From positions 832,001 to 896,000 of the forward strand of contig CAXXUA010000004.1 of assembly GCA_963663765.2 (NCBI GenBank): a stretch of 64,000 bases of DNA, read 5' to 3'. Of the stretch, positions 1-64,000 are shown piece after piece. Position numbers and translations under genes: made by a program. How positions within the stretch are numbered: position 1 is the stretch's first letter; each line of letters begins with the position of its first letter. The DNA is from Candidatus Poribacteria bacterium. Its GTDB lineage: Bacteria > Poribacteria > WGA-4E > WGA-3G. The notes under the pieces are model-generated. The model had not been told where the DNA came from. It did no database searches and was given only the letters and a program-made list of their open reading frames with translations.

Positions 1-383
1 TGTACGGTCGCGACCAAGAGGTCGCTCCTACCAGCGCGGTGTACGGTCGCGACCAGGAGGTCGCTCCTACCAGCGCGGTGTACGGTCGCGACCAAGAGGT
101 CGCTCCTACCAGCGCGGTGTACGGTCGCGACAAGGAGGTCGCTCCTACCAGCGCGGTGTACGGTCGCGACCAGGAGGTCGCTCCTACCAGCGCGGTGTAC
201 GGTCGCGACAAGGAGGTCGCTCCTACCAGCGCGGTGTACGGTCACGACCAGGAGGTCGCTCCTACCAGCGCGGTGTACGGTCACGACCAGGAGGTCGCTC
301 CTACCAGCGCGGTGTACGGTCGCGACCAGGAGGTCGCTCCTACCAGCGCGGTGTACGGTCGCGACCAGGAGGTCGCTCCTACC
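1..383 (-). repeat. Tandem array of a 39-bp REP-like unit, 10 copies visible, open at the window edge
   Basis: Minus-strand unit GGTAGGAGCGACCTCCTGGTCGCGACCGTACACCGCGCT is GTAG plus a GCGACC/GGTCGC hairpin plus an invariant linker. The same core occurs in the 59.2 kb array and in MITE family A. Confidence 0.95.
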
Positions 384-397
384 GCGGGGTTTCATTT

Positions 398-417
398 GGG
401 TGTGTAAAGTTTTTGTC
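398..417. mobile_element. Probable terminal inverted repeat (GGGTGTGTAAAGTTTTTG) of the ISKra4-like element
   Basis: Lies just past the transposase stop at 426. The same end recurs at 15150, 15615-15632, 24443 and 55020-55032. Confidence 0.6.
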
Positions 418-425
418 ACTAAGCG

Positions 426-1340
426 TTATGCGGCTTTTGTGTCTGGATACCAATATCTGTCCCAGGCATTATTCTTCAACAGACATCTCCAACTTAGAAC
501 AGCATTGATACCCGGTTTCTCCCATCTCATAGAAGCTTGTTTACATCTTTGTCCAACAACATGTTTACAGGCACTCTCAATTACGCCACTACCAATCTGA
601 TACCCTTTTTCTCTAAATACTTTATAGTGCATACGTTTTGCAAGTTTTTCAAAATATCTTGCTTCTCTTTCTAAACTATCTGAAACTTCCGGGTGCTGTG
701 TGGCTAAAGCACGGATGCTTGAAACGACTTCTGTGATGTTGCCATCGTAAAGGAGCGGTTCTGTTGCTTTGATCCAGCCTTCTAACGCTTCTGTTTCTGT
801 CTCACCAAAGGCAACTTTAGCCACATCATAAAGATGTGATTTGGCATGCATGTAATCCACAATCTCTACAGCATTCGGGAAGTATTCATCCGCTAAGTTC
901 CATATCCACGCCGCTCCATCTCCGATAAACACGACCTCTTGCGTCCCTATATCTTCTTGATAGATGCCGCTCTGCGTTGCTAACTTATACAACTCTTTAC
1001 CGAAATGAGCCGCATTCTCACGCTCCGCAACATAACGAATGCTTGGTGTTCTCGCACTCGGTGTCGCACCAGAACTGTTTGAGGGCTGTGGATTATCTCT
1101 ATAAATACAACCTACTTTGGTTTCTTTCCACCTCTCTTGTAATTCCAATTCAAATAAATCTTGTCACATTAAGGAATTCTACTGTTTACTGGCAGGGGGT
1201 TACTCTCTTCGGTAGGAGCGACCTCCTGGTCGCGACCGGGAGGTCGCTCCTACCAGATTTTCGATGCTAATGAGACATTATCACATGAAAATGGTATAAG
1301 TTCGTGTGTCACCCATCACAACTCATATACCAACACTGAT
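426..1340 (-). pseudogene. ISKra4/UPF0236-family DDE transposase, disrupted
   Basis: ORF 426..1148 carries WKETKVG, IGDGAAWIW, DYMHA and GSGVIESACK. The upstream motif YMSCDG*HTN is read on the far side of the MITE at about 1299-1340, with an in-frame stop. Confidence 0.85.
1143..1298. mobile_element. MITE family A copy 1 (about 156 bp) with a central GTAG REP doublet
   Basis: Imperfect TIRs TACCAATTCA...TGAAAATGGTA. Near-identical copies at 37327-37483 and, inverted, 54380-54536. This copy interrupts the transposase. Confidence 0.85.
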
Positions 1341-1638
1341 TGTCTTTAAGGTTTGGTGTTCTACTTGTTCACAGATATTAAAATGTCATGTGACATTTCC
1401 GCTTGTCAACGGAAGCAATACTTCCGACAATCCGAGATTAGTACAATGCATGAACTTCTATCCCGCACCAAACCCAATGAATTAAAAGAAACGCCAGGAA
1501 CGCATTACTAAGGGAATGAACGAAGGGCATTAGGTCGCGGTCCGTATCCCGGTGATCCGAGGGATGGAAAGTAAAAAAGTATGGATCACCGGAAATAACA
1601 CCGTTAGGAAGGAAATTACTGGGACTTGATCTGTGGGA

Positions 1639-2436
1639 CTAATATGACTTTATTATCCCCCATGTCGTTGCTAATTTGTCTTGTGAATCAACACCCAAAG
1701 CAGTTTGTAATCCAGTATTTCGGATAGCATTTATCTGTGTCAGTTCCAAGTCTACATTAAAGATTGCCACCTCATCAAATGTACCAAGCATTAGGGCGTG
1801 GTTTTCTAAACGAGCACCTATATTAACCTCTTGCGTTGCATTATTGGTATTCGTATCAAATTCTGTTCCTTCTTTTTCTTGTAGAACACCATCAACATAT
1901 AGATCATGATCTTTCACAGCACTTGAACCTTTTGGAAAGACGACCGCACAATGATGCCATTCTCCATCACACACGTTATCTGTCCCAAAATTGTTTCCAC
2001 CATTTACTTCTACGCGTAAATTGCATTCGTTCCCTCTTACATGTGCGCGGATGTAGTATTTTTGTGTTGACGAATTTATACCCCATTTCACCCATGAATG
2101 TTCACGAACCGTTGAAGTCTTAAACCAAAATACTGTTGTTCGAGGGTCTGTTCCTCCAATACCAGTATAACCTGTGACAATCAAATTGTCATCGTTACCA
2201 TCATATTCCAATGCTTTTCCAAAAACACCGTTGACATACGTCGCCCCGATAAGTTTACCATCACGTCCATTGCCTGAAATATCTTTGACAACATCATTAT
2301 CATTATCAAATAAATAAGCCACTTCTAAGGTATCTTTATCAATTGCTGCTGCATGGCAGAAACATGCAATAGACATTGAAAAAATAAGCATGCTAATTAT
2401 TATGCATATCAGTCGACTTTCATTGTAGAACTTCAT
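1639..2436 (-). CDS. Secreted LamG/ConA-like jelly-roll protein
   Basis: Signal peptide, GVFGKALEYDG, DGEWHHCAVV, LYVDG, DEVAIFN and C-terminal VDSQDKLATTWGIIK. Confidence 0.85.
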   Translation of the reverse strand: MKFYNESRLICIIISMLIFSMSIACFCHAAAIDKDTLEVAYLFDNDNDVVKDISGNGRDGKLIGATYVNGVFGKALEYDGNDDNLIVTGYTGIGGTDPRTTVFWFKTSTVREHSWVKWGINSSTQKYYIRAHVRGNECNLRVEVNGGNNFGTDNVCDGEWHHCAVVFPKGSSAVKDHDLYVDGVLQEKEGTEFDTNTNNATQEVNIGARLENHALMLGTFDEVAIFNVDLELTQINAIRNTGLQTALGVDSQDKLATTWGIIKSY

Positions 2437-2523
2437 TTCTTATTCTCCCAAAAATTAGTTAATTTTCTCGTAATCAAAAAGTGACGTATTAGTTGTTTTG
2501 TTATTTTTAAAAACCATAGTTGT

Positions 2524-3348
2524 TTAATATAACTTAATTTGTGCCCAACTCGTTGCTAATTTGTCCTGTGGATCTACACCGAGTGCTGTTTGTAATCCAT
2601 TATTGCGTATAGCATTAATATCACCCTGACTCAAGTCAACATTGAAAATTGCAACCTCATCCATCAACCCAAATAAAAATGTGTGACCAGTTATTCTGGA
2701 ACCAATATTCACCTGTATAAAATCGCCGTTGGTATTCATCTCTTTATCATCTCCTTGGGGTGCATTTTGAAGTTTACCGTCGACATAAAGGACGTGGTCT
2801 TTAACTGAATCTGAACCTTTTGGAAAGACAACAGCACAGTGATGCCATTCACCATCACAAACATCATCACTTCCATAACTCTGACCGCCATTTACCTCAA
2901 CTCTTAAGAAACATTGATTTCCAGAGGTATGCGCTCTTATGTAGTATTTTTGACCTCCAGCATTCTGTCCCCATTTAACCCATGAGTGATCTCTTGCAGC
3001 ATTTGCTTTAAACCAAAATACTGTTGTTCTCGGTTCTGTACCACCAACACCCTTATAGTCACCAGTAATTAATTGATCATCTACACCATCAAATTCCAGT
3101 GCCATACCAAAAACACCCTTGACATAAGTTGCACCCGTGATTGTACCATCGTGATTGTTTTTTGTTAAATCCTTTGCAGTATTGCCATTCCCTTCATCAA
3201 ATAGATATGCAAACTCAATCGTGTCAATATCAATACGGGCAGCATGGCTGTAACCAATGACTAATAATGTTAACATTAACATACTAAGAGAAAGTATATA
3301 GTATACACGTTGTTTCCAAGTTATCATAATTTCCTCCAACGAAAACAA
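2524..3348 (-). CDS. Secreted LamG/ConA-like jelly-roll protein (paralog; start probably the downstream Met in MITWKQ)
   Basis: Same motifs as 1639..2436, ends VDPQDKLATSWAQIKLY, and a GGAGG precedes the internal ATG. Confidence 0.85.
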   Translation of the reverse strand: MFSLEEIMITWKQRVYYILSLSMLMLTLLVIGYSHAARIDIDTIEFAYLFDEGNGNTAKDLTKNNHDGTITGATYVKGVFGMALEFDGVDDQLITGDYKGVGGTEPRTTVFWFKANAARDHSWVKWGQNAGGQKYYIRAHTSGNQCFLRVEVNGGQSYGSDDVCDGEWHHCAVVFPKGSDSVKDHVLYVDGKLQNAPQGDDKEMNTNGDFIQVNIGSRITGHTFLFGLMDEVAIFNVDLSQGDINAIRNNGLQTALGVDPQDKLATSWAQIKLY

Positions 3349-3637
3349 TTGAGCATAACACTCAACTTTATTTTTTATTCAAAACTGAAGTTTTTACTTG
3401 TCATTTGTGAAATTTATATTGAAGTATAAAGGTGAATATATTGACATATACAGGAAGATATTTTCTATGAGTTACTGATCGCATCCAACTGTTTTTTGTA
3501 ATTTCAATATAGCAGGAATTATAACAAACCAACATTTAAAAAGCAATTAAAATAAATAATATTTCAGTGTTATTTAGTTTTGGGAATTTTTGTCGTTTTT
3601 TCTCAAAAATGTTAATGTTTATGTAGTGTTGTAAGTT

Positions 3638-3697
3638 CAAATTAACAGTATGAATCATGGCGAATGCCATACGCGCATTCGCCCAATAGCATTCCCC
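3638..3697 (-). repeat. Degenerate Y-type micro-insert whose loop holds an X-type hairpin
   Basis: CAAATTAACAGTATGAAT...GCATTCCCC matches reverse Y at 43135-43170. The internal GGCGAATGC-CATACGC-GCATTCGCC (3659-3683) matches the X hairpin. Confidence 0.65.
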
Positions 3698-3774
3698 GGA
3701 GACCCCGCCATACAATGTGTGAAGGGATTTGACCTTAAATTGACACCTATAGGTTTCGTTAACGCTCTACCTAT

Positions 3775-3912
3775 AGGTGTCAACTTAAGAAAAAAGTGTT
3801 GGCATATTCTCTTGTGGGAGGGGTTTTCAACCCCGATTTAAGCGGAAATGCACTAAAAAATCGGGGTTGAAAACCCCTCCCACAAGAAGTTAAAAACCTT
3901 AAGTTGACACCT
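3775..3912. mobile_element. MITE family B copy 1 with an internal GTGG REP doublet
   Basis: Perfect TIR AGGTGTCAACTTAAG/CTTAAGTTGACACCT and an internal IR TCTTGTGGGAGGGGTTTTCAACCCCGATTT. Confidence 0.85.
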
Positions 3913-3935
3913 ATAGGTTTCGTTAACGCTCTACC

Positions 3936-4075
3936 TAATGAAGTTTGACAATCAAAATCGGTAGTTGAATTCGTAGGGGTTGGGTTCCCTAACCCGTTTG
4001 GTTTTTGAGTTTGCGTAGATCATGTGTGGCAACCACGCCCCTACGAATACACAACTTGAACGTCAAAACTCATTA
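3936..4075. mobile_element. MITE family C with a GTAG REP-like pair
   Basis: TIR TAATGAAGTTTGAC/GTCAAAACTCATTA and internal ATTCGTAGGGG...CCCCTACGAAT. Confidence 0.7.
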
Positions 4076-4212
4076 GGTGTCAACTTAAGAAAATATTGTT
4101 GGTATATTCTCTTGTGGGAGGGGTTTTCAACCCCGATTTGAGCGGAAATGCATTAAAAAATCGGGGTTGAAAACCCCTCCCACAAGAAGTTAAAAACCTT
4201 AAGTTGACACCT
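4075..4212. mobile_element. MITE family B copy 2
   Basis: Near-identical to 3775-3912. Confidence 0.85.
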
Positions 4213-4528
4213 ATAGGTTTCGTTAACGCTCTACCCGACCTACAATTAAAGCTTTTAGTAACGTCCATCAATGGGTAATTCAAAAAACAAAATAATCCAG
4301 ATAATGTTTTAGAAATGGGGCTACAGCAATATCGGAGTGGCTAATAAAAAAAATGTATGATATGGAATCTTATTCTCTTTTCAAATTATACCATATTAAC
4401 GTGTTTTGTATTGTTTTTAGTGCCGAAAACAAGGGTGGGTACAGAGACCTGCCCTACGATTTAGATTAATTTGGTTTAAGTTCTTAGCAGTAAAGTTGGA
4501 TTGACAGATTGGAACTATCAACTATCAA

Positions 4529-4566
4529 CAAAAAAGTAGTGTGAAGTATAATTACCTCACACTACT
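4529..4566 (-). terminator. Probable intrinsic terminator
   Basis: AGTAGTGTGA...TCACACTACT stem followed by a U-run on the minus strand, downstream of 4634..5434. Confidence 0.6.
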
Positions 4567-4633
4567 ATAAAATTGTCTTATATAAGACCAACACATCAAA
4601 ATGTATTAAAAAAACAGTTGTGTATACTTTACA

Positions 4634-5434
4634 CTAATATTTCTTTATTCTTGCCCAACTTGTGGCTAATTTGCCTTGTGGATCAACACTCACGGTTGCA
4701 TGCAAACCATCATCCATGATAGCATTGACTTGTTCTTCATCAATTGCTACACTGAAGATAGCAAGTTCATCCATTAGTCCATAGAGAAAGTGATGTCCTG
4801 TCAGACGTCCACCGACATTAATGTCTTGTGTTGCGCCATCTGTGTTCATCGCTCTATCATTACCAATTTTTTCTTGAAGTATGCCATCAACATAAAGGTG
4901 TAAATCTTGGACAGAATCAGCATCGTCGGGAAAGACAAGTACACAATGATGCCATTCACCATCACACACATCAGTATTTCCATAATTTTGTCCGCCATTT
5001 ACCTCAATTCTCAAGAAGCACTGTTCTCCTGATGGATGTGCTCGGATATAGTGTTTTTCTCCGGCAACATTCCTACCCCATTTCACCCATGAATGCTGTC
5101 GTGTTTCATTGGACTTAAACCAGAAGAGAATTGAACGGGGGTCTACACCACCAATTCCAGTATAACCAGTTACTATCAGGTTGTCGTCTACTCCATCGTA
5201 TTGTAAAGCAGTACCAAACACACCTTCAGTGTACTGTGCACCGATTATAGTTCCATCACGACCATTAGGTGAGGAATCTACAGCAACTTCACCTTCCCCT
5301 TCATCAAAAAGATAGAGAACCTCAATATTGTCTTCATCAATTATGCCAGCATGAACATAACTACTAATTGACAAAACAAAAATAATAATACTTAACCAAA
5401 CAATACTTGAACCTCTTAGATATTGAAATTTCAT
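4634..5434 (-). CDS. Secreted LamG/ConA-like jelly-roll protein (paralog)
   Basis: Signal peptide, LamG motifs and C-terminal VDPQGKLATSWARIKKY. Confidence 0.85.
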   Translation of the reverse strand: MKFQYLRGSSIVWLSIIIFVLSISSYVHAGIIDEDNIEVLYLFDEGEGEVAVDSSPNGRDGTIIGAQYTEGVFGTALQYDGVDDNLIVTGYTGIGGVDPRSILFWFKSNETRQHSWVKWGRNVAGEKHYIRAHPSGEQCFLRIEVNGGQNYGNTDVCDGEWHHCVLVFPDDADSVQDLHLYVDGILQEKIGNDRAMNTDGATQDINVGGRLTGHHFLYGLMDELAIFSVAIDEEQVNAIMDDGLHATVSVDPQGKLATSWARIKKY

Positions 5435-5687
5435 TTTCGCTCCTCCAAGAACAAAATATGATTTATTGTTATTTAATACAAGATTTTACAATTTATAGTT
5501 GTGTAACTTCCTTAGATAAATCCTTTGGGTTAACTGCAAACAATTTATCAAAAACGTCAAAAATATGCAACAATAATTATCTGGTTAAAAGGAGTCTTTA
5601 CTTTAAAATAACTCAACATTAGGCGTATAGTGATAAATATACCATTATACACCTAACGTTGAAATAGACTTTATAGGTACAGGACTT

Positions 5688-7967
5688 TTACCGATTAAAC
5701 AGGAATGACCTTGATGAAATGAGAGCCCACATGAGGTCTTCTACATCTACTTGTCTTGGTACCTGTTCTTTTTCCTCAGGTTTATCTGTAAGATAGTTTG
5801 TACCTGTTTCAAGTTCCGTTTCAGTTGGATAACGACTCAAGGTCATGAGATACAAATGATTGACCAATTCCGCGGGTTTCATTTTCTCACCTGTTTCTGG
5901 TCGTAGTAATTTCCTAATTGTTCCATTACCCTGTCTCAACTTATTGTTGATATAAGGAGAATTTATGATGTGAAGAGCCTGAATCAATGTTGGTTCAAGT
6001 AAGGGATCTAAATTACCCAAGAACTCTCTATTGGAACGTCCGAAAAGACTTAGGAATCGGGAACTTACAGGTAGCGGCACCTCAACTGCCCGTGTACCTT
6101 CTGGATAACGTCCATATTTCTCGGATGTACCAGTAACATCGTTTAGTACATCAAGTAAGACTTGAGCCATTAGTGGACGCGGCATAAAACGTGAGAAGAA
6201 CCTATCATCTAATTCATTCGTGTCGTTCGGTACAGCAGAGAGTTGGTAAGTCCGCGAATTGAGAATAAGTTTGATGATATGTTTGGTATCATAGTCAGAG
6301 CGAATAAATTCTTCTGCTAATGCTTCCAACAATCCTTCAACGCTTGGAGGTGAAGTTGCCCGCATATCGTCAACGGGGTCAACAATTCCCCTTCCGAAAT
6401 AGTAACTCCATATTCGGTTGACTGTTGCTTTAGCAAAATATGGGTTTGTATCAGAAGTCATCCAGTCAGCAAGGTGTTTTATAGCCTTTTCTTGATATGC
6501 TTCTGGAAGTGTTTCCCCGCCAAGGAATGTGGGTTGCGCAACTTGACCACGGTTTCCTTGAACAGATTGGTTAATAACACGACCACCAGGATTATGATAT
6601 ACAACTAATTCTTGGTAGAGGTTACCATTGCGTGTGGTGACCTTACCTGTGAAAGCGGCGAAGTTCCAGTAATCATCAGTTGTCCATTGGTCAAACGGAT
6701 GTTTATGACAACGAGCACAACTAAGTCGTATTCCGAGGAACACCTGTGCTGTTGTTTCCGCTCTACCTGCTGGTTGACGTTCAATCCGATAATAGTTTGT
6801 TGGACCATTCTGATATGTACTACCTGTTGCAGTCAAAATTTCTTCAACAAACTCACTGTACGGTCTGTTTTCAGCGACAGATTCCCTGATATACTCATGG
6901 AATAGCACAGCTCCTCGTTCACCAAATTCACCATTACCCAACCTTCGTGGATGCACACGCAACATGTCCGCTAACTTTAATGTTCGCAGATCAATCCACT
7001 CAGGGGTATCCATTAGTGTATCAATGAGACGTGAACGTTTGTCCGTGTTGGAATCAGCGAGGAATTCTTTTACTTCATCGGGTGTAGGTAAATAACCAAC
7101 CGTATCCAAATAAATCCTACGGAAGAATTCCGTATCAGTTGTGAGTGCAGAGGGGCGCACATTCAATTTTTTCAGTTTTGCTACAACGAATTCATCAATG
7201 AAATTGTTTGTTACAACATCTGGATATGATACCCCATCTGCTGCTCTTGGAACGGTAATAAAGGAGGAAGTAACAACTCCTAAAAATCTGGCGATGATTG
7301 CTGTTCCACCCCATCGAACACTTGTTACTAATCCTTCTGGAGAAGCCTCAGCGATCGGTTCATCTTTGGATTCGTATACAGCTTGATGGGTAACATCTCT
7401 TGAAGTGCCATCTGTGAACGTTGCTATAACCTTCAACTGATTTGTTTCACCATTACCTGTGAAGGTAACACTTTTTGGTTCAATTTCAAGTTTTTGTAGA
7501 CGCGGTTCGTCTGGAGAAAATGGTGCACCAGCCGCAATCCACCGTAAAATCGTTTCTGCTTCCGCGGAATCCATCTCAAATCTTGTTCCACCAGTATGAG
7601 GAATTTGACCTGTGGGTTTGAGAAAAAGCAGACTCTGTTCCGGTTCAAGCAGATTGATTCGCCTGCCACGGTTGTGATGTACAATCGGTTCATAATCTGC
7701 CTCTGGATTGAGTGTCAACAATGAAAGGTTTAAGCCGCCTCTACCCCCGAATTTTCCGTGACATTCCCCTGTTGAGCAACCACTCTTGTCAAGAATAGGT
7801 GCGATATCTTTTAGAAAAAGAGGTGTGCTTTCTTTTGAATCTTTGCTAACTGAATCATTACTGTCAGTATTACCCAAACATGTATTGGGTAATAGCATGA
7901 ATGTATATGCTGCAATAGCACATACCATGAGTATAGGAACTATAATGTTCCTTCTGACGATGTTCAT
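5688..7967 (-). CDS. DUF1549/DUF1553 (PSD1-type) protein with an Ig-like domain
   Basis: Signal peptide, CSTGECHG, CARCHKHP, NFIDEFV, NPYFAKATVNRIW and GRGIVDPVDD. Confidence 0.85.
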   Translation of the reverse strand: MNIVRRNIIVPILMVCAIAAYTFMLLPNTCLGNTDSNDSVSKDSKESTPLFLKDIAPILDKSGCSTGECHGKFGGRGGLNLSLLTLNPEADYEPIVHHNRGRRINLLEPEQSLLFLKPTGQIPHTGGTRFEMDSAEAETILRWIAAGAPFSPDEPRLQKLEIEPKSVTFTGNGETNQLKVIATFTDGTSRDVTHQAVYESKDEPIAEASPEGLVTSVRWGGTAIIARFLGVVTSSFITVPRAADGVSYPDVVTNNFIDEFVVAKLKKLNVRPSALTTDTEFFRRIYLDTVGYLPTPDEVKEFLADSNTDKRSRLIDTLMDTPEWIDLRTLKLADMLRVHPRRLGNGEFGERGAVLFHEYIRESVAENRPYSEFVEEILTATGSTYQNGPTNYYRIERQPAGRAETTAQVFLGIRLSCARCHKHPFDQWTTDDYWNFAAFTGKVTTRNGNLYQELVVYHNPGGRVINQSVQGNRGQVAQPTFLGGETLPEAYQEKAIKHLADWMTSDTNPYFAKATVNRIWSYYFGRGIVDPVDDMRATSPPSVEGLLEALAEEFIRSDYDTKHIIKLILNSRTYQLSAVPNDTNELDDRFFSRFMPRPLMAQVLLDVLNDVTGTSEKYGRYPEGTRAVEVPLPVSSRFLSLFGRSNREFLGNLDPLLEPTLIQALHIINSPYINNKLRQGNGTIRKLLRPETGEKMKPAELVNHLYLMTLSRYPTETELETGTNYLTDKPEEKEQVPRQVDVEDLMWALISSRSFLFNR

Positions 7968-8124
7968 GTGTTTCTCCTTTCTTACAAGTGTTCAATGACG
8001 TTCATACTGTCAAAAAACTTGTAAGGAATTACCTCTGTTACTTAATTCTATAATTTAAACAATAGTCAAACTTACTTTTTTATTTTTCAATACCATTTGT
8101 TAGGTTAGTTGGATTTTCAACAAG

Positions 8125-10572
8125 TTACACGAACAATTCTCTAAAAACTTCAGTCATATCTTCAACGAAATGAAAAGTTAATCCATCTTGAATATCCTCT
8201 GGAATTTCGACAAAATCCTTCTGATTACCTTGTGGGATGATGATCTTTTTAATTCCTGCCTGTTTCGCAGCAAGTATTTTTTCTTTTACACCCCCAATGG
8301 GTAAGACCCTACCCCTGAGTGTCAATTCTCCTGTCATCGCTACTTCGGGTATTATCCCTCTCTTTGTTGCAATAGAAGCGAGTGCAGCAGCAATAGTAAT
8401 TCCCGCTGAGGGACCATCCTTTGGAATAGCACCCGCCGGTACATGGATGTGGATATCGTCTTGCAGAGTACCCGTGTCAAATTCAAGTGAAGATGCTTGA
8501 GACTTGACATAGGTCAGTGCAGTCTGCGCAGATTCTTGCATCACATCTCCGACCTGTCCCGTGATAAGAAGTTCACTCTTACCACTCTGTTTTGATGTTG
8601 CAGTTGCTTCAATAAAAAGAATTTCTCCACCAGCGGGCGTAACCGACAGCCCGGTTGCAACTCCTACATCTGCTTCTCTCCCTGCAACTTCAGATTCAAA
8701 CTTGGGTGGACCGAGATACTTGGGTATCTCCTCAATGTCAATGGTAGTAGGTTCGCTATCACCTTCCGCAACACGTCGTGCTGACTTACGACATAACGTA
8801 CCAAGTTCACGTTCAAGGTTACGAACACCCGCTTCACGTGTGTAAGTTATAATGACTTTTTCGATAGCGTTATCAGAAATATCTAATTGTTCCTCTGTTA
8901 TTCCATTTGCAGTAAGTTGCCTTGGAATGAGGAACTGTTTTGCAATCTCTTTCTTTTCGTTTGAAGTATACCCAGGTAATTCCATTGTTTCCATTCGGTC
9001 ACGTAAGGGTGGCGGTATAGTGTAAATTTGATTTGCTGTGGTGATAAACATAATCTTTGACAAATCAAAGGGTACTTCCAAGTAGTTGTCTGTGAAAGCG
9101 TGATTCTGTTCAGGATCAAGTACTTCCAGTAATGCAGCTGCAGGATCACCTCTAAAATCAGAACCGAGTTTGTCAATTTCATCAAGCATAAAGACCGGAT
9201 TGTTGGATTCCGCTTGCCGCAAACCTTTAATGATTCTACCGGGCATAGAACCTATATAAGTTCGTCGATGTCCACGTATTTCAGCTTCATCGTGCATGCC
9301 ACCTAATGAAATACGTACAAATTTCCTACCGATCGCACGCGCAATTGATCTACCAAGGGATGTTTTACCGACTCCAGGAGGTCCCACGAAACAGAAAATC
9401 GGTCCCTTCATATCATCTTTTAAGATTCGCACAGCAAGATGTTCTACAATTCGCTCTTTGACTTTTATAAGATTATAATGATCTGCATCAAGTATTTCCA
9501 TCGCATCTGTTAGGTCGATCGAGTCTTCAGTATTCACTGACCATGGAAGATTCAATAACCAATCCAGATAATTTCGTGACACAGTGGATTCTGGTGAAAA
9601 TGACTGCATTTTTGATAGTCTGTTGAGTTCTTTTTTCGCAGCTTTATGTGCCTTGGATGGTAATTTCTTTTTCTTCAACTGTTCGCGCATGTCTTCTATA
9701 TCTGATGCTAAATCATCTGCTTCACCAAGTTCTGTCTGAATTGCTTTTAGTTGTTCTCGGAGGAAATACTCACGCTGTCCTTTATTGATAACAGCTTGTG
9801 CATTAGATTGAATTTTGCTTTCTAATTCATGAAGGTCCACTTCCCTTGCAAGAATAACAGTGAGTTTATTAAGCCGGTCAGGAATAGGGATTGTTTCAAG
9901 TATCTGTTGTTTTTCCTGTGGTTTCAAATCTAAGACTGCGGCAATATAATCTGCTAACCTACCGGGTTCATCAATGTTCTTTGTCATAAGTCCATGCTCT
10001 TCCTGGTACCGTGAGGAGAGTTGGACAATTCGTTGGAACATTTCGTCAGTACTACGTACAAGTGCCTCAAGTTCTAAATCCTCATCGGAAATATCCTCCT
10101 CCTCATCATCGTCATCAAGCAGTCTTACTCGAGCTTTCATAAATGGTTCGGTGTGTATTATCTCTTCTATCTCTACTCTTGCGCGACCATTTGCAAGGAA
10201 AAGCACATCCTCATCATCTTTCTTAGCACGGAGAATATGGATTAAACTACCGATTGGTCTCAATTCATCAAGTGAGATGTCCTTCACTTCGCGCGGGTCA
10301 ATATCTAAACTACGACCAGAAGTCGTTTGGAATATACAAAGCACCCGTTCCCCATTAAGCATCGCATCATCAACCGCTTCCATCACCATCTTCCCTGAAA
10401 GTGCGACATGGTGTGGAGGAAATGGTGGAACAGGCGGCATATAGGGAAAAATGACCATATCGTTCACAGGAAGAATCGGAAGTTCTAATGTTTCCATATC
10501 TTCAAGTTCTTCAGAACTATCAGATTCTTCAAGATTTTCAGATTCAGATGTGGTTTCGTTTTCATTTTCCAT
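8125..10572 (-). CDS. lon: ATP-dependent protease La
   Basis: Walker A GPPGVGKTS, RGHRRTYIG, LDEIDK and catalytic PKDGPSAG. Confidence 0.97.
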   Translation of the reverse strand: MENENETTSESENLEESDSSEELEDMETLELPILPVNDMVIFPYMPPVPPFPPHHVALSGKMVMEAVDDAMLNGERVLCIFQTTSGRSLDIDPREVKDISLDELRPIGSLIHILRAKKDDEDVLFLANGRARVEIEEIIHTEPFMKARVRLLDDDDEEEDISDEDLELEALVRSTDEMFQRIVQLSSRYQEEHGLMTKNIDEPGRLADYIAAVLDLKPQEKQQILETIPIPDRLNKLTVILAREVDLHELESKIQSNAQAVINKGQREYFLREQLKAIQTELGEADDLASDIEDMREQLKKKKLPSKAHKAAKKELNRLSKMQSFSPESTVSRNYLDWLLNLPWSVNTEDSIDLTDAMEILDADHYNLIKVKERIVEHLAVRILKDDMKGPIFCFVGPPGVGKTSLGRSIARAIGRKFVRISLGGMHDEAEIRGHRRTYIGSMPGRIIKGLRQAESNNPVFMLDEIDKLGSDFRGDPAAALLEVLDPEQNHAFTDNYLEVPFDLSKIMFITTANQIYTIPPPLRDRMETMELPGYTSNEKKEIAKQFLIPRQLTANGITEEQLDISDNAIEKVIITYTREAGVRNLERELGTLCRKSARRVAEGDSEPTTIDIEEIPKYLGPPKFESEVAGREADVGVATGLSVTPAGGEILFIEATATSKQSGKSELLITGQVGDVMQESAQTALTYVKSQASSLEFDTGTLQDDIHIHVPAGAIPKDGPSAGITIAAALASIATKRGIIPEVAMTGELTLRGRVLPIGGVKEKILAAKQAGIKKIIIPQGNQKDFVEIPEDIQDGLTFHFVEDMTEVFRELFV

Positions 10573-10705
10573 TGTTATCTCTTTTCTTTAATTGATTTTC
10601 AAATTCACCATATTTACTCAAGTAGTTTTATTTATCAGTTGTCTTATTTCTAAGAACTAACTGTTATTGCTCAAAATTGTAAACATCAATAATTTAATTA
10701 CTCTG

Positions 10706-11812
10706 TTATGGGGTTAAATTTATCCAACCTCTTTCACCCTCAATTACAACATCTGTTTTTAGTGTTGCACACCTTGTCTGATAAGCCTTTAATGTTTCTA
10801 TTGCGGTTTCTTCTATTTTTGTATCTATTGTATTTTTTTCTGGATCTTTTACTTTCAGGAGTCTCGGCTGAGGTACTGAATCTCCTAACTTATTAACTAA
10901 TATAGGGATCAATTCAATAGATTTCAGTGATCCTTTAACAAAAGTAACCTTTGGGATAATTGTGCGCGCATGTTGCAATTCATAGTCATCATAAATGAAG
11001 TCTGCTAAACTGTAAACTATTGGTTTTTCGTTGTATATTTCAATCCCACCAAGTGAATGTAATTGTTGACATAAAACTAAATCTGCACCATTATCAATGA
11101 GCGCGTGTGCAAATATACGCTGCCGATCTATGCTTGCTTGTCGAGCTTTTTCTTCTGAATTTTGCTTGCCCCAATGAAGCCAAACAACAACCAAATCTGC
11201 TGAGTCTTCTATATGTTGAACAGCATGTATCATCTGACTGTACGCTGCAGAAGCAATCGGATCAACCGAGGCAATATTAAATTCATTTCCACGCAAATAC
11301 CCCAAGAGAGCAATCTTTTTGGACTCAACCTTCAACCAAGTTGGCGCGTTTGCTAATGCAGGAGTATTTCCAGCACCGACCGGTTTTACATTATACCATT
11401 CTAAGTTGGAAATAGTATCCTCAAGTGCTTCAATACCGAAATCCATCACATAAGGAGTAGCTAATGAGACTGTATCAAAACCTGCATTTGCAAGTGCTCT
11501 TGCAAGACCGGGTGCAGCCCGAAAACGTGGATCCCTATTGGGATTAGGTTCTCCTCTATCTGAAATGCTGGTGTTCAGCGATGCCATTGCTATATCTGCA
11601 GATTGAATGATAGATTCAATTCTTTCAAAAAATATTCCTGCCCCTTGTTTTTCAATTAATGGTGTAAAATTGCTACCAATTGTAATATCACCAACTGCAA
11701 CTATTGTAATCTCATTACTCTCCTGCTGCTGGGATAAATTTGAAGCAAGCAATACTATACTACTAAGAAAAAACAGAAAGATAAATATGAGAAATGACAA
11801 TGTATTTTTCAT
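10706..11812 (-). CDS. CapA/PGA_cap-family metallophosphatase-like exported protein with degenerate motifs
   Basis: AVGDI, ADLVVVWLHWG, AHALIDNGADLV and IEIYNEKPIVYSL. Confidence 0.75.
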   Translation of the reverse strand: MKNTLSFLIFIFLFFLSSIVLLASNLSQQQESNEITIVAVGDITIGSNFTPLIEKQGAGIFFERIESIIQSADIAMASLNTSISDRGEPNPNRDPRFRAAPGLARALANAGFDTVSLATPYVMDFGIEALEDTISNLEWYNVKPVGAGNTPALANAPTWLKVESKKIALLGYLRGNEFNIASVDPIASAAYSQMIHAVQHIEDSADLVVVWLHWGKQNSEEKARQASIDRQRIFAHALIDNGADLVLCQQLHSLGGIEIYNEKPIVYSLADFIYDDYELQHARTIIPKVTFVKGSLKSIELIPILVNKLGDSVPQPRLLKVKDPEKNTIDTKIEETAIETLKAYQTRCATLKTDVVIEGERGWINLTP

Positions 11813-12279
11813 AACTCGTTTTTTAGTTGCGTCCCGATCCTTATTAATGCATCAGCAAAAGCTTGTCTTTCTGTTTGACTTAAGCTCTCCTTAGACTCTG
11901 TCTCAGAGCGAAGTGTATCTATTTGCATTTGAAAATCGGTTGCAAACTCATTTATGAGCATAGACAGTTTTTCCAGATCGTTCTCAGTACGACTAATCAA
12001 TTCATCAATACGGTTATCAACGCGTTGTGCGATCCCTTCAGGAATACCATCATATTGTGCTTTTACATCTGAGATCTCTTTTAACAACCTTGCTTCAAGT
12101 TTAGAAATCTCGTTGTTTATGTTTTCAACATATTGTGATAATTTAGTGAGTTTCTCTTCATAAACTTTAAAATCGTCTCCAAATACATTATCTCGGAGAA
12201 ATGCTTCCAAGTTTTGCGGTTTTGTTGTCTGTAGTTCTTGTGACTCTTCGTCTACTGCAAACTGACGGGATTCATTCAT
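11809..12279 (-). CDS. Hypothetical coiled-coil protein
   Basis: 156-aa heptad-rich ORF whose stop overlaps the start of the capA-like gene. Confidence 0.7.
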   Translation of the reverse strand: MNESRQFAVDEESQELQTTKPQNLEAFLRDNVFGDDFKVYEEKLTKLSQYVENINNEISKLEARLLKEISDVKAQYDGIPEGIAQRVDNRIDELISRTENDLEKLSMLINEFATDFQMQIDTLRSETESKESLSQTERQAFADALIRIGTQLKNEL

Positions 12280-12288
12280 AATTTAACT

Positions 12289-13368
12289 CTACGGATAGTT
12301 GTATAGATTCTGTTTTGATTGACTGTCTTGTTCAATGTCTAATTGAACTATTGTTTCATCCTTATCTGCGGAGTCAGTATTCGACTGGTTGCGACTTTCG
12401 TTAAATTCGCGTAGGATACAATTTACGATTTCTTCGCTATATGCTTCTGCTGATACTTTTCCTTGATTTGCTTCCCATGCCATTCGCGCAACTGCTTCAA
12501 AATACTCTGCATGCTTGTATGCTTCTAATAGATCCTTACCTCGGGAGAAAGTCCCATGTCCAATCCAGTAAAGGATGTGACGCATTTCATTGAAACCATT
12601 TTCAAATAGTCGCAAACTCTCATACGATAACTCAGGTATTCCTGGTACACGTTCCTGTACAAACCCAATACCATCTGATGCATCATAAATGATCGGTGTT
12701 TCTGGTTCATATCCTTTAAGAAAGTTGTAAAACCTATCTGGGTGTCCATGTTGTGTCCGAGATATTAGGTTCAAAAACTTCGGCTGCAAGTGGACTAACG
12801 CTTTGAAACCGTGTGTTTCAAGTTGTTCAAAAACAAGCAAATAATGGAACATTTCACTGGTTGGCGCACTACGAATTAACCCTTTTTCCTCTCCAGACCT
12901 ACAATCTATCTCTGTTTGTGTCTGTGTCCCGAATCGCATACGGTAATGCGTCCCATCCGGTTCTACCTCAACAATAGTGACGTTGAGAGCAGGATGTTCA
13001 ATTGCAACCATGTCCAATCGTGAACCTGATTTTGTCAAAAGCACATGCCTACCAGCTAACCCTTTTACAACAAATGCCGAAGGGAGAGCATATCGCGGTG
13101 AGTCATCGTAACTTATTAGATATTTTGTATCAACAGGTTCAGAGAGTATCACCCCCATATTTCCAGCTGATGCCCATAAGTAATCGTGTGTATGTGCGTG
13201 TGCTCCCACCCATCCCATCTGACCAATATATGTACCTAATTCACTATCAGACGAAATAGGGTGAAGTGCAGGTTGAAAACCTCTGTTACACCATTGCCTA
13301 TACCGATAACTATGCACCGGCGGTGGTTGATGATGCGTCAAGTAAGGATTCGTTAAAGTCAATTTCAC
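12289..13368 (-). CDS. Class II aldolase/adducin-family protein (RhaD-like)
   Basis: SAGN, TKSGS, PTSE, LVHLQP and WIGHGTFSRG motifs. The start is uncertain. Confidence 0.65.
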   Translation of the reverse strand: MKLTLTNPYLTHHQPPPVHSYRYRQWCNRGFQPALHPISSDSELGTYIGQMGWVGAHAHTHDYLWASAGNMGVILSEPVDTKYLISYDDSPRYALPSAFVVKGLAGRHVLLTKSGSRLDMVAIEHPALNVTIVEVEPDGTHYRMRFGTQTQTEIDCRSGEEKGLIRSAPTSEMFHYLLVFEQLETHGFKALVHLQPKFLNLISRTQHGHPDRFYNFLKGYEPETPIIYDASDGIGFVQERVPGIPELSYESLRLFENGFNEMRHILYWIGHGTFSRGKDLLEAYKHAEYFEAVARMAWEANQGKVSAEAYSEEIVNCILREFNESRNQSNTDSADKDETIVQLDIEQDSQSKQNLYNYP

Positions 13369-13483
13369 TTGGACTATACTTTGCTAAAAGTTAGAAGTTG
13401 CGAACATTTTGATTATTAAAATATACCATGTTTAAGTTGGTAGCGCAAGTTAAAATTCAATAATCGGAGTTATAGAATTGTTG

Positions 13484-15076
13484 CTATTTTGATGAAGGAA
13501 GTTCTTGCAAGACAGGAATTACATAACTGCGAATCGTTAAATCTTCTATTTCTTCAGTTTCAACAAGAGGTCCCGGAGTTTTTCTATGATCAAACACCAC
13601 ATAATAACCTTCTTCAGCATTTTCGGACCTAATGTAGGAAACAAGCTGTGCTTTACCTGCTTGATACCGTGGTTCTCCACCCCATATCTTCGTTTCAACT
13701 ATGTATTTTCGCTTGTTGTGCAGAATTAGAAGATCTAATCTTCCGCGTCCTGTTTGTACTTCAAGATACATCGTACCACCGACAATCTGAACAAATTGAC
13801 TGAGATATGCAAAGAGTAGATATTGACCCACATATTCTTGAGGAGTCTCTGGAACCTGTAGAATCTTATAGCCAGCACGGGCAATAAAATCACGAAAGTT
13901 GTCGAGAAGTGCTTCCATCTGTATATGTCCTTCCGTATTCAGATAATCCTCAAATTCTATACGACCTTCTTCTGGTAAGTACTCCTGTTCCAATCCATTT
14001 ACAATCGGTTTAAATGCTTGTAATGTATGATAGTGGTAAATAGGGTTTATTATTTCACATAAGCCATCTAATCCTTCACCAATTACACCATAAGTTGTGA
14101 GTTCACTGATAAGTTCATTCTGTAGTGAAAACGTTGTCCCTTGATCGTAAGAAGTAATCTTCATAAGCAGTGTTTCAAACCGACGATCTCTACGAATATT
14201 TGTAATCAAATGATCAATATTCGTGTTGCGTTCACGAAGCAGTTTCAGATGTGCTGTTGAAAAGTGATCTATAGTAATAGGATCGCTTTTTGGAATATCC
14301 ATTTCCTCCGTGAGAATCTGTCCAAATCTATTGACAAGAAAAGGTTGTCCAGCAGTCTGTTTGTATATAGACTCAATTACTTTAGGGTCAAGTGTTTGTC
14401 CAACTTCGTGGGTATATTGAAAAAATAGTTCTTGAACCTGTTCAAGTGAAAAATTAGGTAATTTGAATTCGTCTTGAATATTAAATGGTGAGATTGACCT
14501 ATCATAGTTGAGTTGCGTAATATTTTTGACACCGACAATACCAACACTATATGGACACCGTTCCTTACCAGTCAAGTATATATTGCGAAGCGTATGTAGG
14601 AAACCTCGTAAAGCAGTTGGTGGAATAGCATCAAATTCGTCAATAATCATGACGAACCGCTGCTTATCCAACAGACTCCCAAGCTGATTAAAAAACCTTC
14701 TCATTGAAGTATGGTCAATCATCTTTGCATTATTCAAAAAATTGGTTATATCATTAGAAGGTTTACTACCTCGTTTTTCAAATACTTCTTCAATTTTAGT
14801 GCAAAGATCAAAGCAAAGGTATTCATAAAATGCAGATAAGGAAATATCTACATAAGATTCAAAATTGAACTGTATTGGAAAATATCCATTCTCCTTGCTT
14901 TCCAACATATCAAGCGCGTTTCTGAAAAGCGTGGTTTTCCCTGTCTGCCGTGGGGCAAAAAGGACAATGTATCTCCCTTTTTCTACCCGACTAACATAAT
15001 CTGCAACTTCTTCTTTGCGCGCAACGATATAATTATCTTCAGGATACACGGGGCCGCGGGTCTCAAAACAACGCAT
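13484..15076 (-). CDS. AAA-like ATPase with a C-terminal PD-(D/E)XK nuclease-like domain
   Basis: Walker A APRQTGKTT, Walker B MIIDEFD, SPFNI, TAGQPFLVN and C-terminal GRLDLLI...IVETK. Confidence 0.8.
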   Translation of the reverse strand: MRCFETRGPVYPEDNYIVARKEEVADYVSRVEKGRYIVLFAPRQTGKTTLFRNALDMLESKENGYFPIQFNFESYVDISLSAFYEYLCFDLCTKIEEVFEKRGSKPSNDITNFLNNAKMIDHTSMRRFFNQLGSLLDKQRFVMIIDEFDAIPPTALRGFLHTLRNIYLTGKERCPYSVGIVGVKNITQLNYDRSISPFNIQDEFKLPNFSLEQVQELFFQYTHEVGQTLDPKVIESIYKQTAGQPFLVNRFGQILTEEMDIPKSDPITIDHFSTAHLKLLRERNTNIDHLITNIRRDRRFETLLMKITSYDQGTTFSLQNELISELTTYGVIGEGLDGLCEIINPIYHYHTLQAFKPIVNGLEQEYLPEEGRIEFEDYLNTEGHIQMEALLDNFRDFIARAGYKILQVPETPQEYVGQYLLFAYLSQFVQIVGGTMYLEVQTGRGRLDLLILHNKRKYIVETKIWGGEPRYQAGKAQLVSYIRSENAEEGYYVVFDHRKTPGPLVETEEIEDLTIRSYVIPVLQELPSSK

Positions 15077-15149
15077 AATACTTATCTCCTATAGATGCAA
15101 GAGTATTATATCATATATACAACTGGAAATCTAATTGAATAGGATTTTT

Positions 15150-15632
15150 GGGTGTGTTAAGTTTTTGTAGAAACCCTGATATTATAGTGGATTTTAGAAT
15201 TATTTTTACACTTTCAGGTGTAGGAGGGAACTCCGATTCCCGACTATCAAAGCGTTCAGTCGCTATTCGGACTTCAGTCCCGTAGGGACGATATGTTTAT
15301 AGAAAAACGCCATAGTACATCCTCTTTAGTCCCGTAGGGACGATATGTTTATAGAAAACCGCCATAGTACATCCTCTTTAGTCCCGTAGGGACGATATGT
15401 GTGCATTATAAACCTAATATATGTAATAACTTTGAAAACAATGGGTTAACTGGCACAAGGCGTTAATTGTATTTTTCACTATAAAAGAAGTATCTAAAGT
15501 TTCTATCAAAGCTTGCTTGACGTTAGGGAACTGTGTACATCGTATGGGGCGAGGTTTCCTCTCCTGCGTAAAACCTCTATTCGGGCGAGGAGACCCCGCC
15601 CCTACGCACAGCAACAAAAACTTTACACACCC
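15150..15632. mobile_element. MITE with ISKra4-like ends carrying nested family F and G elements and a REP pair
   Basis: GGGTGTGTTAAGTTTTTG...CAAAAACTTTACACACCC. Family F copy at 15183-15483, family G fragment at about 15272-15462, REP pair at 15542-15606. Confidence 0.7.
15276..15399 (+). repeat. 52-bp tandem repeat of the AGTCCCGTAGGGACGATATG REP-like unit (2 full copies and 1 partial)
   Basis: Direct inspection. Confidence 0.85.
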
Positions 15633-15751
15633 AGGATTATTTTGTCTTACCCAATTTACATGTGATCTGAGAAAATCGCGACCGAGAGATCGTACCTAAT
15701 GCGGGGTTTCGTCTTGAAAAATCTGATCATTAGGATAACTAAATAATCCTG
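15632..15751. mobile_element. Small MITE with CAGGATTATTT ends and a decayed family-A-type REP
   Basis: CAGGATTATTTTGT...ACTAAATAATCCTG. The internal TCGCGACCGAGAGATCGTACCTA-GCGGGGTTTC resembles the end of the 1-383 array. Confidence 0.55.
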
Positions 15752-15784
15752 CAAATTGAATAGTAGGATATAGATAAGTAGAAA

Positions 15785-16324
15785 TCAAACTTTATTACTT
15801 TTACTGTTGATGTCATTTTCATACTTTTCTACTGATTTATCATCAACAAGAAGTTGGAACAAAGTTTGAATAGCTTCATTGAAAATAGGATGTACGACAT
15901 CAGGTGCAATTTCGGCGAAAGGGACAAGCACGAAACGACGAAGATGCATTTCTGGATGAGGGATAACAAGTTCGGGTGTATTGATACATAGATTGCCGTA
16001 GATTAGAATATCAAGATCAATCTCACGCGGTCCCCAACGTTTTCTATGTTGTCTCCCAACAGAGTTTTCAATATCTTTTATAATTTGGAGTAAGGAATGA
16101 GGGTTGTGGTCTGTTTTTATTGCAGCAACACCGTTTAGAAACTTGTCTTGTGCTACGTATCCAACAGGTTCTGTTTCATATAGAGAGGAAATCTCTTGCA
16201 AAGAAATACCATCCAATTCCGATAAGGAACAGATAGCATTTTGTATATGTATTAGTCGATCACCGATGTTGCTGCCGAAGCCGAGATATGCTAAATGCAA
16301 AGGATTATCGTCCGATGAGAACAA
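15785..16324 (-). CDS. folK: 2-amino-4-hydroxy-6-hydroxymethyldihydropteridine pyrophosphokinase
   Basis: [30 protein letters not shown] and [12 protein letters not shown]. Confidence 0.95.
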
Positions 16325-16338
16325 GACTGAGACATTTA

Positions 16339-17577
16339 TTACCCCGTATATTTGCGGATAGCAATAGACGTATTATGACCACCAAATCCGAATGCGTTGG
16401 ATAGTGCAACCTCAAATTTTGCTTCTCGACTCTCGTTCGGAATATAATCCAAATCACATTCTTCATCCGGTACTTCATAGTTGATCGTCGGTGGAAGAAA
16501 ACCTTTCTCCATACCGCCAATACACCCAATAAGTTCTACTGCCCCCGCTGCGCCGAGCAAGTGTCCGACCATTGATTTTGTTGAGCTTACAGGAATTTGA
16601 TAGGCACGTTCACCGAAAAGCGATTTTATAGCGTTAGTTTCAGCGACATCCCCGTGCGGTGTTGAAGTTCCGTGCGTATTGATATATTCAATAGAGTCTA
16701 CACTGAGTTTTGCATCATTTAGTGCAAATTCCATTGCTTTTGCAGCACCTTCGCCATTACTTGGCGGAGCAACCATATCGTGAGCATCAGATGTCATTCC
16801 AAAACCGCAAACTTCTGCATAGATATAAGCGCCACGTTGTTGGGCATGTGACAAAGATTCAAGAATTAATATTCCTGCACCTTCTCCCATAACAAACCCA
16901 TCGCGATCTTTATTGAATGGACGGGAAGCACGTTCAGGTTCATGGTTGCGTTCTGACATCGCACGCATAGAGCAGAACCCGCCAAACGCCAGAGGTGTAA
17001 TTGCAGATTCTGTACCACCAGTAAACATCACATCCACATAACCATGTTGAATTAAACGCAATGATTCACCCATAGAGTGGTTAGATGTAGCGCACGCAGT
17101 GACGGAGGCAGAATTAGGTCCTTTCAAGTTAAAATGAATTGAGACTTGTCCAGATGCCATGTTTATTATCATAAACGGCACGAGGAATGGACTGACGCGT
17201 TTGGGACCTTTTTCAATTAAGACGGCAGCATTATCCTCAAGCACTCCAATACCACCGACACCAGAACCGATTTGGACACCTGCACGGTAGGGATCAACTT
17301 TAGACAAGTCCAAACCTGAATCTTCATGTGCCATCATAGAGGCAGCAAGTGCATATTGAATAAAAAGTGGAAAACGGGATACAGTCTTCTTATCCAGATA
17401 TTTTTCCGCTTCAAAGTTCTTCACTTCAGCAGCAATCTGAGTCCGAAATTCGCTTGCATCAAAGGAGGACAAAAGTCCGATTCCGTTTTTACCGACAGCA
17501 AGCGCATCCCAATATTCTTCTTTCGTGTTGCCAATAGCATTGATAACACCGATTCCTGTAATAACTACACGCTCCAC
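16339..17577 (-). CDS. fabF: Beta-ketoacyl-ACP synthase II
   Basis: [18 protein letters not shown] and AFGFGGHN. Confidence 0.96.
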
Positions 17578-17659
17578 GAGACCGATCCTTTTTTAGTAAA
17601 TGCTGAAGGTTGTAGGTTGCGATTACTCACCCTCAGCATATTTTCAAAATAATATAACA

Positions 17660-17893
17660 CTACACATGCTCATCAAGATAATCAAGCGCATCTTGAACAG
17701 TCTGAATCTTTTCTGCGTCACTGTCAGGGATTTCAAGATCAAATTCCTCTTCAAGTGCCATTACCAATTCAACGGTATCAAGTGAGTCCGCTCCGAGATC
17801 CTCCATAAATGAAGAATCGGGGGTTACGTTTTTTGCATCTACACCAAGTTGGTGTGCAATGATCTCTATAAGACGTTCTTCGTGTGTTGCCAT
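17660..17893 (-). CDS. acpP: Acyl carrier protein (start MATHEERL)
   Basis: [20 protein letters not shown], with an AAGGAG RBS before the ATG at 17893. Confidence 0.96.
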
Positions 17894-17987
17894 TTTGTTG
17901 TTATCTCCTTTCAAAAAACATATATTGAAATATGTGTATCGTTTGGTCAAAATATTTGGTTGAATGAATTCACAAGCGTATTATCAA

Positions 17988-18108
17988 CAGGACTTACGCA
18001 CCCAACGGTAGGTGCGCTCTGTCAGCGCGCTGGAAACCGAAAAAATGCTGAAAATTACACCATTTTCGTCATAATTCTTCATCAAATCATGAAACTGCGT
18101 AAGTCCTG
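17988..18108. mobile_element. MITE family D copy 1 with a GTAG REP-like hairpin
   Basis: Perfect TIR CAGGACTTACGCA/TGCGTAAGTCCTG flanked by the 5-bp direct repeat ATCAA. Confidence 0.85.
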
Positions 18109-18217
18109 ATCAATATACTTATGGAAAATGTAGAGTGCAATCGCAATAATTGTGGTTTATGTTATATCACAAAATACGCGAAAAATCAAATACCAAAATA
18201 AATATTATCAAATGATA

Positions 18218-19279
18218 TTAATAAATTTCCGTGACGATCAACTCTCCTGAAAGAATTCTTGCTCTTGCATCTGATACCTGTGTTTTCACCGTTTCTGGAA
18301 CTATATCAATCAATGCAGAGTTATATACCATATCAATTGCTCCATCCGCTGACATAGTATAGGTATATATTTCAGGCATAATCGTTCCATCTTTTACAAG
18401 TGTAGCAATTTCGACAAATGGACGCGGTGTAATTATAGCGTTAGCAATCACTGTTGTTGGAGAGACTTCACTTTGGTCTCGGTTTGCACCAAATGTGTAA
18501 ACGATGTTTCCAGTAGTGTGAGCTTCTTCCGCTGCTATAAAAACACCTCTACTGGCTACATCAGCATTAGGAAAGATAAAATCTACTCCCTTTTCAATCT
18601 GTGCAATCGCGAGTTCTTTTCCTTTAGCAGCGTCCTCCCAATTACCTACATAGTCGCGATATACCTCCGCATCCACGTTAACACTTTTTGCGCCGGACTC
18701 AAATGCATCAAAGCCGCTAATGACTGATGGAAAATCCTGACCACCAATAACACCTATTTTTTCTGTTTTTGTCATCATCCCAGCAATAATACCTAACAGA
18801 TACATTGCTGGTTCAACCTGAAAGTTCATTGATGCAATGTTATCAGCAACAACATCTCCTGATGAAATTACAAACATAGTGTCTGGAAAATCAGGAGCAA
18901 CTTTTTTTGCTGGTTGTCCATATTCATACCCATGTGCAAATATGAGGTTTTGTCCCTCTGATGCCAACCTACGTAAGTCTGCTTCATGTTCTGCAGGTAT
19001 GTGGCTATCAACCGGTGTGATTATTGCATCAAGTTCTTCTTCAATTGCTAACAGTGCATCATAGGCTAAAGCGTTCCAACCCTTGTCGTCAATAGAAGCT
19101 GGCAAAAGCATTGCAACCTTAAATTCTGATGCTTCATGAGTTGTAATATCAATCTTTTCACAACCTACGAGTGTGACACTAATTGCCAATAGGTATAAGT
19201 ATAACACATATATTGTCTTACTGTGTTTAACAATGTTAGCAATCTGTGGAATCATAATGTTCTCTAAGAATCTATTCAC
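18218..19279 (-). CDS. BMP-family ABC substrate-binding lipoprotein
   Basis: Lipobox-like LVGC, DDKGWNALAY, TKTEKIGVIGG and GNWEDAAKGKE. The true start is probably downstream. Confidence 0.85.
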   Translation of the reverse strand: MNRFLENIMIPQIANIVKHSKTIYVLYLYLLAISVTLVGCEKIDITTHEASEFKVAMLLPASIDDKGWNALAYDALLAIEEELDAIITPVDSHIPAEHEADLRRLASEGQNLIFAHGYEYGQPAKKVAPDFPDTMFVISSGDVVADNIASMNFQVEPAMYLLGIIAGMMTKTEKIGVIGGQDFPSVISGFDAFESGAKSVNVDAEVYRDYVGNWEDAAKGKELAIAQIEKGVDFIFPNADVASRGVFIAAEEAHTTGNIVYTFGANRDQSEVSPTTVIANAIITPRPFVEIATLVKDGTIMPEIYTYTMSADGAIDMVYNSALIDIVPETVKTQVSDARARILSGELIVTEIY

Positions 19280-19298
19280 TGTCAGTTTGCAGATGCTG

Positions 19299-20063
19299 CT
19301 ACATCACCATGCCACCGTCTACCTGTAATGTTTGACCTGTGATATAATTTGCGGCATCAGAAGCCAAAAAGCAGACAAGGTCTGCTACATCGTCTGGTGT
19401 ACCAAAGTCTTGCATTGGGATAAATTCAAGAAGTTTTTTTTGATATTCTTCCGGTATTTGTGCTGTCATGTCTGTTGTAATAAATCCAGGAGCGATCGCA
19501 TTTACGGTAATTCCCCGCGTACCTACTTCTTTCGCAGTGGTTTTTGTTAAACCTATGATACCGGCTTTCGCTGCAGCATAACTGGCTTGTCCCGGATTCC
19601 CCATCAACCCAATAACCGATGATATATTGATAATACGTCCACTTTTCTGTCGTATCATAGGACGTAGAACAGCACGCGTACAATACATTGTACCTGTCAA
19701 GTTAGTCTGTAGCACCGCATCCCAATCTTCATCTTTGAGACGCATCAGCAACATGTCGCGCGTAATTCCAGCGTTGTTTACCAGTATATCAATTTGTGAG
19801 AAAACTGAAATTGCTTCTTCAACCAACATTTCAACATCTTCTTTTTTTGATATATCCGCAGCCAAAGCACGCACCGAATAACCTTTATCTTTCAATTCAT
19901 CTTCAGTTTGTGAAACACTTTCTGTGGACCGTGAGCAGATAACGACATTTGCACCAACTTCACACAATCTTCCGGCGATAGCAGCTCCAATACCTCGCGA
20001 TGCACCTGTTACAATCGCAGTTTTCCCATGTAACATATCATCAACAAAAACTTTCTTTTCCAT
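19299..20063 (-). CDS. fabG: 3-oxoacyl-ACP reductase
   Basis: TGASRGIG, NNAGITRD and YAAAK. Confidence 0.95.
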   Translation of the reverse strand: MEKKVFVDDMLHGKTAIVTGASRGIGAAIAGRLCEVGANVVICSRSTESVSQTEDELKDKGYSVRALAADISKKEDVEMLVEEAISVFSQIDILVNNAGITRDMLLMRLKDEDWDAVLQTNLTGTMYCTRAVLRPMIRQKSGRIINISSVIGLMGNPGQASYAAAKAGIIGLTKTTAKEVGTRGITVNAIAPGFITTDMTAQIPEEYQKKLLEFIPMQDFGTPDDVADLVCFLASDAANYITGQTLQVDGGMVM

Positions 20064-21002
20064 CTATTCTCCATTGCCAAAGGTATCTGTAACATGCGAT
20101 AGTGATTCAACATCATCAACGTTGTAGGTGCTACTTTCTGGGAGTGTCCGTTTAACTAAACTAGACAATACCTTACCCGGTCCTACTTCAATAAAATCCA
20201 TTATGCCTTGGTTTTCAATTGTGTTTAACGTTTTTTCCCATTGAACAGGTTTTGTTATTTGTTGAAACAGTAATTCCTTGATGTCCTTCAAATCAGTGAC
20301 TGTCTCACCTGTTACATTCATAACTATATCAATCTGAGGGGGATGAACAACGACAGTTTCAAGAACATCTTGAAACTTTTCCTGCGCAGATGACATCAAA
20401 GGAGAATGAAAAGCACCACTTACTGGTAAAGCACGACATCTTCTTGCACCAATTTCTGCCGAAGCAAGTGTGATTACATCGTCAACTGCGTCAACTCCTC
20501 CTGAAATTACCAACTGGCCAGGACAGTTGTAATTTGCAATTCCTACCACACCGTCAACTTTCTGACAGATATGCTCAAGTTGTTCAACGTCCATACCAAG
20601 TATAGCAGCCATGCTACCGTCATGTTCCTCACCTGCTTGAGCCATTAACTGAGCGCGTGCATTCACTAATCTTAACGCATCCCTAAACATAAGCACACCT
20701 GATGCTACAAGTGCGGAATACTCCCCTAAACTATGTCCGGCAACAATCTTCGGAATAATTCCCAATTGTGTAAGTATTTTCAGGGTCGCTATACTACTTG
20801 TCAATATAGCAAGTTGGGTGTTTTCTGTCTGTTTTAATGCTGCTTCTGGTCCCTCAAAACAGAGGCTGCTCAAAGATCTATTTAAAAAGTCATCTGCTGC
20901 ATCAAAAACGGCTTTAGCAACAGGATAACCTTGACTTAACGCTGCTCCCATCCCAACGGATTGAGAACCTTGTCCTGGAAAAATAAAGGCAATTTGTGTC
21001 AT
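20064..21002 (-). CDS. fabD: Malonyl-CoA:ACP transacylase
   Basis: FPGQGSQ, GHSLGEY and SGAFHS. Confidence 0.96.
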   Translation of the reverse strand: MTQIAFIFPGQGSQSVGMGAALSQGYPVAKAVFDAADDFLNRSLSSLCFEGPEAALKQTENTQLAILTSSIATLKILTQLGIIPKIVAGHSLGEYSALVASGVLMFRDALRLVNARAQLMAQAGEEHDGSMAAILGMDVEQLEHICQKVDGVVGIANYNCPGQLVISGGVDAVDDVITLASAEIGARRCRALPVSGAFHSPLMSSAQEKFQDVLETVVVHPPQIDIVMNVTGETVTDLKDIKELLFQQITKPVQWEKTLNTIENQGIMDFIEVGPGKVLSSLVKRTLPESSTYNVDDVESLSHVTDTFGNGE

Positions 21003-21992
21003 CTATAAACGTAATAGCGTACTACCCCAAGTCAAACCTGCACCAAATGTTACAAGCAAAATAAGATCACCAGGCTTCGCAGTACCATCCCGAATGGCTT
21101 CATCCAATGCAATGATTACCGTGGCTGCTGATGTATTCCCATACTTGTCAACATTCACATACACTTTTTCACGAGGTACTCCCAAACGATGTCCGACTGC
21201 TTCAATAATACGCAAGTTCGCTTGATGCGGGATTAACAAGTCAATTTCATCTACACTAACATCCGCTTTCTTTAATGCACGTTCTGCAGCTTCAGGCATC
21301 AGACGTACACCTAACTTGAAGACTTCACGACCATTCATCTGAATCTTGTTTAGACTTTGGTCTATTGCATCTGTGGTTATAGGCATTCTTGATCCACCAG
21401 CGGGGATACCCAGCAAATTAATATCTGCATAGTCCCCATCTGAACCAATATATGATGAAATTATCCCTTTTGGTTCTTCAGTCGCTTGTACAACTGCAGC
21501 ACCAGCACCATCGCCAAAAAGGACGCACGTGTTTCTATCTTGCCAATCAACTATGTTATTAAATACTTCACCACCAACAACCAGTATAGTATCATACTGA
21601 CCAGAGACAATCAATCCATTTGCCAAGTCAAGACCGTATAAGAATCCTGCACATGCTGCTGATATATCCATAGCAGCAGCATTTTTTGAGCCTATACCTT
21701 TTTGAACATAACATGCGGTTGAGGGAAATACTGTATCCGGGGTAACTGTCGCAACGAGAATCATCTGAATATCAAGTGGGTCAATTTGGGCATGTTTTAT
21801 TGCCAATCGTGATGCTTGCACACTAAGGTCTGAAGTCGCAATATCATTGTCAGCAATTCGTCGCTCAACAATACCTGTGCGTTGTTGTATCCATTCATCA
21901 CTCGTATTCACCATCTTTTCAAGATCATGATTGGTTAAAACGGTTTCGGGGAGATAAGAACCTGTTCCAGTGATTGCTGCATATCGATCCAT
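21003..21992 (-). CDS. fabH: Beta-ketoacyl-ACP synthase III (start MDRYAAIT)
   Basis: AACAGF, FGDGAGA, PHQAN and YGNTSAA. Confidence 0.95.
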   Translation of the reverse strand: MDRYAAITGTGSYLPETVLTNHDLEKMVNTSDEWIQQRTGIVERRIADNDIATSDLSVQASRLAIKHAQIDPLDIQMILVATVTPDTVFPSTACYVQKGIGSKNAAAMDISAACAGFLYGLDLANGLIVSGQYDTILVVGGEVFNNIVDWQDRNTCVLFGDGAGAAVVQATEEPKGIISSYIGSDGDYADINLLGIPAGGSRMPITTDAIDQSLNKIQMNGREVFKLGVRLMPEAAERALKKADVSVDEIDLLIPHQANLRIIEAVGHRLGVPREKVYVNVDKYGNTSAATVIIALDEAIRDGTAKPGDLILLVTFGAGLTWGSTLLRL

Positions 21993-22091
21993 GCTGAAGA
22001 ATCCTTTAATTTGCCGATTTCGCAAATTCATCACATCTGATAAATGTGTGTTATTGTAAATCAATGAGAAATGAAACGTTGAGGTATTTAC

Positions 22092-22277
22092 CTACGCTTC
22101 TTCTGTAGACTTAAACACCGACTGTCCTTTATAATGTCCGCAATGTTTGCAGACTCGGTGTGAAACCATTATTTCTCCACAATATGAGCAATCGGTAACT
22201 TCTTGACTCCGCAATGCATGATGACTTCTTCGCATTCTTTTTTTTGATTTTGATGTTTTACGCTTTGGATGTGCCAT
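22092..22277 (-). CDS. rpmF: 50S ribosomal protein L32
   Basis: [19 protein letters not shown] and a CxxC...HRVCxxCG zinc ribbon. Confidence 0.96.
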
Positions 22278-22881
22278 TTTGTGATTTTAACTCCTTACGT
22301 GTTTGTTGCTCTAATTTCTCGTCTGACTTTGCTGCATCTAACAATTGTGCCAAATCTGCAAAAGGTGAATGTGTATCATAATCCGTTTCTTCAACATCTT
22401 CAGTCACATCACAAATGCAGTCTTTATCATTCAAATTTGTTCCGCACACAGCACATAATCCCTCACATTCTTCAGTACAGAGGGACCATATAGGTATCTG
22501 GATTACTAATGCACGTCTTGTATCTTCAGATAAATCAATAGTCTCACCGTCATAGTAACGCTCTTCATCCTCCGAAGCAAATGCATCCTTATCTTCATCA
22601 TTGATATCAGGTGTGAATTGCACTTCAAAAAATGTCTCTATGTCCATTTGGAACATCTCAAGACATCTACCGCACTGCAACTCAATAACCGTGGAAACTT
22701 CAGCTTTGACGTAGATGCTTTCTTCGCTGTGTCTTAGCAATTCCACTGTGCAGAATACAGGACTAATAAACTGTACTTCCTCAAAATCCAGATCAATTCG
22801 TGCTGCGGCGACTTCCAATTCGTGCTTGTTAAAGACACCGTCCTGAATTTTTCTTGCGTCAAAAACCAACGTATTTTTCAT
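22258..22881 (-). CDS. yceD: DUF177/YceD-family protein
   Basis: CGRCL and [14 protein letters not shown], immediately upstream of rpmF. Confidence 0.85.
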
Positions 22882-22897
22882 CGTTTTGACTATAAGA

Positions 22898-24220
22898 TCA
22901 AAAATCTACTTCATCTTCAATTCTAATGAATTTCGCATCACCTTTAACAACATCAAGTCTATATATTTCAGAAAGCGCAACTTTCAAATCTCTTTCACGA
23001 GCTTGATGTGTTACCATTACTAAGGAAACTGTTTCTGTGCAGTGAGGTTCTTTTTGAATAACTGAGGAAACACTAATATTATTGTTTCCTAATATGCTGC
23101 CAATACTCGCTAAAACGCCAGGACGATCAATTACTACAAAACGAAGATAGTATCGTGTTCCTATGTCGTCAATAGGACAAACTCCTATTTCCGTTTTTGA
23201 TTCAGCAGACCATGCATGGGATATTGGTGAGCTTACGCCTCGTTGTATAGATTTAGCAGCATCAATAATGTCAGCAACAACCGCACTCGCAGTCGGCATC
23301 TCTCCAGCTCCCTGACCATAAAATAGTGTTGGACCAACTGCTGAACCAATCACACACACAGCATTATACGCTCCACCAACATTGGCTAATAAACTACGTT
23401 CAGAAAGTAGAGTCGGATGCACCCGAGCTTCAACACGATTGTCATCGGTTAACTTCGCAATAGCAAGCAGCTTAATCACATATCCAAGCTCACGCGCATA
23501 TTGTATCTCTTGCTGTGAAATATCTGTAATACCTTCAACATGGAACTGGTCTACAGAGATATTTACCCCATAAGCAAGGGCAATGAGAAGTGTAAGTTTC
23601 TGGGCAGCGTCAATCCCTTCAACATCAAGGGTTGGGTCTGCCTCTGCAAAACCTTTGTCTTGTGCAACTTTGAGTATCTCACCAAAATCTACACCACGTT
23701 CATGCATCTCTGTAAGCATGTAATTACATGTACCATTGACAATACCATAGATAGACTGAATTTGATTAGCAGTAAAACTCTCCTGTAAGGTTTTGATTAT
23801 CGGGATACCACCCGCAGTACTCGCTTCAAAATTGAGACTAACACGATGCTTTTGTGCTAACTGAAATAGTTCGCTACCATGTTCCGCTAATAAGGCTTTG
23901 TTTGCAGTTACAACGTGCTTACCATTTTTGATTGCACGTGAAATCAGTGAATGTGCTTCTGAAACACCACCAATCAACTCAACCACTATATCAATCTCAG
24001 GATTGTCAACAACGTCAGATGGGTCAGAGGTTAAACTATCTGATGGTAATTCTATACCTTCACGTTTTGCTGGAAGTGTTCGTTTAACAACCTTTTTAAG
24101 ACATAATTGGACACTACTGTTCTTGGATATGAGTGCATTCTGGTTAACCAAGATTTTGGAAACACCAGTACCCACAGTACCCCAACCTAAAATGCCAACA
24201 TTGATACACGATTTATCCAC
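22898..24220 (-). CDS. hom: Homoserine dehydrogenase with an ACT domain
   Basis: [32 protein letters not shown] and DRPGVLA. Confidence 0.95.
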
Positions 24221-24307
24221 GACTATAAATGCCTTTTTCTTAATGAACTATTTAACAAAATCGGTGCTGTGAATTGTCATAACAACCTACCACAACACAC
24301 AAAAACA

Positions 24308-24381
24308 TCGGGGCGACTGGATTCGAACCAGCGACCTCTTGAACCCCATTCAAGCGCGCTTCCGGGCTGCGCCACGCCCCG
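24308..24381 (-). tRNA. tRNA-Pro (GGG), CCA not encoded
   Basis: Minus strand reads CGGGGCGTGGCGCAGCCCGGAAGCGCG-CTTGA-ATGGGGT-TCAAG-AGGTCGCTGGTTCGAATCCAGTCGCCCCGA. Confidence 0.95.
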
Positions 24382-24405
24382 AAAAAAATGTAATTTTACC
24401 CTATT

Positions 24406-24434
24406 ATATTACTACAATTAAGCAAAAATGTCAA
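24406..24434 (-). promoter_or_regulatory. Sigma70-type promoter of tRNA-Pro
   Basis: TTGACA-N17-TAATAT about 25 bp upstream of the tRNA. Confidence 0.6.
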
Positions 24435-24442
24435 GTTAAAAT

Positions 24443-24613
24443 GGGTGTGTAAAGTTTTTGGCTTATGCCTGAATCAGGATTATTAGGATTATCAAATTTA
24501 TAGGAGAAGAGCTTGGATCAACAAGGGACAATCCATGTCTCAGGCTTCAATCCTGGCAATCTGATAATCCTGAAAATCCTGGTTCAGACAAGTGAAAAAG
24601 CAATTCACACCCC
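24443..24613. mobile_element. MITE with ISKra4-like ends and an internal CAGGATT/AATCCTG hairpin
   Basis: GGGTGTGTAAAGTTTTT...AATTCACACCC. The inner IR is related to 43462-43645. Confidence 0.6.
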
Positions 24614-24629
24614 AAAACAACCAAAAATC

Positions 24630-24658
24630 TTGATTTTTCAATATTGATAACGTATACT
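24630..24658 (+). promoter_or_regulatory. Possible sigma70 promoter of recG
   Basis: TTGATT-N17-TATACT upstream of the ATG at 24715. Confidence 0.4.
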
Positions 24659-24714
24659 ATTTATACAATCTATTGCATTTATTCTATAGTTATTATCATA
24701 AAAAAAGGCAGAGA

Positions 24715-27477
24715 ATGAAAGACTTCAAACAGGTATTAACAACACTCAGTCGTCCATTCCAGCAAGAGATACGCAAAGGCTGCAATGACGATGTTGTGGT
24801 AAACGGTATGGCGGCATATGTACAACTTTGGGTTGAAAATGGACACAAACTCAATCTCACATCCAATCAGACGAACTTTCTAAACCAAATCGCAGACCAT
24901 TTCAAAAACTATCCCAACATGACCCCAACTGAACGACAAAAAATTATTCAAGACACATCAAAACAGATTGATACAGCACTTTCTGGAAACGAAATTATCA
25001 ATGAATCAAAACAAATCAACACGAATACACAAACACCCCAATTTGGTAAGGATGAGGGATACAAAAAGTCTACACCTGCATCACAAAAACAGGTTGAGAA
25101 CTTACCACTATTCAAAGATTCTAATGTCAAAAATAAAACCATTCCAACTACTGATGATATACAGATACCTAAAAAACAACCCACAGAAAGACAAGATGTT
25201 CCTATTGACACATACGACTCTCCCTTTGATAAGACTAAAAAACAAAAGTATGTTGAAAACAAAAACGAGACCGATGAAATACCTGTAGTTATAGGGGACA
25301 CACCTGTATCCACTGAAATAGAAAAGCTTGATTTTTTGGGTAACCCTATACAATTTATTAAAGGTATCGGTCCCAGACGTGCTGAGGTAATTACTGAAGA
25401 AATTAGTATCCACTCTGTAGGTGGTCTGTTGGAATACTACCCACGCGATTACATTGACAGATCTAAGACAGTTGAAATCTACAATGTCGGTCGAACAGAG
25501 AATGGCGATCCAGAAACAATACAGGGTAGAGTAGTAAATCATGTAACTACACCACCAGTTGCAAAAGGTCGTAAGGCAATCGGTAAAGTTGCTATTTACG
25601 ATGGCACTGGGGTCGCTATATTAGTCAATTTCGGAAGACGTATCGGGTATATAAAGTCTATCCTTCCAACCGACACCGAAGTCGTAATTAGCGGTAAATT
25701 CACCAGACGATACAACGAAACACAAACAGCAGACTATGAGTTTGAAATCTTTGACGAAGAAAACCTTATCCACACAAAACGAATCGTCCCAAAGTACCCA
25801 CTGACTGCAAAACTAACAGCGAAGATGATTCGCACGGCAATACGAAACGCATTGGATGAATATGGGGACAAAATACCTGAAATCCTACCTCTCCAAATAC
25901 GCAAAAAGCATCAACTTATTGAGAAACAACAGGCAATTAACGAAATCCATTTTCCTACATCTGAAGCACATCGGCAGGCAGCACAGAAACGACTTGCTTT
26001 TGATGAGTTTTTCCTGTTGAGCCTTGGTATGGAGATGCGAAAAGACACTCGCACCTCACAAAACGGTATACAGTTTCAAATTGAGATTATACTCCAAGAT
26101 AATAACTCACTCCTCAGACAGTTTATTACGTCATTGCCATTTGAATTAACTAACGCACAAAAAAAGGTCTTCACAGAAATCAAGGAAGACATGCAATCTC
26201 ACCGTGTCATGAACAGACTGATACAAGGGGATGTCGGATCGGGTAAGACCGCAGTGGCAGCAATGGCACTATTATGTGCTATTCAAAACGGTTACCAAGG
26301 TGCAATGATGGTACCAACCGAAATTCTTGCTGAACAACATTATCAAAATCTATCTGCACTACTGGCACCCCTTGGTGTTAATGTGGTGATACTCAAAAGT
26401 GATTTACCGAAGTCTGAACGAGAACAAGCACTCACATCAATTTCCGATGGAAAAGCAAACCTAATCGTTGGCACACAAGCACTTATACAGGAGGGTGTGG
26501 ATTTCAACAAGCTTGGTCTCGTCATCATTGATGAACAACATCGGTTCGGTGTGATGCAACGGGCTACACTTATGGGCAAAGCAAATACATCTTCAAGTGC
26601 AAAAAGCAACAATACTGATTCCCAACTTGTTCCGGATGTACTGGTAATGACAGCAACTCCGATACCCAGAACCTTATCTTTGACAATCTATGGTGATCTC
26701 AACATTTCAGTGATTGACGAGTTACCCCCGGGAAGACAGAAGATTGAAACACGATGGGTAAAAGAGAAGGACAGAACAGAATTGTACGCAAAAATCAAGC
26801 AAGAAATTCGAAAAGGTAGACAAGCTTATATCGTATATCCACTTGTAGAGGAATCGGAGAAACTTGAGGAATTGAAAGCAGCAACGAGCATGGCTGAACA
26901 TATACAAAAAGATGTTTTTCCTAAGCTTCGTGTCGGTTTATTACACGGACAGATGAAATCCATAGAAAAACAGGAAATAATGAAACAATTTAACGCACAA
27001 CAACTGGATATTCTGGTCGCTACAACAGTCATTGAGGTGGGGATTGATGTGCCAAATGCAACATTGATGGTGATTGAAAACGCCGAAAGGTTTGGATTAG
27101 CGCAGCTGCATCAACTACGAGGGAGAGTCGGGAGAGGCAGCGATAAGTCTTACTGCTATCTGGTTGCAACACCAAGAACGGATGATTCTTATCGTCGTAT
27201 CAGGGTAATGGAACGTTCCAATAACGGATTTGACATAGCAGAAGAAGACCTTAACATCCGCGGTCCGGGTGAATTTTTCGGGACGAGACAATCGGGAATT
27301 CCCAAATTCAAAATTGCTAACATCATCAGCGATGCAACACTCTTGGAAACTGCAAAAAAAGAAGCAACCTTATTGATAAAAGACGACCCACAACTAAATG
27401 CACCTGAACACCAATTGATGAAACGTATGCTAAATGCACACTGGAAAGGACACTTGGAAATCGCTTCAGTCGGTTAA
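24715..27477 (+). CDS. recG: ATP-dependent DNA helicase RecG with a long N-terminal extension
   Basis: QGDVGSGKT, DEQHRFG, MTATPIPRT, AERFGLAQLHQLRGRVGRG and RGPGEFFGTRQSG. Confidence 0.95.
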   Translation: MKDFKQVLTTLSRPFQQEIRKGCNDDVVVNGMAAYVQLWVENGHKLNLTSNQTNFLNQIADHFKNYPNMTPTERQKIIQDTSKQIDTALSGNEIINESKQINTNTQTPQFGKDEGYKKSTPASQKQVENLPLFKDSNVKNKTIPTTDDIQIPKKQPTERQDVPIDTYDSPFDKTKKQKYVENKNETDEIPVVIGDTPVSTEIEKLDFLGNPIQFIKGIGPRRAEVITEEISIHSVGGLLEYYPRDYIDRSKTVEIYNVGRTENGDPETIQGRVVNHVTTPPVAKGRKAIGKVAIYDGTGVAILVNFGRRIGYIKSILPTDTEVVISGKFTRRYNETQTADYEFEIFDEENLIHTKRIVPKYPLTAKLTAKMIRTAIRNALDEYGDKIPEILPLQIRKKHQLIEKQQAINEIHFPTSEAHRQAAQKRLAFDEFFLLSLGMEMRKDTRTSQNGIQFQIEIILQDNNSLLRQFITSLPFELTNAQKKVFTEIKEDMQSHRVMNRLIQGDVGSGKTAVAAMALLCAIQNGYQGAMMVPTEILAEQHYQNLSALLAPLGVNVVILKSDLPKSEREQALTSISDGKANLIVGTQALIQEGVDFNKLGLVIIDEQHRFGVMQRATLMGKANTSSSAKSNNTDSQLVPDVLVMTATPIPRTLSLTIYGDLNISVIDELPPGRQKIETRWVKEKDRTELYAKIKQEIRKGRQAYIVYPLVEESEKLEELKAATSMAEHIQKDVFPKLRVGLLHGQMKSIEKQEIMKQFNAQQLDILVATTVIEVGIDVPNATLMVIENAERFGLAQLHQLRGRVGRGSDKSYCYLVATPRTDDSYRRIRVMERSNNGFDIAEEDLNIRGPGEFFGTRQSGIPKFKIANIISDATLLETAKKEATLLIKDDPQLNAPEHQLMKRMLNAHWKGHLEIASVG

Positions 27478-27515
27478 TCTATTCGCGGTAAGGCTGCACT
27501 GAACAGAATGTCGGA

Positions 27516-28223
27516 CTATTTCTCTTCCTTTAACCGATAACCAACACCGTAAACCGTTTCAATGTGTGCTCCCAAATCACCCAGTTTACGTCTGAGACGA
27601 CTTACATGCGTATCCACTGTCCTATCAATACCGTAATACTCCTGCCCCCAAATCACATCCATCAGGATATCGCGAGAGAAAACACGACCTGGTGAACGCG
27701 CAAACAGTGTGATAATTTTGAACTCTGTCGCAGTCAGTTCAATTGCACCATCTTCAGTCAAGACCTGATGTCTATCCAGATCAATTACAACCCCGTGTGT
27801 CTCTATCTGGTTTTCTTCATCTGGTTCGTTGCCAGCTTTCAGTCTTCGCAGCACTGCATTGATCCGTAGTACCACCTCGCGCGGACTAAAAGGTTTGGTA
27901 ATATAATCATCTGCACCGAGCTCAAGTCCAGTCACCCGATCACTCTCATCAGTCTTAGCCGTTAGCATCACTATAGGGATTTTTTTCGTGCGGGGGTCGT
28001 TCTTCAGCAGTCTACATACGATTAAACCATCCACTTCTGGCAGCATCAGGTCTAACAAAATAAGGTCGGGGGGATTATCTATTGCTTTTTGTAGTGCATC
28101 AGCACCATTTCGAACAGTATCTACTTCAAAGTCTTCCTGTTTCAGGTTATATTTCAACAACTCTACAATATCGCGTTCATCCTCTACAATCAATATTTTC
28201 GCTTCCATCAGATTTCCTTGCAT
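27516..28223 (-). CDS. OmpR/PhoB-family response regulator
   Basis: IVEDE, LLDLMLP, GADDYITKPFS and RTVDTHVSRLRRKL. No cognate kinase is adjacent. Confidence 0.9.
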   Translation of the reverse strand: MQGNLMEAKILIVEDERDIVELLKYNLKQEDFEVDTVRNGADALQKAIDNPPDLILLDLMLPEVDGLIVCRLLKNDPRTKKIPIVMLTAKTDESDRVTGLELGADDYITKPFSPREVVLRINAVLRRLKAGNEPDEENQIETHGVVIDLDRHQVLTEDGAIELTATEFKIITLFARSPGRVFSRDILMDVIWGQEYYGIDRTVDTHVSRLRRKLGDLGAHIETVYGVGYRLKEEK

Positions 28224-28374
28224 TTTGCGTTAAATATATAGGCTTAAAATCGTAAGAATCATGTGGTAACTTTTAAGATATTTTAACACATAAATGCTGA
28301 AAAAAATAGGAAATTAATTGCTGATTTGTATAATCTCTAATGATGAACGTTGGGCATACTTTTTGTTTCCTCCT

Positions 28375-29100
28375 TTATGGGGGTGTGAGACCTAAAAACT
28401 TGTATGGATCAACGCCCCCATCTTCGTAAGTTATGAGTTTGATGTCTGGTGGGATGTCTGCCTCGGTTAGAAAGTCATCTTCACCTCTATGTAACTTCGC
28501 TTCTCTGATAGCGTTCAAGCGAGCACCATCATCTGGATGACCTGTCGTTCCTGCAATATATCTATATTCGCCCATCGGTGTATTTTCTGTTTCCCATCGA
28601 ACATAGCAAATACCTTTAATAATTGGATATACCTTGCCATATTTCATACCAGCACCCTCCACGTCTATACCTTCCCAGCGTAGTTTTATCCGTACACGTT
28701 TGAGCAGTTCATGATTAGCAGATAAGTTATTCCATGTTCTCTCAGGAGTGCCTCGCCATCCAGGTGGTAAAGGTGGATAGGGACCAAATCCAAAAGGAGA
28801 AACAGGAACATCTGCGTCGGTATTATCCAGCTGATCTGCTGTTTGCGGCTTTTTCTCTTCTATATTCTCTGAAATAGCATTACTATCAACAACTTCATCA
28901 TTTGCAGATTCAACCATTTTGGGTGTATCTGCTTCTTTCTGAGCTGCTTCCAATTGACGACGCTTTTCAGCAGATTCATCTACCGCTTTTTTGTTAGGTG
29001 CAAGTTCATGATGAGACCAGAAAATGCCCCCAAATACAAAAACAATCAACACAACGCATGCACCAATAAACCACTTGTCGGTCAAAATTGAACGTAGCAT
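28375..29100 (-). CDS. Uncharacterised N-terminally membrane-anchored protein, paralog A4
   Basis: TM segment and VPVSPFGFGPYPPLPPGW motif. One of four paralogs. Confidence 0.85.
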   Translation of the reverse strand: MLRSILTDKWFIGACVVLIVFVFGGIFWSHHELAPNKKAVDESAEKRRQLEAAQKEADTPKMVESANDEVVDSNAISENIEEKKPQTADQLDNTDADVPVSPFGFGPYPPLPPGWRGTPERTWNNLSANHELLKRVRIKLRWEGIDVEGAGMKYGKVYPIIKGICYVRWETENTPMGEYRYIAGTTGHPDDGARLNAIREAKLHRGEDDFLTEADIPPDIKLITYEDGGVDPYKFLGLTPP

Positions 29101-29113
29101 TTAGATAACCTCC

Positions 29114-29151
29114 AACACAGTGAGGTAACCATAAGGTTACCTCACTGTGTT
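29114..29151. terminator. Perfect hairpin after gene B, abutting the A4 RBS
   Basis: AACACAGTGAGGTAACC-ATAA-GGTTACCTCACTGTGTT, a 17-bp stem. Confidence 0.6.
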
Positions 29152-29167
29152 AAGACAGACTTGTATG

Positions 29168-30610
29168 TCAATAGACATACATATCGTAAGTTAACTTGTA
29201 ATCAGTACCATCTTCTCTGAATATATGTGCTGTTATCCTACGAAAACCCGGTGCACCACGCGTAAGCGTATGTTCCAACTCCGCGACAGTTGTTGTGACA
29301 TCAGCTGTGTCAGTTTCAATAACGGGTCCCTCAGTACTCGTATCACCTGCAGGACTAATTGACCATTGCACTGAAGTATACGGAGCATCGGTTACGACAC
29401 CCATATAAATCTTATTCCCACTATTTGCATAATAACTTGTACCATTAATGGGTCTTAATCCTTCAGGGGGTGTCACCACAAGGTCATAAGAGAGTTGCCT
29501 TGCTGACAAATCTGGATACCATACATAAGCCATAATCTTGTATATACCGGTCGTAGCATTAGCGGGGATAGTATAACGCAATGTTGCCTCAGTCAAGGTG
29601 CCAGTTCCAGGATCCCTTTGTACAAACGGGATTAGATGACCCGTATGATCAGGGTCCTTAACTTGCCAATGAATTGATTCGTAGGGAACACTACATGTAA
29701 CCTTTGACTCGTGTATAGTATCTACCGTAGTATAGTATTTCCCGTTCGTAGAGACGAATGTCCTTGTAGATGTATCTGCCATGTAGGTTGGGGTAGTGCT
29801 GCCATCAAGACTTCCAGATTCTTCTCCCCCATCACCATCAGTGCCACCATCACCATCAGTGCCACCATCACCATCAGTGCCACCATCACCATTGTCACCG
29901 TTGTTACCGCCATTACCGTTGTTAACATCAGTGCCACCACATTTAGAACAAGGTGTGTCAAGTTCGTCATCATCTGTTGTACAGTTGAAACAAGACCAAT
30001 CATCTGCTTCCTCATGTGGAAAATCATCTGCTTCGGCGTATGCCAAGTCTGCTGTATATGGGGGTTCGATGCTGTTTTCATAATAGTACCACAGATCGTC
30101 GCCTCCACTAATGCTTGCGGTAGCAGTACAATTCAATAAGTAGAGTGCTGGTGGTCTTAAGAGTGGTGAAGTTTGCTCATCTCCTCGCCATTCATCATTT
30201 TTTCGAAAATCTTTGTCAACTTTCCTCCGCCACTTTGCGCTACCTCCAGCTTCGGGTTCATACCTTGATTCTGTCCATGGATTTAGATCCACGTACCAAA
30301 AACCGTTATACTGATCGTTAGGAGCGACACCTTTGATGCGGCCATACGTCTTGAATTCAGTTCGGACGGGTTGAAACTCTTCTGCAAGATCCTTTTTGTT
30401 ATCCAGATCAACTTCAATATACGCCTCAGCATAAAGTCCAGGGTTATCTTCATCCAAGTCGTCAGGATTCCGCGTATCACCATCTGTTACTATTTTTCTA
30501 GCGAAATCTTGTTTTAAGTTTGCCTTCTTGTAGTCTGCTTGGAGTGAAGAAATGCCAAGAGTCAACAAGAGCACTGTTACGGAATATAGTCCAAATATAC
30601 GGTAAGTCAT
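29168..30610 (-). CDS. Secreted modular protein B (N-domain, CxxC..CxxC, Gly/Asp linker, two beta-rich repeats)
   Basis: Signal peptide ending LQA, CFNC...CSKC, (GDGGTD)x3, and two repeats PYxSxxW...G.(Y/R).I.A...L.YD..V. Confidence 0.8.
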   Translation of the reverse strand: MTYRIFGLYSVTVLLLTLGISSLQADYKKANLKQDFARKIVTDGDTRNPDDLDEDNPGLYAEAYIEVDLDNKKDLAEEFQPVRTEFKTYGRIKGVAPNDQYNGFWYVDLNPWTESRYEPEAGGSAKWRRKVDKDFRKNDEWRGDEQTSPLLRPPALYLLNCTATASISGGDDLWYYYENSIEPPYTADLAYAEADDFPHEEADDWSCFNCTTDDDELDTPCSKCGGTDVNNGNGGNNGDNGDGGTDGDGGTDGDGGTDGDGGEESGSLDGSTTPTYMADTSTRTFVSTNGKYYTTVDTIHESKVTCSVPYESIHWQVKDPDHTGHLIPFVQRDPGTGTLTEATLRYTIPANATTGIYKIMAYVWYPDLSARQLSYDLVVTPPEGLRPINGTSYYANSGNKIYMGVVTDAPYTSVQWSISPAGDTSTEGPVIETDTADVTTTVAELEHTLTRGAPGFRRITAHIFREDGTDYKLTYDMYVY

Positions 30611-30622
30611 GTTATTCCTCCT

Positions 30623-31339
30623 TTATGGGGGTGTGAGCCCCAAGAATGTGTATGGGTCAATCCCACCTTTTTCGTAATCTACCAGTTTAATATCAGAGGG
30701 AATATCTGACTCAAGCAAATCATCATCTTCACCCCTGTTAAATTTTGCTTCACGAATAGCAGCTAGTCGATCACCATCGTCTGGATGTCCAAGACTACCA
30801 GCTAAATATCGCCTGCTATAATCTGTTTCCCATTGAACATAGCGTATACCTTTGATAATTGGATATACCTTGCCGTTTTCCATAGAACCCCCTTCAACAT
30901 TTATACCTTGTGAGATGAGTTTTATCTCGACTCGTGCTATCAGTTCATGGTCAGGGTCTACGCAGTTTTTCCATATTCCCTCAGGAGTGCCTCGCCACCC
31001 TGGCGGTAAAGGTGGATAGGGGCCAAATCCGTGAGGTGAAACAGGTACTTCCTCATCCTTATTATTCAGCATATCTGCTGTTTGAGACCTGTTCTCTTCT
31101 ATATTCTCTGCAATATTATTGTTATGTACAGCTTCATCATTGACAGATTCAACCATTTTGGGTGTATCTGCTTCTTTCTGAGCTGCTTCCCATTGACGAC
31201 GCTTTTCAGCAGATTCATCTGCACTCTTTCTATAAGGCGCAAGTTCATGCTGAGACCAGAAAATGCCCCCAAATACAAAAACAATCAACACAACGCATGC
31301 AACAATAAACCACTTGTCAGTCAAAATTGAGCGTAGCAT
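30623..31339 (-). CDS. Membrane-anchored paralog A3 with a divergent C-terminal domain
   Basis: Same family as A4. Its TAA overlaps the AAGGAGG RBS of gene B. Confidence 0.85.
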   Translation of the reverse strand: MLRSILTDKWFIVACVVLIVFVFGGIFWSQHELAPYRKSADESAEKRRQWEAAQKEADTPKMVESVNDEAVHNNNIAENIEENRSQTADMLNNKDEEVPVSPHGFGPYPPLPPGWRGTPEGIWKNCVDPDHELIARVEIKLISQGINVEGGSMENGKVYPIIKGIRYVQWETDYSRRYLAGSLGHPDDGDRLAAIREAKFNRGEDDDLLESDIPSDIKLVDYEKGGIDPYTFLGLTPP

Positions 31340-31518
31340 AATATTTAGGTAACCTCCAATTCAAGTTTTTTAATGATATAGGACATACATTGTTTGAAAC
31401 AGAAAAAACTAAAATAATAAGGGTCTCCATACTATTTTTAAGAATATACAATATCCAAAATAAATTAAGTTAAAATTTCATTTTTTGATTAAATTCACAA
31501 AATTTATCCATTGTCCTT

Positions 31519-31706
31519 ATAATTCGTGCAAAAGCATACAATTTTGTATTACCTTCTATCGGTTATTTACCATCTTCTTCAATTTCACTGTCTACTACTC
31601 TTTTACCCGCGAATTTTTCTCCGATAGTTGTTTTCTTCCAATCCGCTTGAAGTGGCGTAACCATCAGTATTGTAAAAATAGATGCCCAAAGTATTCGTAA
31701 AGACAT
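31519..31706 (-). pseudogene. Truncated 5' stub of a B-family gene
   Basis: MSLRILWASIFTILMVTPLQADWKKTTIGEKFAGKRVVDSEIEEDGK* with TAA at 31563-31565. The remnant ends at the duplication junction. Confidence 0.75.
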
Positions 31707-31718
31707 TTGTTTCCTCCT

Positions 31719-32444
31719 TTATGGGGGTGTGAGCCCTAAAAACTTGTATGGATCAACGCCCCCATCTTCGTAAGTTATGAGTTTGATGTCTGGTGGGATG
31801 TCTGCCTCGGTTAGAGAGTCATCTTCACCTCTGTTAAACTTCGCTTCTCTGATTGCGTTCAGGCGAGTACCATCATCTGGATGACCTGTCTTTCCTGCAA
31901 TATATCTATATTCGCCCATCGGTGTATTTTCTGTTTCCCATCGAACATAGCAAATACCTTTAATAATTGGATATACCTTGCCATATTTCATACCAGCACC
32001 CTCCACGTCTATACCTTCCCAGCGTAGTTTTATCTGGACCCGTGCTATCAGTTCATGGTTAGCGGATAGGTTATTCCATGTTCTCTCAGGAGTGCCTCGC
32101 CATCCAGGTGGTAAAGGTGGATAGGGACCAAATCCAAAAGGAGAAACAGGCACATCCTCATCCTTATTATTCAGCATATCTGCTGTTTGAGACCTGTTCC
32201 CTTCTATATTCTCTGCAATATTATTGTTATGTATAGCTTCATCGTTGACAGATTCAACCATTTTGGAAGTATCTGCTTTTTTCTGAGCTGCTTCCAATTG
32301 ACGACGGTTTTCAGCAGATTCATCTGCCGCTTTTTTGTAAGGCGCAAGTTCATGCTGAGACCAGAAAATGCCCCCAAATACAAAAACAATCAACACAACG
32401 CAAGCACCAATAAACCACTTGTCGGTCAAAATTGTGCGTAGCAT
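31719..32444 (-). CDS. Membrane-anchored paralog A2
   Basis: 241 aa, same family. Confidence 0.85.
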   Translation of the reverse strand: MLRTILTDKWFIGACVVLIVFVFGGIFWSQHELAPYKKAADESAENRRQLEAAQKKADTSKMVESVNDEAIHNNNIAENIEGNRSQTADMLNNKDEDVPVSPFGFGPYPPLPPGWRGTPERTWNNLSANHELIARVQIKLRWEGIDVEGAGMKYGKVYPIIKGICYVRWETENTPMGEYRYIAGKTGHPDDGTRLNAIREAKFNRGEDDSLTEADIPPDIKLITYEDGGVDPYKFLGLTPP

Positions 32445-32596
32445 AATATTTAGGTAACCTCCAATTCAAGCAATTCAAGTTTTTAAATGACATAGGACAT
32501 ACATTTTTTGAAACAGAAAAAACTAAAATAATAAGTGTCTCCATACTATTTTTAAGAATATACAATATGCAAAAAATCAAGTTAAAATTTCATTTT

Positions 32597-32818
32597 TTAA
32601 GTAAATTCCCATAATTTATCCATTGTCCTTATAATTCGTGTAAAAGCATAAAATTTTGTATTACATTCTATCGTTTCATTACCATCTTCTTCAATTTCAC
32701 TGTCTACTACCCTTTTTCCAGCGAATTTTTCTCCGATAGTTGCTTTCTTCCAATCCGCTTGAAGTGGTGTAACCATCAGTATTGTAAAAAGAAATGTCCA
32801 AAGTATTCGTAAAAACAT
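32597..32818 (-). pseudogene. Truncated 5' stub of a B-family gene fused to the duplication junction
   Basis: LQADWKKATIGEKFAGKRVVD aligns with LQADYKKANLKQDFARKIVTD of B. The last 11 or so codons come from the duplicated 3' end of the ABC ATPase gene and its flank. Confidence 0.75.
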
Positions 32819-32831
32819 TTTGTATCCTCCT

Positions 32832-33557
32832 TTATGGGGGTGTGAGACCTAAAAACTTGTATGGATCAACGCCCCCATCTTCGTAAGTTATGAGTTTGAT
32901 GTCTGGTGGGATGTCTGCCTCGGTTAGAGAGTCATCTTCACCTCTATGGAACTTCGCTTCTCTGATAGCGTTCAGGCGAGTACCATCATCCGGATGTCCG
33001 GTACTTCCTGCAATATATTGATATTCGCCTGTCGGTGTATTTTCTGTTTCCCATCGAACATAGCGAGTACCTTTGATAATTGGGTATACCTTGCCATATT
33101 TCATAACTGTACCTCTTACGTCTATACCTTCCCAGCGTAGTTTTATCTGGACCCGTGCTATCAGTTCATGATTAGCAGATAAGTTATTCCATGTTCTCTC
33201 AGGGGTACCTCGCCACCCTGGTGGCAAAGGCGGATAGGGACCAAATCCAAAAGGAGAAACAGGCACTTCCCCATCCTTATTATCAAACATATCTGCTGTT
33301 TGATAATTGATACCTTCTTTATTCTTTGACACAGTATTGTCATCAACAACTTCATCATTGACAGATTCAACCATTTTGGAAGTATCTGCTTCTTTCTCAG
33401 CTGCTTCCAATTGACGATGCCTTTCAGCAGATTCATCTGCCGCTTTTTTGTAAGGCGCAAGTTCATGCTGAGACCAGAAAATGCCCCCAAATACAAAAAC
33501 AATCAACACAACGCAAGCACCAATAAACCACTTGTCGGTCAAAATTGAACGTAGCAT
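32832..33557 (-). CDS. Membrane-anchored paralog A1
   Basis: 241 aa, same family. Confidence 0.85.
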   Translation of the reverse strand: MLRSILTDKWFIGACVVLIVFVFGGIFWSQHELAPYKKAADESAERHRQLEAAEKEADTSKMVESVNDEVVDDNTVSKNKEGINYQTADMFDNKDGEVPVSPFGFGPYPPLPPGWRGTPERTWNNLSANHELIARVQIKLRWEGIDVRGTVMKYGKVYPIIKGTRYVRWETENTPTGEYQYIAGSTGHPDDGTRLNAIREAKFHRGEDDSLTEADIPPDIKLITYEDGGVDPYKFLGLTPP

Positions 33558-33596
33558 AATATTTAGGTAACCTCCAATTCAAGCAATTCAAGTTTT

Positions 33597-33733
33597 TATA
33601 GTAGATTTTAGAATTATTATTACACTTTCAGGTGTAGGAGGGAACTCCGATTCCCGACTATCAAGACGTTCAATCGCGATTCGGAGATCGCTCCTACAGA
33701 ACAAGTGTAAACTTAATTGTATATTTCACTATA
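33597..33733. mobile_element. MITE family F (TA target duplication) with a GTAG REP doublet
   Basis: TATAGTAGATTTTAGAATTA...TAATTGTATATTTCACTATA. The empty site is visible in the paralogous leader at about 32480-32490. Confidence 0.9.
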
Positions 33734-33864
33734 AATGACATAGGACATACATTTTTTGAAACAGAAAAAACTAAAATAATAAGGGTCTCCATACTATTTT
33801 TAAGAATATACAATATGCAAAACAATTAAGTTAAAATTTCATTTTTTTAATAAATTCCCATATT

Positions 33865-34908
33865 TTATCCATTGTCCTTAATTACAACCGCTTCAATTGG
33901 TTTCAAAACCACCTTGTCCCCGATTTGGAATTGCCGTTGAAAGTCAGTTTGTACAAAGTAATGTTTGCCACTCACCGCAACACGATATGTTAAATCATGT
34001 CCCTTGAATTCACGTGCAACGATGCTCCCTAATATTTTATTCATCGTATCGGAGGCATGCTTTTCAATGAGAATTTGTTCAGGACGAATTGAAAGCAGAA
34101 CATCAAGTGTATCAGGAAAATCTATCTCTAACGGACCGAATGGTGTATTAGCAACACCGTTTTTGATATCTGTTTCAATTATGTTGGTTTTACCCAAGAA
34201 ATTCGCGACATAAACAGTCTTCGGTTGTCGGTAGACATCTTCAGGAGTGCCAATCTGTTCTATTCTTCCACTGTTCATCACGGCAACCCGTTCAGCAAAA
34301 CTCAACGCCTCTTCTTGGTCGTGAGTCACCAGAATTACACTGATACCATAAGTCTTTAACACATCACGTACCTCTTCTCTTGTAGCTTCACGAAGTCCAG
34401 TATCAAGACTTGAAAAGGGTTCATCCAACAAAAGCAGCTTCGGTTGTGTCGCAAGCGAGCGTGCTAAAGCAACCCGTTGCTGTTCACCACCAGACAGATG
34501 ATGTGGCATCCGTTCATGTAGATGTGCAATCCCGACTCTTTCAAGGGTTTCCAATGCTGATGTGTGTCGTTCCTTTTTCGGTAGTTTACGGCTTAATCCG
34601 AATGCTGCATTATTCAAAACGTTCTTATCAGGAAAAAGCGCGTAATCTTGAAAAACAAATCCTATCCCACGCGATTCTGGCGGAACGTGCTTTTTCGCAT
34701 CAGCAAGGATACGGTCACCCATTGAGATTGATCCCGATTCTACCGTTTCAAATCCCGCAATTAATCGCAACGTAGTTGTTTTCCCGCATCCACTTGCACC
34801 AATAAGCGCGAAGATTTCTTCCGGAAAGACTTCAAAACTAACATCCGATACAACCGGCGTCGATGCAAATTGTTTCGTTATTGAGTTGACAGTGAGTAGG
34901 GGTGTCAT
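33865..34908 (-). CDS. ABC transporter ATP-binding protein (Fe3+/polyamine FbpC/PotA type, C-terminal TOBE-like)
   Basis: GASGCGKTT, FQDYALFP, LSGGEQQRVALAR and LLDEPFS. Confidence 0.9.
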   Translation of the reverse strand: MTPLLTVNSITKQFASTPVVSDVSFEVFPEEIFALIGASGCGKTTTLRLIAGFETVESGSISMGDRILADAKKHVPPESRGIGFVFQDYALFPDKNVLNNAAFGLSRKLPKKERHTSALETLERVGIAHLHERMPHHLSGGEQQRVALARSLATQPKLLLLDEPFSSLDTGLREATREEVRDVLKTYGISVILVTHDQEEALSFAERVAVMNSGRIEQIGTPEDVYRQPKTVYVANFLGKTNIIETDIKNGVANTPFGPLEIDFPDTLDVLLSIRPEQILIEKHASDTMNKILGSIVAREFKGHDLTYRVAVSGKHYFVQTDFQRQFQIGDKVVLKPIEAVVIKDNG

Positions 34909-34935
34909 AGTGTATATTATAACGTACTTCTCGAC

Positions 34936-36867
34936 CTAAAGGGTATGTCCTGCCCCTGAAGATGGCATGTATAAATTCATCACAAAACTAATGATACTCA
35001 ATATACTTCGCGGCACGAAATCACCCAAAACCAATCCCAGAAAAAATGGGATAGCTTTACGATAGGTTTGCCAACCAGAGAACCTCAGGATCATAAATTT
35101 AACAAACCAACTCACCATAACAGGAAACCAAAAGTAGATAAGTCCTCCCCACGATGCCCCAGATAGCACATACCCAGAGGGATGTAAAGTCCACCACAAT
35201 AGTCGTGTCCGCAAAATGTTGAGTAGAAACACAAAACCGAAACCTGCCCCCATAAAGAAAACAGAACTGGTATTTGCTTCTCTCGGATGTTGCAACCATC
35301 GCTGCAGGGGGTTAAAACTCTCCCAACCAAAGTGCCCCACATGCCCTTGACATCTTGCAAGCACACCGTAGTGATAAGCCACATGCAGGTATGTCCAAAA
35401 AGTCGCAATTGCACCAACACCTATCGCCAACACCATGCAAATAAGCAACGTTTTGCCAGGTATACGTGCCTGATCTCCAATCCGCAACGATTCAATCTGG
35501 TTCGGCATCGGATGGGAACGATTACATCGGTTGAACGCATACAGAAATGTCATTACAGTAAGGTTTGCTGCCCCCAAAGTGCGTGTACCAAACGTATTTA
35601 CCATGATTTGCCGTGGGCTTATGCCAATTACTTCGTGGTAAGGTGGTCCCAATTCCGCACGCACGCGTCCAATAGCCAAAGCAAATGCCACAAATAATAG
35701 GTAAAACACACCAATTACCCATAAGGACATCCCAGCAAAATAGCAGAACAAGAATACCGCACCAACGCTTAGCATCGCAAGAACGGCAGTCGTTCTATAA
35801 GATATAGGTTCAGTGCTATCATCACCACGTTCCAATCCTACCACATGCCTGAAAAAACGGACGATGTGTCTACGTCCCATCCACAGTGTCAACACAGCAA
35901 TACCGATCCAGGCTCCTGATGCCCGATCATTTAGGTGAAGAGTACCTATATTATTTACACCAAGCGCACTCGCAATTACTCTCTCCGCACGTGTAAGCCA
36001 AAAGAAAAACCATGTTGAGAATGACAGATCAAGTGGCATGAAATAGGTCAATCCAACAATAGCAAGGTTGAAGGACATAGAAACATAACCCACTGCACTC
36101 CAAGGTCTATCTGTCAGAAGTCTATCAAGTCGGTAACTGGATGGAAATGCTGGGAAAACAGGAAATAAATCATGCAAACCTGCAATGACTCGCACCAGTG
36201 CAGCGATACCAATACCAATCCATAGTGCCCGAGATTTGAAAAAACTGCGGTTTGTCGTCATCTGCAAAGGTAATTGCGTGAGAGGAAAACTCAACTTTTC
36301 GCGCTCCATCCACTGTTTGCGTAAAAGTAATCCCAAACAGAGCAACGAACCATATAAGAGTAGAATAAATCCCGACCAAATAAGTGCAGGTCTCAACCAT
36401 ACACGCAGATGTTCAGAAAGATAAAGACTTGACTCCCCTTCATAATAACCTGTCAACCATTCAGGATCATGCACTGTCAACCATTGTGGAATATGATGCA
36501 AAAAGAGTTGTGACCACTCATTTTCTCCTGTTGCAAACCAGAAGGGATGCGCCAATGTTCCCATCAGAATAGCCATCATCGCATGACCGGAAATGGTGGA
36601 AACCATTGTCACCATAATATAGATTAACAATAGTTCGGCGGGAGTGAAAGCAATGTTGGGGGAGATTCTACGAAGGACAAAATTGAGTGCAAGCAGCACT
36701 ACCAAAGTAAAAACTGCATTGGAAAAAGGGGATACAAGCGTGTAGACTGCATACCAGAGTTCACTTGCAATGCCAACCCAATATGCATTAACGATGACAA
36801 GGAGAAGACCAACAATTATCGCTTTTTTGGTGATAACCTCGGTAGGGTTCGAGGAGGGTTGATTCAT
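34936..36867 (-). CDS. Polytopic membrane protein, probably a DUF6785/DUF6784-type transporter
   Basis: Many TM segments, RKQWMEREKLSFPL, RVRAELG and PFFLGLVLGD. The family name is from memory. Confidence 0.65.
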   Translation of the reverse strand: MNQPSSNPTEVITKKAIIVGLLLVIVNAYWVGIASELWYAVYTLVSPFSNAVFTLVVLLALNFVLRRISPNIAFTPAELLLIYIMVTMVSTISGHAMMAILMGTLAHPFWFATGENEWSQLFLHHIPQWLTVHDPEWLTGYYEGESSLYLSEHLRVWLRPALIWSGFILLLYGSLLCLGLLLRKQWMEREKLSFPLTQLPLQMTTNRSFFKSRALWIGIGIAALVRVIAGLHDLFPVFPAFPSSYRLDRLLTDRPWSAVGYVSMSFNLAIVGLTYFMPLDLSFSTWFFFWLTRAERVIASALGVNNIGTLHLNDRASGAWIGIAVLTLWMGRRHIVRFFRHVVGLERGDDSTEPISYRTTAVLAMLSVGAVFLFCYFAGMSLWVIGVFYLLFVAFALAIGRVRAELGPPYHEVIGISPRQIMVNTFGTRTLGAANLTVMTFLYAFNRCNRSHPMPNQIESLRIGDQARIPGKTLLICMVLAIGVGAIATFWTYLHVAYHYGVLARCQGHVGHFGWESFNPLQRWLQHPREANTSSVFFMGAGFGFVFLLNILRTRLLWWTLHPSGYVLSGASWGGLIYFWFPVMVSWFVKFMILRFSGWQTYRKAIPFFLGLVLGDFVPRSILSIISFVMNLYMPSSGAGHTL

Positions 36868-37125
36868 TTATCTGTTGGTTTTTTTCATTAATCGCAAATT
36901 ATACTAAAGTTTGGACAGTTTTAAGATTTTTTGGGACTAATCGTAGAAAAGAGGTTATCCTTTCAGAAATACAAAATACCTTGAAAAAATATTACAATTA
37001 AACCTATTTCCCACATAGATGCAATGTTATCAAATTATCAACCGGTTTGCAAGTTTAATCAGGGTTATTAAGGGTTATTTAGTTTTCAATGTATTGAGTA
37101 AATTCTATCAGAGTCGTTAATCCTT

Positions 37126-37305
37126 CAGGACTTACGCATCCAACGGTAGGCGGGGAATGCCTAAATGGCATTCATACCCGGGGAATGCCAAAAGGTATTC
37201 ATACCGTTGATTTCTTGATTTTGCGCTGGAAACTTAAAAAACGCTGAAAATTACATCATTTTCATCACAATTCTTGATTAATTCATGAAAACTGCGTAAG
37301 TCCTG
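37126..37305. mobile_element. MITE family D copy 2, with its REP invaded by Y+Z micro-inserts (37152-37222)
   Basis: TIR CAGGACTTACGCA/TGCGTAAGTCCTG. The body aligns with 17988-18108. Confidence 0.85.
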
Positions 37306-37326
37306 ATCATGAGAATGTTTATATCT

Positions 37327-37483
37327 TATACCAATTCAAATAAATCTTGTCTCATTAAGGAATTCTACTGTTTACTGGCAGGGGGTTACTCTCTTCGGTA
37401 GGAGCGCCCTCACGGTCGCGACCGGGAGGGCGCTCCTACCAGATTTCCGCTGCTAATGAGACATCATCACATGAAAATGGTAT
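37327..37483. mobile_element. MITE family A copy 2
   Basis: Near-identical to 1143-1298. The REP doublet shows a paired change (GAGCGCCCTC/GAGGGCGCTC). Confidence 0.85.
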
Positions 37484-37528
37484 TAGCTGGCGATGAAATT
37501 GACAGAAGCAAAGATGGAAAATACTCCA

Positions 37529-38497
37529 TTAAAACCCAAGCTGCTTATCCACAACATTCACCAATTCTTCACCCTTGAGATACCGTTCAAGATTATCTAA
37601 GAAGAACTCGGTGATACGCCGCATACGGTGCTGCGAACCACCCGCCGCGTGGGGTGTAATAATAACATTATCCATATCCCACAACGGGCTTTCTTTATCT
37701 AACGGTTCAATCTCTGTTACGTCTAATCCCGCACCACCAATTTTACCTGCTTGTAAGATTTCTATAAGGTCTGCTTCGTTAACAATCGGACCCCTGGCGA
37801 CATTGATGAGATAAGCAGTCGATTGCATGACTGACAAGTTATCAAAATTTATCAATCCGCGAGTCTCCTCAGTTAACGGACAAGCGATCATCACAACATC
37901 TACGCGACTCATCATGTCTTTGAGTTTGTCCATCGGTAAGAGTTCGTCCACATTTTCCGGTTTTTCAGTGCGGTAAGCATCTACAGCGATAACATGCATA
38001 TCAAATCCTCTTGCGCGTTTCACCATCTGCATACCTATACCGCCTAACCCGACAATACCGATTTTAAATCCATCAATCTCAATCATGGGTGATTTACTTC
38101 CACCCCATTTGTGGTTATCCTGATTACGAACAAAATGGTGTATACCGCGGGTTAAACCGAGGAGAAGTGCAAACGCTTGGTCAGCAACGTGTGTACCGTA
38201 AAGTCCAGCAGCGTTAGTCAAAATCACATCACTCTCGCGCATATTCGGATACATGTGTTTGTCCATACCAGCACTTGACGCTTGAACCCATTTCACATTG
38301 GATAGGTGTGGAAAAATGTCTTCGCTACAAAAACCAAAGAAAATATCAGTATCTTCGCATTCCAATACCAACTCTTCACGTGAAATTGGCAGAACGTAGG
38401 TATGTTTATCTCCAATAATATCTTCTAACCGCTTTAACTGTTCACCTTCAACTTTATGTTGTAATAATATCTTCATGTAAATCCTTTCGTTAGACAA
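37529..38497 (-). CDS. D-2-hydroxyacid dehydrogenase family protein
   Basis: GIVGLGGIG, INVARG, LDVTEIEPL and ITPHAAG. Confidence 0.9.
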   Translation of the reverse strand: MSNERIYMKILLQHKVEGEQLKRLEDIIGDKHTYVLPISREELVLECEDTDIFFGFCSEDIFPHLSNVKWVQASSAGMDKHMYPNMRESDVILTNAAGLYGTHVADQAFALLLGLTRGIHHFVRNQDNHKWGGSKSPMIEIDGFKIGIVGLGGIGMQMVKRARGFDMHVIAVDAYRTEKPENVDELLPMDKLKDMMSRVDVVMIACPLTEETRGLINFDNLSVMQSTAYLINVARGPIVNEADLIEILQAGKIGGAGLDVTEIEPLDKESPLWDMDNVIITPHAAGGSQHRMRRITEFFLDNLERYLKGEELVNVVDKQLGF

Positions 38498-38510
38498 ATT
38501 CTGTTACGCC

Positions 38511-39404
38511 TTACCACGTGGGTGTGTCTGGTAGCAATTCTTGGTATTTTCTTAACAATTCGTCTGCATAACTGCCTGCATATTGCTCACTGAAAAACCT
38601 GTCTATGCCTTCGTCAAGGAAGTGTGCCCATGAAATGTCTTCAGCACCGGGATTGACAGGAAAGAAGAGTGCGTCTACGCTTCGTCCCGCTTTTAGGTCA
38701 CCTGGAGAATCACCAATCATTAAGACACGGTTTTCGGCATATTTGTCCTTTGTTGTGATAGTAAGATGTTCGGTTTTTGTTCCCATCTCCTGTCCAGCAA
38801 TTAGTGCTACATATTGTTCAATTTCGTGTTCATCCCATTCCCGTTTGAGTGCTTCGTCTGGTGTGGCTGAAACGACAATGACATCTGCTTTTCCCTGTAA
38901 ACGTTGCAGTGCTTCACGTACTCCAGGAAACGGAGGAAGATTGTAGACTATCTCCGCAACGCTTTCGTTCACGTCAAGACTCCATTGCATCACTTGACTT
39001 AACTCATCATGTCTTTCTTCAGAAGCGTTGTCAATTGCATCTTGAAGCGCAGGATTACCAAGTTTTGTTTCTGTTTCTACCCATTCTCGCAGATGAGAAA
39101 GTTCTGGTATTTCTAAACCCCTCTTCTGCACAAGGGACATTTCACGCAAGTAATCAAAAACGAGTAGAACTGCTTTAAATCGGTTTGTGCCGCGCATCGT
39201 GGAATAGAGATTGACAAAATCCCATGCTTGATGTACCTGCCGTGAAATTGCTGCCAATCCAAAATGTTTGACAACGTTGACGCTGAAGCAATCGTTGTGT
39301 TTGACCTCCATGCTATTGAAAACGCATCCGTCAGAATCGATGCCAACAAAAAAATCGTGTTGAGGTTTAAAGTCATATAATTCTTGTTGTGGATCTTGTG
39401 CCAT
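38511..39404 (-). CDS. HAD-superfamily hydrolase
   Basis: GIDSDGC, VVS and MIGDSPGD. Confidence 0.85.
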   Translation of the reverse strand: MAQDPQQELYDFKPQHDFFVGIDSDGCVFNSMEVKHNDCFSVNVVKHFGLAAISRQVHQAWDFVNLYSTMRGTNRFKAVLLVFDYLREMSLVQKRGLEIPELSHLREWVETETKLGNPALQDAIDNASEERHDELSQVMQWSLDVNESVAEIVYNLPPFPGVREALQRLQGKADVIVVSATPDEALKREWDEHEIEQYVALIAGQEMGTKTEHLTITTKDKYAENRVLMIGDSPGDLKAGRSVDALFFPVNPGAEDISWAHFLDEGIDRFFSEQYAGSYADELLRKYQELLPDTPTW

Positions 39405-39416
39405 ATATTCTCCTTT

Positions 39417-40880
39417 TTATTCTATAATAACTTCCGGTCGATTTTCTAACATCCATTCTGTATGGAATATGGTCGGTTCTCCATCTGCACCGACAACGGT
39501 GTTCCCATCTGCATCCAATTTATGGTAGGTATGAGCACCAAAATAATCACGCATCGCTTGAATAAGGTTAGCTGAGAGGCTGCTACTACGGTAGCTATCA
39601 AAATATGCTAACGCCGAACTGAATGCGGGAATTGGGACACCAAGTTGTGTAGCGGTACTAATGACATTCCGCCAGTGCGGTTGTGCTGTTTCTATCACAC
39701 CGCGAAAATAGGAGTCAAGCAATAGATTCGGCAGATCAGAATTGCGATCAAACGCCTCCGTAATGCGATGCAGAAACTTAGCACGAATGATACATCCACC
39801 ACGCCAACCTAAAGCGATTGTACCAAGGTCCAAATTCCATTCATATTCATTGCTTGCTTCGCGCATCAACGCGAAACCTTGTGCATAAGAACAGATTTTT
39901 GCAGCATAGAGCGCATCATGGATCGCCTGCAAGGCTGCCTCTCGGTTTCCATCAAAAGTACCTATCGGTCCTTTAATAACCTTGGAAGCATCAACGCGTT
40001 CACTCTTAATTGCAGAGATACAACGTGCAAAAACTGCTTCAGCGATTGTTGGTGCAGCTATACCGAGGTCTAAAGCTGATATACTGGTCCATTTTCCTGT
40101 CCCTTTTTGTCCTGCTTGGTCAAGAACGACATCAACAAATGGAACACCGTTTGCATCTTTTTGTGTAAAAATGTCCGCAGTAATTTCAATAAGATAGGAA
40201 TTAAGTTCACCCTGATTCCACTGCTTGAACACTGTATGCATCTCGTCAACGTTCATTCCCAAGATGTTTTTCATAAGTGAATATGCTTCACAAATCAACT
40301 GCATATCACCATATTCAATACCGTTATGCACCATTTTGACATAATGTCCAGCACCGTTGGGACCGATGTATGAACAGCAAGGTGTACCATCTACCTGCGC
40401 AGCGATTTTCGTGAAAATTGGTTCAACGAGTGAATACGCTTCTGCAGAACCCCCAGGCATCATTGCGGGTCCTTTTAATGCGCCTTCTTCTCCACCAGAG
40501 ATTCCTGTTCCAATAAATAAAATATCCTGTTCTGAAAGGTCAGTGTGCCTGCGGATGGTATCGTTGAAATTGGAATTACCACCATCAATAATCAGATCAC
40601 CTTTAGAAAGATGCGGAGCGAGTAACTCAATGAACGCATCAACAGGTTCACCTGCTTTTACCATCAAGATTATTTTACGTGGCGTGTCTAATTTTTCAAT
40701 AAACTCTGTGATAGAGTGCGTTCCGATGATGTTTTTTCCATCTGCTGCCCCTGATAAGAAGTCATCAACTCGAGAGACGGTTCGGTTAAAAACCGCTACT
40801 TCAAAACCCTTGCTTTCCATATTCAGTGCGAGGTTTTCACCCATCACTGCTAATCCGATGAGACCGATATCTGCTGCCAA
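39417..40880 (-). CDS. gnd: NADP-dependent 6-phosphogluconate dehydrogenase (TTG start)
   Basis: IGLIGLAVMG, GHYVKMVHNGIEY, WRGGCIIR and RDYFGAHTY, with GGAGG upstream of the TTG at 40880. Confidence 0.95.
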   Translation of the reverse strand: MAADIGLIGLAVMGENLALNMESKGFEVAVFNRTVSRVDDFLSGAADGKNIIGTHSITEFIEKLDTPRKIILMVKAGEPVDAFIELLAPHLSKGDLIIDGGNSNFNDTIRRHTDLSEQDILFIGTGISGGEEGALKGPAMMPGGSAEAYSLVEPIFTKIAAQVDGTPCCSYIGPNGAGHYVKMVHNGIEYGDMQLICEAYSLMKNILGMNVDEMHTVFKQWNQGELNSYLIEITADIFTQKDANGVPFVDVVLDQAGQKGTGKWTSISALDLGIAAPTIAEAVFARCISAIKSERVDASKVIKGPIGTFDGNREAALQAIHDALYAAKICSYAQGFALMREASNEYEWNLDLGTIALGWRGGCIIRAKFLHRITEAFDRNSDLPNLLLDSYFRGVIETAQPHWRNVISTATQLGVPIPAFSSALAYFDSYRSSSLSANLIQAMRDYFGAHTYHKLDADGNTVVGADGEPTIFHTEWMLENRPEVIIE

Positions 40881-40914
40881 ATTTATGTCCTCCAATGATG
40901 TTTTGTGCTTGTAT

Positions 40915-40943
40915 ATCATACACTGCAAGAAGCATAATGTCAA
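40915..40943 (-). promoter_or_regulatory. Sigma70-type promoter of gnd
   Basis: TTGACA-N17-TATGAT upstream of the RBS. Confidence 0.65.
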
Positions 40944-40964
40944 CTGCAAATAATTGGTAAGTAA

Positions 40965-41424
40965 CGACTTGTGCCAGTTAACTAAATGTTTATACTAAAT
41001 TCACATATATTGGGTATGGTATATAAACATTTCGTCCCTACTGGACTAAAGATCATCCAAAGCAAAAGAACGACGGTTAAATCCTCTTGTCTATGTGAAG
41101 TAATTTTTAATAAATACTTATTTAGCACAAGTCGCTACTTTCAGGCAATTGGTAATTTTTTCTGTACACGAATCTTGTCTATGACTGGGTTTTTCCGAAG
41201 ATAAAATTACCAATTTTACCAATTAGTAACTTAACGTAAATTGAGCAATATCCTGATTTGTGCCAGTTAACTAAATATTTATACTAAATTCACATATGTT
41301 GGGTATGATATATAAACATTTCGTCCCTACAGGACTGAAGATCGTTTCAACCTATGAGGGACACCTGCAAAACGTTATGCTTATGTGAAACAATGGTTTA
41401 CATAAAGTCATTTAGCACAACTCG
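40965..41424. mobile_element. Two copies of MITE family G (40965-41134 and about 41254-41424)
   Basis: Ends CGACTTGTGC(C/T)A...TAGCACAA(G/C)TCG with the internal CGTCCCTACNGGACT REP. A third copy lies inverted at 54706-54981. Confidence 0.75.
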
Positions 41425-41448
41425 TTAAGTAATAAGTTTCAATATATT

Positions 41449-42830
41449 ATAACGCAAGTTGCTACCTATAAGGTATAGACGAATAAACACCGTTTTTTAT
41501 AGAGTATAATACACTTTTCGGTAGTATTTGTAGCACAAACTGTATAATGATTAATTTATTAATTCGGTAATAAATTTTTCTCACACGGTAGGCGTGCTTT
41601 GTAAGCGCGCTGTTGAGACGTGATGTGCCAGCGCGCTTACAAAGCAGGTCTACCATCGGGGCGCGCTTACAAAGCACGCCTGCAGTTGGGGGGCGCGCTT
41701 ACAAAGCACGTCTACCATCGGGGCGCGCTTACAAAGCACGTCTACCATCGGGGCGCGCTTACAAAGCATGCCTGCAGTTGGGGGGCGCGCTTACAAAGCA
41801 CGTCTGCAGGGGAGTGCATGTGGGGGGCGCGCTTACAAAGCACGCCTGCAGGGGAGTGCATGTGAGGGGCGCACTTACAAAGCACGCCTGCAGTTGGGGA
41901 GCGCGCTTACAAAGCACGCCTGCAGTTGGGGGGCGCGCTTACAAAGCACGCCTGCAGGGGGAGTGCAGTTGGGGGGCGCGCTTACAAAGCACGCCTGCAG
42001 GGGAGTGCATGTGAGGGGCGCACTTACAAAGCACGCCTGCAGTTGGGGAGCGCGCTTACAAAGCACGCCTGCAGTTGGGGGGCGCGCTTACAAAGCAGGT
42101 CTACCATCGGGGCGCGCTTACAAAGCACGCCTGCAGTTGGGGGGCGCGCTTACAAAGCACGCCTGCAGTTGGGGGGCGCGCTTACAAAGCACGTCTACCA
42201 TCGGGGTGCGCTTACAAAGCACGTCTACTATCGGGGCGCGCTTACAAAGCACGCCTGCAGTTGGGGAGCGCGCTTACAAAGCACGCCTGCAGGGGAGTGC
42301 ATGTGGGGGGCGCGCTTACAAAGCACGCCTGCAGTTGGGGAGCGCGCTTACAAAGCACGCCTGCAGTTGGGGAGCGCGCTTACAAAGCACGCCTGCAGGG
42401 GAGTGCAGTTGGGGGGGGCGCTTACAAAGCACGCCTACAGTTGGGGGGCGCGCTTACAAAGCACGCCTGCAGGAGAGTGCAAGTGGGGGGAGCGCTTACA
42501 AAGCACGCCTGCAGGAGAGTGCAAGTGGGGGGCGCGCTTACAAAGCACGCCTGCAGTTGGGGAGCGCGCTTACAAAGCACGCCTGCAGGGGAGTGCAGTT
42601 GGGGGGCGCGCTTACAAAGCACGTCTACCATCGGGGCGCGCTTACAAAGCACGCCTACCAAGATGGGTTAGATTGAATTACCTAATTTATTTCTTAATCT
42701 TCATTTAGTTTGTGCATCTTTATGACTCAAACTAACAGTTTGTGCTACAAAATATAGGCTATTAATCAGCATTTTTTGATAATAGATGGTGTTTCTAGGT
42801 CTAATTATTGTAGATAGCAACTTGGGTTAT
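41449..42830. mobile_element. Nested MITEs enclosing the REP array
   Basis: Outer imperfect TIR ATAAC(G/C)CAAGTTGCTA at 41449 and 42830. Inner perfect 17-bp TIR TTTGTAGCACAAACTGT at 41527 and 42751. Confidence 0.7.
41587..42660 (+). repeat. REP doublet whose right arm is amplified to 30 copies with three linker classes
   Basis: One inverted GGTAGGCGTGCTTTGTAAGCGCGC, then 30 copies of GCGCGCTTACAAAGCACG(C/T)CT in units of about 30, 32 and 42-44 bp. Confidence 0.95.
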
Positions 42831-43292
42831 TATAGTGAAATCCAAAAATATATCTACACTCCCTGGTGAGGGTTATTCAGTTTTCAATATTTTTGATAGT
42901 ATTTTGCTATTCCGTTAATATTATGTGATACCATAATATTATGTGATACCATCTTGTCCATGTTTTTAGTTCCGTAGGAACGATATGTTTATAGAAAATG
43001 TTTTCTACCCCAATTGAGTTCCGTAGGAACGACATAGAAGAATAAACATATCGTCCCTACGGGACTAAAGAACTGGGGGAGGGTATTCGTTTTCTATAAA
43101 TATATCGTCCCTACCAAATCAACGCCAAATGCGCCAAATCAACGGTATGAATGCCATTAAGGCATTCCCCGTATGGCATTTGTCGGGACTAAATAGCGAT
43201 GTTCATGTTTCAATAATCTAAAATTGATGTATAAAGTTCGGTAAGGAAACCGAACCTACCGTCGTGTCAAAGTAATTATGGATTTTACTATA
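42831..43292. mobile_element. F-like MITE containing a truncated family E element and an X+Y insert (43115-43184)
   Basis: TATAGTGAAATCCA...TGGATTTTACTATA. 42869 to about 43235 is an inverted homolog of about 58855-59164. Confidence 0.65.
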
Positions 43293-43305
43293 AATGGAGC
43301 TGATT

Positions 43306-43442
43306 TATAGTAGATTTTAGAATTATTTTTACACTATCAGGTGTAGGAAGGAACTCCGATTCCCGACTATCAAGGCGTTCAGTCGCGATTCGGAGATCGC
43401 TCCTACAGAACAAGTGTAAACTTAATTGTATATTTTACTATA
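43306..43442. mobile_element. MITE family F copy
   Basis: Near-identical to 33597-33733. Confidence 0.88.
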
Positions 43443-43461
43443 AAGAAGTCTGGTGGTTTGT

Positions 43462-43645
43462 TTGTCGTTTGAACGAAGTTTCACAGGATTATAGGATTTT
43501 CAGGATTGAGCCTCTGTGGTAGGTGAGAATCGCGTAGAATTGATATTAGCAATCGGTTACGCAAATTATGGGGCAATCCTTGTTGAGATCATGATGAGAA
43601 ATAATCCTGTGAAACTGAAAATTCTGAAAATCTTGGTCCAGACAA
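43462..43645. repeat. Inverted repeat built from 9-bp CAGGATTTT-like subunits
   Basis: CAGGATTATAGGATTTTCAGGATT...AATCCTGTGAAACTGAAAATTCTGAAAATCTTGGTCCAGACAA, related to 24465-24591. Confidence 0.6.
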
Positions 43646-45139
43646 CTAACTCATTACCTGCCAAATTGGTTCCGCACCCTCAACACCAACGAGTTTTTGG
43701 TCTAATCCGCTATGGAAGTAAGTGAGTTGATTCGGGGCAATGCCAAGTTGATGAAGGATTGTAGCGTGCAGATGTCTGACATGGAAAGGGTCTTTGGCAG
43801 CCGCACTACCGAGTTCATCTGTCTCGCCAACACTGATACCACCTTTGATGCCACCACCCGCCATCCACATCGTGAAACCGTATGAGTTGTGGTCACGACC
43901 TGTGCCTTTTGCGTACTCTGCTGTTGGTTGGCGACCAAATTCACCACCCCATACAACAAGTGTTTCGTCAAGTAATCCGCGTTGTTTTAGGTCTTTCAGT
44001 AGACCAGCAATCGGTTTATCAGTTGCTTTGGCATGTTTGTTATGGTTTCTCTCAATGTCGCTATGTGCGTCCCAATTATCATCGTTATGTGCTCCCCCAG
44101 AATAGAGTTGAATGAACCGCACACCACGTTCAACTAATCGCCTTGCCAAAAGGCATTTTCTACCAAATTCCTCTGTCTCTTTCTCATTAATCCCGTACAG
44201 TGTATTGATGTATTCTGGTTCGCTATCCAAATTGACCGCTTCTGGTGCGGCAGATTGCATCTTAAAGGCTAACTCATAGCTTGAAATTCGAGCGGCGAGA
44301 TCGGTGTTGTCAGTCCGTTTAGAGAGATGGGTAGAATTAAATTTGCGCAAATAATCCAGTAGTCTGCGCTGTTCGCTTTCGGACATATCTTTTGCACGTT
44401 CCAAATTCAGTATCGGAGTGCCTTCTGAGCGAAAAACTGTACCTTGATAAACGGCAGGCATATACCCGCTACTCCAATTCTTCGCACCGCTAATTGGACC
44501 ACCCGTCCGGTCAAGCATAACGACATATCCAGGTAAATTCTCGTTCTCACTACCAAGACCATAGTTCACCCAAGAACCGAGTGATGGGTGACCGCTTAGT
44601 ATACGACCTGCGTTCATCATCAGCATCGCTGAACCGTGTAATGGTGAGTCTGCTGTCATTGATTTGATAAAGGCAATGTCATCAACACACGTTGCAATGT
44701 GTGGAAATAGTCCTGACACCCACTGTCCTGACTCACCGTGCTGTTTGAATTCCCATTTAGGACCGACGATGCGACCCTGATTCCTCTCACCACCACGTCC
44801 TTTTGTTTTTACTTGAACGGTTTTGTCGTTGAGTTCCGCCAATTTCGGTTTGTAATCAAAGGTATCAACATGGCTTGGACCGCCATACATGAATAGGAAT
44901 ATTACGCGCTTAGCCTTCGGTGTGAAGTGCGACGGTTTCGGCGCGAGGGGATTTTGATAGGGGGTTACACCGTCTGCTGCAAACGCTTGTGAATTGAGGA
45001 ATCCATCAGTGGATAATAGTCCTGTCAAGGCAAGCGATGCGAAACCTCCAGCGATGTTACCGATAAATTCCCTACGAGTTTGACCACAAAAACTACCTAC
45101 AGAATCTGTTCCTTTCTTAATCTTTGATTGACTATTCAT
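43646..45139 (-). CDS. DUF1501 family protein with a twin-arginine-like leader
   Basis: TRREFI, FMYGGPSHVDTFD, ARRLVERGVRF, WDAH and GEFGR. Confidence 0.9.
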   Translation of the reverse strand: MNSQSKIKKGTDSVGSFCGQTRREFIGNIAGGFASLALTGLLSTDGFLNSQAFAADGVTPYQNPLAPKPSHFTPKAKRVIFLFMYGGPSHVDTFDYKPKLAELNDKTVQVKTKGRGGERNQGRIVGPKWEFKQHGESGQWVSGLFPHIATCVDDIAFIKSMTADSPLHGSAMLMMNAGRILSGHPSLGSWVNYGLGSENENLPGYVVMLDRTGGPISGAKNWSSGYMPAVYQGTVFRSEGTPILNLERAKDMSESEQRRLLDYLRKFNSTHLSKRTDNTDLAARISSYELAFKMQSAAPEAVNLDSEPEYINTLYGINEKETEEFGRKCLLARRLVERGVRFIQLYSGGAHNDDNWDAHSDIERNHNKHAKATDKPIAGLLKDLKQRGLLDETLVVWGGEFGRQPTAEYAKGTGRDHNSYGFTMWMAGGGIKGGISVGETDELGSAAAKDPFHVRHLHATILHQLGIAPNQLTYFHSGLDQKLVGVEGAEPIWQVMS

Positions 45140-45189
45140 AACCTCACTCCAATCTTAGGTTTTGTTTTGAAATTCAAAAACAGTTCAAA

Positions 45190-48102
45190 TTAATCTACAA
45201 ATATAAATTCGTTTAAATTCAACGCCAGCAACGCGAATCGAGTAAGCGCGACTTCTGAACTCAGAGCATCTTTTTGTTGAAGTTCCTGTATAAATGTTAA
45301 CGCGTGTTGAATCTCAGTTGCTACCGGTTCACGACAAAGCACAAGTCGTAGTCCAAATTTCACACGCTCTTCGACCGTCTCACCACCTTCCGATTGCATC
45401 TTGTTTGCAAATGCTTGAGCTTGATCATTGATAAATTTCCCATTTAGCATCGTCAGCGATTGGGTCGGCACCGTCGTTGAAAAACGAACTGGACATGTCG
45501 AATCGGTATTCGCTTGGTCGAATTGGTTCAGAATAGGAACAAGCAACGAACGCTTAATTTTTACATAAACACTCCGTCGGTTCGCCTCATCTGGTGGGGA
45601 TTTCCCCCACACACTCCCTGGTCTTGAAGCTGTTGCCAACACTTCTTGTGGTAGTTCAGGAAAAACACTCGGTCCTCCCATTTTAAGGTTCAACTTTCCA
45701 GTATTCCAAAGCACTGTGTCACGAATTTCTTCTGCTGCCAAGCGGCGAATGTTGAATCGCCAGAATAGATCATTGTTCGCATCCTGTTGAATGTAATCCG
45801 AGTGACTCTGAGATGACATACGATATGTGCTTGAGGTCATAATGAGTTTATGTATCGTTTTTAATCGCCAACCAGACGCGATGAATTCAGACGCAAGCCA
45901 ATCGAGAAGTTCTGGATGTGTTGGGGGTGTACCTAACTTGCCAAAATCGTTGGAAGACCGTACAATTCCTCGTCCGAAATGATACTGCCAAATGCGATTA
46001 GCCATCACGCGTGCTGTAAGTGGGTTTTCAGCACGTCCCACCCATTCAGCAAAAACGCGCCGTTTTCCAGACGGTTTGCCATCTTTTGGATTTAACTGTA
46101 TGTTCTCTGCACGTGAATTCAGCACTTCAGGAAATGCAGGTTTTACCTCGCGCCCTACGAGATGCGGATTGCCACGCCGAAGAATATGCGTCGGTGTCTG
46201 TCCATTCTCCGAAACAGCTAAAGCAAGATAGTCGTAAGGTACACGTCGACGTCGAATGTTATCTCGCTGTTTTTTCAGTTCATTGTATTGATCTACCAAC
46301 ACCTTTAGTGGTGGGTTGCCTTTAATTCTTTCTGTATGTGTTTTTATGAGTTCGTCAAAATTGATCGTGGCAGCTGTTGAAAGAGACTGTTTCTCAAGAT
46401 TTGGTCCAGACCACGAGATTTCCAGATGTGGTTTATCTACATCTTTGATGAAATACTCAAGACGAATCGGCACATCACCAACTTCAAGAGTTAGTTGTGT
46501 TTCACTATCACCACTCAATTCACTGACTAATTGACCATTGAGAATTAGTCTAAAGGCACCATTCAGAACAAGGTGGAACGTATAGGTCGCATTTTCCGGT
46601 ACTTGTAATGTCCCTTCAAAGACCAAGCCGAAGTTCTTCTTTCGGTTTGCAGGTGCGAGTGTAAATAAGTTTCTAAATAATTTACCCTCGGCGGTAGGTT
46701 CAAGAGAATCAAAATCGTTAGGAAACTGTTCAAAGGTGTCACGATAGAAACGGTAGGTCAAGTCACGAATTGGAGACACCACGATGTCAGGTGCTATCGG
46801 TTCTGGATGAATCTTAGCGAGTTCTATTTTGATGTTTTCTTGTATTTGAAAGAGATCATCTTGGCATTTTTCTTCTGCTTGTCGTTTTTCAGCCAGTTGT
46901 CTGTCACGTTCAGCTTGCTGTTCAGGTGTACCTATGTCGGCATGCGGTCCACTGTTATGGGGAGTGATGTCATGGAAAAACGCAAGAAAACTGTAATAGT
47001 CATGTGTTGAAATAGGGTCAATTTTATGGTCATGGCATCGCGCACAACCAATTGTCATACCAAGCATCACTTGTCCGGTCGTAGAAACAATATCGTCAAG
47101 ATAGTCGTACCGAGCAAGTTTCCGATCCGCTGGCCCATTGTCCCAAACACCGAGTCTATGATACCCAGTCGCAATGATAGTCTCTGGAGATACGGTATCA
47201 AGTTCATCACCTGCCAATTGTTCCTTGATGAATTCATCATACGGTTTGTCTTGGTTGAACGCGTTAATGACATAGTCTCTGTATCGCCATACATAAGGCT
47301 TGTCAGAATCACTTTCATAACCGTTTGTCTCAGCGTACCGTACAAGATCAAGCCAATGTCGTCCCCATTTTTCACCATACCGAGGTGATTCCAGAAGTTC
47401 GTCAATTAGTTTCTCATAAGCGAATGGTGAAGTGTTATTTAAAAAGGAGTCCACTGCTTCTGGGGAAGGTGGTAATCCTGTGAGATCATAGTATGCCCGA
47501 CGAATAAGCGTCAGTTTGCTTGCGGGAGCGGCGGGGGTATAACAGCGTTCCTCCAGTTTTGCAAGAATAAACGCGTCAATTGGATTCCTCACCCAATCTA
47601 ATGAATACACCGATGGCACTTGAGGTCGTCTTAACGGACGGTATGCCCAATAATCGGATGCAGTTTCAGAAACCGATATGACGTTTCCATCTTGATCGGG
47701 ATATGGAAGTCCCATGTTAATCCACTTTGCTAACACCTCAAGCGAGGCATCATCTAACTTACCATCTGGCGGCATCTCTGCTGTTTCTTGACCGTAACCA
47801 ACCATCTCAAGCAAGAAACTGTCATCAGGTTCTTCTAACGACACCGCGGCTCCGTAATGTCCACCTTCAAGTATCTTTTCCCTATTCGTCAATTCAAGTC
47901 CACCCTGCACTTCGGCTTCACCACCGTGGCATTGGAAACAGTTTTGTTCAAGAATCGGTTTCACTTGAGTGTTAAAGAATTCAGCCTTTTCTTTATCACT
48001 CAGATTATTCGCATGACTGGTACTCAGAAAAATCAACGCACATAAGATAACAATAATACCAAAACAGAAATGATAAGAATGTTGCATAGTTTCTCCATTC
48101 AA
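45190..48102 (-). CDS. PSD1/planctomycete cytochrome c protein (DUF1549 + PA14-like + DUF1553)
   Basis: CFQCHG, CARCHDHK, WLDLVRYAET, NPLTARVMANRIW and PTHPELLDWLA. Confidence 0.9.
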   Translation of the reverse strand: MNGETMQHSYHFCFGIIVILCALIFLSTSHANNLSDKEKAEFFNTQVKPILEQNCFQCHGGEAEVQGGLELTNREKILEGGHYGAAVSLEEPDDSFLLEMVGYGQETAEMPPDGKLDDASLEVLAKWINMGLPYPDQDGNVISVSETASDYWAYRPLRRPQVPSVYSLDWVRNPIDAFILAKLEERCYTPAAPASKLTLIRRAYYDLTGLPPSPEAVDSFLNNTSPFAYEKLIDELLESPRYGEKWGRHWLDLVRYAETNGYESDSDKPYVWRYRDYVINAFNQDKPYDEFIKEQLAGDELDTVSPETIIATGYHRLGVWDNGPADRKLARYDYLDDIVSTTGQVMLGMTIGCARCHDHKIDPISTHDYYSFLAFFHDITPHNSGPHADIGTPEQQAERDRQLAEKRQAEEKCQDDLFQIQENIKIELAKIHPEPIAPDIVVSPIRDLTYRFYRDTFEQFPNDFDSLEPTAEGKLFRNLFTLAPANRKKNFGLVFEGTLQVPENATYTFHLVLNGAFRLILNGQLVSELSGDSETQLTLEVGDVPIRLEYFIKDVDKPHLEISWSGPNLEKQSLSTAATINFDELIKTHTERIKGNPPLKVLVDQYNELKKQRDNIRRRRVPYDYLALAVSENGQTPTHILRRGNPHLVGREVKPAFPEVLNSRAENIQLNPKDGKPSGKRRVFAEWVGRAENPLTARVMANRIWQYHFGRGIVRSSNDFGKLGTPPTHPELLDWLASEFIASGWRLKTIHKLIMTSSTYRMSSQSHSDYIQQDANNDLFWRFNIRRLAAEEIRDTVLWNTGKLNLKMGGPSVFPELPQEVLATASRPGSVWGKSPPDEANRRSVYVKIKRSLLVPILNQFDQANTDSTCPVRFSTTVPTQSLTMLNGKFINDQAQAFANKMQSEGGETVEERVKFGLRLVLCREPVATEIQHALTFIQELQQKDALSSEVALTRFALLALNLNEFIFVD

Positions 48103-48315
48103 ATATAGAATAATGTGTGAAGCACAGTAGAGTTACTTTCATTTTGCGTAATAAAACACTAACGCATAAGAACATTTCAGCAGAAAATTACTATCTGTAC
48201 TGTGATAAATCAAAGTCAAATTTCAAAATGATAACATATTTTACATAAAGAAATCTATGAAAATCTGTTAATTCCCCAAAAATCATCCATTTTGTTGAGT
48301 TTGTCCATAATTACT

Positions 48316-49878
48316 TTACAACGAATCTAATGTTTCTTCCGTTTCAGTTTGCAGGACAGAAATTCGCGCAAGAAATGCATTAATGCTTCCCTTCTTGCAA
48401 AACCAATTACCTGTTGCCCCTAACTTAAACCGTTGTCCACGGGCAAACTGGTGGCGAATTTGTCCTGTGTCACCGGGCGGAATATCCCACGCTGAAGCGA
48501 GAGCATCATCTGGATACCCTTCAGTGGGCAGTTCAACATCAGCGTCAAATAGATCAAAAGAACCTTCTGCCTCACCCCCACCCACCTGTATATCAATAAT
48601 GAGCGTGCCACCTTGTTCATAAGACGTAGCGTCAATTTCAGTAGGTGTGTAATCCTGATAACCGTCTCCCGGACCACGAAAAACGTTCAAAACCTCCATT
48701 GATTGTTCACGCAAGTTCAAGTCCAATTTTGACACCAATTTCACTCTATTTTCGCTGGCAACGTTGGTGTTCATAACTTTGCCTTTCGCAACGTTTGCTA
48801 ACTGTGTTAAATATCTTTGTGCCGGATTGCGGCTCGGTAGTTTGTTTTCTGGCTGGTGCAAAATTAACTCTGCTTGGGGATTCAGCACCTGAATATCCAC
48901 TGCACCGACGTAATTTTCTTTGAGTGTTTTAGCAAAAACTCTGACCTTTTCACCCTCTGAATCCTCAATCCATGCTGACAAATCGCGAAAGAGCACACAA
49001 GTATTGACAAAATTCTCGTTCAGCACTTTGATGAGTTCCGAATTTGAGAGCGGACCCGCTCTCAAGTTTTTACCGTTCGCTCAGCAGGATTCATCGTCCA
49101 ACGGTCCCCAACTGATGACCGCATGCATCGGAAGCTGCGTCGCAGTTGCTTTTTCAACTGCCTCCTCAAGCGGTAGCCAATCAATTTCAGCGAACTTGTA
49201 GAACTTCAATTCCAATCTTTTGCGTGTCTCTTCGGATGTGACTGAACCGTCCCAATCAATTTCGTCCGGTGCTTTAGTTGAGGTGGCATGGAGTTTCATA
49301 CGCGGCACGAAAACCATGTCAGCATACCCAAAGTCATTGATATCCACATTGCTATTGCGCGGTGGTAGCGCGAGTGAAAAGTCACAAACGATACCTGTTT
49401 TTAGGTTGATGAGCAAACACCCAGCAAATTGTGATGGAATAAAGCGAGCGACATCCATATCATCATCGTTACGGCGTTTCGATTCCGGTTTGGGACGGGT
49501 CGCCAAAGTAAACTCTGCATGAATTCGGAACGTAATGTCTGCGTAGTCCGGCGAAAGTGCACGTAAACAGGCGAAAGCCCCTTCCTGTCCGTTGCCCAAT
49601 TTCCCTGTAGCACCCGGGTGAAATTGTGAAAGAAACGGAATAACTCTGTCCAGATCAAGCTCCCAAACATCGCCTACCGTCACATTTGACGTTGGAAGAA
49701 AGGCGTTGAAAGCCTCTACTTTATACTCTCTGGTAGGTTCGTTTGGTGCCAGATCAAAGAGTTCCATGTTTTCTGGTGAGTCTTGGTGTAGGTCGTAGGT
49801 TGCATCGGCAATTGGGTCCCAATGTGCATAGATTTGTAAAGTTGCTGTATTTTTCAAGACACTGTTAAGGTCTACCAT
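48316..49878 (-). CDS. Selenoprotein N-like protein, 520 aa, Sec (UGA) at codon 266 (49081-49083)
   Basis: ORFs 49081..49878 and 48316..49065 are in frame: WGPLDDESC-tga-ANGKNLRAGPLS. FRIHAEF, PSQFAG and NVD match SELENON as remembered. Confidence 0.85.
49044..49065 (-). promoter_or_regulatory. Putative bacterial SECIS hairpin
   Basis: UUGAGAGCG-GGUC-CGCUCUCAA: a 9-bp stem with a G-initial 4-nt loop 24 nt after the UGA. Confidence 0.75.
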
Positions 49879-49970
49879 CGATTTTCCCCTTTACGTGATT
49901 CATACTATAACATGAGTTTGATAATAGATATATGAACTTCATTTTGCATAAAATCTTCTTCTCATAAACC

Positions 49971-49998
49971 CGGTAGGTGCGGTTTCCTAACCGCACCG
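49971..49998 (+). repeat. Single GTAG REP-like hairpin, possibly inside a decayed MITE (about 49911-50028)
   Basis: GGTAGGTGCGGTTTCCTAACCGCACCG. Confidence 0.6.
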
Positions 49999-50106
49999 AG
50001 TCCAAAAATCTGATTTATCATATTCACGTTACTATAGGTTCATGGACTATAAATTATACATGCTACGGACGAATTTTGCCATACCTATCGTATCATAAAT
50101 TTCAGG

Positions 50107-52146
50107 CTACAGGTAAGGTCTCATATCCCAAAGCACGATAGTACCATCAAAACTACCACTTGCCAGTAGTGTGCCATCTGGCGAGAATGCCAATGACTGA
50201 ATATCTGTCGGATGTCCCCAGAGAGTAGTTATGTTCTCTCCACTTGCAACATCCCATAACCTAATTGCCATTTTCTCCATTCCCTTCTGCCACCATGTGC
50301 CTGATGTAAGATAACGTCCACACGGTGAAAATGTCAGAGCATAAGGCTTTTCTGTTTGAAACTGCGGTATTGCAAATAGCGTTGTCAAACTTTCGGCACA
50401 CCACAAACGCAATTCACCGTACATTCCACCAGCAATCACTTTCCCACACGGCGAAAATGCTATCTTCATAAGTATACCACGTTCCTTCAAAGACAATGTG
50501 GTAATCTCTTTGCTTGTCTCTACGTCCCACAGTCGAGCAGTTCTATCACTTGAACCACTTACGAGTCTTTTACCATCTGGTGAATATTTCACTGACCAAA
50601 TAAAATCTGTATGTCCAGTAAATGGCTTTAACTTTTCCTTATTTTTGAAATCCCATTGATAGATTGTACCTTCTCTACTTCCAACTGCAAGTTGATCGCT
50701 TGTCGGTGAAAATGCTATTTTCCATGTCAATTGTGCCTGTTCGGTAAATTCAGCGATCGGTTCGTCAGGTTTCCCAGCATCCCACACACAGCCATAGTCG
50801 TCGTTGGATCGGATATATGCACCGATGATGTTTCCGCAAGGTAAAACGGAAAAAGAAGTTATCCTCGTGTTCTCCAGTATTGTATCCTGCACCTGTTTAC
50901 TCTCAACATCCCATAGTGCAATTCCCCTATGATCACTCGTGCTTGCAAGTGTCTTTCCATCCGGTAAAAACAGTACAGGTTGCGGAACATGATTAAATCT
51001 ACGAAGTGTTGTGGTTAAGTGTGTGTGGTACCCCACCTCTGACTCTTTGCTCAGTGTAAAGTCTGTAAGAGCCAGCTGTGGGAACTCTCTAAACCACATC
51101 GCATCAATACTACGGGGATGAATTGCTGGAATGCAAAGTTTTTCTCTACGTTCAACATTCCAGACATCAACAGTATCTTCTCCATTCACAATCGCGAACA
51201 ACTCACCTTCTTCGGAATAGAATGGAACTATCCGAGTCGATCCAAAATCAGTATAAACCTCCTTTTGCTTACCCTTTGCTATGTCCCAGACGCGTAAGCT
51301 TTTATCTCTACTACTCGATGTGATGAATTTTTTACAAGGTGAGAAGGTGATATAATCTACCCAGTCCTTATGACCAATGAAATGTGCAATGCGTTCACCT
51401 GATACTATATCCCAGACTGAGACACATTGTGCAACCCAACCGGTATCGCTGGTGGATTCGTCAGGGGTCGCTGCTGCCAGTAGGTGGTTATCTTGCGAAA
51501 AGATTCTATTTACTCCTGCGAACTTGAATATTAATTCACCAGTCTCAGGACACCAGATGTAAGTTTGCGTACCTTCTGTGCCAAGGTTATCTGCAGTTGC
51601 AGCAACGTATTGTCCATTTGGAGAAAATTCCAAATCGTAAATATCCGCTGAAGTAACTTCACGTTCTCCTCGGTCCATCTGTGCGATGCAAACATCTTCA
51701 TGGACATCCAAAACCTCAACGATTCCTTTCTGATTTGCCGTGACAATCCACTTACTATCAGGGGAAAATGAAACATGCCAATAGATATTTTGTTCTTGCA
51801 TTCGTTTCATCTGTCCTAAACATTCTCCACTCTGAGCATCCAGCAATTTGACTATACCGTCATAATTGGCAACAGCAATCCACTCTCCATTTGGTGAAAA
51901 ATCCAGAGTGGAAATCATCCCTCGTTCTGTTTCCCACAATGCGATAGGTAACTTTGACGACATTTCATACCACCAAAGTCCCACAAGTGTACCGACAGCA
52001 AAGTACTTACTTTTAGGGGAAAGTGCTATTTTATGACTTCTTCCTTTCCCCAACCGAGCGATTGCGTTTTCTGGCAGTACCCATGTCGTTCCTTCAGTGT
52101 CCCTCAGCACAACATTGAATGGTGCCGGTCTTCTATTTTGTTTCAT
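50107..52146 (-). CDS. WD40-repeat (double beta-propeller-like) protein
   Basis: Many GH...FSPDG...WD repeats and N-terminal WVLPENAIARLGKG. Confidence 0.9.
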   Translation of the reverse strand: MKQNRRPAPFNVVLRDTEGTTWVLPENAIARLGKGRSHKIALSPKSKYFAVGTLVGLWWYEMSSKLPIALWETERGMISTLDFSPNGEWIAVANYDGIVKLLDAQSGECLGQMKRMQEQNIYWHVSFSPDSKWIVTANQKGIVEVLDVHEDVCIAQMDRGEREVTSADIYDLEFSPNGQYVAATADNLGTEGTQTYIWCPETGELIFKFAGVNRIFSQDNHLLAAATPDESTSDTGWVAQCVSVWDIVSGERIAHFIGHKDWVDYITFSPCKKFITSSSRDKSLRVWDIAKGKQKEVYTDFGSTRIVPFYSEEGELFAIVNGEDTVDVWNVERREKLCIPAIHPRSIDAMWFREFPQLALTDFTLSKESEVGYHTHLTTTLRRFNHVPQPVLFLPDGKTLASTSDHRGIALWDVESKQVQDTILENTRITSFSVLPCGNIIGAYIRSNDDYGCVWDAGKPDEPIAEFTEQAQLTWKIAFSPTSDQLAVGSREGTIYQWDFKNKEKLKPFTGHTDFIWSVKYSPDGKRLVSGSSDRTARLWDVETSKEITTLSLKERGILMKIAFSPCGKVIAGGMYGELRLWCAESLTTLFAIPQFQTEKPYALTFSPCGRYLTSGTWWQKGMEKMAIRLWDVASGENITTLWGHPTDIQSLAFSPDGTLLASGSFDGTIVLWDMRPYL

Positions 52147-52179
52147 ATATTAACTCCTTGGTTTAGTTTTTATGTATTT

Positions 52180-52301
52180 CAGGACTTACGCAGTTTTCTT
52201 GATTTAATCAAATATTATGTTGAAAATGATGCAATTATCAGCGTTTTTATGGGTTTCCAGCGCGCTTACAAAGCACGTCTACCTTTTTTGCGTAAGTCCT
52301 G
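52180..52301. mobile_element. MITE family D copy 3 (inverted)
   Basis: Same TIRs and a 5-bp direct repeat TATTT. Carries CAGCGCGCTTACAAAGCACGTCTACC, the unit of the 41.6 kb array. Confidence 0.88.
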
Positions 52302-52348
52302 TATTTATAAGATTGTAGCTGGAAATTGCATCTATACACGCTGAGGAA

Positions 52349-54361
52349 CTAACTTTGGATATAAGGTTTCATATCCCAAAGCAGAATGGTACCATCATAC
52401 CCGCCACTTGCCAATACGGAACCATCAGGTGAAAATGCCAGACATTGGATATCTGACGGATGTCCTCGGAAATCTGTGATTTTTTCACCGGTCTTAACAT
52501 CCCACAACAACACCGGACACTTCTTAATACCGAAGTCACGTATCCACCACGCACCAGAAGCCAAATAGCACCCACACGGTGAAAAGGCTAACGCATAAGG
52601 ATATACACTATCTTGTGGTAGCGGTAGTGTCAAAACGATCTCACAATGGACGGTGTCCCATAACAGAAGTTCTCGAATTCTTCCACAAGCTATCAGACGA
52701 CTGCAATCAGAAAAGGCAATTGCACGAATTTATTTTGGGAACGCTTCAATAGACTCACCACTTTCAACATCCCACATTCGGGATTTAGGTCCAGTGCTGC
52801 TAATGCTTACCAGCAGTTTTTCATTTGGACTAAAAGCAAGTGAATACGTCCCTTCAGCATGCGCTTTGAACGCATGCTGTATGTGCTGTTTCTGCACATC
52901 CCACACATACAGCATGCCATCACTATCCGTGCATGCCAGTTTGTTGCTTTTGTGTGCGAATACTGCCGTTGATACTTGCCGTTCTTGTTCGGTAAGTCGT
53001 CTTTTTTCGTTAGGAAGGGTAAAAGTTGCAACTGGAGTCTCTGCATTTCCAATATCCCAGACCTTTGCAATTGAACCGTCACGACCAGCTGCATAGATTT
53101 TTCCCTGTGACGACACAGAGACATTAAATTTTCTTCCAGGTAGATTGAAACTGGATGGTGGTAAGAAAGGTAGGGTAATATCCCATAACCTTACCTTCCC
53201 GTTTTCGCTCCTATACCCGCCTACAAGCGTTTTTCCATCTGGGGTAAAAACCAGCGAAAAAGGAACGCCAGTATGTAAATGTGGAGACAAATGTGGTTCG
53301 GAATTTCCCATCGTCCATTTCCGAAATTCACGGGGATTCTTGGAAGCTAAAACATAAGAAGTGCCCTTTGGAACGTGTGCACCCTGGAGAGAATTATGTT
53401 CTTCAAGGAAGAGGTTACCCTTTTCACCATGCGCTATGTCCCACACTATTAAGGCATCATCAGACATCTCTAAAGCATACAGCATGCCCTCTGGTGAATA
53501 AAAGACCTTCTTCCATTCCGTGCCAAGATTTTGAAATGTATGGAGCAACTCCCAATTTATGACTGACCAAACTCGAATTGCGCCATCTCGTCCACCAGAT
53601 GCAAGGAACTGTCCACAGGGTGAAAAGACAACACTATAAACAAAATCAGGATGTTCTGTAAGACAAGTGAGTTGCTCACCTGTTTTTATATTCCATATAA
53701 CGATATAGTTGGAAGTGTGTTCGGTTTTAGGGATTCTTGGGATTCTCCAACCGCGATCTGCATGTGTGAATAAACGTTCATCAGACATTGTACAAGCGAT
53801 TAAACTGCTATCCGGAGAGAAGGCAATAGGACGTCGTAGAATAGGTTCCCAGATATAATTGGTATTGTCGTGAAATTTTGCAATCAGCTCCCATGTTTCA
53901 GTATTCCAGACATATAAGATGTAGTCACGCTTATTGGAAACAGCGAGAAGCTGACTATCAGGCGAGAAGACGATGTGGGAGACATAATCGTAAGATCTCT
54001 CCGCTTCATCTCGTTCCATTTGAGAAATGCAAACACCTCTCTGCCAATCCCATACCTTGACGAGGCCGTCTCCATCGGCTGTAGCAAGCCACTTGCCGTT
54101 TGGTGAAAAGGAGACAGCATCAATATATCCCCTATCAGTTTCCCAGAGATCAATAGGAACCATAGTGGATAAATCATACCACCATATCCCTATAGAACTC
54201 CCGCATGCAAAGTGTTTTCCATCAGGAGAATATGATGTGGTATCAGGTATTATTAACCCTTGCCCGAATCGTGCAATAGCGCCATCAGGAAGTTCCCAGG
54301 TGGTTATATCATTGTTTTTAATTTGCCCTAAAGCAGACGACCAGACTGCACTCTTTTGCAT
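52349..54361 (-). pseudogene. WD40-repeat protein gene with one in-frame TAA at 52730-52732
   Basis: The frame continues FPK*IRAIAFSDCSRLIACG...WDMKPYIQS and is collinear with paralog 50107..52146. Confidence 0.8.
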
Positions 54362-54379
54362 ATAATTGTCCTCTTAATA

Positions 54380-54536
54380 ATACCATTTTCATGTGATAAT
54401 GTCTCATTAGCAGCGGAAATCTGGTAGGAGCGACCTCACGGTCGCGACCGGGAGGTCGCTCCTACCAAAGAGAGTAACCCCCTGCCAGTAAACAGTAGAA
54501 TTCCTTAATGAGACAAGATTTATTTGAATTGGTATA
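54380..54536. mobile_element. MITE family A copy 3 (inverted)
   Basis: Reverse complement of 37327-37483, ending about 19 bp upstream of the WD40 start. Confidence 0.88.
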
Positions 54537-54705
54537 ATATGGCACTCGTCATTCAACTATACGCATTCTTGGATGCACTTATGTTTCTTACACCGAACAT
54601 AACGAGATGGTTGCAGGGTGTGAAAAGAATTTGTACTGAAATTTGCAATCAATCCAAATACACAATATACTTATTGGAAATCCCAATAACCAAACACCAA
54701 AAAAA

Positions 54706-54981
54706 CGAGTTGTGCTAAATAACTATATGTTAACCATTGTTTCACATAAGCATGACGTTTTGCAGGTGTCCTTCATAGTTTGAAACGATCTTCAGTCCCG
54801 ACAAATGCCATACGGGGAATGCCTTAATGGCATTCATACCCGGGGAATGCCAAAAGGCATTCATACCGTTGATTTCTTGATTTGGCGCATTTGGCGTTGA
54901 TTTGGTAGGGACGATATGTGCGCATTATAAACCTAATATATGTAATAACTTTGAAAACAATGGATTAACTGGCACAAGTCG
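54706..54981. mobile_element. MITE family G copy with a triple nested micro-insert (54800-54904)
   Basis: CGAGTTGTGCTAA...TGGCACAAGTCG. The REP AGTCCC^GTAGGGAC is split by 105 bp. Confidence 0.8.
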
Positions 54982-55153
54982 TTACTATAAGAATACATTA
55001 TGACATTTGAATTCCTCTGACTTTACACACCCAAACTTGAAGTACTATTTCACTTTAAGTTAAACTGATTAAACGACACTCTACTTTTCACGTCAAAATG
55101 AATACTCGTTCTAAATCCACGGAACGAGAAAGTTTTCCTGGAGGATACTCACC

Positions 55154-56917
55154 ATTCGCAGTCTATTCGGTCTGAAAAAATACGTCAAAAGATATAGATA
55201 CGCCATTCTGCTTAGTTTCATTTTAGTGATTCTGACTAATGGGTTGCTGCTAATTAGTCCAATAATATTACGAGTATTTTTTAATGAGTTAGAACAGGAT
55301 TTTAGAAACCCAGAATTTTCAATCACTCAGAACCGTGTACTATTTTTTGCAGCCCTCATATTTGGCGTTGCATTCGTAGGGGGTATATTCCGTTTCGGAC
55401 AACGACGTATTATCCAAGGCGTCGCAAGACAGATAGAATTCCATCTACGTGCGGACTTTTTTCTCCATCTGCAAAAACTCTCCGCTTCATATTTTAGCAA
55501 CATCCGAACAGGCGATCTGATGACGCGCGCTACAAGCGATCTGAATGCTATTCGAATGGTGCTGAGTAGTGCTATCATATATACTGCTGATGCAATAGTG
55601 TTTTTCGGGTTTGCACTGGTTATTATGGTTCGCATTGATACATCTCTGACGCTTGTTGCCTTGTTGCCGTATCCGATTCTTGCATTTATTATACGTCTGC
55701 TTGGTAAACACATACACGCACATTACGAACGGATACAAGGGGCGTTTTCTACGATGAATACCAAGGTGCAAGAGAACTTATCAGGTGTACGTGTCGTCAA
55801 AGCGTATACACTTGAGCAGAATGAGGTCGAACATTTCAAGGAATTGAATCAAGAGTTTGTACATCGAAACCACAAACAGATACGTCTGATGACCTTTTTC
55901 TTCCCATTGTTTCGGTTCTTGCCGGGAATAGGTGGTGTTGTACTTCTATGGATGGGAGGAACCCATGTGATTCAGCAGAAAATTACATTGGGTGACTTTG
56001 TTGCTTTCAATGCTTATCTCATGATGCTTGTGCGTCCAATGATAATGCTGGGTTTTATTGTTAATACCTTTGAACGTGGGGCTGCATCAATGGGCAGGAT
56101 AAACGCTATCCTGAGTGAAAATCCAGAAATATACGATGGCGAAAATGTCCAATATAATAAAAAAAGCATTGAAGGTGAAATAACATTAAAGAACCTGAAT
56201 TTCAGTTATCCTGATGGACAGTCTGTCCTAAAAGACATTAACCTAACTATACAAAAAGGCACTACACTTGCGATTGTTGGGGGAACAGGTTCAGGGAAAT
56301 CAACGCTCGTAAATCTTATTCCGCGCATTCGACAAACTGAACGAGGAACAATTTTTATTGATGGTGTGGATATACAGGACATTCCCCTAAACGTTCTCCG
56401 TTCCAATATCGGTTTTGTTGAACAGGAACCTTTCTTGTTTTCTGATTACTTAAGGTATAATATCGCTTATGGTGTTGATACACCAGACGATGACGCAATC
56501 AGGAATGCTGCACATACTGCTGACTTATTGGCACAAATTGAGGAATTTCCAGATGGCTTGCAAACCTTCCTTGGAGAACGTGGTATAACGATTTCTGGTG
56601 GACAACGCCAACGCAGCGCACTTGCACGCGCTATACTGATTAAACCAAAAATCCTTATCCTTGACGATGCATTTGCAAATGTGGATACACAGACTGAGGA
56701 TACAATATTAAACAGGTTATCAGAAATTATGAAAGATAGGACGACGATACTTATTTCACACAGGATTTCTACTGTAAAAAATGCGGATCACATCATCGTA
56801 TTGAACGATGGGAGTATTGTTGAATCTGGGACGCATGAACAACTCCTTGACAAGCGCGGGATTTATGCTGGTATCTATGAAACACAACTGTTACAGGATG
56901 AACTTGAAGAACTATAG
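55154..56917 (+). CDS. ABC exporter permease/ATP-binding subunit 1 (start uncertain: ATT 55154 or GTG 55226)
   Basis: TM domain, RTGDLMTRATSD, GGTGSGKST, ISGGQRQR and LDD. Confidence 0.9.
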   Translation: MRSLFGLKKYVKRYRYAILLSFILVILTNGLLLISPIILRVFFNELEQDFRNPEFSITQNRVLFFAALIFGVAFVGGIFRFGQRRIIQGVARQIEFHLRADFFLHLQKLSASYFSNIRTGDLMTRATSDLNAIRMVLSSAIIYTADAIVFFGFALVIMVRIDTSLTLVALLPYPILAFIIRLLGKHIHAHYERIQGAFSTMNTKVQENLSGVRVVKAYTLEQNEVEHFKELNQEFVHRNHKQIRLMTFFFPLFRFLPGIGGVVLLWMGGTHVIQQKITLGDFVAFNAYLMMLVRPMIMLGFIVNTFERGAASMGRINAILSENPEIYDGENVQYNKKSIEGEITLKNLNFSYPDGQSVLKDINLTIQKGTTLAIVGGTGSGKSTLVNLIPRIRQTERGTIFIDGVDIQDIPLNVLRSNIGFVEQEPFLFSDYLRYNIAYGVDTPDDDAIRNAAHTADLLAQIEEFPDGLQTFLGERGITISGGQRQRSALARAILIKPKILILDDAFANVDTQTEDTILNRLSEIMKDRTTILISHRISTVKNADHIIVLNDGSIVESGTHEQLLDKRGIYAGIYETQLLQDELEEL

Positions 56918-56931
56918 AGAGGAATCTTACT

Positions 56932-58749
56932 ATGTTTGGCATGGGTAGCAACCTATATGAATATAGTGATGAAGAACAAGAACTTGGAAAAGTCTACGAT
57001 TGGGATTTGTTGAAACGTTTGCTCGCATATCTCAAACCATATACTTTTCAGTTGTTTTTCATTGCTTTTCTTATGATAGGTACCACACTTACGCGTTTGG
57101 TTGGTCCCTTCTTGATGCAAATTGCAATTGATAGTCATATTATCCCTGGTGAGTTAGAAGGTTTGGGGTTAATCGCTGCTTTTCTTATTTTTGCATTGGT
57201 TGGTGAGTTTGTGTTTGCTTACTTTGAAGAGTATCGTATCCAAATGATCGGGCAACATGTCATGCACGATCTCCGTCAGACGCTCTTCTCACATCTACAA
57301 CGATTGGACGTACAGTATTTTGACAAGAACCCTGTGGGTAGATTGATGACACGCGTCATGGGTGATGTTCAGGTACTAAACGAACTTTTTACATCTGGTG
57401 TCATTACGGTTTTTGGAAATTTGCTGAGTATACTGGGTATAATGGTAGCGATGTTATTATACAATTGGAAACTAGCGTGTGTTACATTCACGGTTATCCC
57501 AATTATTTTTGGAGCGACACTTGTCTACCAAATATACTCAAGACGTGCTTTCCGTGAACAACGTAAGCAGCTGGCACGTATCAATGCGTTCCTTCAGGAA
57601 AACATCGTTGGGATGACGACGATGCAGTTGTTTACACAGGAACGTAGAAGTTATCACCGTTTCAACGAACGCAACCGTAGGTATCTTGCAGCAAATCTTC
57701 GTAGTATTTTTTATTTTTCTATATTTCATCCAATGATAGAAGTAACCGCGTCTCTTGCGACAGCAGTGATTATCTGGTATGGGGGCGGACAGATTGTGCA
57801 AGCAGTATTGACATTTGGTGTGTTGGTTGCGTTTATACGTTATGCTGAACGTTTCTTCTGGCCGATACGCGAACTCAGTGAAAAATATACTATCTTTCAG
57901 AACGCAATGGCTTCCTCAGAACGTATATTCCAGCTCTTGGACACAGAACCGTCTATTGTTTCTACTGTAGATAAAAGCGGTACAGATACACTGAAGGGTG
58001 AGATTGAATTTCGGAACGTCTGGTTTGCATATAACGATGAGGATTATGTCCTGAAGGATGTCTCATTCAAGGTGAAACCAGGAGAGAAGGTCGCACTTGT
58101 TGGACACACTGGTGCAGGAAAAACCTCTATTATCAACCTATTATGCCGATTCTATGAGATAAACAAAGGACAGATCCTGATTGATGGCAAAGACCTTAGA
58201 GATATGAATTTGGATGAACTGCGGAAAGCTATCAGTATCGTGCAGCAGAATATCTTTCTATTCTCCGATACCATTGAACGGAATATCAGTTTAGGTAATC
58301 CATCTATATCATCTGAGAAGGTTGTACGCGCTGCAGAAGATGTGCATTTGGATCGGTTTATACAAAAGATGCCTGACGGTTATCAAACAGAGATTAAGGA
58401 GGATGGCGGTGGATTATCCGTTGGGCAGAAGCAGTTGGTTGCATTCGCACGTGCCTTAGCTTCCGATCCAAGTATCCTCATTCTTGACGAGGCAACCTCA
58501 AGTGTTGATACGGAGACAGAAATACTCATTGAGGATGCACTCAGTCACCTGATGGAAGAACGTACATCTGTAGTTATAGCACACCGTCTTTCCACAATTC
58601 AGAACGCTGATAGAATCATCGTGATGCATCGAGGGGAAATTCGTGAAACTGGCACACATAATGAGTTGTTACTGAAAGAGGGTATCTATTATCGGTTGTA
58701 TCAACTGCAATACAAAGGTCAGGAAGCAGAAAGACTGAAAACTGCTTAA
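56932..58749 (+). CDS. ABC exporter permease/ATP-binding subunit 2 (heterodimer partner)
   Basis: PVGRLMTR, GHTGAGKTS, LSVGQKQL, LDEATSSVD and IAHRLST. Confidence 0.92.
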   Translation: MFGMGSNLYEYSDEEQELGKVYDWDLLKRLLAYLKPYTFQLFFIAFLMIGTTLTRLVGPFLMQIAIDSHIIPGELEGLGLIAAFLIFALVGEFVFAYFEEYRIQMIGQHVMHDLRQTLFSHLQRLDVQYFDKNPVGRLMTRVMGDVQVLNELFTSGVITVFGNLLSILGIMVAMLLYNWKLACVTFTVIPIIFGATLVYQIYSRRAFREQRKQLARINAFLQENIVGMTTMQLFTQERRSYHRFNERNRRYLAANLRSIFYFSIFHPMIEVTASLATAVIIWYGGGQIVQAVLTFGVLVAFIRYAERFFWPIRELSEKYTIFQNAMASSERIFQLLDTEPSIVSTVDKSGTDTLKGEIEFRNVWFAYNDEDYVLKDVSFKVKPGEKVALVGHTGAGKTSIINLLCRFYEINKGQILIDGKDLRDMNLDELRKAISIVQQNIFLFSDTIERNISLGNPSISSEKVVRAAEDVHLDRFIQKMPDGYQTEIKEDGGGLSVGQKQLVAFARALASDPSILILDEATSSVDTETEILIEDALSHLMEERTSVVIAHRLSTIQNADRIIVMHRGEIRETGTHNELLLKEGIYYRLYQLQYKGQEAERLKTA

Positions 58750-58771
58750 GTCATCTTGCAAACACATGATA

Positions 58772-59164
58772 CAGGGTTATTCAGTTTTAGGAGTTTTCTG
58801 TTATTGAGATTTACTGAAAGTTAATACCCAAATGAGGTTTCCTAACTGCACCTTATACATCAATTTTAGATTATTGAAACATGAACATTGCTCTTTAGTC
58901 CCGACAAATGCCATACGCGCATTTGGCGTTGATTTGGTAGGGACGATATGTTTATAGAAAACGAATACCCTCCCCAGCTCTTTAGTCCCGTAGGGACGAT
59001 ATGTTTATTCTTCTATGCCGTTCCTACGGAACTCAAGAGAGTTAGATAACATTTTTCTATAAACATATCGTCCCTACGGGACTAAAGACACGGACAAGAT
59101 GGCATCACATAAATTAACGTCATAGCAAAAAATCATCAAAAATACCTAAAACTAAATAACCCTG
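58772..59164. mobile_element. MITE family E with a 9-bp target duplication, multiple GTAG REPs and an X insert (58903-58936)
   Basis: TIR CAGGGTTATT(C/T)AGTTTTAGG with a perfect flanking direct repeat CACATGATA at 58763-58771 and 59165-59173. Confidence 0.88.
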
Positions 59165-59175
59165 CACATGATAAT

Positions 59176-59938
59176 CTATGGTAGATTATGAAATAAATCA
59201 CATACATAACAGGTAGGAGCGACCTCACGGTCGCGACCGTCTCCTGCGTCGGTAGGAGCAACCTCACGATCGCGACCGTCTACTGTGTGGGTAGGAGCGA
59301 CCTCACGATCGCGACCGTCTCCTGTGTGGGTAGGAGCGACCTCACGATCGCGACTATCCCCTGCGTCGGTAGGAGCAATCTCCCGATCGCGACCATCCCC
59401 TGCGTCGGTAGGAGCAATCTCCCGGTCGCGACCGTCCTCTGCGTCGGTAGGAGCAACCTCACGGTCGAGACCGTCTCATGAGTGGGTAGGAGCAACCTCA
59501 CGGTCGAGACCGTCTCATGAGTGGGTAGGAGATACCTCCCGGTCGCGACCATCCCCTGCGTCGGTAGGAGCAACCTCACGATCGCGACCGTCTACTGTGT
59601 GGGTAGGAGCAACCTCACGATCGCGACTATCCCCTGCGTGGGTAGGAGCAATCTCCCGGTCGCGACCGTCCCCTGCGTGGGTAGGAGCAACCTCACGATC
59701 GCGACCATCCCCTGCGTCGGTAGGAGCAACCTCACGATCGCGACCGTCTACTGTGTGGGTAGGAGCGACCTCCCGGTCGCGACCGTCCCCTGCGTGGGTA
59801 GGAGCAACCTCACGATCGCGACCGTCCCCTGCGTGGGTAGGAGCGACCTCCCGGTCGCGACCGTATTGAGACCATGTATCAAAACATTTGCTCCTACAAC
59901 TCAGAATGTAGTAGAATTAATTGTATAATCTACCATAG
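59176..59938. mobile_element. MITE enclosing the 39-bp array
   Basis: Perfect 14-bp TIR CTATGGTAGATTAT/ATAATCTACCATAG. Confidence 0.7.
59212..59864 (+). repeat. Tandem array of a 39-bp REP-like unit, 17 copies
   Basis: GGTAGGAGC(G/A)ACCTC(A/C)CG(G/A)TCGCGACC plus an 11-12 bp variable linker at an exact 39-bp period. Confidence 0.95.
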
Positions 59939-60002
59939 TAATACCTGTGAATATTGTGTCTGATTAATTTCATAGAATTCACAATGTGATTGAGTGTGTA
60001 TA

Positions 60003-61250
60003 ATGCAAGAGTATTTTCGTTTACTACAGACAGATATCAAGCGTATTTCACAGAATGTGTTCCAGCAGTTTAGGGAACACAACTGCATGCATCAAGCTGC
60101 ATCATTATCATTCAACACAATCCTTTGTCTTGTGCCACTATCGGCGGTCGCTCTTTTCCTTTTAAAGACCTTTGGAGTGGTTGACAAGGACAACTCATTT
60201 TTATTAGCAACGCTGAATAATTACCTTCCTCGCTACAGAGCAGATGATATAATAACAAGCATCTCCGAATTTACCAACAGGAATCTTACAGGACTTGGCA
60301 TCGGGGGTTTCTTACTTTTCTTAATCATATCTCTGATTTTGTTCATGTCTATTGAAGGACATTTCAATCGTATTTGGGGAAGTCAACGTCTACCTTTGTT
60401 ACAAGCATTTCAGAAGTATTTAGTTTTCTACATGCTATTGCTAATAGGTCCTCTCTTTGTCTGGATCGTCTTTTCATCGGTGAGTAATGTAGTCTTATCC
60501 AATCTCTTGCCGTGGATATCTGTATACTTCCTTTTTGTGCTTATGTTTGTTGCGTTACCAAATTTATCAGTGAACTGGAAAGCGGCTCTAATAGGAGCAT
60601 TCTTTGCAGGAACACTCTTTCAAATTGCACGTACTGTCTTTGCAAATTACTTAGAGTTAGTGTGGAAAAACTATACTGAAATCTATGGCACATTAGCAAT
60701 GTTGATTATTTTAGCAATTTGGATTTATATTACTTGGATTATAATTCTCTTAGGTGTTGAGGTTACCTACGCCATTCAAAAGAAGATAGAGATAAAGAAA
60801 ACAATCACAGACTCACATGATCAGCACATAGACATTATCAATATGTCCTGTATTATAACGCTATTTTTGATGGTTGCTATACACTTTCAAAAAGGTAAGG
60901 GTGCATGTATGATTTCAGATCTCAGTAAAAAGACTAAAATTTCTGAATCAGTCGTCAAGCGTATATTTGATTGTTTTATAGCTGCTGACCTTATCTATGA
61001 AGTTCAAAGTGATACAAAAGGGTATATACCTACAAGATCATTAGATTCTATCACACTTGAAACCGTTATTTCATGTGTTGATGGAGAACTGACAAAACAT
61101 TTTATTGATGCAATAGATGCTCCACCTGATTTGACAAAGATGTTAGAAAAAGTTCAAGAAACTCAGACTGAGCAGCTAAAACATATTACGGTGAGTTCAC
61201 TTATTGAGGATATTGACCCCAATAACCATCAGCACGGATTAGCAGGTTAA
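60003..61250 (+). CDS. YihY/virulence factor BrkB-family membrane protein with a C-terminal Rrf2-like wHTH
   Basis: AASLSFNTILCLVP, IEGHFNRIW, IYGTLA...WIYITWIIILLGVE and GYIPTRSLDSITL. Confidence 0.85.
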   Translation: MQEYFRLLQTDIKRISQNVFQQFREHNCMHQAASLSFNTILCLVPLSAVALFLLKTFGVVDKDNSFLLATLNNYLPRYRADDIITSISEFTNRNLTGLGIGGFLLFLIISLILFMSIEGHFNRIWGSQRLPLLQAFQKYLVFYMLLLIGPLFVWIVFSSVSNVVLSNLLPWISVYFLFVLMFVALPNLSVNWKAALIGAFFAGTLFQIARTVFANYLELVWKNYTEIYGTLAMLIILAIWIYITWIIILLGVEVTYAIQKKIEIKKTITDSHDQHIDIINMSCIITLFLMVAIHFQKGKGACMISDLSKKTKISESVVKRIFDCFIAADLIYEVQSDTKGYIPTRSLDSITLETVISCVDGELTKHFIDAIDAPPDLTKMLEKVQETQTEQLKHITVSSLIEDIDPNNHQHGLAG

Positions 61251-61380
61251 TAAAGGTTCGTTGTAATGAAGGATAACTTGTTGGTGTAAAGCCGAAATAA
61301 GTCTGTCATGTCCTACTTCACCACGAAATCTGTTAATCATTTCCATATCTTGTTAATTTTTATAGTGTTTTGTTACGCTG

Positions 61381-62634
61381 CTAATGATGCGGGGGAGTTA
61401 GCATTGCGGCGATGTCTTCTGGTAGTTTGACGTTGTGTTTCTGCTCAAAGTCGGCAACGTTCGCGTAAGCGTTACGAAATAAAGCAATGATATCTACTCC
61501 CATGTTTCTGGCAATCGTTAGGTCCGATTTGGCTTTTTGCCACTCTTGCAGGTCTAATAGGGCTATACTGCGATTGTTATAGAATCGAACATCGTCCGGT
61601 TTGATCTTTATAGCACTGTCATAGTCTTCAATGGCGCGGTTAATCTCCCCTTTTTTATGGTAAGCGTAACCACGATTGTTATATGCCTCAGCAAAATTCG
61701 GGTTGAATTTTGTTGCTTTGTTATAGTCTTCAATAGCTGGGTCATACTCATTTTTTTCACCGTAAGCAATACCACGACTATAATAGGCTACAGAAATATT
61801 GGATGTGTCCCCAGGATCCAACCTTATAAATTCAGTATAGTACTCAATAGCGTCATCCAGGTTATCATTTTGATGTGCTTCAAAACCGCGTTGCAGATAA
61901 TCTTGAGCATCAGGTTCAATGTATGGTTTATTGTGCGCATAGAGTCGTGAAAAACCGTCAAAATCTGGGTAAATAGTAGATTCAGTGATACCTGATATTT
62001 TGTCCAAAGCAGCTAACATTTCTTGCTTATTATCTTTTTTGATGATACATTCAGCCTCTGCCTCAATTTGGGCACCACTAAATACAAAGACAGACTGTTG
62101 GGCAATAATACGGTTATTCTGCAGTTTAGGTTGCCATTGATAGAGTGGATATCTACCGTTTTCGTCCGGTTTGATAAAATAGTCAATTTCTTTTGTGATT
62201 AAATCGGGATTAACCGTTTTTAGTCGGACCATATCATCATGGCGGACAGCATAGACTTTTCCATTTGCTTCCCCTTTTGAACCTTGCTGGCAAGCAAACC
62301 AGAGGGCAACCAAAGCACTACGTGAAAAATCTATCAGGCAGGTGGCAGCACCGAAATGTTGAAGTTCTGCAAGTATTTCTAAGTCAGATAATTGTTGCCC
62401 ATTTTTCTGATCGTGTCCCAATGCCCGCGCTTTCATTATCAAATCCTTGTTGATATTGAGTAGCTTAATCGGATTGTTTTCATCTATTTCTGAGAGGCGG
62501 CGATAAGCGGATGCCTTTATTTTGTAACGTTCCGTTGAAACACCACGAAACAGGTATTGTCCATCGCTAAATTGTGCCGCCCATTCTATAAACTCGTTTA
62601 TGGTCTTAGCAGTGATGTTGTTTTTATCTTCCAA
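61381..62634 (-). CDS. FRG-domain protein with C-terminal TPRs
   Basis: YLFRGVS, LQHFGAATCLIDFS...ALWFAC, RIIAQQSVF and TPRs (AYYSRG, AYNNRG). Confidence 0.88.
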   Translation of the reverse strand: MEDKNNITAKTINEFIEWAAQFSDGQYLFRGVSTERYKIKASAYRRLSEIDENNPIKLLNINKDLIMKARALGHDQKNGQQLSDLEILAELQHFGAATCLIDFSRSALVALWFACQQGSKGEANGKVYAVRHDDMVRLKTVNPDLITKEIDYFIKPDENGRYPLYQWQPKLQNNRIIAQQSVFVFSGAQIEAEAECIIKKDNKQEMLAALDKISGITESTIYPDFDGFSRLYAHNKPYIEPDAQDYLQRGFEAHQNDNLDDAIEYYTEFIRLDPGDTSNISVAYYSRGIAYGEKNEYDPAIEDYNKATKFNPNFAEAYNNRGYAYHKKGEINRAIEDYDSAIKIKPDDVRFYNNRSIALLDLQEWQKAKSDLTIARNMGVDIIALFRNAYANVADFEQKHNVKLPEDIAAMLTPPHH

Positions 62635-62737
62635 AATGATTGTTTGTTTCCATTCAAGTTTACTTTTGTTTAAATTTAGTGGATTCAGATCAATATCCCA
62701 CTAAAACAGCGGGCATCTTGAGTTTTCAAAAGGAGGG

Positions 62738-63955
62738 TTATTCAGAGAGTTGGCAGGTGCCATCAACCTCAAATTCATAAGGTTCTTCGTTTATATACCG
62801 TTTGTGTCGACGTCCTTTAAATTTGACTTCTACCTGTTCAGGATTCAGAAGTTTCAAATCAAATTGAAGCACCTCCTCAACTGTGTTTGAAAGTTTCAGG
62901 TAAAGAATAGACGTTAAACGAGCATACTTCTCAAATTGACTTTGTCTTTTTCCAAAAAGTCTAAATAAGGGTGGAATGGGTGATCCAGAAATTTGAAATC
63001 CATTTCCCCCACGGATAAACACTTCAAGTGAAGCTTCGTTAAGCAACCCAACGGTTCCAGTTCTGTTCTGGAAATCATCTGGAAGTTCAGGTAATTTCTT
63101 ATTGAGTAAAATCCGTTTTGCACGCTCTTCTGCAAGCTTTTCTGGTGTGAAAGATCCGAAAGTGATCTCACCAAGGGGGTCCCCATTTTGTTTGTGTCTT
63201 TCTTCCTTGAAAACGACTTTCCAAACGTTTTGAGAACCGGATGTAGTTTCAACAATATCCTGAGGTTTTACCCACGTGGCATCTTCTCTTAACGCAAACG
63301 CAATGTGAACATCTCTTGTAAACGCGTCATTTATATGTCTTCTCAATGTACGGAGAAAAGCAGTTTCTTCTAGGGAATCTGGAAGCAGTTCGATCGAAAT
63401 TTCTGTTGAATCCCAGTGTGGACTTTGGAATGGAATGAAATACAATTTTCCATCTTCAGACATTAACAGTACATATTCGGTTGTGTCTTTCTCGACGACA
63501 CCGGAATTTGTTCGGTCCGTTGCAGCTGTTTTTGGTGTTGTTCCTGATAGTTTCTTATCTAAAGCTTCGTACACTTCTTCAATTGTGATTGAACGTAAAT
63601 CAAGATACCCAACTGTCGGAGGAATGCCCGGAATCTCTGTATCGTCAAGACGTACTGGTAGGATATACTCACGGTTTTCCTGAAATGCTCTCGCTTGAGC
63701 ATTTTGACGTTCATAGTTCGTCCATAACTTTTGTTCGTAGTGTTTAGACAGGAACATCACGCAATAGCGCGCACGGTCTTTATAAACCGTTGACAAGTAA
63801 TCATAAAGGTTTTTTCCCCAAAGATTTGCTAACTCATTCTCATCGTAAAAGCACGAATAACCGTTCATCTTAAGAAGATCCGCTAACGCTTTGGCATGTT
63901 TTCTATCTTCTCCAGCAAATGATAATGCTACATCGTATTCTTGCATTTTTGGCAC
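62738..63955 (-). CDS. TIR-domain protein with an uncharacterised C-terminal domain
   Basis: YDVALSFAGEDR, FYDE...LWGKNL, WTNYER and YILPVRLDDTEIPG. Confidence 0.88.
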   Translation of the reverse strand: MPKMQEYDVALSFAGEDRKHAKALADLLKMNGYSCFYDENELANLWGKNLYDYLSTVYKDRARYCVMFLSKHYEQKLWTNYERQNAQARAFQENREYILPVRLDDTEIPGIPPTVGYLDLRSITIEEVYEALDKKLSGTTPKTAATDRTNSGVVEKDTTEYVLLMSEDGKLYFIPFQSPHWDSTEISIELLPDSLEETAFLRTLRRHINDAFTRDVHIAFALREDATWVKPQDIVETTSGSQNVWKVVFKEERHKQNGDPLGEITFGSFTPEKLAEERAKRILLNKKLPELPDDFQNRTGTVGLLNEASLEVFIRGGNGFQISGSPIPPLFRLFGKRQSQFEKYARLTSILYLKLSNTVEEVLQFDLKLLNPEQVEVKFKGRRHKRYINEEPYEFEVDGTCQLSE

Positions 63956-64000
63956 CTCTTAAATCCGTGTAAACTGTGTCGTCCGTGCAATCCAAAATTT

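Follow-up and report, generated by a model that had tools for sequence, protein, structure and literature searches.

The window, by which we mean the whole 64,000-nucleotide stretch of DNA analysed here, very probably encodes on its minus strand (49878..48316) a single 520-residue cytoplasmic selenoprotein, a homolog of animal selenoprotein N (SELENON, or SEPN1), through an in-frame UGA and by the mechanism set out below. The residue specified by this UGA would be selenocysteine (Sec), most likely at the same active-site position as in animal selenoprotein N. The features of the gene, all on the minus strand, are as follows.

48316..49878, minus strand: coding sequence of the selenoprotein N homolog, 520 residues with one in-frame UGA; ATG at 49878, stop codon 48316-48318 included
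49264..49842, minus strand: N-terminal beta-rich region, about residues 13-205; predicted by alignment, boundaries approximate
49078..49089, minus strand: putative redox motif Ser-Cys-Sec-Ala with a vicinal Cys-Sec dyad, residues 264-267
49081..49083, minus strand: UGA, the putative Sec codon (U266); TGA conserved in homologs
49044..49065, minus strand: SECIS-type hairpin within the coding sequence, perfect 9-bp stem and GGUC loop
48763..49230, minus strand: thioredoxin-like alpha/beta domain with the Cys-Sec dyad, about residues 217-372; predicted by alignment to modelled homologs
48334..48717, minus strand: additional all-beta domain at the C terminus, about residues 388-515; neither animal selenoprotein N nor certain bacterial paralogs have it

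The reading frame across the UGA codon

Gene calling divides this locus into an upstream ORF of 265 aa (49878..49081, minus strand), which ends ...WGPLDDESC, and a downstream ORF of 249 aa (49065..48316, minus strand), which starts at an internal TTG. An earlier reading made from the sequence only had proposed that the two share one frame interrupted by nothing but a TGA. Our translation bore this out, giving 520 aa with one TGA, at 49083-49081, and the read-through junction HAVISWGPLDDESC-U-ANGKNLRAGPLSNSELIKVLNENFVNT was exactly as that reading had given it. The SCUA motif that it had placed at the UGA was likewise present. The open frame continues for 4 codons 5' of the ATG (524 aa, against 520 matched).

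Across 70 loci of the phylum, the homologous codon was TGA at 71 of 73 sites, TGG at one and GGA at one; in a second set of homologs, 26 of 27 sites had TGA and the remaining one had TGC. The GGA (in L077) and the TGG (in L054) are genuine sense codons at the Sec site, and TAA or TAG occurred at none of the 73 sites. The TGA was also found in independent public assemblies (two records, 0 differences), and when four sequencing runs were compared, identical contigs carried it, and contigs ended inside the conserved 50-nt stretch. The public sequencing runs listed as containing the gene included no RNA run. We then counted substitutions by codon position and found 12, 12 and 50 differences at positions 1, 2 and 3 in the half after the UGA relative to L013, and 30, 22 and 78 in this half relative to L014. 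Judged by these counts, the half after the UGA is evolving as coding sequence with its frame unchanged, and the dominance of third-position substitutions relative to orthologs indicates that both halves of the gene are under purifying selection.

If the UGA were instead a stop, the product would be a 265-residue protein, and the downstream frame would be started from the TTG at 49065 or left untranslated. Gene callers do split the family at this point, proteins of about 300 residues ending ...DDESC dominate the database matches, and the UGA is followed by a TTG from which the frame is open. TGA is also the stop codon of 3 of the 27 ORFs in the window that have 300 codons or more, and partial termination is normal at Sec codons, a truncated SEPN1 band being mentioned in the available text of PMC7474598. 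We nevertheless consider termination very unlikely. At 71 of 73 sites the frame is preserved beyond the TGA; the natural substitutes for this codon are TGG, GGA and, in the second set, TGC, with no case of TAA or TAG; each animal homolog is a single chain whose alignment covers the site; the modelled thioredoxin-like fold would require strand beta-1 from before the UGA and helix alpha-1 from after it; and the genome has the full Sec machinery as well as the SECIS-type hairpin. Inactivation of the gene by a nonsense mutation is harder still to credit. Pseudogenes are usually recognized by an in-frame stop, and some relatives do look decayed (P0002, for example, is without the Sec region, and a few matches have an extra TAG or TAA), but here dozens of species and paralogs have the stop at exactly this codon, at the position of the catalytic Sec of the animal family, and purifying selection on both halves contradicts the dN/dS near 1 that would be expected downstream. 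Just as improbable is a UGA read as a standard amino acid through a reassigned code (tables 4 or 25) or a suppressor tRNA: database entries P0004, P0007, P0006 and P0012 show W or G at the site, but the G and at least one W are the real sense codons noted above, ordinary window genes end in TGA, and tRNA-Sec is the only one of the 51 tRNAs found with the anticodon UCA. We rejected termination, a pseudogene and a reassigned code on the conserved TGA, the purifying selection, the tRNA set and the Sec machinery.

Selenocysteine machinery and the SECIS-type hairpin

We searched the genome for the Sec machinery and found selA (E = 1.4e-163), selB (361.6 bits, cut-off 242), selC and selD, all with scores above the curated cut-offs. 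The tRNA-Sec gene (selC) lies immediately 3' of selB, as located with aragorn, and matches Rfam RF01852 at 78.5 bits. The selD gene has an in-frame TGA of its own and is itself a selenoprotein gene. The sequence-only reading had named three observations that would count against it, namely, a genome lacking Sec machinery, similarity stopping at the UGA and homologs with TAA or TAG at this position; none of the three was made.

A perfect 9-bp stem with a GGUC loop had been described downstream of the UGA, and we found UUGAGAGCG-GGUC-CGCUCUCAA there, with the 5' arm at 49065-49057, the loop at 49056-49053 and the 3' arm at 49052-49044 (minus strand). The distance of 24 nt from the UGA, at which the whole element had been placed, is correct for the apical loop but not for the stem, which begins 15 nt after the UGA. 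The bacterial SECIS model, as described in the available text of PMC13188914, has a loop of 3-9 nt with a G in loop position 1 or 2, a stem of 4-16 bp, a spacing of 16-37 nt and an MFE of -7.5 or lower. With a loop of 4 nt, a stem of 9 bp, a spacing of 24 nt and an energy of -14.2 kcal/mol (nt 12-48 after the UGA), the hairpin lies within all of these published limits. Folding of 67 nt gave an MFE of -20.7 kcal/mol, which corresponds to z = -2.16; of 200 shuffled sequences, 6 were equally stable. The fold energy alone is thus only modestly unusual, and we judge the hairpin to be above chance because it is conserved in relatives.

The hairpins of the homologs fall into two classes, in which the register of the 3' arm differs by 2 nt but both of which keep a hairpin whose loop has G(G/U)U. 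In class A (37 distinct sequences), 90.7% of cells were paired, compared with 27-61% when partners were slid, and two base pairs were changed on both sides in a compensatory way. In class B (24 distinct sequences), 100% of cells were paired, compared with 49-81% when slid, and a G-C pair was changed to A-U (AGG/GCC versus AGA/GCU) by synonymous substitutions. The hairpin of the homologs is conserved in two registers, with compensatory changes and a fit to the bacterial SECIS model. Covariation is limited, most stem columns being invariant or changed on one side only, and since the stem codes for the conserved peptide LRAGPLS, part of its conservation is at the level of the protein. One natural Cys ortholog, L083, has TGC at the Sec site; its stem is kept but its loop is AUUU, so that the loop G is lost, and the comparison of Cys with Sec hairpins is this single ortholog (n = 1). 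An Rfam search of 48800-49300 gave no match at E values up to 10, which places the hairpin outside every curated RNA family.

Similarity to animal selenoprotein N, domain architecture and origin

BLASTP with P0001 matched Megalops selenoprotein N (3e-35, residues 45-341) and Varanus selenoprotein N (1e-25, residues 13-341), and both alignments span the UGA. The homolog P0042 also matched the Megalops (9.7e-22) and Varanus proteins, and the top matches of a family profile search were named selenoprotein N or SELENON from primate, dog, hagfish, clam, octopus and amphioxus. The homology to the animal proteins thus continues past the UGA. The blocks GAFACL, FRIHAEF, PSQFAG and NVD, which had been recognized as counterparts of blocks in the human protein, were each found in the product. 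Eukaryote-type database matches end ...WGALDDQSC, and named animal records read ...SGRTLRE...LLNESFISTW; Sec is absent from the animal records that we retrieved, in which the gene models skip it. In human SEPN1, Cys and Sec are adjacent (C427-U428), and a thioredoxin-type domain is predicted around the Sec, according to the available text of PMC7474598. Other paralogs read SCUG or ACUG at the dyad.

Scans of the read-through product against Pfam and NCBIfam found no family, and a PDB sequence search with it gave no match at E values up to 1. The structural statements that follow are based on models of two homologs, P0004 (AlphaFold, pLDDT 83.9) and P0212 (pLDDT 87.2), applied to the window protein by alignment. 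Residues 39-219 and 405-522 of the P0004 model are all-beta, and both models place the dyad in the loop that follows strand beta-1 in a thioredoxin-like fold. The N-terminal beta-rich region of the window protein, which holds the four blocks, is homologous to the post-EF-hand part of animal selenoprotein N. The absence of an N-terminal transmembrane segment, which had been suspected, agrees with our finding of no hydrophobic stretch and of only 12 residues before the first conserved strand, and no signal peptide was found in the clade of the window protein. Taken together, the absence of a Pfam match, the start of the alignment after the EF-hand and the lack of a hydrophobic N terminus point to a homolog of the catalytic module and not of the full animal architecture.

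Foldseek with the P0212 model retrieved DsbH (2ju5, TM 0.60), a Thermus thioredoxin (2lst, 0.69) and AGR3 (3ph9, 0.60), together with the UAS domain 2dlx and 7tkv, the E values of these thioredoxin-like matches being weak (2.4e-4 at best). The whole P0004 model gave generic beta-sandwich matches and no whole-protein match. The additional C-terminal domain of about 120 aa that the sequence-only reading had described is indeed present, and in P0004 its structural matches are limited to generic beta-sandwiches. By alignment, the animal proteins as well as P0012 and P0142 end before this domain. It occurs in two copies in P0009 and P0023 and alone elsewhere in the genome, where residues 391-510 match C2:301469-301849. 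The neighbouring genes (PSCyt/PSD1, DUF1501 and WD40) suggest no redox partner.

The family is large and varied in bacteria. Relatives of the window genome carry up to 12 Sec paralogs each, in tandem arrays; some paralogs are fused to an ECF sigma factor and some have bacterial signal peptides, and the family includes cytoplasmic, secreted and lipoprotein-type versions. Cys forms (SCCG) occur among metagenomic bacterial proteins: a protein search for Cys-type bacterial homologs returned 16 metagenomic proteins, and scans of genome contigs and metagenome contigs gave no confirmed relative. An ESM Atlas search with the homolog P0006 returned only a poribacterial cluster, at 0.77. The family had been called mainly animal. 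It does have animal homologs, but it is not only animal, having deep and diverse bacterial branches and a heavy expansion in the phylum Poribacteria.

Of the two origins offered with that description, recent transfer from host to symbiont found no support in our tree, a quick search over 62 rows that is unrooted, has four long branches and does not include a sponge sequence. A branch with an SH-aLRT of 99 separates the animal and animal-type sequences from all bacterial ones; since the animal sequences stand apart in this way, a recent host-to-symbiont transfer is not supported. The bacterial side is also the deeper of the two, and the bacterial Cys forms group with one of its two poribacterial clades (SH-aLRT 94). 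Recent transfer of the SELENON gene of a sponge host into its symbiont would suit the facts that all seven homolog rows naming an organism name Candidatus Poribacteria, that one public run, labelled sponge metagenome, contains 60% of the gene's words and that elsewhere the family is known best for its animal members. It is at odds, however, not only with the tree but also with the bacterial genes themselves, which have an in-frame bacterial SECIS, have neither EF-hand nor membrane anchor and in some cases carry a bacterial signal peptide or are fused to an ECF sigma factor, and we regard it as quite unlikely.

A bacterial root is possible rather than probable: the catalytic core of selenoprotein N may have arisen and diversified in bacteria and been acquired once by an animal or eukaryote ancestor. 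If so, this history would explain the Sec and Cys forms, the cytoplasmic, secreted and lipoprotein forms and the sensor fusions, with ECF sigma/anti-sigma membrane proteins carrying the module as an outer sensor domain, and the animal or eukaryote ancestor would have added the membrane anchor, the EF-hand and the 3'-UTR SECIS. On this view the expansion in Poribacteria would have enlarged the selenoproteome greatly and in a lineage-specific way, for use in redox sensing and repair within the sponge host, and the soluble cytoplasmic copy in the window would give a first tractable system in which to study the structure and chemistry of a protein linked to human myopathy.

Proposed mechanism, significance and comparison with known systems

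In the mechanism that we propose for the read-through protein, the hairpin, whose stem starts 15 nt and whose GGUC loop lies 24 nt downstream of the UGA, would recruit SelB with Sec-tRNA(Sec), and Sec would be put in at the UGA in place of termination. At its N terminus the chain is predicted to form a beta-rich domain, followed by a thioredoxin-like domain and, as an addition at the C terminus, a beta-sandwich; the Cys265-Sec266 dyad is predicted to sit in the loop following strand beta-1 of the thioredoxin-like domain. By analogy with SEPN1, a reductase acting via C427-U428, the dyad most likely alternates between a selenenylsulfide and a reduced selenol/thiol and most likely reduces oxidised cysteines of partner proteins. 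Sec insertion itself, the chemistry of the reductase, its substrate and what the C-terminal domain does are inferred.

Mutations in SELENON/SEPN1 cause congenital myopathy. The chemistry of SELENON is poorly defined because the pure protein and crystals are hard to obtain (PMC8148124, available text), and no three-dimensional structure of SEPN1 had been solved as of PMC7474598, according to the text available. A soluble, anchor-free bacterial catalytic module could open active-site structure, redox potential and substrate trapping to testing, and the natural Cys variants in relatives would aid such studies. The family also points to a large and so far unrecognised set of selenoproteins in a phylum that is dominant among sponge symbionts, where annotation mostly splits them into two "hypothetical proteins" or mislabels them. 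Full-text literature searching, including the available text of PMC13326102, PMC8148124, PMC13188914, PMC11227280 and PMC7539508 but not supplementary tables, yielded no mention of a bacterial selenoprotein N, and the text of the 2020 PNAS paper on SEPN1 is without a bacterial or poribacterial homolog. The family could already be listed in BSepDB or in the tables of large selenoproteome surveys.

Mammalian thioredoxin reductase has a C-terminal GCUG centre, in which vicinal Cys and Sec residues form a selenenylsulfide, and this GCUG is the usual chemical model for the SCUG of SELENON. The resemblance to our protein is one of mechanism only, as thioredoxin reductase is an unrelated flavoprotein fold in which the centre lies on a flexible C-terminal tail. 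The modelled Sec-bearing domain is closest in structure to DsbH/AGR/UAS-type domains, but at 11-19% identity and with weak E values; those domains have CxxC or a single Cys where the bacterial family has a vicinal Cys-Sec dyad, and they are without an attached beta-rich N-terminal domain.

As in bacterial SelB-dependent selenoproteins such as formate dehydrogenase and SelD, the UGA is followed by a stem-loop that fits the consensus SECIS model, selA, selB, selC and selD are present, and a natural Cys ortholog (L083) exists; unlike those proteins, the window family is without a Pfam or NCBIfam model. It would add a family to the selenoproteins shared by animals and bacteria, and it is not among the shared prokaryote/eukaryote families (SelD, GPX, deiodinase-like, SelW-like and MsrA) in the available main text of the 2026 review (PMC13188914).

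With animal SELENON, the window protein has in common the blocks GA.AC(L/I)RA, FRIHAEF, P.QF.G, NVD and LN..F(V/I).(T/S), significant similarity over the entire post-EF-hand region, an adjacent Cys-Sec dyad at the same position and a thioredoxin-type domain around the Sec, predicted for SEPN1 and modelled for the bacterial homologs. Animal SELENON is an endoplasmic reticulum (ER) reductase acting on SERCA2, and bacteria have no ER. The animal protein faces the ER lumen, whereas the window copy is predicted to be cytoplasmic and has neither the type II membrane anchor nor the EF-hand. The fourth residue of its motif is Ala, in place of the Gly of the animal SCUG that other bacterial paralogs share, and about 120 residues are added at its C terminus as a beta-sandwich. 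The Sec signal of animal SELENON is a 3'-UTR SECIS and that of the bacterial gene a hairpin within the coding sequence; these are two systems (PMC13188914, available text), so that one protein family would be served by two unrelated recoding signals. Finally, compared with animal SELENON, the bacterial family is expanded, to as many as a dozen Sec paralogs in a single relative of the window genome.

One reading frame, one UGA and the machinery to decode it

The sequence-only reading had joined two separately called ORFs into one gene. They do share a frame on the minus strand (49878..49081 and 49065..48316), with the TGA at 49083-49081 as the sole interruption. Reading this codon as selenocysteine (Sec) gives a single 520-residue product with one recoded codon, U266, in HAVISWGPLDDESC-U-ANGKNLRAGPLSNSELIKVLNENFVNT. 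Upstream of the ATG the frame stays open for just four more codons. The 12 N-terminal residues form no hydrophobic stretch, in line with the lack of an N-terminal transmembrane segment proposed earlier. The gene is solitary, separated from its neighbors by 228 nt upstream and 213 nt downstream, and this context, with WD40-repeat genes on one side and a PSCyt/PSD1 and DUF1501 pair on the other, indicated no partner. No link between the flanking genes and the selenoprotein was seen.

Genes flanking the window gene
43646-48102, minus strand: PSCyt1/PSCyt2/PA14/PSD1 protein (970 aa) and DUF1501 protein (497 aa)
50107-54361, minus strand: pair of WD40-repeat proteins (679 and 543 aa)

Contigs of public assemblies break at window positions 49046-49110, and summed depth rises three- to fourfold across the 50-nt active-site/hairpin stretch, where other public contigs differ by only 2 or 3 letters. 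This stretch behaves as a repeat common to paralogs or strains.

The window genome (6.35 Mb, 97.8% complete) carries all four of selA, selB, selC and selD.

Sec machinery of the window genome
C4:273361-274458: selA (E = 1.4e-163)
C4:284343-286238: selB (361.6 bits against a cut-off of 242)
C4:286292-286385: tRNA-Sec, anticodon UCA, 54 nt downstream of selB (aragorn; Rfam RF01852, 78.5 bits)
C2:220603-221529, outside the window: selD, itself with a single in-frame TGA (KCAG-U-ASK) and a long stem after it

By the frame of its gene, SelD is itself a selenoprotein in this genome. The contig that includes the window also carries selA, selB and tRNA-Sec, all within 13 kb (C4:273361-286385). Among the 51 tRNAs of the genome, tRNA-Sec alone reads UGA. 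Since TGA terminates ordinary ORFs in the window (3 of the 27 with at least 300 codons), this genome uses the standard code.

Conservation of the codon and of the hairpin behind it

A six-frame search found homologs in 131 of 176 genomes of the phylum, distributed over three families (f1, 109/111; f2, 10/11; f3, 11/29) and missing from the 24 genomes of the other eight. We surveyed the homologous codon in 70 loci, comprising the 30 best matches and 40 picked to span identity classes, the latter deliberately including both loci without a stop. TGA stood at 71 of the 73 sites, with one TGG, one GGA and neither TAA nor TAG. In a second set, for which an ECF-sigma fusion served as query and which partly overlapped the first, 26 of 27 sites found by sequence pattern (in 24 of 30 loci) were TGA and one was TGC.

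Natural replacements of the Sec codon, each a single-base change
G025:C1:2214735-2216187 (locus L054): TGG (Trp)
G125:C173:4230-5967 (locus L077): GGA (Gly)
Locus L083: TGC (Cys)

The hairpin is still present in the Trp and Gly forms, which may be catalytically dead or of recent mutation. Compared with orthologs that are 57 to 91% identical, the half after the UGA differs mostly at third codon positions (12/12/50 from L013 and 30/22/78 from L014 at positions 1/2/3), and the half before the UGA had a like excess. This pattern marks the half downstream of the UGA as coding.

The earlier reading had also placed a hairpin 24 nt after the UGA. The perfect 9-bp stem, UUGAGAGCG/CGCUCUCAA, and its GGUC loop were confirmed at 49065-49044; the 24 nt is the distance from UGA to loop, and the stem itself starts 15 nt after the UGA. 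Folded alone, a 67-nt stretch reached −20.7 kcal/mol (z = −2.16). Because 6 of 200 shuffles folded as well, the fold alone is suggestive, short of decisive. The consensus bacterial SECIS (the hairpin directing Sec insertion) has an apical loop of 3 to 9 nt with a G within its first two positions and usually G or U next, an upper stem of 4 to 16 bp, a UGA-to-loop distance of 16 to 37 nt and a minimum free energy no higher than −7.5 kcal/mol (PMC13188914, section 5). The window hairpin agrees with this model on all four counts (GGUC loop, 9 bp, 24 nt, −14.2 kcal/mol).

The 71 TGA sites gave 61 distinct 48-mers, which fell into two hairpin classes. Class A (peptide RAGPLS, 37 sequences) keeps GAGRGYG-GGUC-CRCUCUC and pairs in 90.7% of cells, against 27 to 61% with slid partners; two pairs show two-sided changes, G-C to C-G and C-G to U-A, each twice. 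Class B (peptides RAGVLS, RAVVLS and RAVALS, 24 sequences) forms a stem of 6 bp with an AGGU or AGUU loop and a 3′ arm shifted by two nucleotides relative to class A. Its pairing is 100% of 144 cells against 49 to 81% when slid, with one G-C to A-U change that couples synonymous codons, AGG with GCC and AGA with GCU. Covariation in the stem is thus real, but the conserved peptide that the stem encodes keeps it thin. The loop is AGUU in at least four of the ECF-sigma-fused orthologs with TGA. In the Cys form L083 of this group, a natural control but a single case, the stem is retained and the loop is AUUU, so that the G required by the model is gone.

Homology, fold and architecture of the family

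The window product had no match in Pfam, NCBIfam or PDB sequences. When P0042, a poribacterial N-terminal half, was compared with longer proteins, it matched Megalops atlanticus selenoprotein N (9.7e-22), a Xenopus EF-hand protein, Solemya and Owenia proteins and Varanus selenoprotein N. BLASTP with the window product bore out the proposed homology across the UGA, aligning residues 45-341 with the Megalops protein (3e-35) and 13-341 with the Varanus protein (1e-25), both past the UGA into GKNLRAGPLSNSELIKVLNENFVNT. These alignments make homology to the catalytic module of animal selenoprotein N (SELENON) clear. A profile of ten full-length members matched 1,087, 588 and 223 clusters (50% identity) at E-values up to 1e-3, 1e-10 and 1e-30. 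Its top named matches were selenoprotein N from primate, dog, hagfish, clam, octopus and amphioxus, and it also matched functionally unannotated records from wombat, jellyfish, sea anemone, snail and rotifer. Unnamed eukaryote-type matches terminate in ...WGALDDQSC, where the Sec codon would halt a gene call.

The fold was modeled on homologs. P0004 (526 aa; 39% identical across 96% of the window product; pLDDT 83.9, pTM 0.67) is predicted to be all-beta at 39-219, alpha/beta at 234-388, with the SC-x motif after strand beta-1, and all-beta at 405-522; Foldseek returned only generic beta-sandwiches (PliG, collagen-binding domain, GOLD). P0212 (273 residues; pLDDT 87.2), a fragment of a Cys form that lacks the last domain, matched thioredoxin-like domains, namely, DsbH 2ju5 (TM 0.60), Thermus thioredoxin 2lst (0.69), AGR3 3ph9 (0.60), a DsbH-type domain (7tkv) and the UAS domain 2dlx, with probabilities near 1 but weak E-values (2.4e-4 to 2e-2).

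Paralogs are numerous elsewhere in the phylum. The window genome holds a single full copy and one lone C-terminal domain; TGA-holding matches spanning residue 266 number 12 in G149, 10 in G166, 8 each in G175 and G130 and 7 in G172, frequently in tandem arrays. These often alternate with additional copies of the C-terminal beta domain, which is doubled in P0009 and P0023.

Paralog arrays and unusual architectures
G000:C2:301469-301849, at the very end of the contig: lone C-terminal beta domain (L082), 47% identical to residues 391-510
G130:C98:66494-78535, G149:C1:5401939-5409757 and G175:C1:913434-918751 (L068): five to eight paralogs in tandem, every one with a TGA
G164:C1:2421783-2423852 and G154:C1:5219850-5221916: ECF-sigma/selenoprotein N fusions
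G171:C1:4937063-4938001: example of the N-terminal ECF-sigma module; such open frames are 560 to 1,050 aa

The SCUA motif noted earlier holds for the window clade, which has the class A hairpin and no signal peptide. Clear signal peptides occur in the class B clades (SCUG or ACUG) and in another clade. In nine genomes, the open frame of one orthologous group (L083-L091; 690 residues) links an ECF sigma factor (Pfam sigma-70 r2/r4) through a transmembrane segment to a selenoprotein N module; the codon at the Sec position is TGA in eight of them and TGC in the ninth. This architecture suggests a Sec-dependent redox sensor wired straight to a sigma factor. Residues 1-316 of one such fusion, P0142 (ECF sigma plus transmembrane segment), recur many times per genome at 60 to 72% identity before other large C-terminal regions, and look like a big family of one-component sigma/anti-sigma fusions. 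Cys forms (SCCG or ACCA) occur in metagenomic proteins beyond named Poribacteria, one of them likewise ECF-sigma fused. P0249 (1,101 aa) has an N-terminal extension of ~840 residues before a selenoprotein N N-half ending in ...LDDEAC, a further architecture in which a Sec codon is probable. Among database records, P0003 is an annotation artifact joining one paralog's C-half to the next one's N-half, and P0002, at 71% identity to the window protein, is a variant that has lost the Sec region through an internal deletion.

Origin, proposed function and relation to animal selenoprotein N

In a quick maximum-likelihood tree (62 rows, 392 columns, LG+G4, SH-aLRT support only), which includes four long-branch rows and omits most of the >1,000 profile matches, a branch with support of 99 separated 12 named animal and 5 unnamed animal-type sequences from all 45 bacterial-type rows. 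The poribacterial rows formed two groups, one joining the Cys forms (support, 94). The recent host-to-symbiont transfer raised by the sequence-only reading finds no support in this placement on opposite sides of a tree that contains no sponge row. The tree was drawn by midpoint with no outgroup and, being unrooted, gives no direction; we lean towards a bacterial origin because the bacterial side is deeper and more varied in architecture.

Bacterial selenoprotein N was not found in the full-text literature searched, although supplementary tables might list the family. Term look-ups gave no mention of it in PMC13326102, PMC8148124, PMC13188914, PMC11227280 or PMC7539508, and the BSepDB paper (PMC13326102) has neither SelN nor SELENON in its main text. 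The families common to prokaryotes and eukaryotes named in the main text of a 2026 review are SelD, GPX, deiodinase-like, SelW-like and MsrA (PMC13188914); SELENON is reported in a few algae (PMC7539508). The family has no Pfam or NCBIfam model, and its pieces are annotated as "hypothetical protein" or, once, "BrnA antitoxin family protein," the label of P0023, a C-terminal piece. We conclude that the window gene encodes a true bacterial selenoprotein that had not been curated before, with Sec insertion and reductase function inferred.

SelB would bind the hairpin and Sec would be inserted at codon 266, where Cys265 and Sec266 could form a redox-active selenenylsulfide/selenol-thiol couple. 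By analogy with SEPN1, the protein would then reduce oxidized cysteines of partner proteins. As its clade has no signal peptide, it is expected to work in the cytoplasm. A candidate role for the extra beta-sandwich, as a guess, is the binding of substrates or proteins.

SEPN1 acts as a reductase via C427-U428, as trapping mutants against SERCA2 showed, and its Sec is enclosed by a predicted thioredoxin domain (PMC7474598), with which the thioredoxin-like fold of the bacterial homolog models agrees. Unlike animal selenoprotein N, the bacterial proteins begin past the membrane anchor and EF-hand, and from there they align to the animal C terminus. Some bacterial paralogs stop at that position, whereas the window protein and many others continue for ~120 residues, the extra C-terminal domain that the earlier reading had described. 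Within the SELENON family, the window protein is a new form that differs in its architecture and uses a recoding signal of bacterial type.

Follow-up and report, generated by a model that had tools for sequence, protein, structure and literature searches.

The window, that is, the whole 64-kb stretch of DNA that was analyzed, contains very small hairpin units that lie inside REP hairpins and inside one another. When the window sequence was read again, the strings and coordinates of all four sites named in a preliminary description were confirmed: an empty REP-A target, a REP-A copy holding the unit X, a copy in which X itself holds the unit Y, and a depth-3 copy in which Y in turn holds the unit Z (Table 1). 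The 105-nt string of the depth-3 site occurs three times in the genome, in the same REP-A context. Two points of that description were modified. Z does lie within Y at the depth-3 site, but it does not split Y cleanly, as CATACC-G-TTGATTT has become CATACC-C-Z-C-TTGATTT. Moreover, the Y{Z} nest of the window, which had been called the same Y+Z pair, differs from the pair in the depth-3 site: its outer loop is TAAAT and not TTAAT, its inner stem is GGTATTC, its last letter is T and not G, and its host site is GGTAGGC^GCGCTGG.

The 9-mer CGTTGATTT was found eight times in the window, six of these within the described elements, compared with 0.94 ± 0.92 occurrences in 100 shuffles, none of which reached eight. 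Genome-wide, the 9-mer was found 792 times, against about 72 occurrences expected from base composition. Because of this excess over both the shuffles and the base composition, chance does not explain the family. Rfam showed no family at the element sites; the sole Rfam match of the window was a tRNA gene.

Table 1. Positions of the units, their targets and candidate genes (the caret marks the insertion point; G000 is the genome that contains the window)
Feature	Position	Strand	Description
Empty REP-A target	Window 58981-59000	+	AGTCCC^GTAGGGAC at 58984-58997; insertion point between C58989 and G58990
X alone	Window 58903-58936	+	34 nt, inside REP-A; stem CAAATGC/GCATTTG, loop CATACGC, tail GTTGATTTG
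X{Y}	Window 43115-43184	-	70 nt; Y (loop TTAAT) within the X loop at CATAC^GC
Second empty REP-A copy	Window 43053-43066	-	GTCCCTAC followed by GGGACT on the + strand; 50 nt away from the filled copy at 43115-43184
X{Y{Z}}	Window 54800-54904	+	Depth 3, 105 nt; within the REP-A hairpin AGTCCC^GTAGGGAC; parse 14 + 27 + C + 34 + C + 8 + 20 nt
X 5' half of X{Y{Z}}	Window 54800-54813	+	
Y head of X{Y{Z}}	Window 54814-54840	+	
Junction C of X{Y{Z}}	Window 54841	+	
Z core of X{Y{Z}}	Window 54842-54875	+	GGGG..GTTGATTT
Junction C of X{Y{Z}}	Window 54876	+	
Y tail of X{Y{Z}}	Window 54877-54884	+	TTGATTTG
X 3' half of X{Y{Z}}	Window 54885-54904	+	
Y{Z}	Window 37152-37222	+	71 nt; Y (loop TAAAT) with inner Y (loop AAAA, mutated stem) at the hairpin/tail junction, C..C letters
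tRNA gene	Window 24308-24381	-	
REP-A target			AGTCCC^GTAGGGAC; 479 empty with longer flank; AGTCCCGTAGGGAC, 598 occurrences genome-wide
Repeat target			GGTAGGC^GTGCTTTG; 155 empty
Repeat target			CTGCAGGC^GTGCTTTG; 594 empty
Repeat target			CTCTACCC^GACCTACG; 33 empty
X-loop target			CATAC^GCGC; 57 empty
Tandem array	G000:C5:1377881-1378268		About ten 36-nt units
Tandem array	G000:C6:362459-362845		About ten 36-nt units
1-kb repeat stretch	G000:C5 about 1375863-1376939 (L109 2864-3940)		Separate tandem DNA repeat; adjoins an element array
IS605-type element, three near-identical copies	G000:C5:688634, C3:287718, C5:550867		tnpA 139 aa, tnpB 370 aa, defined ends
Fourth tnpA	G000:C5:353059		Followed by a different transposase-like ORF
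RAYT-like Y1 gene (RAYT-1)	G000:C4:621598-622074		Within long arrays of a GTAG-tagged hairpin repeat of its own, GTAGGAGGGAACTCCGATTCCC; outside the window
RAYT fragment	G000:C10, contig end		Adjoins REP-C arrays

Each unit consists of a G, a hairpin with G-C pairs at its base, a C, and the fixed 9-nt tail, with a total length of 34 to 36 nt. In X-like units, the stem is paired throughout (GCCAAATGC/GCATTTGGC), and in Y units, the stem GAATGCC/GGCATTC has an internal loop and a GG..CC base. Compensatory changes were observed in the basal stem (GCCA/TGGC, GCCG/CGGC, GCTG/CAGC, GATG/CATC, and GTCA/TGGC) among loci of this genome and fetched Poribacteria loci. The predicted single-stranded DNA folds were -6.3, -13.8, and -22.9 kcal/mol for X, X{Y}, and X{Y{Z}} (z = -1.9, -3.0, and -3.9, respectively), and the predicted fold of Y{Z} was -12 kcal/mol. 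The two unit ends, G..AATGC and ..GTTGATTTG, do not form an inverted repeat. A GTAG or CGTC tag was found in neither X nor Y on either strand, and the fixed tag of the units is the 9-nt tail. A relation to integron attC sites was rejected by inspection only: the tail departs from the GTTRRRY consensus at a single position, and a paired RYYYAAC box was not seen.

In addition, a 60-nt long form of Y was observed genome-wide, for example at REP-C sites. Its loop holds a further tail-less hairpin of 22 to 25 nt (AGCATGC-GCGTATG-GCATGCT or CGAATGC-GCGTATG-GCATTCG, with compensatory changes), and the loop of this inner hairpin is the reverse complement of the X loop. The marker CCATGATTCATACC identified 78 copies of the long form, of which 29 contained a nested unit.

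Copies and insertion sites across the genome

The genome (6.35 Mb in 15 contigs, 97.8% complete) was searched with the pattern AATGC-N3-8-GCATT-N2-8-GTTGATTT. This search, of the genome-wide kind that the preliminary description had proposed, yielded 473 intact copies, and 435 of them were located outside crude ORFs. Among the cores, Y with loop TAAAT was counted 126 times, Y with loop AAAA 88 times, Y with loop TTAAT 47 times, X 52 times, and a hybrid of X loop and Y linker 39 times. Repeated contexts held 441 of the 446 clusters. The cluster architectures ranged from one head with one tail, which was seen in 241 clusters, up to stacks and two tandem arrays. Among 120 filled REP-A stretches, 40 carried a 34-nt insert, which in 24 cases was the exact X string of the window, and 41 were 69 to 70 nt long, with the Y loops TTAAT, TAAAT, and AAAA all found at the same X-loop point. 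Neighboring heads within one stack carried differing loops.

The numbers of heads and tails were often unequal. At REP-C sites (H, head; T, tail), we counted 79 HgTg, 17 HgTcTg, 12 HHgTcTg, and 4 HgTcTcTcTg architectures, and forms with excess heads were few. Composites that had a single head but two to six tails (GTTGATTT-C-TTGATTT..G) occupied ordinary C^G targets and had ordinary outer ends. A long autonomous copy, with a head at one end and a tail at the other, was not found in this genome, and none of 24 orphan-head candidates paired suitably with an orphan tail. The two tandem arrays both read as ORFs repeating GECLNGIHTVDL, and their neighbors are ordinary genes, encoding an alcohol-dehydrogenase-like protein and a WD40 protein. 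The 1-kb repeat stretch on contig C5 has several open frames on each strand, and the repeats that it encodes are rich in proline, alanine, and cysteine.

The ends of the units were defined by comparing filled and empty copies of the same host repeats. At four repeat targets, each with 33 to 594 empty copies, and in the X loop, a single rule described the insertions: the unit, including its final G, is placed between C and G. The ambiguity of the junction is one letter (G), and the filled and empty junctions showed neither inverted termini nor a target duplication, in agreement with the preliminary description. Its further claim that the inserts land mostly at C^G applies to these targets, but not to nesting into the Y tail. 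Insertions into REP-A always had the same orientation, with none inverted. The base 5' of the unit was C in 412 of 457 cases, and the two bases 5' of the unit were CC in 190, GC in 161, AC in 58, and TG in 30; only the C is fixed, and the insertion is polar and without duplication. Several of the targets are GTAG-tagged REPs of this genome itself, and the cut falls on GTAG or a few bases from it. As exceptions, GAGACCC^CGCCC accepts the unit minus its final G, and the REP-B loop, TAATCC-TG-AAAATCC, and GTAGG-AG-CGATCTCC would each need a changed base or a rarer progenitor.

The orientation of the units was compared with their surroundings. Co-orientation with neighboring genes was absent (145 versus 142), and the relation of orientation to local GC skew was weak or absent (odds ratio, 0.61 to 0.80; p = 0.04 to 0.35). 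Neighboring pairs at loci more than 5 kb apart had the same orientation in 134 cases, compared with 117 ± 6.8 in permutations, 15 of 2,000 of which reached 134. Along C5, C4, C6, and C3, the orientation was constant over hundreds of kilobases and then flipped; for example, C6 was mostly plus from 0 to 300 kb and mostly minus from 300 to 521 kb. These large-scale runs were modest after clusters were collapsed, and neither gene direction nor local GC skew accounts for them. A replication-strand bias was rejected, as the link with GC skew was weak or absent and the orientation runs were modest.

The junction at the depth-3 site of the window was also seen elsewhere. At the junction between the hairpin and the tail of Y, the unit minus its final G stands between two C letters in place of the single host G, so that the net gain is one unit length, with one G lost and two C gained. 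In this genome, C stood on the left in 89 of 93 cases and on the right in 185 of 199, and the product expected from a clean tail insertion, GTTGATTTGGTTGATTT, had no occurrence. Double tails spaced by one letter were found 1,115 times across 40 genomes of the genus, and the spacer was C in all of the 150 matches listed. Double tails spaced by two letters were found six times in the 40 genomes, and the five that were inspected had no hairpin head next to them and lay in unrelated sequence that is partly conserved. Because the same C..C junction was found in two host types, Y and the 60-nt long form, a single founder behind it is unlikely. Many schemes were tried by hand, with a single cut, a duplication, a staggered cut, integration of a circle, or opening of a hairpin, and none yielded the C..C junction. 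A single-strand cut-and-join reaction cannot by itself convert the host G to C..C.

Distribution among relatives and candidate enzymes

We surveyed 151 genomes of the Poribacteria phylum, among which related genomes are not independent samples. The family was present in all 37 genomes of the genus, with 5 to 473 copies, a roughly 100-fold range of which the genome studied here is the upper end. In the sister genus, 32 of 57 genomes were positive, mostly with 1 to 3 copies and in eight cases with 13 to 74. None of five genomes from other genera of the family contained the units, and beyond the family 1 of 50 genomes did, with a single match. Species-collection matches (at least two, or one of typical sequence) were nearly all from Candidatus Poribacteria, and the public runs that contained the region were sponge metagenomes or sponge-labeled samples. 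The closed genome G024 carried its own loop variants as dispersed identical copies; 34 of the 100 copies listed for it lay within one 80-kb stretch (G024:C1:4351191-4431668).

The closest species, G022, showed 77 to 89% identity over aligned blocks of at least 1.5 kb. The intergenic repeat blocks were lineage specific between the two genomes, and the comparison was at the level of these blocks and not of single units. Two such blocks lie in the window, at 40961-43445 (2.5 kb versus 40 bp in G022) and 49903-50033 (130 bp versus 3 bp). An ortholog of the sole insertion in a unique context (C5:500154) was found in none of the 39 other genomes. Logan contigs of four public runs ended at the repeat blocks, for example from 54403 to 54934 of the window, and none bridged an element.

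No candidate enzyme gene is located in the window, as the preliminary description had stated, and candidates were sought across the genomes. Reverse transcriptase (RVT_1, PF00078) had no match in this genome and was matched in one of five element-rich genomes. The IS110 DEDD domain (PF01548) was matched in none of five genomes including this one, and its control was matched in 7 of 14 genomes. IS91 Y2 gave no match, but its control was matched nowhere either. Y1_Tnp gave six matches in this genome (Table 1). The ends of the IS605-type elements bear no relation to the units. The GTAG arrays around RAYT-1 yield spurious repeat-encoded ORFs on both sides of the gene. Of the 37 genomes of the genus, 26 carried RAYT-1-like genes. 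Such genes were common also in families without any element found, and their presence made no significant difference to copy number (Mann-Whitney test, p = 0.20). Among 15 Y1/RAYT loci in five relatives, none was flanked by element arrays. The genomes G024 and G001, with 118 and 72 copies, showed no match to Y1, IS110, or RVT_1, and G010, with 107 copies, matched RVT_1 only and had no Y1_Tnp.

Y1/RAYT was accordingly rejected as the mobilizer, given the unrelated IS605 ends, the RAYTs that lie within their own REP arrays, and the missing phyletic link. The preliminary description had named an HUH/Y1 single-stranded DNA transposase and an RNA-templated route as possible movers and had suggested a co-occurrence analysis with RAYT/Y1, IS110, and reverse transcriptase genes. 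Neither route gained support: the Y1 genes have other repeats at their ends, reverse transcriptase was not matched in this genome or in most of the element-rich genomes searched, and the co-occurrence analysis showed no phyletic link, with two element-rich genomes matching none of the three families.

Mobility, passive spread, and known systems

At least eight context classes held the identical TAAAT core, and at least nine held the AAAA core. Together with the three Y loops at one X-loop point and the differing loops of adjacent heads, these cores call for no fewer than some ten to twenty independent insertions. The possibility raised at the outset that X and Y occur only at inherited positions is thus contradicted. 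In contrast to the Y cores, X was found only in REP-A hosts (52 of 52); because of this confinement, X may represent one insertion that then spread with REP-A. As nearly all clusters lie in repeated contexts, mobility of the units themselves is hard to separate from hitchhiking.

On balance, and with confidence only a little better than even, we favor the explanation that these are tiny non-autonomous mobile units, made of one hairpin and a 9-nt tail, that are inserted whole by a single-strand reaction of the HUH kind and owe much of their abundance to hitchhiking. The units would enter whole and in one orientation, beside a C in or near other hairpin repeats, that is, REPs, MITEs, and their own copies. 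The two ends would be recognized separately, the left as any C^G before a hairpin and the right as a sequence that must read TTTG. Separate recognition would lead to composites with extra tails in C^G targets and would leave composites with extra heads rare. Since the right end would have to read TTTG, an inner tail followed by C would be skipped and the inner copy would be locked in place. The same counts would be expected if the excess of tails arose from deletion of heads by slippage. A hairpin followed by about 9 to 14 nt and then the end, together with the strict polarity and the hairpin targets, would fit best with single-strand cut-and-join. The agent would probably be a trans-acting nuclease of the HUH kind, and the Y1/RAYT genes that are present are not associated with the elements. 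Copy number would have risen in good part by riding on host REPs and MITEs and by growth of tandem arrays.

The initial proposal of non-autonomous minimal mobile elements is therefore upheld as to their kind, but not as to any named enzyme route, and the tail junction is not the clean insertion that it implied. REP families can persist without a dedicated transposase, and REPs have also been reported inserted within small palindromes that occur empty as well (Di Nocera et al. 2013, PMC3733652). Because REP families can persist in this way, the enzyme behind the units may, by analogy, have been lost or may be of an unrecognized type. A bolder explanation, in which the units are near-minimal mobile DNA moved by an enzyme or host process of a kind newly linked to transposition, distinct from Y1/RAYT, IS110, and reverse transcriptase and leaving the C-unit-C signature, is possible but doubtful.

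The main competitor is a mostly passive origin, in which a few old insertions were multiplied as the host REPs and MITEs amplified. The apparent depth of the nests and the tandem arrays would then be products of gene conversion, and of slippage or unequal recombination involving the repeated head (C plus hairpin) and tail (C plus TTGATTT) modules. The repeated contexts of 441 of 446 clusters and the restriction of X to REP-A are consistent with such a history, and so are the 36-nt period of the tandem arrays and the lineage specificity of whole repeat blocks. The uniform C separators and the often unequal numbers of heads and tails are also what module slippage from one founder would be expected to produce. 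However, identical young cores stand in eight to nine unrelated contexts, neighboring heads of one nest differ in their loops, the same junction is found in Y and long-form hosts, and species-specific loop variants are scattered over the closed genome G024. We regard a mostly passive origin as rather unlikely. Template switching at hairpins during replication or repair, by which an ectopic unit is copied into another hairpin with no dedicated enzyme, appears less probable still. The precise ends at four targets with hundreds of copies and the microhomology of only one base argue against it, as does the limitation of the family to two genera, even though RAYTs and hairpin repeats are also frequent in neighboring families. 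On the other hand, targets and elements are both hairpins, no enzyme was found, the constant C before the unit could be copied donor flank, and the mild clustering of orientations (134 versus 117 ± 6.8; 15 of 2,000 permutations) would be in line with such copying.

Two further explanations appear very improbable. RNA-templated spread, in which the unit is transcribed, reverse transcribed, and inserted, has reportedly been proposed for the cyanobacterial small dispersed repeats. Conservation of the structure with compensatory changes is in keeping with this route, and the extra junction C could reflect untemplated additions; however, RVT_1 had no match in this genome and was matched in only one of five element-rich genomes, and the units were not co-oriented with neighboring genes (145 versus 142). 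The other explanation takes the units for functional sequence under selection, for instance an RNA hairpin or a site bound by a protein, and not for selfish DNA. The variation from 5 to 473 copies among species of one genus, the nesting, and the tandem arrays are difficult to reconcile with this view. There was also no polarity with respect to genes and no Rfam family at the element sites, although the invariant 9-nt tail, the covarying stem, and the intergenic location are features that a functional motif would share.

How DNA too small for coding or for two transposon ends is copied has been an open question since the cyanobacterial repeats were described. The Poribacteria units provide an independent case in another phylum, with a sharper anatomy consisting of a fixed tail and defined ends. 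The hundreds of filled and empty sites, the strong phyletic contrast over about 150 genomes, many of them closed, and the reproducible junction signature, together with this anatomy, make the question testable. If the units are indeed mobile, the agent that moves them is findable by way of the phyletic contrast (37 of 37 genomes versus 1 of 50) and the many closed genomes. In practical terms, short-read assemblies of sponge symbionts are broken at the units, which also give rise to spurious ORFs encoded by the repeats.

Finally, we compared the units with known systems. The small dispersed repeats SDR1 to SDR8 of Nostoc and relatives, reported by Elhai and colleagues in 2008, are said to be 21 to 27 nt long and non-coding, with a predicted hairpin, and reportedly lie inside other repeats and mini-transposons, nest within themselves, and are confined to a coherent group of species. 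No enzyme is known to move them. The Poribacteria units are likewise very small, non-coding hairpins that insert into repeats and into their own copies within a coherent species group, with no known enzyme. The preliminary description thus rightly saw a likeness in concept to the very small dispersed repeats of cyanobacteria. In a comparison by description only, they differ in their length of 34 to 36 nt, the fixed 9-nt 3' tail, the phylum, and the C..C tail junction. SDR5 is also described as inserted precisely inside HIP1 (Elhai 2015, PMC4390886). REP, BIME, and REPIN sequences with RAYT (a Y1 HUH enzyme) are characterized as 20- to 40-nt palindromic, high-copy, intergenic sequences whose abundance differs by species (PMC3116915, PMC3733652). 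The Poribacteria units resemble them as short palindromic sequences of high copy number and mostly intergenic location with species-variable abundance, and differ by having no GTAG/CGTC tag, no inverted doublets, and no RAYT flanked by units. The GTAG-tagged REPs of this genome are instead targets of the units.

The ends of IS200/IS605 elements and of their gene-less derivatives (PATEs) have no inverted termini and make no target duplication. Insertion of IS200/IS605 is polar, 3' of a short fixed motif (a tetra- or pentanucleotide), and a hairpin lies about 10 nt from the right end. Judged by these general features, the Poribacteria unit resembles an isolated right end in its geometry; it differs in having one hairpin and not two, in having only a C fixed at the target, and in having no matching resident IS. 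In contrast to MITEs derived from DDE elements, the units have neither terminal inverted repeats nor a target site duplication. No description of these Poribacteria units was found in the literature listings that were searched. Altogether, the hairpin-plus-tail units are kin in kind to the cyanobacterial SDRs and to REP-like elements and are distinct from both in anatomy.
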